Shown here piece by piece: positions 1 through 32,000 of a DNA stretch of 32,000 bases. The notes under the pieces were generated by a model. The model saw only the letters and a list, made by a program, of their open reading frames with translations. It did not search any database and had not been told where the DNA came from. Both the position numbers and the translations under genes were made by a program. The stretch is taken from positions 360,001-392,000 of the forward strand of contig SHMX01000003.1 of NCBI GenBank assembly GCA_008080745.1, read 5' to 3'. The stretch's first letter is position 1, and each line of letters starts with the position of its first letter. The DNA is from Candidatus Thorarchaeota archaeon (GTDB lineage Archaea > Asgardarchaeota > Thorarchaeia > Thorarchaeales > Thorarchaeaceae).

Positions 1-835
1 CTGTTGTCATGCCAATGAGAATTAGAGCAGGAATATAGAAGGCTGCCAATCTACCCTCCTTTGCAACCAGTTTTTCATATGTTTTGCTAACATCTTCAAA
101 TCTCTTTTTCTCCACATCTTCAGCACCAAAGGCTCGTACAACTTCAATCCCACGAAACACTCCCTGTGAAACTGATGTTAGTTCCTCCATCTGTTCTGAT
201 TTCTCTCTTCTTACTGGCTCGATTGTATTTGCATAACGGTATGCAAAGTATAGATATATCGGAGACCCGAGAAGCATGGTTAAGCTGAATACATGAAGTG
301 GAAAGCCCAATATGGTGAAGGGAGGATTGACAATGATGGTGAAATCAATCTGAATCAGAAGAATGCTTGTTATCCCGAATGAAGCAAGAGCAAAGACAAG
401 ATTTCGTAGGGCCGGATTTAGAGAGAAACGGACCCAATTTATATCCTGCATAGCTACAGAGAGTAATTTCTTACTATCTATCTCATCATGGAAAGCCATG
501 CTATTATCTTGAAGGATTTCAAAGAACTCCTGACGAGCATCTCGTTCCCATCTTAGGGTTACTACAGCCCAAGAGTAACCGACTATGAAGTACATTACTA
601 GGTAAGTAACACCGATTACAAATATGGTTAGGATAATAGTATTGAATTCTTCGCCCAAACCAACTGTATCTAAAACATCAATTGCTTCACCCAATAGAAC
701 GTTGGGAAACAGAACTAGAACTGAAGAAATCACTGTGAGAACAAGAGCTCCAAATATTACACCTGGCGACTTTGCCAGGCCAGAAAACATATAGTTAGAT
801 GCACTTTTGTATTTTTTACGACGTTTATCTGCCAC
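1..835 (-). CDS. ABC exporter (MdlB/MsbA-like), N-terminal transmembrane domain; 3' end truncated by the window start
   Basis: Not in the ORF track; translated by hand. GTG at 835 directly follows the PadR TAA, with GGAGG 8 nt upstream. Open to base 1: MADKRRKKYKS...LLGEAIDVL...RQEFFEILQDNSMAFHDEIDSKKLLSVAMQDINWVR...GIEVVRAFGAEDVEKKRF. The 'F..l...s..FhD' and 'Gi.vv+aF..E..e..rF' motifs are typical of ABC_membrane domains. Confidence 0.9.
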   Translation of the reverse strand, partial: MADKRRKKYKSASNYMFSGLAKSPGVIFGALVLTVISSVLVLFPNVLLGEAIDVLDTVGLGEEFNTIILTIFVIGVTYLVMYFIVGYSWAVVTLRWERDARQEFFEILQDNSMAFHDEIDSKKLLSVAMQDINWVRFSLNPALRNLVFALASFGITSILLIQIDFTIIVNPPFTILGFPLHVFSLTMLLGSPIYLYFAYRYANTIEPVRREKSEQMEELTSVSQGVFRGIEVVRAFGAEDVEKKRFEDVSKTYEKLVAKEGRLAAFYIPALILIGMTT

Positions 836-1366
836 TTAGTATTCCTCCATTCTCTCCTTTATTTTTTCGATCTTATCAGATAACAAATCCAACTGTTTAC
901 GAAGGAACTTGAGTTTAGGTTCGTCTAACTCGGAGATTTCTTCAAGTAGGATATCCAACCCAAAATGCATTGCTTGCAGATGTAGATCTATTCTATCATT
1001 CACATCAATGAGTATATTCCAGATAACTCGACCAATTCGTACACGATGGTCGACATCAACCTTCTGTTCAAGCATTGTCCGCAACTTGTCAGCCCCAAGC
1101 TCCGAGGTCTTGTAGATTCGGCTTCGTCCCTCTGTTCTCACCTCGTGTATCAGACCGTCCTCTTCCATTGAGGAGAGGAGGGGGTAGATTGACCCGGGAC
1201 TTGGAGTCCATTTTCCATCGCTATGCGCACTTAAGGTCTGCATTACATCCGCACCAGACATCTCATCATCCATCATCATTCGTAGAATGGCAAAACGAAG
1301 AAGACCTCTAGGTACTGATTGAGGCATTCGAATGTGATCACAGTCATGCTCTGAGTGGGGGTTCAT
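836..1366 (-). CDS. PadR-family transcriptional regulator
   Basis: LRFAILRMM...MSGADVMQTL...WTPSPGSIYPLLSSMEEDGLI...RIYKTSELG matches the PadR winged helix, followed by a C-terminal helical dimerisation region. Translationally coupled to the ABC exporter. Confidence 0.93.
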   Translation of the reverse strand: MNPHSEHDCDHIRMPQSVPRGLLRFAILRMMMDDEMSGADVMQTLSAHSDGKWTPSPGSIYPLLSSMEEDGLIHEVRTEGRSRIYKTSELGADKLRTMLEQKVDVDHRVRIGRVIWNILIDVNDRIDLHLQAMHFGLDILLEEISELDEPKLKFLRKQLDLLSDKIEKIKERMEEY

Positions 1367-1384
1367 TCTTCGCTACATCCGTAA

Positions 1385-1424
1385 TATCGTATCCGATTAT
1401 CGGATGTGATTATCGAATGCGATA
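1385..1424. promoter_or_regulatory. Three tandem 13-bp pseudo-palindromic sites (TATCG-N4-YGAT), candidate PadR operator array
   Basis: tatcgtatccgat (1385-1397), tatcggatgtgat (1398-1410), tatcgaatgcgat(a) (1411-1424). Contains the perfect palindrome atccgat-t-atcggat (1391-1405). Abuts a TATA-like element (tataaa, 1423-1428) between the divergent padR and DUF2070 genes. Confidence 0.65.
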
Positions 1425-1512
1425 TAAAGATATGGATTTCTGCCATTTCTGTCAGGTGGGAAGTTTGATAAGAGAAAGGCTAATGAGAGTAACAGATTGC
1501 GGAGGAAAGAAG

Positions 1513-3357
1513 ATGGCGGAGAAGGCAAAGGTCAAGGAAACCGTTGGCCTATATTCAAAAATCTGGCAATTGCCCTCATTCAAGGGAATTGCGGGTCTGC
1601 TGATTGTGAGCGTCTTAGTGTTGGCATTAGGTCTCGGTACTCTGAAAGCACTAAGCTATCCTACCACGGAACTCTCAGAGATTTATCTGATATATCTGGC
1701 CCTTTTTGCAATTCCAATCTTTTTAGGTACCGCAATGCTTTATCTTCTCGTACGAAAGGAGGGCTCACCTCTAGATCTCAGGAGAACTCTAGGTGCTGTA
1801 CTCTTTGGTATTTTTGCATGGGTTGCTTTTGGAATAATTGGAGGATTGATTGATTTTGTTTTTAATTTGCAGTTTTATGAAGGGCGATTTCTCCTAATTG
1901 GTCTAGGCGTTGCTTATGCATTGTTTTCATTTCTGGTCATTGGAATGAGTGATTATCATCCTGTTAGAAATATTATAGCTGCTTTATTCCTTCCACTCCT
2001 CTGGTTTGGTATGATGATTTTTCTGAGTGGTTATAGCGGGATTGTTCCGGTACTCCCTCAAAATTGGGTAATTCTGGTCAGCATAATATTTGGCGCTTAT
2101 ACGGTTGCAGTCAATTATATCTATACAGCAGTAAGCAGACCCTTTGAAAGAGACCTCGGTATAAATGGTCCAGAACTACTTCGAGCATTTGGGTATGACT
2201 ATCTAGCAAATAATCCAGAACCATTTGAACAGCTCATTACAACCATCGCAAAGAAGGAAGACATTCCCATCGAGATAGCGGTCTTCAAAAGTGAGGAGAA
2301 ACTAATAGCAGTCGCAGTAGCACTCTATGTTCATCCTGGCCCTTTCAGAGATATTGGAAGTAGTTCAATTCCCTCGTATGTAAAAGATCATATCGAAGAG
2401 AAATATAATGTTCCTGCATTCATCATGCATGGAACTTGTACTCACCACCAAAATCTAACAACGAAGGATGATTTTGATAAAGTGGTAAGAGAGATAGATA
2501 GACTCATTGAGGAAACCCCCTCTTTCAAAACCATTGGTGGTCCGTTCTTTTCCAACTCGGGAAAATTCAAAGTCTGGTCTATCTTTGTTGGAAATGATGT
2601 ACTCAATATCACCACAAGTGCTCCGGAATTTACTGATGATATCGCTTTACAAGTGGGCCGAGATACAGCAGATATGATCAGGAGTCGAGTTCCGGATATT
2701 GATGGAGTTGTCATGATAGACGCCCATAACTGCATTGGAAATGATGCAGAATCAATTATGCCTGGCGATGATGAAGCTAGTGAATATGTAGGAACAGTAT
2801 CCAGTGCGGTCTTTGCTCAATCTGAGTTCCCACGAGAGAGGTTCCAAATTGGGCTAGCACAGGTTGGAGTGGAGGGTGTAGGACAGAAAGAAGGTATTGG
2901 ACCTGGAGGCATAACTGTCTTGGCAATTAAGACAGAGAGCAGACTTATCGCCCTAGTTAGCATAGATGGAAACAATATGCAGCCGGGTTATCGCGAAGAG
3001 ATCATCAAAGCTCTTATTGATCAGGGTTATACAGCCGCCGAGGTGCTAACAACAGATACACATGTTGTAAATGCTATTTCACTCTCAAGCAAAGGATATC
3101 CACCCGTTGGAAAATATGAACCATTAAAGATTAAGGAAACAATTGTAATAGCAGGTGAACAGGCAATGAAACAGATGGTTCCTGCTTCTATGGGGTTAGG
3201 ATTTGGAGAGGCAAACGGCCTGCGTACTTTTGGAGAAAAGGGGTTCGACACCCTTACCAAGGATATTGTTGAGGCTGCCAAGATTGCAAAAAGAACAGGG
3301 CTTGGAGTTACAGGTTCAGTCTTTCTTCTATCATTTCTACTGAGTTTCATGTTCTAG
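1513..3357 (+). CDS. DUF2070-family membrane protein (predicted membrane-associated metal hydrolase, neutral-ceramidase-like)
   Basis: N-terminal multi-TM region, then HPGPF..IGSS, HGTCTH, IDAHN, DGNNM, TTDTH motifs and a C-terminal TM. Start moved from 1417 to ATG 1513, which has GGAGG at 1501-1505. Confidence 0.82.
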   Translation: MAEKAKVKETVGLYSKIWQLPSFKGIAGLLIVSVLVLALGLGTLKALSYPTTELSEIYLIYLALFAIPIFLGTAMLYLLVRKEGSPLDLRRTLGAVLFGIFAWVAFGIIGGLIDFVFNLQFYEGRFLLIGLGVAYALFSFLVIGMSDYHPVRNIIAALFLPLLWFGMMIFLSGYSGIVPVLPQNWVILVSIIFGAYTVAVNYIYTAVSRPFERDLGINGPELLRAFGYDYLANNPEPFEQLITTIAKKEDIPIEIAVFKSEEKLIAVAVALYVHPGPFRDIGSSSIPSYVKDHIEEKYNVPAFIMHGTCTHHQNLTTKDDFDKVVREIDRLIEETPSFKTIGGPFFSNSGKFKVWSIFVGNDVLNITTSAPEFTDDIALQVGRDTADMIRSRVPDIDGVVMIDAHNCIGNDAESIMPGDDEASEYVGTVSSAVFAQSEFPRERFQIGLAQVGVEGVGQKEGIGPGGITVLAIKTESRLIALVSIDGNNMQPGYREEIIKALIDQGYTAAEVLTTDTHVVNAISLSSKGYPPVGKYEPLKIKETIVIAGEQAMKQMVPASMGLGFGEANGLRTFGEKGFDTLTKDIVEAAKIAKRTGLGVTGSVFLLSFLLSFMF

Positions 3358-3401
3358 TTGAATAGAAAAGAAATTATACGCCGGACGGGAATATTACAGA
3401 G

Positions 3402-3977
3402 ATGGTACCTATGACAGGAAAACGTATCCTAGTATGTCTGACAGGAGCCAGTGGAGCCATCTATGGAGTCAAGCTGATTCAGACACTTAGCCAACGAGGC
3501 CATGAAGTACAGCTCATTGTTAGTAAATGGGGCCATGAAACCTTGAGTCACGAAACTGGTCTCTCAGTTGAGGACTTGAAAAAGTATGCTGAAGTTGTTT
3601 ATGATGAAACTGATTTGACAGCGGGTCCTGCAAGTGGTAGCTATCATTTGGATGCAATGGCAATAGTTCCCTGTTCTATGAAAACATTAGCAGGGATTGC
3701 AAATGGATATGCTGACAATCTCGTGGGGCGAGCTGCAGATTGCGCACTAAAGGAGAGACGGCCTTTGGTAATTGTACCAAGAGAAACGCCTCTCAATCTC
3801 ATTCATATCAGAAACATGGAGAGGGTGACCGAGGCGGGAGCTATTCTCCTTCCTGCAAGTCCTGCTTTCTGGCATAAACCAGAAAACATAGATCAACTGG
3901 TTGACTCGATTGTAGACAGAATCATACCTCATCTTGGTCTTTCCAGAACTGAAATTGAATGGACAGGTGACATATGA
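3402..3977 (+). CDS. ubiX: Flavin prenyltransferase UbiX
   Basis: RILVCLTGASGAIYG, PCSMKTLAGIANGYADNLVGRAADCALKERRPLVIVPRETP and PASPAFWHKP are canonical UbiX/Pad1 motifs. The start could be 3411. Confidence 0.95.
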   Translation: MVPMTGKRILVCLTGASGAIYGVKLIQTLSQRGHEVQLIVSKWGHETLSHETGLSVEDLKKYAEVVYDETDLTAGPASGSYHLDAMAIVPCSMKTLAGIANGYADNLVGRAADCALKERRPLVIVPRETPLNLIHIRNMERVTEAGAILLPASPAFWHKPENIDQLVDSIVDRIIPHLGLSRTEIEWTGDI

Positions 3978-3978
3978 T

Positions 3979-6267
3979 CTATCTCAGATAGAGTGCGATT
4001 GTTAGAGAATGAGCACAGTATTTGCAACGGATAGGTTTTCGTTGACCCATCTCATGAATCTGATCCGATTCGAGAGGAGCACCACATCGTAAGCATATCC
4101 ATGAGTCCATAGTATCTGCTAATTCGTCAATTGTTGTTGGGAGCATAGCGATATCTTCACCCAATGCCTCAACTTTCACTGTGGCATGACGGCCATTCTC
4201 TGGACCCATTATCATGAAGACAACAGCAACCTGCTTACCAGTATACTTACCTTTTGCAAATCCGCGTATAGTACCAATGAATTGACCTCCAACTATTTTC
4301 TCCTCCATGTCAACCACATGGAAATTCTTGGTGGGAAGGAGCTTCTCGGCCTTGGTGAATAAAACCTGAGCATTCCAATCAAGGGTCTGTTCTTGTGATG
4401 TACACGTCAAATCCTGAAGGATGAGGTCGAATTCTTGTGTTGTAGCCTCTGATGGTTTTAGAAGGTCACACACAGAACGGATAAGATAGGGTTCTACTTG
4501 TAGAGTGTGTAGATGATCTCGGAAATCGATGTAGGAAACAGTTGCTACAATTTTTCCCTGAACACAATCCTTTGTGGGATAGAGGGTAAATTGAGGGCTT
4601 CTAAACCCGCCCACCTCAACCCGTGAGATTGTCTTACCGGACTCGCCAGCTAACTCCATGCAGTCTTGAGGATAAGCAACTAAGGACACGGTTACATTTG
4701 TGATGACATATCCCGTATCATTTATGATTTTCACTTTGTAATCGAATTTCCCACCGATGATTTCACAACCTCGTGCAATACGTACTTCATCTGATGCCTC
4801 ATCAGAGATGGATGGATCCTCTTCTATCACAGGATCGGATTCCATTTCTTCTACTTCAACAGGAGGTTTCTTTCTATCTGCTTGAATCTCTTCATAGGCA
4901 ACCTGCATTGCCTCAGCATGGTCGTGAGGGACATCTAACACAAACTTACCATGCAATGAGCAGAGTAAAACTACTCTAGATTCCTTCCCTTCTGGTTTAG
5001 CATAGACAAGGTCCAGAGGATCATGACATTCCGGACATTTGTAGAAATGTTTGTAGATGTCAACCAAGATGTTTTGATCTAATCCGGGTACAAAAAATCT
5101 TCGATCTCTATGACCACTTCGACACTCCACATCAAATTCGATTAATCCTCGTCTGTCTTCAACATCTCTGAGAAAGAGGGGTAATTTGCATCTACGACAG
5201 ATTAGGCTGCGAACAATCGAGGGAATCCGGTCAATAGCGGTAAGATGTTCCTGTAAGTATCCAAAAATATCAGTAGGCACCTTTCGATCCATGGTTCCAT
5301 GAATGGGACAGACTATCCGAAATTCTACATCGTTACGTTTCTTCCTTATATCCATTACATGAGTTAGTAATCCACATTCGTCACATGTCACGATAGATTT
5401 TGCGATTCTTTCCTTTACACTCTCAGACCAGCTAATCGGAACTACACGAGTTGTGGTATGACCATCATGTGGACAAATACACTTGAATTTCAAGCCATCC
5501 TTATGTTCCTCGATTTCACGAATGGACAGGGGACGTCTACAGTCTGATGAGTTAAGCATTGCTCGTACGACTGCATCCTCAGGAATCTCACTTACCGCCT
5601 CCCGAAGTATGCCTACTTTATCCAGTGGTATCTCCTTTCGGTCATTGCCGTGAACAGGACATGAAACATACACCCGGGCATCATTGCGTCGTTCTTCAAT
5701 CTCAACTATATGACCTGGTAGACTACATCGACTACAATGGGCAACCCGTTGAAGAATCTTCTTCAAAACTGATTCTTCAATAGAGCTCACCAGATAACGG
5801 CGGTCTTTGTGACCATTGGGACACCGTACATATACTTCAAGAATGCCATTTCGATTTTCAATATCACTTACTGCGTATACATGTCCGCATTCTGGACAAC
5901 GAAACGACTCGATGATAGCTCTATTGGGATTAACATCTGCACCTAATAGGCTGACCGCAGGAAGGAATGGCGTTGGAAACTCACGCTTTTGCGGTCCATG
6001 GATAGGACAGAGTAAAATGGAATGTACAGTTTCACCATCAACCTCAGTAGATATTTGAGCCATCTCCGAACCACATTCTAAACAATAGAACATCTTCGTG
6101 AACAGGTCCGCTGACATGTCCTGTGCTTGATGTTCAGCAAGTCTTCGAATGCCTTTATGACCATTGATACATTGAACTTCCATCGTCAGTATCTTGTCTT
6201 TTATCTCGGCACTTCTGATATAGAGAGGTTCATTGCATTTTCTACATGAGAACACGTTATCCACCAT
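3979..6267 (-). CDS. Multi zinc/iron-ribbon repeat protein with a C-terminal beta-sandwich + platform-like domain and terminal Zn ribbon
   Basis: Eight CxxC-x21-Cxx(G)H modules (aa 8-440), an acidic linker, a beta-rich domain (KVKIINDTGYVITNVTVSL...SPQFTLYPTKDCVQGKIVATVSY), an alpha/beta domain, and CLRCGAPL...CKYC at the end. Confidence 0.75.
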   Translation of the reverse strand: MVDNVFSCRKCNEPLYIRSAEIKDKILTMEVQCINGHKGIRRLAEHQAQDMSADLFTKMFYCLECGSEMAQISTEVDGETVHSILLCPIHGPQKREFPTPFLPAVSLLGADVNPNRAIIESFRCPECGHVYAVSDIENRNGILEVYVRCPNGHKDRRYLVSSIEESVLKKILQRVAHCSRCSLPGHIVEIEERRNDARVYVSCPVHGNDRKEIPLDKVGILREAVSEIPEDAVVRAMLNSSDCRRPLSIREIEEHKDGLKFKCICPHDGHTTTRVVPISWSESVKERIAKSIVTCDECGLLTHVMDIRKKRNDVEFRIVCPIHGTMDRKVPTDIFGYLQEHLTAIDRIPSIVRSLICRRCKLPLFLRDVEDRRGLIEFDVECRSGHRDRRFFVPGLDQNILVDIYKHFYKCPECHDPLDLVYAKPEGKESRVVLLCSLHGKFVLDVPHDHAEAMQVAYEEIQADRKKPPVEVEEMESDPVIEEDPSISDEASDEVRIARGCEIIGGKFDYKVKIINDTGYVITNVTVSLVAYPQDCMELAGESGKTISRVEVGGFRSPQFTLYPTKDCVQGKIVATVSYIDFRDHLHTLQVEPYLIRSVCDLLKPSEATTQEFDLILQDLTCTSQEQTLDWNAQVLFTKAEKLLPTKNFHVVDMEEKIVGGQFIGTIRGFAKGKYTGKQVAVVFMIMGPENGRHATVKVEALGEDIAMLPTTIDELADTMDSWICLRCGAPLESDQIHEMGQRKPIRCKYCAHSLTIALYLR
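4948..6246 (-). repeat. Eight coding tandem metal-binding modules, alternating A (CxxC-x21-CxxGH) and B (CxxC-x21-C[P/S]xHG)
   Basis: CRKC..CINGH, CLEC..CPIHG, CPEC..CPNGH, CSRC..CPVHG, SSDC..CPHDGH (degenerate), CDEC..CPIHG, CRRC..CRSGH, CPEC..CSLHG. The spacer counted by hand is 21 aa in all eight. Confidence 0.9.
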
Positions 6268-6269
6268 GA

Positions 6270-6287
6270 CTGAAGTATCAACTTCAG
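6270..6287. promoter_or_regulatory. 7-4-7 inverted repeat just upstream of the Zn-repeat gene start
   Basis: ctgaagt-atca-acttcag lies between an AT-rich TATA-like tract (about 6296-6303) and the ATG at 6267. Confidence 0.35.
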
Positions 6288-6335
6288 AATAGACTAAATA
6301 AAAATAGTATATGGACCTTTTTCAGAGAAACAAGA

Positions 6336-6357
6336 GGCTTGGTACATAGACCAAGCC
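6336..6357 (-). terminator. Hairpin downstream of the 179-aa gene, candidate terminator
   Basis: ggcttggt-acatag-accaagcc is a perfect 8-bp stem, followed on the minus strand by the pyrimidine-rich tcttgtttctct. Confidence 0.5.
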
Positions 6358-6373
6358 AATCATATCTTTGAGG

Positions 6374-6913
6374 TTATTCGGTTGTTTCGGTTTCTTCTGT
6401 TTTCTCTTCTTCAGTCCCAGTAGAAACTGATTCTTCAGCTTTCTCAGCTTGCTTCCTAACAATCTTCAAAGCACCCTCAAGGGGTACGTTGCCTTGTTGA
6501 ACAGCAATGGGAATAATGAAGAATAGAATCAGAGTCATACCCACTTTCTGGAAGGGATCTGTAAGAAGCCAAATGAATGGGAACAAGCTAAAGATCCATC
6601 CAACAATGTAAAGAAGTATACCGATTATTACTCCAGGCCAAGCTGTAGTTAAGGGTCTCTTAAAAGAAGTAGCAGTGACCGCATAAGCTGTAAGCATGAA
6701 TCCTCCAAGAACTACTAAGAAATCTATGAGGGGTATCCAAGGACCAATAATCCAGACTGCAACACCAACCAATATAATGTAGAAATTAGGGTCGCTAGTA
6801 AAGCTAGCTATTGCCTGGCCGAAATCTTCCTTATCAGGAGTCCTATCAAAATCCTCGGCAGCGGGCTTTTCCGCGCCTCTTGTAGGGTCTATATCACTCA
6901 ATATATTCACCAA
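6374..6913 (-). CDS. Hypothetical membrane protein (about 4 TM helices)
   Basis: Hydrophobic segments FYIILVGVAVWIIG, FLVVLGGFMLTAYAV, WPGVIIGILLYIVGWIF and GMTLILFFIIPIAV, with charged termini. A TATA-like tatataat at 6932-6939 suggests a leaderless transcript. Confidence 0.75.
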   Translation of the reverse strand: MVNILSDIDPTRGAEKPAAEDFDRTPDKEDFGQAIASFTSDPNFYIILVGVAVWIIGPWIPLIDFLVVLGGFMLTAYAVTATSFKRPLTTAWPGVIIGILLYIVGWIFSLFPFIWLLTDPFQKVGMTLILFFIIPIAVQQGNVPLEGALKIVRKQAEKAEESVSTGTEEEKTEETETTE

Positions 6914-6960
6914 TTAACCATAGTTGAGCCCTATATAATATATCTTCGGAATGGTACTTT

Positions 6961-8247
6961 TCATTTTGAAGTAGGCTCATCGATGCTCTCCAGAAACTGC
7001 TCAGCGACTTTTCTTAGCTTTGTTCTATAACCGCGAGTTGTATAGACTCTAATCGATTTGAGAACTCTGTAGAACGATCTAGCTACCTGACTAGTTTCAG
7101 GGAGTGAGAAGAACTCATACCCCCGCGATCCTCGTTCAAACAAGACCAAATCATCAAGAGGATGCATACCTGGATAGAACATTACAGAGAGACGATCGGG
7201 ATAATCAAGATAAACATTTGATGGGTCAAGGTCGGCTTCTTCAGCGATTTCGGTTTCAATTTTATAGAGCCCATCTGGTGTGGCAATTTTCTTCAAGAAA
7301 TCAGCATTAGTAACCGAACGTTGTGCAGCAAGCTTGATGAGGTTTCTCTTTCGATATTCGCGAAATATTTTACCTGCCTCCTGCATTTCTTCAGAGTCTT
7401 CAGGGCCAGCATGAAGCAGTACGTCATGAAATGATATGTCATCAAATCGGATGTATGCTTCTATATCATCAGTAGGAAAAGGAACAAGTTCCGTCCCAGC
7501 CAACTCAAGAATTCTAAGAAGCATCAAATCCGCCGCACGAACGGTTTTATGATAGTAGACAGCATCAAACATATTTGCTCCCGCAGAGAGATAAGATTCA
7601 AGGGTAAAGAGGGCCCCTCTGTTAATAGCTATCTTGTTTTTCGCGATTCGTGTTGAGGCAAATAGTCGCCTGTATTCCAGCTGTGCATACTCTACTCCTG
7701 CAAAATAGGCATCACGTTCCAATCTATCCACCAAAGTTGGATTGATGGGGTTTTCCAGCAAATTTACTCTGACACTCTTTAGAGGAACACCTTTTTCTAG
7801 AAAATCAATAACCTCAATCTTCGTTAGTGGAGATTTTTCAATAACATCACCTAACTCAGTCCCTTCTATTGCTAGTTTGAGCACTTTGGTCCTACTGATA
7901 CCCCTTATCGCCAGATATTCTTCCATGACATTTTCCCAAGCACCTCTACCCAGAATCAATAAGAGAGCAGTCAATCGACCAGCCTGTATCTCATTCACGT
8001 CACCACCAAGATAGTCCATGAACACATCTGTTACATGAATCACACCAACAACGTGTCCAAACAAGGAGGGATCAGCACCCGGAAAGACTAGGTGGATACA
8101 GGTCGGAGCTTTGATATTTCTCAGACGCTGTGCCATCCGAAGGTCCAGAATGTCTTTCTCAATATCCGAAATGGATACATAGCCATGAATGGGGTCTTTT
8201 ATCTCCAATGCTTTTTTGATGCTTGTCAATCTTTGGAACGCCTCCAA
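6961..8247 (-). CDS. SAMHD1/dNTP-triphosphohydrolase-like HD-superfamily protein with a degenerate catalytic site
   Basis: IKDPIHGY, QRLRNIK, VFPGA, ERDAYFAGV, VYYHKTVRAA and RNLIK anchor the family. The expected LLHDIGHGPFSH reads LLLILGRGAWEN. The start may be TTG 8229 (GGAGG at 8241-8245). Confidence 0.85.
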   Translation of the reverse strand: MEAFQRLTSIKKALEIKDPIHGYVSISDIEKDILDLRMAQRLRNIKAPTCIHLVFPGADPSLFGHVVGVIHVTDVFMDYLGGDVNEIQAGRLTALLLILGRGAWENVMEEYLAIRGISRTKVLKLAIEGTELGDVIEKSPLTKIEVIDFLEKGVPLKSVRVNLLENPINPTLVDRLERDAYFAGVEYAQLEYRRLFASTRIAKNKIAINRGALFTLESYLSAGANMFDAVYYHKTVRAADLMLLRILELAGTELVPFPTDDIEAYIRFDDISFHDVLLHAGPEDSEEMQEAGKIFREYRKRNLIKLAAQRSVTNADFLKKIATPDGLYKIETEIAEEADLDPSNVYLDYPDRLSVMFYPGMHPLDDLVLFERGSRGYEFFSLPETSQVARSFYRVLKSIRVYTTRGYRTKLRKVAEQFLESIDEPTSK

Positions 8248-8274
8248 GAGGGATTTCTATCTATGTAAGAGCCT

Positions 8275-8298
8275 CTTGAAATATGTAACTATTTCAAG
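8275..8298. promoter_or_regulatory. 9-6-9 inverted repeat in a divergent promoter region
   Basis: cttgaaata-tgtaac-tatttcaag, with a third half-site ttgaaata at 8305-8312. Confidence 0.5.
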
Positions 8299-8358
8299 TC
8301 AATTTTGAAATATAGCCAGAATCAAAATACTATTAGATATACAGACGATAATCAAACT

Positions 8359-10149
8359 ATGCCATCCCGTTCTTTCACTATCTTCACTTTGATGTTACTC
8401 TTGATGAGCACTCTATCTCAAAGTCAAATGAGTATTGCAACGATCCAAGAGAGTAATAATCCTAGTTTTCCTGATAGGTCTAATGAGAAGGATATTGTAA
8501 ATCAGGTCGCTTCACTAATTTCGGGGCAATTGGTAAAAAATCATATCAAAGCTCTCTCTGAAAACGGTTCAAGACCTTATGGTTCCTATCAAAATTATAT
8601 TGCTCAGAAATACATAGAGCACCAGTTGCTTGAGCTTTCTGAGAACAAGATAGAGATTGAGATTGTAGGCCAATATAAAAATATACTTGGAAGACTTCCC
8701 GGATGGCTCAATGTATCAACACCTGTTATTCTAATCGGTGGACATTACGATTCGGTAAGTAATGCTCCAGGTGCTAATGATGATGGAACGGGAATTGCTA
8801 CAATCTTAGAGTTAGCACGAGTACTATCACAGTTTGAATGGCCTTTGGATATCTATTTCTGTGCTTGGAATGCAGAAGAGAATGGCTTGTTGGGAAGCGA
8901 TGAAGTCGCAAAAAGTATGGCTGACTCAGGTATCGAGATTCTACAGTATTACAACATAGACATGTTGCTTGTTCAAAATGAGGAAGCACCCCCTGATGAA
9001 CGGGTCTGGGCGGTATACAATAATGGTCCGGGAGTGACATATCATGAGAGCCATTATTGGGCAGACCTTATGCGGATGATGAGTAACAACTATGGGAAAA
9101 ATCTAATTCTTCCTCTACCCAGTACTAGTTTTGACTCATGGTCTAGATCAGACCATTATTCATTTGTAAAATATGGCTATCCCAATGTAATTTTTGCCTT
9201 TGAGAGTGGTGCAGAGTGGGACAATGCGTATCACCAACCAACCGATACGTGGGATAATCCGATGTACAATTACACACTGACAGAAGACACAGTTGCTGCG
9301 ATCGGATGTAGTATTGCCTTTACTCTATCACGAGAATATCAGGTCATGACCTCACTGGATTATTCAGGAGTGTTGGAACAAGGAGAGTTTCAACGATATT
9401 ATTTTGCTATAACTACAGAAACAGAATTTGTACTTAATGCAACTTGGAGTAATTCTGCCATAGAATTTTCTATGTTTCACCCTGATGGATATCTCATCTC
9501 AGAGAGTTTAGAGGAAACCTCCTCACAACCAAAAATAGTGTTGAATGAAACACTCTCAGACTGGGGTCTATATTCAGTCTATGTTGAAAATAGTGATGTT
9601 GAAACCCTAGAATATTCAATCACGGCTATTTACGAATCAGATGTTGAAAAAGACTCCATACCAGACTCGGAGCAATTCTGGTTCGAGCAAATGTACTGGA
9701 GCATGGATCGAGATAATGATGGATTATCGGATGCAGAAGAATTTCTGTTACGCACATCACCCCTGCTTGTAGATACAGATTCCGATCAGATTCCTGATGC
9801 ATACGAAATCTCTAATGGATTGAATCCCTTGATAGACGACGCTGATTTTGATTTTGACCAGGACAATCTGTCAAATTTGCAGGAATATCAGGCGGGTACA
9901 AATCCCCTTGCTTCCGATTCAGACCAGGATGGTATTGACGATTATTGGGAAATACAAAATGGTCTTGACCCTTTGGTAGATGATGCCATGGAAGACAGAG
10001 ACGGAGACCTATTGACAAACTATGAGGAATACTTGCTTGGAAGAAATCCAAACGTCAATGAGGATGCATTTTTACCCATTCTGTTAGCAACCTTAGTAAT
10101 AGGATTAGTTATCCTAGGACTTTTCGTAAAACAGAAACATCATGCCTAA
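8359..10149 (+). CDS. Secreted, C-terminally anchored M28-family zinc aminopeptidase with Ca-binding (TSP3-like) repeats
   Basis: Signal-like N-terminus; GGHYDSV, PGANDDGTG, WNAEENGLLGS, NIDM, SDHYSF, YHQPTD (M28 zinc ligands); beta-rich PPC-like domain; DxDxDGLxDxxE repeats; C-terminal TM LPILLATLVIGLVILGLFV. Start uncertain (8305 or 8359). Confidence 0.9.
   Translation: MPSRSFTIFTLMLLLMSTLSQSQMSIATIQESNNPSFPDRSNEKDIVNQVASLISGQLVKNHIKALSENGSRPYGSYQNYIAQKYIEHQLLELSENKIEIEIVGQYKNILGRLPGWLNVSTPVILIGGHYDSVSNAPGANDDGTGIATILELARVLSQFEWPLDIYFCAWNAEENGLLGSDEVAKSMADSGIEILQYYNIDMLLVQNEEAPPDERVWAVYNNGPGVTYHESHYWADLMRMMSNNYGKNLILPLPSTSFDSWSRSDHYSFVKYGYPNVIFAFESGAEWDNAYHQPTDTWDNPMYNYTLTEDTVAAIGCSIAFTLSREYQVMTSLDYSGVLEQGEFQRYYFAITTETEFVLNATWSNSAIEFSMFHPDGYLISESLEETSSQPKIVLNETLSDWGLYSVYVENSDVETLEYSITAIYESDVEKDSIPDSEQFWFEQMYWSMDRDNDGLSDAEEFLLRTSPLLVDTDSDQIPDAYEISNGLNPLIDDADFDFDQDNLSNLQEYQAGTNPLASDSDQDGIDDYWEIQNGLDPLVDDAMEDRDGDLLTNYEEYLLGRNPNVNEDAFLPILLATLVIGLVILGLFVKQKHHA
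9706..10053 (+). repeat. Coding DxDxDGxxDxxE calcium-binding repeats (5 clear copies)
   Basis: DRDNDGLSDAEE, DTDSDQIPDAYE, DFDQDNLSNLQE, DSDQDGIDDYWE and DRDGDLLTNYEE, each followed by a TSP/LNP/TNP/LDP/RNP turn. Confidence 0.8.
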
Positions 10150-10232
10150 GTCTATCACACATTCGAATATATTACTTCGAATCAGACATTGTATGGGGCA
10201 TTGGGACTGTCCTATGAAACGGTGATGCGCAA

Positions 10233-11372
10233 GTGTATGTACCAGAAGAACGAGTGTTGAGGTTAGTTGAAATCCAAGAGAGTGTTCTTCCTGAAGAAGA
10301 ATGGATTATAGGAGTTTCCGATTTGGGCTATTTCAAAGGAGTAGGCTTCTCCATGCCGCTTGCTTTTGGTGAAGATCCATTTGATGAAGAAGATTTGCTT
10401 ATGGTGGAGGGTGATGATAAGCATTTTCAGCTCATTAACAAAGGGGACAAAATTCTCCATCCAGTCGAAAGAACAGAAATAGACGATGATCCACTACTGG
10501 AATATGCAACCAACATGGAACTTGAGGTAATAAGCTCATCAGATTCGATAGAACGGGATGGGGTGCATCCAGATATACTCGACGAATATGATTTAGTTGT
10601 ATCCATGGAACAAGATCTCTCGAAAGGGAATCTATACGCCTTTTTACCGGGTCTCTTCTATTGCTCATCACATCATGCCTCAGTTGATGCGATACTGGTT
10701 GAAGTGACTCAGAGAGACATTTTCGGAATGACCCTTCCCAGTTTCAGGCCAGAGGATGTGCGATCATTCGATGTCAGCAAAGGAATAGTTGTTGATGAAG
10801 AAGGAAAGACAAAGACAGTAGAAATGAGTACGGATACACTTGGTAAATTTACGATTGACATATCCTCAGAAATAGCTGAATCTGCCATGGAGATTGCAGG
10901 AGAAGTAACTAGTATGGGAGAAGTTACTGGAACTCAAGAGATTGAGGTTGCACTGGCCCTTGCAGATAGGATACCTGTTCAAGATTTGAAGGAGGCTTAC
11001 GTCTCAGGAGCAATACTTGCAGGTAAACTGATGACTCTCATGCACGATATCGAAACGAAAGGACTACGACTCCGAAATCGAATTTATGTTAGGAACGAGA
11101 GATTTCCAAATGGCAAAATCATCAGTGTGAACTATGGAATTCTCCATAGTATAATCGAATTATGTTCAAGGCCGGGTATAGATTGTCCACAAGAAGTAGA
11201 CCTCGGAATGGAACTTAGAAGACTCTCTTTCACAAGATTAGTTGGCGCAGGAAAGGAGGTCGATGTCGAGGAGGCAATTTTAGATCTATTCAGATTATTG
11301 CAGCAAGAGTTTGGATCTAATGCAACCAAAGATCAGATTCTAAGACTGTTGTTTTCGGGGGGTAATCAATGA
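10233..11372 (+). CDS. Hypothetical acidic protein, no recognised domain
   Basis: 379-aa ORF, GTG start with GGTGA RBS at 10221-10225; overlaps the next gene by ATGA. Confidence 0.75.
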   Translation: MYVPEERVLRLVEIQESVLPEEEWIIGVSDLGYFKGVGFSMPLAFGEDPFDEEDLLMVEGDDKHFQLINKGDKILHPVERTEIDDDPLLEYATNMELEVISSSDSIERDGVHPDILDEYDLVVSMEQDLSKGNLYAFLPGLFYCSSHHASVDAILVEVTQRDIFGMTLPSFRPEDVRSFDVSKGIVVDEEGKTKTVEMSTDTLGKFTIDISSEIAESAMEIAGEVTSMGEVTGTQEIEVALALADRIPVQDLKEAYVSGAILAGKLMTLMHDIETKGLRLRNRIYVRNERFPNGKIISVNYGILHSIIELCSRPGIDCPQEVDLGMELRRLSFTRLVGAGKEVDVEEAILDLFRLLQQEFGSNATKDQILRLLFSGGNQ

Positions 11373-12898
11373 AAACCATGCTCACTAATTTAGCAAGGAC
11401 CATCGGGAGTAATTTACAATACTCGTTCATATACAGAGTCATCCAAGAGATATCACGAACTGATTCCTATACATTACGTCAGAAAGTCCAAAAAAAATTG
11501 GGCTCAGAGGAGGCCATGACACCAATTGCGGTGTTTGAAAGCATTAGAGAATACTATATCACAAGAGGAATCAATGATGAATCAATTGCTGAACAACTAC
11601 TAAAGATTCCTAAGTGGATAGGTTATAGACCAGTTTTTGGAAACTCAGGATATGCAGGAGATGAGGTCTTCATCGCAGCTAAGAATTCTGCTCTTGCAAC
11701 ATTATGGTTGGCAGCAATCCCAAATGTAACTGTCAGCCGAACTGCTCTTCCAGGAGAATACAGAGAACAAGACGTGGAAACTTTAGTTTCGAAGATTATA
11801 CATTCCCCTACCACAAGAAGAGAAATATCACTCCTGCTCAATATTGAGTTTGAAAGAAGAGGTATGAACCCCTCGGATTTTGCAATAGAGGGAATACTTG
11901 ATGGTTTTGAGGCTAATAGTGAAATAAGTAATAATCGAAGACCAATTCTATTTTCACTGTTCATAATGATATCCACCTGCTTAGAACTGGACCTGGATCA
12001 GATTCTAATTCTCGACGAGAAGAATTTAGCTCGTCAGACAGCATCCTTCATCTACGCAAAACAAACTATGGAATTCATTCGTTCCACCATACAAGGAAGT
12101 GACAAAAAGACCCCTTTTGATTGGCCAATTGTGGGTAGTCGAAAAATCTGTAATCACATATTCTCCTATCTGGATACACTACGAGATTTCGCAACGGATG
12201 CTCACGCCTGCAAAACCTTCGAAACGGTCTTTCAAGATCAATCAATGAAAATGACTGAAATTGACTTTATCATGCTTCTATTGGATATGATATGCGATCA
12301 TTATGAAGGGATTATGGAGAGTAAGAAGGGAAGAGGAAAACAAGAAGATTTACAGAACTTCATCAAATTCATCAGAGGCGAACGGGGAAGAATTGCACAG
12401 GAAGTAATTGGTTCTGACGAGAGAGGAGTCATACTATACAATCAGCTCCAAGAACTTAAACGACGAGCGAAAGCAGGACATAAACCATACGTAAGCCCTG
12501 AAAAGAAATACCGCGACTCGCTCAATGCTTTAGAGCTTAGAGTCAAAATGAGACGTTCTGGAAAAACTGATGGCAAAGAATTGGTAAAGGATGTTAGTCC
12601 CGTATTTGATGCGATAACAGAGATAATCAATAAAAACAAAGATATTCTACGAGAGGACACGGATCAATTTACTGAAGCACTCTGTTTCGAGACCTGCTTT
12701 AGAATCCTTGAGTATCTTGACCTGGGTCATTTGATTATGGATCTACCCTGGGTCTGCAGATTCATTGCTGAAGAAGCAGTAAAGGGATACACCATGATGG
12801 GTATCTATGATGTTATGAGCGAAGAACACAGAACCGAGAGAATAGTTGCAGCATTCATGGGCGGAATTACTTACTTGGTGTTACAATCTAACAAATAG
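11369..12898 (+). CDS. Hypothetical, apparently mostly alpha-helical protein, no recognised domain
   Basis: 509-aa ORF coupled to the upstream gene by an ATGA overlap at 11369-11372; ends at a hairpin facing porB. Confidence 0.8.
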   Translation: MKTMLTNLARTIGSNLQYSFIYRVIQEISRTDSYTLRQKVQKKLGSEEAMTPIAVFESIREYYITRGINDESIAEQLLKIPKWIGYRPVFGNSGYAGDEVFIAAKNSALATLWLAAIPNVTVSRTALPGEYREQDVETLVSKIIHSPTTRREISLLLNIEFERRGMNPSDFAIEGILDGFEANSEISNNRRPILFSLFIMISTCLELDLDQILILDEKNLARQTASFIYAKQTMEFIRSTIQGSDKKTPFDWPIVGSRKICNHIFSYLDTLRDFATDAHACKTFETVFQDQSMKMTEIDFIMLLLDMICDHYEGIMESKKGRGKQEDLQNFIKFIRGERGRIAQEVIGSDERGVILYNQLQELKRRAKAGHKPYVSPEKKYRDSLNALELRVKMRRSGKTDGKELVKDVSPVFDAITEIINKNKDILREDTDQFTEALCFETCFRILEYLDLGHLIMDLPWVCRFIAEEAVKGYTMMGIYDVMSEEHRTERIVAAFMGGITYLVLQSNK

Positions 12899-12905
12899 AA
12901 TTAGA

Positions 12906-12941
12906 AAAGGAGAGTGAATGCACTGTTGCATACCCTCCTTT
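12906..12941. terminator. Long imperfect hairpin between convergent genes
   Basis: aaaggag/ctccttt outer stem and atgca/tgcat inner stem around a ctgt loop, between the 509-aa stop (12898) and the porB stop (12954). Confidence 0.55.
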
Positions 12942-12953
12942 CATAAGAAGATA

Positions 12954-13862
12954 TTATGTCAAGGTCTTAAGAAGAATATCCCAACGATGTTGAATATAAT
13001 CCTCTATTTCCTTGATTTTTTCTTCGTCCTTTTCAGGCTTGAAAAGTCGAGAGAAGCGTCCCTGAAGTTTTAAGAAGTCCTCAATGGGTTTTCTCTTAGA
13101 TGGGTCTTGGAATCTCTTGCTGTGGCGTCCAAGCTCGAACTTGTCACCAATCCGTTCCCACATAATCCAATAACCGGTCTCAACTGCGAGTTTCCCGATT
13201 TCTACACCTTTTTCAACAGGGTAATTCCATGCCTGTGGACATGGAATGAATATATGGATGAACTTGGGACCTTTGATCTCCTTTGCTCTCTTGAATTTAT
13301 CAAAGAGGTCTCGAGGATAAGCAGCATTAGCTGTCGCCTGATAAGCAGGCTCATGCATAGCAACAATGAGATCTAGCAATTTCTCGGGTTCTCTCTTACC
13401 AAACCAAGTGGTGGTTGTCTGTGCATAGAGAGGGGTCGCACCAGAACGCTGTGTTCCTGTATTGCTGTATACCTGATTATTGTAACAGACATAGAGCATA
13501 TCTGTTCGACGTTCAAAGGCTCCACTCAATGCTTGAAGACCAATGTCAAATGTGCCACCATCACCGGCCCAGACCATTACAGTAGTATCATCTTTTCCTT
13601 TTGCTCTGAGAGCTGCTTTAACTCCAGAAGCAGTAGCACCTGATGCCATGAACGCAGTATTGAGAATGGGTATATTCATACCAACTTTTGGCCAGAGGGA
13701 TTGGACAACACTAGTACAACAAGCGGGTACTACCTGAATCACATCACCCTCCAAAGCCTTGTGAGCGTGACGCAGTGCCACCATATCTTGGCAGCCAGCA
13801 CAGGCAGCATTTCCTTTCAATACGTATTCCTTTAGGGGTATTTCTTTCGTTGCAACCATCAT
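12954..13862 (-). CDS. porB: Pyruvate/2-oxoacid:ferredoxin oxidoreductase beta subunit (TPP-binding)
   Basis: GNAACAGC, GDGGTFDIGLQALSGA, NNQVYSNTGTQRSGATP and IPCP. GAGGTG RBS at 13866-13871 favours ATG 13862 or 13859 over GTG 13868. Confidence 0.92.
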   Translation of the reverse strand: MMVATKEIPLKEYVLKGNAACAGCQDMVALRHAHKALEGDVIQVVPACCTSVVQSLWPKVGMNIPILNTAFMASGATASGVKAALRAKGKDDTTVMVWAGDGGTFDIGLQALSGAFERRTDMLYVCYNNQVYSNTGTQRSGATPLYAQTTTTWFGKREPEKLLDLIVAMHEPAYQATANAAYPRDLFDKFKRAKEIKGPKFIHIFIPCPQAWNYPVEKGVEIGKLAVETGYWIMWERIGDKFELGRHSKRFQDPSKRKPIEDFLKLQGRFSRLFKPEKDEEKIKEIEDYIQHRWDILLKTLT

Positions 13863-13864
13863 AA

Positions 13865-15040
13865 TCACCTCAGGTCATGCCAGGTCTCTTCAGGACCTGC
13901 CTCACCACTTTCTTCATGTTTGATAAGATCAAGTAGAATCTCTTTGATATCTGGAACAGTAATATCGCGTCCTCCTAGTCCACCGATATAGCTCTTAATT
14001 AGTGGACGGATATCAGTTGCATAGAGCGATGCCCGAATATCATTGGCAACGGGTCCACCAAAGCCATATGACACGGATCGATCAAAACTTGCAATTGCCT
14101 TCTTGCCTTTAGCAAGGTCTCTGATATGGTCTATTGGGAAAGGACGATACATCCGAATTCGAGCGCTGCCAACCTTGTAGCCATCTTTCCGGAGTTGATC
14201 GATTGCATCACGAGCCTCTGCACCAATTGTTCCCTGAGATGTCATGATGTAATCAGCATCATCACATTTGTAACATTCAATAGGGCCACCAAAGTATTTG
14301 CCGAATAATTTCTTGTATTCTGCTTCAATTTCAAGATAGACATCAAGAGCATTCTTGGTTCCTTCATGCATACTATATCTAAACTCTTGATAATGTTCAG
14401 GAAATACAATATTGCCGTGAGCAACGGGGTTCTCTGGGTCCATCACCCAATGTGGTGGACTGTAAGGTTGAAGGAATTTATCCACTTCTTCTGGCTCAAG
14501 ATAATCATATCTCGATACAGTATGGCTTAGGACGAAACCATCGGCATTCACCATTGTAGGCATGAGAACTCGTTCATCTTCAGCCAGCTTGAAAGCCTGA
14601 ATTATAGTATGATAGAATTCGTCAACACTTGAAACATAAAATTGAATCCATCCGGTATCTCTCTTGGACATGCTATCATCATGACTTACATGGATGTTCC
14701 AACTTGGAGATACTGAACGATTGATATTAGCAAGAACAATAGGTAATCGAGCTGCTGAAGCCCAATGTAAAGCTTCATCCATCAAAAGCAATCCGTTAGA
14801 AGAAGTAGCTGTGAAGGCTCTTGCTCCTGTTGAACTTGCTCCAATACATGCAAACATTGCTGAATGTTCTGACTCTACTCGGATGAATTCACCCTTGTAG
14901 ATACCCTTCTCACTAAGAAGAGCAATCTGTTCAGGTACTGTGGTTGCAGGTGTGATTGGATAGGCAGCCACTACTTCAACTCGAGCAGAAACAACCGCAC
15001 GAGCAGCTGCATAGTTTGCACTCATTAGTTCAGTTTTCAT
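13865..15040 (-). CDS. porA: Pyruvate/2-oxoacid:ferredoxin oxidoreductase alpha subunit
   Basis: AAYPITPAT, VESEHSAM, FTATSSNGLLLMDE, NADGFVLSH, RMYRPFP and YIGGLGGRD. Confidence 0.93.
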   Translation of the reverse strand: MKTELMSANYAAARAVVSARVEVVAAYPITPATTVPEQIALLSEKGIYKGEFIRVESEHSAMFACIGASSTGARAFTATSSNGLLLMDEALHWASAARLPIVLANINRSVSPSWNIHVSHDDSMSKRDTGWIQFYVSSVDEFYHTIIQAFKLAEDERVLMPTMVNADGFVLSHTVSRYDYLEPEEVDKFLQPYSPPHWVMDPENPVAHGNIVFPEHYQEFRYSMHEGTKNALDVYLEIEAEYKKLFGKYFGGPIECYKCDDADYIMTSQGTIGAEARDAIDQLRKDGYKVGSARIRMYRPFPIDHIRDLAKGKKAIASFDRSVSYGFGGPVANDIRASLYATDIRPLIKSYIGGLGGRDITVPDIKEILLDLIKHEESGEAGPEETWHDLR

Positions 15041-15312
15041 TCTTCGTCCTCCTCATCTCGGGTTCCTTTTCGCACCATGTCTATACACTTGCGCGGGCAT
15101 ACTTGGGCACATATACCGCAACCCTTGCAATAGTCATAATCGATATGGGGAGTTCCATCATCTTCCAGAGTAATAACAGCCTCAGGACAGTATAACCAAC
15201 AGGTTCTGCATTTACTACATTCTTTGTAGTTTATGACAGGATCAAATGTACGCCAGCTTCCAGTCTTTCCAGTAGCACCAACACTAGGTTTGGAATAGGA
15301 AGTCTTGGGCAT
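15037..15312 (-). CDS. porD: Pyruvate/2-oxoacid:ferredoxin oxidoreductase delta subunit (2x[4Fe-4S])
   Basis: KTGSWRTFDPVI, CSKCRTCWLYCP and YCKGCGICAQVCP. Start placed at ATG 15312 (GAGGG upstream) rather than 15402; ATGA overlap with porA. Confidence 0.92.
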   Translation of the reverse strand: MPKTSYSKPSVGATGKTGSWRTFDPVINYKECSKCRTCWLYCPEAVITLEDDGTPHIDYDYCKGCGICAQVCPRKCIDMVRKGTRDEEDEE

Positions 15313-15429
15313 ATTTGCTCTGCCCTCGGGCTCTGTGTTTACTTCATTGACCACAAGAACACATCCAGAGTGGGCTCTGCATGACCTCACTCGAAGGGAC
15401 ATATTAAGGATTATTATCTAGGATTTCTT

Positions 15430-16641
15430 TCAGGTTTCACTTGAAGCTGAGATATCAGCTGAGGGAATCCAGAATCGAAACAAACTACCCTGACTCGGAG
15501 AACCTGGTATTCGGTCTGAGACCTCAAGAAAACCATCATAGGTTTCAAGAATTTGACAACTCTGATGAATTCCAATACCCACCCTTCTCTGGCTAGTATC
15601 AAAGAGGATGGATTTCATTTCGGGTGTTATTCCAGGCCCATTATCAGAGATGGAAACTTGATATCCATCACGTACTGTTTCTAGTGTGACCCAAATGCGT
15701 TTGACCGGACGTGGGTTGTGCCGCACTGCATTCTGAAGAAGGTTCCAAATCATTTCGTCCAAGAGATCATTTGCCTGTACCACTGCGGAATCGGTATGAT
15801 ATCTGATTTCTACCAATGCATCGCTATAACATTGGGAGAGAAGATTCACAGAGTCCTTAATCGCAGCAATAAGGGATCGACATGTAAGAGGTTCCTCTTG
15901 AAGTTGTTCAGAGATCTCAATTCGAGATATCATTCGAGCGCTCCTCCAGACTGAATGTTCGATTACCTTGAGAAGATGTTCGATTTCTTCAGCAGCTGGC
16001 TATGCTCTAAGAAGTGATGTGCTGTGTAGAATTGTCTGCAGATGATTACGAATATCATGACTTAGGACACTGAAGTAAAGTTTTGCCCGCTCTAGAGCGA
16101 TACTCTCACTGTCTTGAGATTGCCTTCGTAGTATGCTCTGAGTTTTTGTGGCATTTTTGAGATGGTAGACATAGCTCAAATATTGACTAATTGTCTTTGC
16201 AATACGAAGGTCCAATTCGTGAAATTCGCTACTATTCCTGCCTATGTCAAATATAGCTAAAAGGTGCCCATGATAGATGATGGGAACTACCAGACAAAAG
16301 GAATCAACAAATCTATCTTCATTTTCAGTAATTTGATATTGTACCAGGGAACGCTGACTCATTGCCTGCAACCAATATTGATTGAGACTATGAGGAGAGA
16401 GAGAATATATTGGTTCATTACGTCTAATGTTTTGCCACCGTGAACCACTTGCGGATATGATGGTTAGTGCATCGTCTGAGCTAACCACTGCAAAAGCAGC
16501 ACTATCTGCGTGGAATATATCTATTACAATCCCGAGAAGTTCATCATTCGTTTTATTATCAGAGTTTTGGGAGAAGAACTGAATGATTTTCTGAATTGCC
16601 TCTAATACAGGATTGACAGAATCGGGCATCTCAAATTTCAC
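15430..16641 (-). pseudogene. GAF-HisKA-HATPase_c sensor histidine kinase interrupted by one in-frame TAG (16000-16002)
   Basis: Track ORFs 16000..16641 (GAF, H-box LSHDIRN) and 15430..15933 (NLLQNAVRHN, SISDNGPGI, GIGI) share a frame. The junction reads ...SLLRA-TAG-PAAEEIEHLLKVIEHSVWRSAR-MISRIE. GTG start has GGAGG 8 nt upstream. Confidence 0.8.
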
Positions 16642-16808
16642 TCTTTATCCCTCCGATAATTTGATTGAATCTACATTCAACTGAGATTCATCTTCTCCTT
16701 TGTCTCAAGCTAATATTGAATAAGTAAAGGGTTAAGCATAAGGTTTTCTCATATTTTTATCCGCGAATCTCTTTTCAGAGGATATTAACTAAATCTTAAG
16801 TCGGATAG

Positions 16809-17642
16809 ATGAGCTCTTATCATGAGGAACTCAACATGACAGAATTTCGTGTCACTCTTTTGCAGATACCCTGTATCGAGGGGAATAGAGAGAAAAATTA
16901 TGATCGGGTCTGGAAGCTTTTAGAAAGTCATCCCTATAACGATCCATTGGAATTCATAGTTCTCCCGGAATTGTTTGCAATTGGATTCAGGCATGAGGAT
17001 TATGGAAAACTTGGACCAGGAATTCCTGGACCGACTGAGAACTTTTTACATAAACTGGCTGAAGAACATGGGGTATATACCATTGCTACAGGAATCGAGT
17101 CAGCAGGTTCCAAATGGTATAACACAATGCTCGTGGCAGGACCAAATGGAAAGACCATTGGAAAATATCAAAAAATCCATCCATTTCAGGAAGAGAAAGC
17201 TGTGTTCAAGGGAGGAGAAAGACTCGTAATTTTTGACATCGAAGGACTGAAAGTCGGAGCACAAATCTGTTATGATGTCCGATTTCCTGAAATAAGCAGA
17301 AAGTTAGCATTAGAGGGAGCTGAGCTCTTCATAATACCTGCTGCATTTCCGGACCCGAGAGGGGAGCATTGGGATACGTTGATTAGAGCGAGAGCAATCG
17401 AGAATCAGGTATTTGTTGCGGCGACCAATAGAATGGGGCTGTCCTTTGATGGCAAGACCTATTTTGGACATACACAATTCGTAGATCCATGGGGTGTGCG
17501 GCGTACTAGAATAAACTCGGAAGAGAGAGTTGTTTCAGATGTTGGCAATACCGACGCCATAGAAGGAGTACGAAATCAAATAACAGTGTATCAAGATAGA
17601 GTCTCTGAGGCATATGACAGATTCGAAATCATCAAGGCATAG
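16809..17642 (+). CDS. Carbon-nitrogen hydrolase / nitrilase family (omega-amidase-like)
   Basis: E-K-C triad in VLPELF, YQKIHPF and ICYDVRFPE; also ARAIENQ and GHTQFVDPWG. Confidence 0.93.
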   Translation: MSSYHEELNMTEFRVTLLQIPCIEGNREKNYDRVWKLLESHPYNDPLEFIVLPELFAIGFRHEDYGKLGPGIPGPTENFLHKLAEEHGVYTIATGIESAGSKWYNTMLVAGPNGKTIGKYQKIHPFQEEKAVFKGGERLVIFDIEGLKVGAQICYDVRFPEISRKLALEGAELFIIPAAFPDPRGEHWDTLIRARAIENQVFVAATNRMGLSFDGKTYFGHTQFVDPWGVRRTRINSEERVVSDVGNTDAIEGVRNQITVYQDRVSEAYDRFEIIKA

Positions 17643-17696
17643 AATTGCACAACTATTAAGTGATAGTCATACTTACCGAGTATAGGAGACATCTCA

Positions 17697-18212
17697 ATGA
17701 GCACATTGACCCCGGATGAAATTAAAGATAAAGTACGTGAGTGGTTCTCTGCTGAGGGCTCAAAAGTTGAGAGTATTACCAACCCACGAGCTGAATTCGT
17801 GTTCAAGGTCAAATTCATGAGATTCTTCTTCACTGTGGTAAGACCCAATGAGCGTGACTTCATTCAGATTGAATCACAAGTCATGATCTCACCACAACAT
17901 CTCAAAGTGCTTACGGGTGAGAAGATGAAGCAATTTCAGATGGAAGCTATGAAGTTTGCCTTCTCTCAGGGAATTAATCTGGGTTTCATCCAACCCCGTC
18001 CAGGACAACAGGGACAAAAACCACCCGGCCCTGGTTTTGTAGTTTCGGATAGGATTTATGATGATGCCGTCAGTAATGATAGAATCTGGCAGACCATGCG
18101 CAGACTACATTCCGCGGTAGATATGGTTATTGCGTTGCTCAACGACGCCACTGGTCAGACACCAGGAAAGGCACCAGAACCTCCGGATCAAGGTCCGTCA
18201 TACTATACCTGA
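17697..18212 (+). CDS. DUF2299-like conserved archaeal protein
   Basis: VREWFSAEG...AEFVFKV...VVRP...ISPQH...IYDDAVSNDR resembles the DUF2299 pattern (recognised by eye). Confidence 0.6.
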   Translation: MSTLTPDEIKDKVREWFSAEGSKVESITNPRAEFVFKVKFMRFFFTVVRPNERDFIQIESQVMISPQHLKVLTGEKMKQFQMEAMKFAFSQGINLGFIQPRPGQQGQKPPGPGFVVSDRIYDDAVSNDRIWQTMRRLHSAVDMVIALLNDATGQTPGKAPEPPDQGPSYYT

Positions 18213-18405
18213 AACCCAAGTCGATTTTCCGAATAGGGGAATCAAAAAATCACTTATATCATTATATGCAAATATAGTCATATCCAACCAGTCAAAAGTG
18301 AGATTGCTGGTGAATCAAAAATAAAACATAGAAGATAAATTGACCTTCTGTGCCAAGTATTATCTGTTGAGAACAGATTCCGGGACCATTTGAATCGGTG
18401 ATTAA

Positions 18406-21400
18406 ATGAAACTGAAAATATTCATAGCAGTTTTTGTAGTTCTACTATTGCTAATACCCACTACATCGGATAATATAGTAGAAAATCAATCCTCAACAAC
18501 AACTCCATTATTTCATAAATCGTCCTTCGTCGCTTCTTCATTGGGGTCAGGAAGTAATTCGGATTCAGTCATGTATTTTGAGAGAACCATTAGCTATCAA
18601 GAAATGCTCCTGCAAAACTCATATGCTACCCCAAATAATCACCAAGAGGGATTGTCATTCGAGCAATATCATATTTCTGGCTGGTCACTTTACAAGGCTG
18701 AAATGAAGATCGATAACATCACAGCTGGACTCGAATTTGAGGTATTAGGAGTATCAAAGGATGATTTATCCTCATTTAGCATAAATAACAGCACAGGAGA
18801 TCCATACGATATTCTTTCACAAGAATTGTATAATCAACCTCATAATGGACTCCTAGAGAATTATTCATTTTATTATTCAAATGAAAATTATAATCCAACA
18901 TATCAGAACTATGCTTTCCTAGTCATAAGGTCCAAAAAATCTGATCCAAGTACAAATATGACAAGTGCACATGCATTACCCAGTAAGGCTAACTTCGAAC
19001 AAAGCTGGTATACAATAACTGAACAAACAAATCTTTCAGCAGATATCTCATACTATCTATTACTTGACGGAGAAAAGTTGGTAGAATATTTTTCGACATA
19101 TCCAGTATTCAAATGGATTTGCGAAACTGGTGCAGGTAGTTATGCTACACAACGACATTATTCTTTTGGCGATCAATGGACACTATTCAATCGTAATGCA
19201 CTATTGAATTATACTTATACTCCATGGGATACCAACACCAATTCCGCATTGGTATTTAACAGTCCAGAAGAAATTTTCCTACAGGCAAATGGTACTAACC
19301 TATCTGGAGATACTTGGTCTTGGACTACAACTGATAACAATCTAGAACAAATTATCTTTAGCTCAAATCAGTCAATTTCAATATACAATAATATCACCTT
19401 ATATTACAAAAAGACAGGAGTCGCAGAAAATACATGGTCTATTGAAACTTCTGGAAGTGATGTCACATGGAACACCACAACCATGGTTTCGTATCCTGAT
19501 GACGCAGATAGTAATTCTATGAAATTGAATCTGACTATTCAGAGTGAATGGGGTACAAATGGATTGTACAAAGATACCAGTCCTGAAAACAACCATACAT
19601 TTTACACAAGAGAGGGAAATGTAATTATTAGTACCGATATTACCAATGGGACTTGGACACTTTCATCGACAGGATTTAACTATGTAAGAGAAATAGGCAT
19701 ATTCCAACAATCAGATTATTCAAAATCAATTCAAATACTGAAAATAACTGATATTTTGGATGTCATTCCAGTGATAAAGGATGGAGCAGGTATGAATGCT
19801 ACATCGGGTAGCACAAATCTCACTCTATGGCATGACTCAGAGGTGAAATGGGCACCAGAAAATGAAACACTGATCAATGGTTCTACAAATTATACTTGGA
19901 ATGTTTCTTCAACAACATCAGAAAATGGGAAATATAGAATCGAAGTATACTGGACAAATGGAACAGAAGCAGGATATCTAACAGAAATTATTGACATCTA
20001 TTATACAACTTTTCTAACAGCAATAACTGATAGTCTGACAGCTTTTACTGAGAGTTCATTTGAAATCGAGGTACAATATTATAATAACTTCAGTGATATT
20101 GGAATAGATGAAACAGGTGCAAGTTTAGTATATGATTTCGGCGGGACAAATTACACGATGTCACATCAAACGAACGGAACTTGGAAAGCAACTGTAAATA
20201 CAATTGGTTTTTCTAATGGCCCACACAGCATAACTGTCTATGCAGAGGGATATGGATATCACAACAGGACCGTAGCTATTGATGTAATACTCTTGCATGA
20301 AGCCAAACTCGATTTGAGTTGGGAGAGTAAATCTATCGATTGGACAGAAAGCACGATTTTCTCTGTGAATTATACTAAATTAGATGGGAGCTTGATTAGT
20401 GGAGCAAACCAGTTAGACCTTTACATTGATTCCCAATTATTAGAACTACAAGGAACAAATGGAACATATTGGATCGAGTTGAACAATACTTTTGGTCTTG
20501 GTGTTCATTCGCTAGAACTAAACATCAGCAAGCAATATTTTGAATCTGTATTTAACGACACGGTATCTTTCGAAATTACCGAAGCTAATACCACTCTTGC
20601 TATCAATTGGGACTCATCAGAAATCAATTATTTGGAGACATTCAATCTTACAGTTAGTTATACATATACACCAACTGGTACGTTCATAGATGCCATTGCA
20701 GATAATGTTAACATCACTATTGATGGCACCACAACTTTAAACATGAATAATTCAGGAAACTTTTGGATAGCAAACTTGACTGGATTCTATTTAGATTTGG
20801 GATCACATGAATTAACAATAGAGGCATGGAAGTATGGTTATGTCTACAGAACAGATACTCTCAATATTTCTGTACTAAATGTTTCTACATCAATGAGTGT
20901 TTCTTGGAATCCTGCTAATGTAGAGATTCAACATGTGGACAATTTGGAGTTAAATGTTGATTACACTTATGATACGGGTGATGTTCCAGATGATGCCCTC
21001 GTGAATGTTACAATTAATGGAAATATATACAATTTAGCATATACCGATGGAAGCTGGAGTACAATAATTCCCTGTAAATATTTGGGGGTAGGCGAATATT
21101 CAGCCACTATTGAGGCTTGGAGGTATGGCTATTCGTATCAAACAAATATAACCTATGGAATCAACATCACTATTGCTTATACAACCATGATGGCTCATTG
21201 GAATTTCTTAGAAATAGACTATATTGGGCAACTTGATTTGACTGTAAATTATACTATGAATATCAATGGTACATCTGTGCCCACTTCATCTACATTCATG
21301 AACATTACTATTGATGGTGGTAGCTCTATTGAGTTGAATCAATCTGGAAATCTATGGACTGCAAATTTGACTGGAATTTATTTGGATTTGGGTACACACA

Positions 21401-24400
21401 ACATTACCATCAAAGCTTGGTCGGTCGATTTTGAGTATCAAGTGATATATTCATCTGTAAATGTAACAACAGTATTAACAAGCTTACAGGTGACTTGGAA
21501 TCCTAACGATGTGACTATCGAACATGTACAAAATCTGAGTGTTTCAGCAGATTACACCTATCATAGTGGGGATGTACCAGATAGTGCAATAGTAAATGTA
21601 TCAATTGATGGAAAATACTACCAATTTTCCTACACTGGTGCTGTATGGGAATGTCAAATTACTGGTTCCGATTTTGATGTAGGGTTTTACGAAGCTAATG
21701 TCACAGCATGGGCATATGGTTTTGATGTAAAAATCAATATTACAGCAGGTGTGAATATTACTCAAGCAAGTACTTCATTAACCCTTGTTTGGACAAGTAC
21801 TTCCACAGACTATCTTGGTTGGATCAATCTAACAGCCAGTTATGTAGTCTTAGAAACCGGAGAATCAGTTCCATTAAGCACACCGAACATCAATATTACT
21901 ATCGATGGATCAACACCACTTGCATTGAATCAATCTGGGAATTATTGGGTAGCAAACCTAACAGGTTCATATCTGAATCTTGGAACTCATAATGTGGTTA
22001 TACTTGCTTGGAGTAATACGTACCAAGAACAGGAAATCCTAGAGAGCCTTGTTATCAATAATGTCACAACTAGTCTATCGGTAATCTGGAATCCAAATAA
22101 TGGAAAAATTGAACGTGTTGAAAATTTCGCATTAAGTGTAGACTATACCTTTTTCGGTGGCGATGTTCCTACCCCGGCTCATGTTAATGTATCCATTGAC
22201 GACAATGACTATACTTTGACATATTCATCAGGAGTCTGGAGTGTTACTATCTCCGGGCTAGATTTTTCTGTTGGAGAATACTCGGCTGTTATCCATTGTT
22301 GGAAATATGGATATGCATATCAGACAAACACTACAACGATAAATATCACGATAACTGAAACCAATTTAGATTTGAATTGGTCTTCTTTGGAGATAGACTA
22401 CCTTGGGCAAATTGATCTGGTATTGAACTATACAGTTAGTATCACTGGAGATTATGTTCCCGCATTATCATCAAATATCAACATCACAATTGATGGAAAG
22501 ACTGCAATTTCGTTGAATCAGTCTGGAAATGTATGGACTGCTAATCTTACAGGAATATATCTTGACCTGGGTAATCATAGTGTTACAATAAATGCTTGGA
22601 GTGATAGCTATGCCGCTCAAGAATACTCAACTTATCTAAATGTATCAGAAGTACTCACATTCATGACTGTAACTTGGAACCCATCAGATGTCGAGATTGA
22701 ACATGTGGAGAATCTTACCTTAATTATAGATTACACATACTCTGAAGGAGATGTTCCGATTAGTGCTCAAGTTAACACGACCATAAATGGAATTACATAT
22801 TCTCTAACATATAATGGTTCTAACTGGCAAGTACTGATTTCAGGATCAGACATCGGTGTTGGAGTTTTCAGTGCCACAGTTAGTTCGTGGAGGTATGGTT
22901 ATGCATACGCTTTGAATACAACAAGTGGAATAAATGTGACAGATGCACAAACAAATCTTTCACTGGCTTGGACAGATACAACATTAGATTACTTGGGACA
23001 AATTGAACTTACAGTTAACTATTCGGTTCTAATTACGGGCGAAGTTGTTCCAGCAGTACCATCTGAAATGAATGTTACCATTGATGGAATAACAACGATT
23101 TCACTGAATCAAAGTGGCGATTTATGGATAGCTAATCTCACTGGAATTTATCTGGATTTAGGAGACCATCTATTAATAGTACAAGCCTACGCTGATACTT
23201 ACGAATTTTCTCAAGCCTCAGAAACGATTACAGTATTAAATGTTTCAACAAATCCATTGCAAGTCATATGGCAACCAGAGAATGTCACCATAGAATACAC
23301 TCAGTATCTCAATTTGTCTGTGGCCTATACCTATGGAGTTGAAGATGTTCCAGGAACAGCTTTAGTGAATATTACTATCAATTCACTTACTTGGTCTTTG
23401 AATTACTCCAATGGTTTTTGGGAGGGTTCAATAATTGGTGAAGACATTGGTATTGGTATATTTACAGCTGAAATCGCTGCATGGTTATATGGATACGAGG
23501 AACAGCTAAATCTGACCTATAACGTCAATATCACAGAAGCCTCAAACACCTATGTGGTTATTTGGGAGCCGTCAGACAGAACAATATCCTACATTGAATT
23601 ATTCAATATATCAGTAATTTACACGCATAATTATGAACCGATTTCCGATGCAATAATCAACGTTACATTTGATGGTAGTATCACATATAATCTGACATTT
23701 AGTGAAACAGATGAGAGATGGCACTTCTCAATAAATGGCACTAACCTAGACTTAGGCGTACATAACATCCTAATAGAAGCGTGGGCTCAAGGCTATAAAA
23801 CAGGACTAACAATCAGTTCTGTGTTCGTGTCGAACGTTACAACATGGTTCAATATGGATTGGAACCCTCTGGATGCTAAGGTTGATCATCTTAGTAAAAT
23901 CAATCTGACTTTGGACTATCAACACTCATCTGGAAATGTACCTTCTGATGCAATTCTAAATCTAACTATCAATGGAATGACATCTCCACTCATCTTGATA
24001 AACAATAGATGGTATATATCAATTAATGGATCGGATTTGGGTAAAGGGGAATTTTCTGCATATATTCAAGGGTGGAGATATGGATTTGAATATATAACTA
24101 ACACAACCAATGTAAATATCACAATAGCTTTTACTAATATTGAATACAAGAATAGTAATCTTTCATTTCAGTATATGGGCCAATTTGACATTCAATTTAA
24201 TTATTCATATTCTATTTCTGGAGAAACAATTAATATTCTTAGTCCAAATGCAAACCTGACCATTGATGGTGAAACAACAATCGAACTTAATCAAACAGGG
24301 GACACATGGACGGCAAACATTACTGGTGAATTTCTTGACTTGGGAGAGCATGAAATTATTTTCAGTTTCTGGGCAGAAGGTTATCAGGAGCAACTGTTGA

Positions 24401-27400
24401 TTTTATCGCTCTATGTTGAAAATGAATCAACATACCTATCCGTAGATTGGAATCCATCAAATGTTACAATCCAATATACCGAAACATTAGAAATTTTTGT
24501 TGACTATGAATATGACACCTCCGATGTACCAGATACTTCGATTGTTAATGTAACAATAGATGCTCATCATTACTCATTATCTTATAATGGAGGACAATGG
24601 TATATTTCGATTCCTGGTGAAACAATCGGAATAGGTGTATTTGAAGCAGTTATAGAAGCATGGACATATGGATTTGAGTACAAAACGAATACCACTTTTG
24701 GAATCAATATCACTCTTGCTGCTAATTCGTTTATTGTAGATTGGTGCCCAGATGTATTAGAAACATCATTCATTACAGAATTTGAGATAAGAGTGTATTT
24801 CACTCACGATTGGCAACCAATTCTTGGGGCTAATGTGTGTTTAATCAAAAACGGAACTATAATTGATTATTTCAGCTATAATTCAACTAACGAGTCTTAT
24901 GACCTCCTTATTTCAGCGAAAACAATTGATTTGGGATTATGGAATATAACCGTATATGCGAATAAAATAGGTTATGAAAATCAATGGGATTCTAAAATAT
25001 ATACTGTGATCGAAGATAGCACAACACATCAGCTGTCATGGACGACGATGCAAATATCCTATGTTAATTCTACAACACTTAGAGTGAATCTAACAGCATC
25101 AGATCATACTCCGCTCCCTTCGGTCACATTCCAAGCGACAATAGACAACAAAATATTTTCAGGAAATGAGGTTGTCGAGGGTTGCTACGAGTTCATCTTG
25201 GGTCCCGAACTATCCATTGGGATTCATAATATAACATTTGATGCTTCGAAATATGGCTATAGTTTCAATTTGCCGACACCATCAATAGAAATTATTGAAG
25301 CAGCTACAGAGGCATTCTTTCACATCAACAATAAAGAGCTATATTATGATGAAGCATTATCACTGTCCATTATCTATGAATTGACAAATGGCAGTGTTAT
25401 TGAATCAGCAACGTGTCAGCTTGAAATTGATGACAAACCTATTTCGGTTCAATGGGATTTTGATCATTGGTACGTGACTATTTTTTCAAACTCTTTAGGA
25501 ATCGGAAATCATAATGGCTCATTAAATCTAACGCTATATGGCTACGAATCTCAAACGATTGATTTCAATTTGACTATTCAGAATATACCGACCAGATTGG
25601 ATGTTTCTGGAAGCTTCTTCAGCTATGTCAATCAATCATTTACTCTTGAGATAGTACTAACCGACCTGAGAAATAATTCTCCAATTACACCAGTTACATT
25701 TGATATTTCATGGTCCGAATTGTTCCATATTGATGTTAATTCTTCAGAAGTTTATCAAATTGTCTTTATCACTGAAGGATTTCATGTTGGAAGTGTTCCA
25801 CTTGCGATTAGTATACTTAATGAAGGAATTAGTGATTCGGAATGGACAGGTAGTATTGATATTCGAGCTATTCCGCTCAATATCATGACGGAGGAGGAGA
25901 TTTCTCAATATGAAAATGAGATGGTGAATATCTCTGTTAGTATTAGAAACGCAATCACGGACGATAATGTGTGTTGGAGCAAAGTGGACCTGAGTTCGGA
26001 TATCATCAATACAACTCTCTATTGGAACGATATTTCCCAATACGAAGTTAGTTTTGAATTGCCATCAGATAACCCTGGGAACTATACACTGATTCTTTCT
26101 ATTGAGACATATGATTGTGAAAATTACACATTATCCATCGAGCTTGAGATTCTGGAAAAAGCAACCATAACAATCACTCTATCTTCTGAAGCAGAGGTTA
26201 TTGCTGGAGAAGATCTTCAAGTTAGTGCGTTGGTTGAGAGAAATAATCAGCCAGTAATGGGTGCAATAATAGAATTTCATGCAACTATACTAATGAATGA
26301 CGGTTCTGAAAGAATACTCGAGGACTCTCAAATTTCTAACAACGAGGGTATATGTACCGCCACATTTAGCATTCCACTTGAGGCTAAATCATTGCAAGTG
26401 TGGGCATCTTATGATGGGAATGTTCAAAATCATAATGCCACATCGAGTTTCAGTTCAGTATCAGTTTATTCTGCAAGAGCCCAGATTGGAGAACTCCTGT
26501 GGAATACCTTTTCTAATCCATTGGCTTTGATTCTGTTTGCAGGATTGATTTCAATTATCTTGATCAGAAAATCCAGCCAAAATAGAAGTTCTGTTAAAGA
26601 AGAACCCATCGAAGAAGATATCGTCCTTGAGGCTTTTGATGTTGAAGATAGTACTGCATTGTCAGTATCAACGGAAATTCCTCCTGATGATGAATCAATA
26701 GAGGTATCGCTCATATCCGAAGAGGTATTTGTCCCAGAATTCCTAATTATAATAGAAAATAGAGAACCAATTCTTTCCTACTCATTACAAGGAAATGAGA
26801 TAGCACCACATCTCATAATTGCAATTTCAAATGAGATTATCAGAAGAAGTCCAAGGATAGGTGATAATTTTGATATTTCACTATCAGATTTGAGATTACA
26901 ATGTTACCGAAATGAAGATGCGATAGGGGTAATTGTTGCTCATTCACAACTTACATCTGATCAAAAAATGAATCTTGAATCACTCATTGATATGATAACA
27001 CCCATTCATTCAAAATTAGAGGATAACGAGTCTGAAATAAACCAATTACTGATTGCTCAGACAAATTCGCTATTTTACGCAAAGATTCTTGATAATCTGA
27101 AGATTGATGATATTGGAGAGTTAGAGAATATCGATAAAGAGTTAGCTATTGCTCTTCAGAAAATTATTGATATAGACCAAGAATTTACTGTCAAAGCAAT
27201 TAAGGATCAAATTTGTATGGAGCTTGATATTAATTCAGCTATCCTGCTATCGAGAATAGAATATCTTGTTTCAAAATCGGTGATACAGCCCCACTACTCA
27301 GAGGATAAATTACTCATTTCTAAGAATTTAGAACTAAGTGACGAGGAGCGAATTTTGGCTAAACTTGCATTCTCAGATGGAATGACTAGAGCAAAAATTG

Positions 27401-27528
27401 CAGTTGCATTAGATATGCCCATTTCACGTGTTGGACGTATTATCAGAGAACTATTGAAGACTAAACCAGGTTTAGATGAAATCAGAGATGGGCGGAAAAG
27501 ACTAGTGGTATATAGTTATAAATTATAA
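18406..27528 (+). CDS. Giant single-pass surface glycoprotein with an Ig-like repeat stalk and a cytoplasmic longin-like + winged-helix tail
   Basis: Signal peptide MKLKIFIAVFVVLLLLIPT; Thr/Asn/Ser-rich beta repeats; TM NPLALILFAGLISIILIRK (about 26515-26571); acidic linker; about 260-aa cytoplasmic domain ending in an HTH-like motif. GGTGA RBS at 18397-18401. Confidence 0.85.
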   Translation: MKLKIFIAVFVVLLLLIPTTSDNIVENQSSTTTPLFHKSSFVASSLGSGSNSDSVMYFERTISYQEMLLQNSYATPNNHQEGLSFEQYHISGWSLYKAEMKIDNITAGLEFEVLGVSKDDLSSFSINNSTGDPYDILSQELYNQPHNGLLENYSFYYSNENYNPTYQNYAFLVIRSKKSDPSTNMTSAHALPSKANFEQSWYTITEQTNLSADISYYLLLDGEKLVEYFSTYPVFKWICETGAGSYATQRHYSFGDQWTLFNRNALLNYTYTPWDTNTNSALVFNSPEEIFLQANGTNLSGDTWSWTTTDNNLEQIIFSSNQSISIYNNITLYYKKTGVAENTWSIETSGSDVTWNTTTMVSYPDDADSNSMKLNLTIQSEWGTNGLYKDTSPENNHTFYTREGNVIISTDITNGTWTLSSTGFNYVREIGIFQQSDYSKSIQILKITDILDVIPVIKDGAGMNATSGSTNLTLWHDSEVKWAPENETLINGSTNYTWNVSSTTSENGKYRIEVYWTNGTEAGYLTEIIDIYYTTFLTAITDSLTAFTESSFEIEVQYYNNFSDIGIDETGASLVYDFGGTNYTMSHQTNGTWKATVNTIGFSNGPHSITVYAEGYGYHNRTVAIDVILLHEAKLDLSWESKSIDWTESTIFSVNYTKLDGSLISGANQLDLYIDSQLLELQGTNGTYWIELNNTFGLGVHSLELNISKQYFESVFNDTVSFEITEANTTLAINWDSSEINYLETFNLTVSYTYTPTGTFIDAIADNVNITIDGTTTLNMNNSGNFWIANLTGFYLDLGSHELTIEAWKYGYVYRTDTLNISVLNVSTSMSVSWNPANVEIQHVDNLELNVDYTYDTGDVPDDALVNVTINGNIYNLAYTDGSWSTIIPCKYLGVGEYSATIEAWRYGYSYQTNITYGINITIAYTTMMAHWNFLEIDYIGQLDLTVNYTMNINGTSVPTSSTFMNITIDGGSSIELNQSGNLWTANLTGIYLDLGTHNITIKAWSVDFEYQVIYSSVNVTTVLTSLQVTWNPNDVTIEHVQNLSVSADYTYHSGDVPDSAIVNVSIDGKYYQFSYTGAVWECQITGSDFDVGFYEANVTAWAYGFDVKINITAGVNITQASTSLTLVWTSTSTDYLGWINLTASYVVLETGESVPLSTPNINITIDGSTPLALNQSGNYWVANLTGSYLNLGTHNVVILAWSNTYQEQEILESLVINNVTTSLSVIWNPNNGKIERVENFALSVDYTFFGGDVPTPAHVNVSIDDNDYTLTYSSGVWSVTISGLDFSVGEYSAVIHCWKYGYAYQTNTTTINITITETNLDLNWSSLEIDYLGQIDLVLNYTVSITGDYVPALSSNINITIDGKTAISLNQSGNVWTANLTGIYLDLGNHSVTINAWSDSYAAQEYSTYLNVSEVLTFMTVTWNPSDVEIEHVENLTLIIDYTYSEGDVPISAQVNTTINGITYSLTYNGSNWQVLISGSDIGVGVFSATVSSWRYGYAYALNTTSGINVTDAQTNLSLAWTDTTLDYLGQIELTVNYSVLITGEVVPAVPSEMNVTIDGITTISLNQSGDLWIANLTGIYLDLGDHLLIVQAYADTYEFSQASETITVLNVSTNPLQVIWQPENVTIEYTQYLNLSVAYTYGVEDVPGTALVNITINSLTWSLNYSNGFWEGSIIGEDIGIGIFTAEIAAWLYGYEEQLNLTYNVNITEASNTYVVIWEPSDRTISYIELFNISVIYTHNYEPISDAIINVTFDGSITYNLTFSETDERWHFSINGTNLDLGVHNILIEAWAQGYKTGLTISSVFVSNVTTWFNMDWNPLDAKVDHLSKINLTLDYQHSSGNVPSDAILNLTINGMTSPLILINNRWYISINGSDLGKGEFSAYIQGWRYGFEYITNTTNVNITIAFTNIEYKNSNLSFQYMGQFDIQFNYSYSISGETINILSPNANLTIDGETTIELNQTGDTWTANITGEFLDLGEHEIIFSFWAEGYQEQLLILSLYVENESTYLSVDWNPSNVTIQYTETLEIFVDYEYDTSDVPDTSIVNVTIDAHHYSLSYNGGQWYISIPGETIGIGVFEAVIEAWTYGFEYKTNTTFGINITLAANSFIVDWCPDVLETSFITEFEIRVYFTHDWQPILGANVCLIKNGTIIDYFSYNSTNESYDLLISAKTIDLGLWNITVYANKIGYENQWDSKIYTVIEDSTTHQLSWTTMQISYVNSTTLRVNLTASDHTPLPSVTFQATIDNKIFSGNEVVEGCYEFILGPELSIGIHNITFDASKYGYSFNLPTPSIEIIEAATEAFFHINNKELYYDEALSLSIIYELTNGSVIESATCQLEIDDKPISVQWDFDHWYVTIFSNSLGIGNHNGSLNLTLYGYESQTIDFNLTIQNIPTRLDVSGSFFSYVNQSFTLEIVLTDLRNNSPITPVTFDISWSELFHIDVNSSEVYQIVFITEGFHVGSVPLAISILNEGISDSEWTGSIDIRAIPLNIMTEEEISQYENEMVNISVSIRNAITDDNVCWSKVDLSSDIINTTLYWNDISQYEVSFELPSDNPGNYTLILSIETYDCENYTLSIELEILEKATITITLSSEAEVIAGEDLQVSALVERNNQPVMGAIIEFHATILMNDGSERILEDSQISNNEGICTATFSIPLEAKSLQVWASYDGNVQNHNATSSFSSVSVYSARAQIGELLWNTFSNPLALILFAGLISIILIRKSSQNRSSVKEEPIEEDIVLEAFDVEDSTALSVSTEIPPDDESIEVSLISEEVFVPEFLIIIENREPILSYSLQGNEIAPHLIIAISNEIIRRSPRIGDNFDISLSDLRLQCYRNEDAIGVIVAHSQLTSDQKMNLESLIDMITPIHSKLEDNESEINQLLIAQTNSLFYAKILDNLKIDDIGELENIDKELAIALQKIIDIDQEFTVKAIKDQICMELDINSAILLSRIEYLVSKSVIQPHYSEDKLLISKNLELSDEERILAKLAFSDGMTRAKIAVALDMPISRVGRIIRELLKTKPGLDEIRDGRKRLVVYSYKL
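20581..25020 (+). repeat. Coding tandem repeat with a 591-nt (197-aa) period, built from ~100-aa modules
   Basis: The Nx(S/T)G anchor codon falls at 20746, 21337, 21928, 22516, 23107 and 24289 (gaps 591, 591, 588, 591, 1182). Confidence 0.9.
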
Positions 27529-27736
27529 TGCCTTTCGAAATATCGAAATTGGTTAGAGCCCAGTGTATTGAAATAGTCTTATGTAGGTAAAGTTATCACG
27601 ACCCAAGTGAAATTCCGTTGAATATAGAAAGAAGGATAGATACGTACACAATTCGTATAAGGGATAATTATCCAACAACATTGTATTGCGTATATCCACA
27701 AGAAGACACATCATGCTACACTTGTGAGGGACCACA

Positions 27737-30700
27737 ATGAAGAGAGCATTCCTGTCAATAATGGCAATCGTTCTGTTGACTGTGACAATTGCATCACCGC
27801 AATTTGCCACCCATCAGAATAATCTAGAAACAGCTAGTAATCCACTACTAAAACAAGAAACGGTGTTATCATCTGTAGTAGAAAGTGGAGATGAAATTTC
27901 ATCTATACAACATATGATACGGGAAATACCAAATCAGCAGACTACAATTCTAAATTCGTACGTAAATCCAAATACGCATAATTTAGTATTAGATTTCTCA
28001 CAGTATCATGTTCCAGGTTGGTCCCTATACAAAGCAGATATGGATATTGAAAATATAACTGCAGGATTAGAATTCGAAGTATTAGGTGTTTCAAAAGACG
28101 ATAGCACATCTTTTAGCATAAATAATGACACGGGAGATCCCTACGATATTTTGTCACAAGGTTTCTATAATCAACCTCATAACGGACTGTTGCAGAACTA
28201 TTCTTTCTATTATCAGGATGTTGGTTATAACCCGGATTTTCAAAATTATGCATTCTCAGTAATAAGGTCAGATAGATCCAACCCTAGTACAAACATGACC
28301 AGTCCTGTTGCTTTATCTACTACAAGTCTCGCTTTTGTTTGGCGAACAATAACTGAACAAACAAACTTGTCAGCATATACAACCTATTATACCCTCATTG
28401 ACGGAGAGGCATTAGTTGAATATACTGGTAACTATCCTGATTTTCATTGGGTCTGCGAGAGCGGAGCAGGTGATTTTAATACTGAACGTCATTATTCCTT
28501 CGGAGACCAGTGGACAATATTCAATCGAGAAGCTCTATTGAATTACACATATACACCATGGAATGTTTCGACAAATTCAGCTCTAATATTTCAGAATCCT
28601 GAAGAAATACTGTTGCAAGCAAATAGCAGTGACTTATCAGGAAGCATGTGGTCATGGACAACCTCTACTGACAATCTTGAACAGATTACATTTAGTTCCA
28701 ATCAGTCGGTCAATATATTCAACAACCTAACTCTGTACTACAAACAAACCGTGACAAGTACAACACAATGGTCAATAGAAACAACTGGCGATCCAGTTAC
28801 TTGGAATGTTACAACTGCATTATCATATCCAGAAGTTACAGGTATTACGGAGAAGAATTTGAATATAAGTATCCAATCGGATTGGGACACATCGGGACTA
28901 TATAATATTACTACACCGTCCACCAATCATAGCACATATGAAAGGTATCTGGATATTGTTGTCTGTAGCAGTCTTACAAACGGTACTTGGACTTTAGTTT
29001 CAACAGGATTCAACTATATGACCGATTTAGCAGCCTATCAACAGAGTGACCATTTGAACCCTGTATCAGTTTCTGTCATTACGGACACGCTTGATATCAT
29101 ATCTCAAATTGAAGATGAGGGAGGTACTAATGCAACTACAGGAAGTACTAACCTAACTATATGGTACGAAGGATCAGTAATCTGGGCACCTACTAATGAA
29201 TCAGTTATCGATGGCTCGACAGAATACACCTGGGATATTTCCACAATTACATCAGGTAACGGAGAATATACCATAGAAGAATACTGGACTAACGGTACTG
29301 AAGCAGGATACAGAGCGTATAGCATTGTGGTGTATTTCCCAACAGATCTGACTCCAAGCTCATCCACTATTTTCGCGTATGCTGAAAATTCGTTTACATT
29401 TAGTGTCCAATTTGATGATACATTCACTCCAAAAGGGTTGAATGACTCAGTTGCATCCGTTGAGTATTCATTTGATGGAGGAGTATATACTGCAATGACC
29501 CATGATGCTGGGGGAAACTGGTCAGCCACTGTTTCAACAATTGGAAAGACAGAGGGAAGCTATAATCTTATAGTAAATGCAACTGGTTTTGCACTAGAAA
29601 ACCAAAGTATCACGATATCCGTCGAACTAGTATATGAAACACTTGCTCTTGAATGTACATGGTCACTTCCAAACGAGGATAATATATCATACTTGGAGAA
29701 CACTGAACTCACTGTTAGATATCAGACCACGGGATACAACATATCCGACGCAATTGTCAATGTCACTATTGATGTATACACTTGGGACCTGACATTCGAT
29801 GCTACAACAGAAACTTACAAAGTCCAGGTTAATGGTACAGATTTCCAAGATGGTCTGGGCACATTCCCCGTTACAATTGAGGCATGGAGTCCTGGACACG
29901 CACCCCAAACGAATACAAGTCTCGAACTTACCATCATGGCTGAAGCAACCTCAATGACCGATATCTGGACGGGTCTATCGATTGATTATCTGGGACAGGT
30001 TGATGTCACAATTGATTATACCATTGTTTCGACAGCATCAGAGGTTCCTATGGGAGAAGTAGTAGGCAATATTACCATAGATGGAACTACAGTAATTTCG
30101 CTCACACAATCAGGTACTCAGTGGATTGCCAACCTCACAGGGGCCACGATTGATCTTGGAACACACACAGCTGTGATTCATATTTGGGCTTATGGATACC
30201 AATACAGAACAGCTAGTGAAACTCTTGATGTCAGTAATGTCACAACATCCATAGATGTATCTTGGACACCATTGAATCTAACCAGACAATATTCTGGTTA
30301 TTATGATGTAGTTGTTGATTACACCTATTATGGAGGAGATGTTCCTGGTTCAGCACTTGTCAATGTTACAATCAATGGACAGACTTTCGGACTCTCATAT
30401 TCCACAGGGGCATGGAGAGTATCGATTGCTGCATCAAATCTTGATATTGGAGAGTATTCAGCCTCAATCAGTGCTTGGCTCTATGGATACGCACACCAGA
30501 CAAATACTACTTCAACTCTAAATATCACACTTGCAAATACAACAATAGTCACAAATTGGTCCAACTATGATCTGTACTTTACTCATTCCGTAGACCTTAA
30601 CATTACATTACTTGATATCTATGCACAGCCAATTACTACAGCTCTTGTTAATGCATCTTATGAAGGAACGAATTATACGCTAAGTTATTTGGGAGGAGGA

Positions 30701-32000
30701 ACACACCGACTTGTCTTCAATGGATCAGACGGCCTCGGAACCTATCCAATCCAAATTTACACTTGGAATTATGGATTCTATAATGAAACAACATCAATTA
30801 CTCTGAACATAGTGCAAACACCCACAAGTATCGATGCATCTACAAAAATACAAGGTTATAGTGAGAGTATTTTATATCATGATGGAAAGGTGACCTACTC
30901 AGTTCTGTTTGAAGATATCGATAGCAATCGGATTGATTCAGCCCTAGTGAACTTTACTATAGATGGGATAATTTACAATATGACAGCTCTCGGAAATGGT
31001 AATTACACCATATCCTTTGATGGAGAGGACCTGGGTGTAGGCTCATTCGCTGTTGAACTACACGCATGGAAATACGGATATGCTCCCCAAACCTTGACGC
31101 CAACAATAGTGGTCAATCCAAACCCCACCTATATAGAAATTATCGAAGATACAGAAACGACTATCTTTCTTAATGACACCAGAACAGTAAGAGTACGATA
31201 CATAGACAATCACACTGGAATGATTCTCTCGATTGATACAGAATACATCTCTTGGCCCGGAACTATATCATATAACAATCCTTCAGCAGGAGAGTATGAG
31301 ATTGAGTTCTCAACATTTTACACCCTAGGTAATCATATTCTCAATGTCACATTGGTAAAGGAAAACTACACAATAGGTCAAAAAATATGGGAGATAACCA
31401 TACGCCCAGTCAATACAATATTCATACCTATTGGTGAGTATACCGAATATGAGAATGAAAGTATTACCTTTAGTGCTAATTATACCGATATAGATCATCA
31501 TGAGTTCATCTATTGGGGAAATGTGAGCATTACAATTGATGGTGTAACATATCAGTTAGAATACACCACAAGTGGAATATATAGTCGTACAATACCTCTC
31601 ACTATTGAAGATGGGGATTATACAATCACCTTTGAGGCGATAGCTGACGGATGTGCGACAAATACCACTTATGTTCTTCTTAACCTCCTTACTAAGACGG
31701 ATGTGCAATTAGTTTTAGAAGTACCAAACACAGCTACGGAGGGGAATACTATTGGAATACAAGCTATACTTACTGATGCCGTAGATAATCCAATAACCTT
31801 TGCAACAGTGACCTTTTCCGTGGATGTTCGATTCGAAAATGGTACAGTTAGACAATTTACCTATTCAGACACGACTAATGCAAATGGTGAAGCTAATTGG
31901 GCATACGTAGTACCAGACGGAGGGGAGAATAGAGTGAACTCCCTTACAGTCAATGCGTATTATGATCCCACGGTTGATAACGTAAAGAGCAATTGGGATG
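27737..32000 (+). CDS. Second giant surface protein, tandem paralog of 18406..27528; 3' end truncated by the window
   Basis: Not in the ORF track because it has no stop. Hand-translated with no stop over 1421 codons: MKRAFLSIMAIVLLTVTIAS...YHVPGWSLYKADMDIENITAGLEFEVLGVSKDD...WTNGTEAGY..., closely matching the first gene. GAGGG RBS at 27726-27730. Confidence 0.92.
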   Translation, partial: MKRAFLSIMAIVLLTVTIASPQFATHQNNLETASNPLLKQETVLSSVVESGDEISSIQHMIREIPNQQTTILNSYVNPNTHNLVLDFSQYHVPGWSLYKADMDIENITAGLEFEVLGVSKDDSTSFSINNDTGDPYDILSQGFYNQPHNGLLQNYSFYYQDVGYNPDFQNYAFSVIRSDRSNPSTNMTSPVALSTTSLAFVWRTITEQTNLSAYTTYYTLIDGEALVEYTGNYPDFHWVCESGAGDFNTERHYSFGDQWTIFNREALLNYTYTPWNVSTNSALIFQNPEEILLQANSSDLSGSMWSWTTSTDNLEQITFSSNQSVNIFNNLTLYYKQTVTSTTQWSIETTGDPVTWNVTTALSYPEVTGITEKNLNISIQSDWDTSGLYNITTPSTNHSTYERYLDIVVCSSLTNGTWTLVSTGFNYMTDLAAYQQSDHLNPVSVSVITDTLDIISQIEDEGGTNATTGSTNLTIWYEGSVIWAPTNESVIDGSTEYTWDISTITSGNGEYTIEEYWTNGTEAGYRAYSIVVYFPTDLTPSSSTIFAYAENSFTFSVQFDDTFTPKGLNDSVASVEYSFDGGVYTAMTHDAGGNWSATVSTIGKTEGSYNLIVNATGFALENQSITISVELVYETLALECTWSLPNEDNISYLENTELTVRYQTTGYNISDAIVNVTIDVYTWDLTFDATTETYKVQVNGTDFQDGLGTFPVTIEAWSPGHAPQTNTSLELTIMAEATSMTDIWTGLSIDYLGQVDVTIDYTIVSTASEVPMGEVVGNITIDGTTVISLTQSGTQWIANLTGATIDLGTHTAVIHIWAYGYQYRTASETLDVSNVTTSIDVSWTPLNLTRQYSGYYDVVVDYTYYGGDVPGSALVNVTINGQTFGLSYSTGAWRVSIAASNLDIGEYSASISAWLYGYAHQTNTTSTLNITLANTTIVTNWSNYDLYFTHSVDLNITLLDIYAQPITTALVNASYEGTNYTLSYLGGGTHRLVFNGSDGLGTYPIQIYTWNYGFYNETTSITLNIVQTPTSIDASTKIQGYSESILYHDGKVTYSVLFEDIDSNRIDSALVNFTIDGIIYNMTALGNGNYTISFDGEDLGVGSFAVELHAWKYGYAPQTLTPTIVVNPNPTYIEIIEDTETTIFLNDTRTVRVRYIDNHTGMILSIDTEYISWPGTISYNNPSAGEYEIEFSTFYTLGNHILNVTLVKENYTIGQKIWEITIRPVNTIFIPIGEYTEYENESITFSANYTDIDHHEFIYWGNVSITIDGVTYQLEYTTSGIYSRTIPLTIEDGDYTITFEAIADGCATNTTYVLLNLLTKTDVQLVLEVPNTATEGNTIGIQAILTDAVDNPITFATVTFSVDVRFENGTVRQFTYSDTTNANGEANWAYVVPDGGENRVNSLTVNAYYDPTVDNVKSNWD

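Follow-up and report, generated by a model that had tools for sequence, protein, structure and literature searches.

A giant thorarchaeal surface glycoprotein whose cytoplasmic tail combines a predicted longin domain with a terminal wHTH

Gene A of the analysed window (32,000 nucleotides of a Candidatus Thorarchaeota archaeon) encodes a giant type-I surface glycoprotein whose signal peptide is followed by a head domain, by 19 or more Ig-like repeats and by a single transmembrane (TM) helix, and its cytoplasmic tail of 320 amino acids carries a divergent longin domain, a moderately supported acidic winged helix and a basic wHTH. Judging by sequence comparison, the conserved core of this tail is the wHTH and not the longin. 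We assign a probability of about 45% to the assumption that the product is a transmembrane one-component regulator, in which the wHTH would serve as output and the longin–winged helix part as a docking or dimerisation module. The following features were assigned.

18406..27528, + strand: gene A (P0001), 3040-aa type-I single-pass surface glycoprotein, one open frame
18406..18471, + strand: signal peptide, residues 1-22 (KD-19 hydropathy 2.0-2.4 from residues 1-8 onward)
18472..20031, + strand: N-terminal head domain, residues 23-542 (~520 aa), common to paralog B
20032..25557, + strand: 19 tandem ~97-aa Ig-like repeats, residues 543-2384 (iterated HMM)
25558..26493, + strand: beta domains close to the membrane, among them a Big_3_5-like Ig domain at residues 2593-2687
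26494..26565, + strand: TM helix, residues 2697-2720, uncharged, KD-19 peak 2.29, RK..R after it
26566..26736, + strand: acidic cytoplasmic linker, residues 2721-2777 (16 D/E against 4 K/R)
26737..27096, + strand: divergent longin domain, residues 2778-2872, and third helix to 2897 (AF2, structure matches, hhalign)
27136..27321, + strand: acidic winged-helix-like segment, residues 2911-2972 (moderate support)
27334..27516, + strand: basic wHTH at the C-terminus, transcription-factor type, residues 2977-3037 (AF2, VIA-align, profiles)
27737..32000, + strand: start of tandem paralog B, 1849 aa, running past the window to C3:393286

The frame of gene A is unbroken across all 3040 amino acids up to the stop codon at 27526-27528. 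The initial annotation had placed an extracellular part of about 2700 amino acids, one TM helix and a longin-like tail in a single gene, far from the architecture of a plain S-layer protein or adhesin, and both statements hold; every tail segment quoted there was recovered at its nucleotide position. Full-length orthologs of 2880-3370 amino acids were found in 8 relatives, where the start of gene A (MKR and a hydrophobic signal peptide) recurs. Up to the TM helix, orthologs are colinear with gene A at 23-30% identity. The head domain matched no Pfam family, and Atlas alone gave a hint, a weak similarity (0.76) to lectin-like/Big proteins. The repeats were delineated with an iterated HMM built from one unit, which registered the 19 copies with E values from 1e-17 to 5e-32, while closer to the membrane Pfam Big_3_5 gave 34.3 bits against a cut-off of 35.5, and Big_1 and Invasin_D3 matched weakly.

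Apart from the signal peptide, gene A has a single strongly hydrophobic stretch (residues 2697-2720, beginning at nt 26494/26521), and the R-K...R directly behind it corresponds to the positive-inside rule. Since 125 N-x-S/T sequons fall into the 2700-aa ectodomain and only 2 into the tail, an N-out/C-in topology is fitting. The earlier proposal of a TM helix followed by an acidic linker is supported; at the modelled end of the linker AF2 gave pLDDT below 50. Anchoring of the PGF-CTERM/archaeosortase type was considered and rejected: surface glycoproteins anchored in this way have a short basic tail after the terminal TM, whereas 320 residues follow it in gene A, and PEFG-CTERM reached 13.8 bits against a cut-off of 25.

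The C-terminal segment, which contains LSDEERILAKL (nt 27334) and IRDGRKRLVVY (nt 27481), is supported by modelling as a true wHTH fold. AF2 predicts an H-H-H-strand-strand order at 2979-3036 with pLDDT 92-98, and VIA-align superimposes 60-63 residues of this model on AntR, NolR, CzrA, SmtB, MarR-type proteins and SelB (Z about 10, rmsd 1.6-2.6 Å), so that the MarR/ArsR-like HTH suspected from the letters alone proved correct as a fold, its core matching ArsR/SmtB/MarR-type domains. The likeness to these regulators is limited to the wHTH core of 60-63 residues: they possess flanking dimerisation helices, whereas gene A has a minimal three-helix-plus-wing unit, which is modelled without such helices, ends 4 residues before the stop codon and is preceded by a low-confidence segment. 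Pfam HTH_24 was matched by 14 of the 23 wHTH orthologs (best E 7.8e-6), with further matches to MarR_2, IclR, HTH_20 and TrmB; all Pfam HTH matches of gene A itself stay under the curated cut-offs (HTH_23, 21.6 against 24.6 bits). Searched against PDB, the wHTH profile found a CAP-derived repeat (E 4e-8), SloR and LexA. The net charge of the domain is +4 in gene A and varies from 0 to +5 across the family, being positive in 25 of 26 rows, and conservation extends to TR in helix 2, to S..K where helix 3 begins and, within the wing, to G-[RK]-x-R. In sequence, the terminal wHTH is akin to DNA-binding HTH families and not to winged helices of the NPRL or ESCRT type.

For residues 2778-2872 a true longin fold is likewise supported by modelling. 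AF2 was run for the tail on a 52-row alignment and gave strands at 2779-2784, 2787-2793, 2821-2826, 2829-2835 and 2840-2845 and helices at 2801-2814, 2851-2872 and 2875-2897 (within the model E15-20, E23-29, H37-50, E57-62, E65-71, E76-81, H87-108, H111-133), that is beta-beta-alpha-beta-beta-beta-alpha(-alpha), the order that defines longin domains of about 100-120 residues, with pLDDT 80-93 over the core 2779-2872. These elements coincide with the segments from which the longin topology had been read initially (EFLIIIENREP at nt 26737, APHLII at 26803, FDISLSDLRL at 26869, TSDQKM at 26953, EINQLL at 27034), and solved longins confirm that reading in both structural comparisons. The top Foldseek matches of the tail in PDB belong to GATOR1 chain C (E 1e-4 to 8e-4, 285-323 columns), which we take to be NPRL3 by its modelled length of 400-461 residues; zeta-COP, AP sigma/mu, VAMP7 and Sec22b longins come after it, with probabilities of 0.99-1.0 for zeta-COP, AP sigma, VAMP7 and Sec22b. 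VIA-align gave Z of 11.5 for DENND1A, 11.1 for VAMP7, 10.8 for Asgard LokiRagM, 10.1 for AP2 sigma and 10.0 for synbindin (overall Z 10-11.5, rmsd 3.0-3.7 Å, 106-114 residues).

At the level of sequence the link to known longins is indirect and passes through a paralogous family with about 41 copies in this genome. To this family the longin of gene A aligns by hhalign (93.8%, E 1.8e-7); searched genome by genome, the A-type profile finds B-type tails with E values between 1e-7 and 1e-9, and the profile of the genome family matches longin 1 of human MON1A (E 4e-4), while 5 of 21 family members match Pfam Fuz_longin_1 below its cut-off. No longin model of Pfam or NCBIfam matched the gene A tail, and over the whole protein no Pfam longin model attained its cut-off. 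Longins with GAP activity carry, as their catalytic signature, an arginine finger together with a GP motif that precedes strand 2 (PMC12290439). In gene A there is no G-P, and R2786 stands in for the near-invariant family glycine of the beta1-beta2 turn. Identity of the longin is about 21% even inside the genus; it shows the lowest conservation within the tail, occurs in two genera and is missing from most orthologs. Because of this fast evolution, the lost turn glycine and the absence from most orthologs, the longin of gene A may be dispensable.

Between the longin and the wHTH the initial annotation had placed another winged helix, beginning near FTVKAIKDQI (nt 27184), and here its claim of two such domains stands unevenly: the C-terminal one is confident, whereas the first is weakly modelled (H-H-H and short strands over 2911-2972, pLDDT about 50, also in the initially proposed part at about 2927-2972) and is recognised only through profile alignment to the winged helix of B-type tails (hhalign local 77%, E 2e-5). 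Its presence is therefore moderately supported. The segment, limited to this genus, is net acidic (K+R 7 against D+E 10) and for this reason is not a DNA-type domain.

Distribution of these parts among relatives shows that the tail is modular, with the wHTH in all orthologs found, the longin in two genera and the extra winged helix in one. A genome that carries the wHTH has a single copy, and no protein other than gene A and its orthologs bears it: among 201 sampled genomes, 13 gave one match each, whereas 158 genomes outside the family gave none. It terminates giant ORFs behind a TM helix in genera g1, g3, g6 and g8, in most genera 30-45 residues behind the membrane, and within the last 700 amino acids no part is conserved better (29-40% identity against 23-30% for the ectodomain). 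The tail diverges fast and searches with single sequences yield almost nothing, as would be expected for a fusion error or for a relic without function left after the anchor of an ordinary surface protein. Yet relatives from four genera have the same ectodomain-TM-tail junction inside a single ORF, two 55-kb contigs assembled in separate runs span it without difference, the wHTH is better conserved than the ectodomain, and the models of both longin and wHTH have high confidence. A frameshift or assembly fusion, which had been named among the results that would undo the initial annotation, is thereby refuted, and a decaying or artefactual tail as a whole is largely refuted and hardly credible.

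The longin part of the tail is not solitary in its genome. Its family also forms the C-terminal end of about 7 multi-TM proteins and of four further large single-TM proteins rich in sequons, soluble longin paralogs match Pfam HTH_NPRL3 and HTH_47 weakly, and in many Asgard families longin–winged helix tails close ORFs of 1000-2250 amino acids. Paralog B is 41% identical to gene A over the first 1323 amino acids; in its tail a longin and a winged helix follow the TM, and about 150 acidic amino acids close the chain. The order A-then-B is kept across the family, within which conservation of B-type tails is strong (45-69%). Next to gene A, the window contains neither a GTPase nor a protease nor an evident target gene.

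If gene A encodes a one-component regulator, its long ectodomain would meet a ligand, a surface or a partner cell, and the tethered wHTH would act as output, most likely binding nucleic acid at the membrane, by analogy with ToxR, CadC and ArnR, or after cleavage. The longin–winged helix part, added in two genera, might then let the tail dimerise or dock with other longin/roadblock proteins or with small GTPases. The frequent use of winged helices as protein-protein modules in trafficking complexes of Asgard archaea and eukaryotes, sub-threshold Pfam HTH scores, the minimal wHTH, the fast-evolving longin and the lack of an adjoining target gene were weighed against the regulator. It is also possible, though we consider it less probable, that the protein is an adhesin or fibre with a docking tail and no role in transcription: longin–winged helix and wHTH would tie it to longin/roadblock dimers, small GTPases, the cytoskeleton or the acidic tail of paralog B, and would position or cluster it as comparable modules do in GATOR1, ESCRT-II and TRAPP. 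The resemblance of the whole tail to GATOR1 chain C, the acidic first winged helix, the other membrane proteins and large ORFs with the same ending, and the conserved neighbour with its acidic end are in line with this, as are cultured Lokiarchaeia, which have complex surface proteins and no S-layer (PMC9834061). Against it speak the relation of the terminal wHTH to DNA-binding families, its basic charge and its conserved basic wing; moreover, most orthologs have no longin, which rules out longin-based docking as the function that gene A has conserved.

Regulation of small GTPases at the membrane, the central idea of the initial annotation, seems unlikely. The longin, alone or paired with that of B in an NPRL2-NPRL3-like manner, would be a GEF/GAP platform that recruits or switches a Rag-, Arf- or Rab-like GTPase according to the state of the ectodomain. 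The fold and its nearest solved relatives (GATOR1, DENND1A, Mon1-Ccz1, the LAMTOR/Rag roadblock and the LokiRagM roadblock) suit such a role, but many longins (SNARE, adaptor, SRX) do not regulate GTPases, the A-type longin is poorly conserved and mostly missing, R2786 replaces the turn glycine, and the window has no GTPase gene. In favour of such a role are also the many longins and small GTPases encoded in Asgard genomes (PMC10933270; bioRxiv 10.1101/2020.10.19.343400). More daring, and to be taken as a long shot, is a contact-sensing receptor, in which a surface fibre of perhaps 80-90 nm would signal binding of a partner cell or particle to the genome through the tethered or proteolytically released wHTH, the NPRL2/3-like longin–winged helix parts of A and B would recruit Rag/Arf-like GTPases to where contact is made and the acidic tail of B might restrain the basic wHTH; if true, this logic would be Notch/SREBP-like or ToxR-like.

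Among known systems, surface proteins of the paralog B type, which occur in Thorarchaeia and other Asgard lineages, share with gene A the head domain, the repeats, the order TM-longin-winged helix and the tandem position; they differ by an acidic end without the basic wHTH, while A-type longins are divergent or missing. The fold of the longin is that of Mon1/Fuzzy/HPS1 (Fuz_longin_1), uDENN, VAMP7/Sec22b and AP sigma/zeta-COP longins; to our knowledge, none of the Mon1, DENN, VAMP7 and AP-type families is known to be tethered to a membrane behind a surface protein. With Asgard "NPRL2-like" proteins and NPRL2/NPRL3 of GATOR1 gene A has in common a longin followed by winged-helix-type C-terminal domains, and its longin, helical segment/winged helix and wHTH stand in one chain in the NPRL2/NPRL3-like order, so its longin–winged helix module is best read as one of the Asgard NPRL2-like kind. 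The Asgard proteins were reported as soluble (Liu et al., bioRxiv 10.1101/2020.10.19.343400), whereas in gene A the module is linked through a TM helix to a glycosylated ectodomain of 2700 amino acids, the family turn glycine is replaced and a transcription-factor-type wHTH is added. Transmembrane transcription regulators (TTRs: ToxR, CadC, TcpP and archaeal ArnR/ArnR1), a class known in archaea (PMC10269533) and characterised by at least one TM region, resemble gene A as single-pass proteins (TM helix here at residues 2697-2720) that have a part outside the cytoplasm and, on the inner side, an HTH-type domain held near the membrane. In classical representatives, however, the DNA-binding domain is N-terminal and the sensor small, whereas gene A is of type I, with a giant Ig-repeat ectodomain, an inserted longin–winged helix module and a C-terminal wHTH that may bind DNA. 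Wiring of the surface to the interior by a longin, an acidic winged helix and a basic wHTH had no description in the literature searched. The longin–winged helix module is already known from soluble Asgard proteins; what appears to be new is a wHTH-ended tail on a giant surface protein.

Gene A, from a genome of 3.16 Mb with completeness of 98% (G000), encodes a protein in which one transmembrane (TM) helix links in a single chain a giant glycosylated ectodomain, an NPRL2-like longin-winged-helix module and a winged helix-turn-helix (wHTH) of transcription-factor type. It is followed by paralog B, and this order is preserved throughout the GTDB family. The elements of the cluster, with a candidate third gene listed last, are:

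Window 18406-27528 (C3:378406-387528), + strand: gene A, single open frame of 3040 codons
Window 18472-20031, + strand: head domain of A and B, no Pfam family
Window 27737-32000 and on to G000:C3:393286 (locus L002:1-5550): paralog B, 1849 aa
Locus L002:5617-5916 (G000:C3:393353-393652), beyond the window: small ORF after B, ~99 aa, no Pfam match

The N-terminus of the gene A product is a signal peptide, after which comes the head of ~520 aa common to A and B, the two proteins being 41% identical over 1323 aa. A lectin-like reading of this head, prompted by a low-scoring Atlas neighbour (0.76) that combines lectin-like and Big domains from methanogens, was rejected as too weak. Residues 543-2384 form 19 tandem repeats of ~97 aa (E 1e-17 to 5e-32), and Ig-like domains were registered beyond them, with 34.3 bits for Big_3_5 versus a cut-off of 35.5. 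The sole strong internal hydrophobic stretch, residues 2697-2720, is directly followed by R-K..R and then by a linker with 16 acidic versus 4 basic residues. Since 125 N-x-S/T sequons are present in the ectodomain and only 2 in the tail of 320 aa, the latter is assigned to the cytoplasm. A PGF-CTERM sorting signal was also considered and rejected, because the TM helix has 320 residues behind it. Named relatives of gene A's parts are MAG proteins tagged Thorarchaeota, Sifarchaeia or Promethearchaeota, all of them annotated “hypothetical protein”, and Atlas neighbours are Asgard as well.

From residues 2690-3040 as a single sequence, AlphaFold2 built a model of no use (mean pLDDT 36), while an alignment of 52 rows (A3) yielded a usable one with two confident domains in the tail. 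Residues 2779-2872 were predicted as beta-beta-alpha-beta-beta-beta-alpha (pLDDT 80-93) with an extra helix to residue 2897, and residues 2979-3036 as three helices and two strands (pLDDT 92-98). Every segment quoted in the initial annotation was found in its place, and those ascribed there to a longin-like domain coincide exactly with the predicted secondary-structure elements of residues 2779-2897. The top Foldseek match in PDB was chain C of GATOR1 (E 1e-4 to 8e-4, 285-323 columns, the whole tail spanned), followed by longins of zeta-COP, AP sigma/mu, VAMP7 and Sec22b, LAMTOR roadblocks and Mon1-Ccz1; a PDB sequence search with a soluble paralog gave no useful match for the identity of this chain. 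In VIA-align the longin scored Z 11.5 with DENND1A, 11.1 with the VAMP7 longin and 10.8 with the roadblock domain of an Asgard Rag-like GTPase. Structure neighbours of the tail in the Atlas were Asgard hypothetical proteins, synaptobrevin/longin proteins and a Thorarchaeota Arf-type GTPase fusion. Co-folding of the longins of A and B, performed without controls, scored 0.01, which counts neither for nor against their pairing.

Judged by its sequence, the tail by itself is nearly an orphan. Among 1.84 billion representatives phmmer retrieved nothing but the query protein and two fragments that align with its last wHTH, the sole match in PDB was WhiG (E 0.87), and a search of the own genome revealed no paralog of the whole tail. 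BLASTP aligned tails A and B colinearly at a non-significant E of 0.59 and the B-family HMM gave merely 3-5 bits on tail A, so that profile-profile comparison was needed to detect their kinship. Iterating from the longin of B over the ORFs of G000, we gathered ~41 copies of a domain ~95 aa long that contains a DPxLxSGFxSAxxxF helix; none of them is among this genome's 16 Pfam Roadblock matches. The profile of this Mon1/Fuzzy-like family matches longin domain 1 of human MON1A (E 4e-4); no Pfam match exceeded its cut-off, Fuz_longin_1 being hit below it by 5 of 21 members. The A-type longin alignment meets this family at 93.8% (E 1.8e-7), and the A-type profile matches B-type tails in dozens of genomes (1e-7 to 1e-9). 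Thus, the longin-like assignment was right, by predicted fold together with an indirect sequence link.

The segment between the two confident domains, annotated initially as another winged helix, reached a pLDDT of only ~50, because a single other sequence covers it. Local profile comparison with the post-longin winged helix of B-type tails nevertheless supported this claim (77%, E 2e-5; 62% in the global mode). Its net charge is acidic, and it is probably a winged helix of a kind other than those that bind DNA.

Longins tethered to the membrane recur in this organism. Four further large proteins (1583-2159 aa), rich in sequons, carry one TM helix and, ~50 residues behind it, a longin from this family; ~7 multi-TM proteins have a C-terminal longin, three proteins combine it with TPR repeats and many small ones with a winged helix. 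Example loci of the family in G000 are:

C1:609014-615490
C1:634458-639521
C3:288873-293621

In paralog B, which has head and repeats as in A, one TM helix, longin, winged helix and a ~150-aa acidic end, the longin is clearer than in A and strongly conserved. Within the family its longin-winged-helix module keeps 45-69% identity, and it ends ORFs of 1000-2250 aa in many other Asgard families (24-35% identity). Outside the window, at G000:C3:176758-179783, a Pfam Roadblock/LC7 gene adjoins two tandem genes coding for a longin with two winged helices (loci L017 and L020), the first of which weakly matches HTH_NPRL3 and HTH_47.

The search for orthologs in 86 genomes of the same family showed that the terminal wHTH closes giant ORFs in genera g1, g3, g6 and g8 (~2880-3370 aa where complete). 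In g6 and g8 it follows the TM helix after a spacer of just 30-45 residues, a longin is inserted in the tail in g3, and the acidic winged helix is added solely in the genus of the window (G000 and G001). In a sample of 201 genomes from across the phylum, the wHTH-only profile registered exactly one copy per genome in 13, always on a giant ORF, and nothing in 158 genomes that represent 26 other families; in a collection of 5.8 billion proteins its carriers were Ig-repeat/TM/wHTH proteins or their fragments. With 29-40% identity versus 23-30% for the ectodomain, the wHTH is better conserved than any other part of the last 700 residues. The initial annotation had allowed for a tail produced by frameshift or assembly fusion. 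That the tail is an artefact is very improbable: the same fused ORFs occur in relatives, the 5' ends of all eight orthologs checked start with MKR and a signal peptide, and nucleotides 25800-27900 are covered in one piece and without difference by two 55-kb contigs from separate marine-sediment runs, which could themselves be the source data. Ortholog distribution, wHTH conservation, the A-B order and the junction-spanning contigs together show the fusion to be real, and an origin by frameshift or assembly error was discarded.

The small ORF always follows B. It is 50-64% identical in 11 family relatives, with 89% reached in one near-identical MAG, and may be a third member of the cluster. Comparison of the regions upstream of nine gene A orthologs in search of an operator revealed a shared element ~60-95 nt before the start codons (window 18326-18345; loci L073, L074, L076-L079). 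It reads ACATAGAAGATAAATTGACC in the window and ACATA-R-N-AGCT ... CTTTTCAAA in genus g6 and is probably a promoter element; nothing in these nine regions beyond this promoter-proximal element was found, and no tie to the wHTH. Further upstream a GAF domain ORF (window 16000-16641, - strand) adjoins a HATPase_c domain ORF (15430-15933, - strand). They look like sensor-kinase pieces without a recognised HisKA domain, and the pair could be split or simply unusual.

With its domains, their order, topology and conservation pattern established, gene A is a new architectural variant made of known parts, with a proposed function. One can assume, with a probability of roughly 0.45, that it encodes a transmembrane regulator. 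The wHTH would be its conserved output, most likely binding nucleic acid either tethered or after release, and the NPRL2-like longin-winged-helix module may serve as an accessory platform for docking or dimerisation. VIA-align superimposed the wHTH on those of SelB, AntR, NolR, CzrA, SmtB and MarR type (Z ~10, rmsd 1.6-2.6 A over 60-63 residues), and its profile matched SloR, LexA and, at E 4e-8, a designed repeat derived from CAP. HTH_24 was matched by 14 of 23 orthologs (best 7.8e-6), other models being HTH_23, DUF7343, MarR_2, IclR, HTH_20, TrmB and sigma-70 region 4. Net charge ranges from 0 to +5 and is positive in 25 of 26 rows, and TR starting helix 2, S..K starting helix 3 and G-[RK]-x-R in the wing are conserved. 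This kinship, charge and set of residues point to putative nucleic-acid binding. All HTH matches on the gene A protein itself are below curated cut-offs, and the modelled wHTH is without the dimerisation helices present in ArsR/MarR regulators. Pure docking or adhesion is a somewhat less probable alternative.

That gene A serves mainly to regulate GTPases through its longin is unlikely. GAP-type longin motifs have been described (PMC12290439). The A-type longin evolves fast, has R2786 where its family has a turn glycine and is absent from most orthologs, which disfavours it as the functional core. The initial annotation, which proposed a surface receptor or adhesin coupling contact to GTPase signalling and/or transcription, was accurate in its observation and is supported in part in its interpretation.

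Gene A is of genuine interest to the cell biology of Asgard archaea. Asgard cells have no ordered S-layer, carry complex surface proteins and, as syntrophs, stay in close contact with other cells (PMC9834061). Their longin expansion has been described (PMC10933270), and their longin, roadblock and small-GTPase genes were so far treated as soluble, with no known input (PMC10933270; bioRxiv 10.1101/2020.10.19.343400). The tail of 320 aa and the wHTH of 65 aa offer constructs for asking whether Asgard surface proteins signal to DNA, GTPases or the two together. Should either prove true, gene A would represent, in a simple prokaryotic form, a counterpart to the receptor signalling of eukaryotes; should neither, it would be an unusual anchor. 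Transmembrane transcription regulators have been surveyed (PMC10269533), and the full-text literature, within its incomplete coverage, gave no description of giant Asgard surface proteins with such tails. NPRL2-like longin proteins of Asgard archaea are soluble, some being fused to two-component domains (bioRxiv 10.1101/2020.10.19.343400), whereas the longin-winged-helix module of gene A is tied by a TM helix to an ectodomain.
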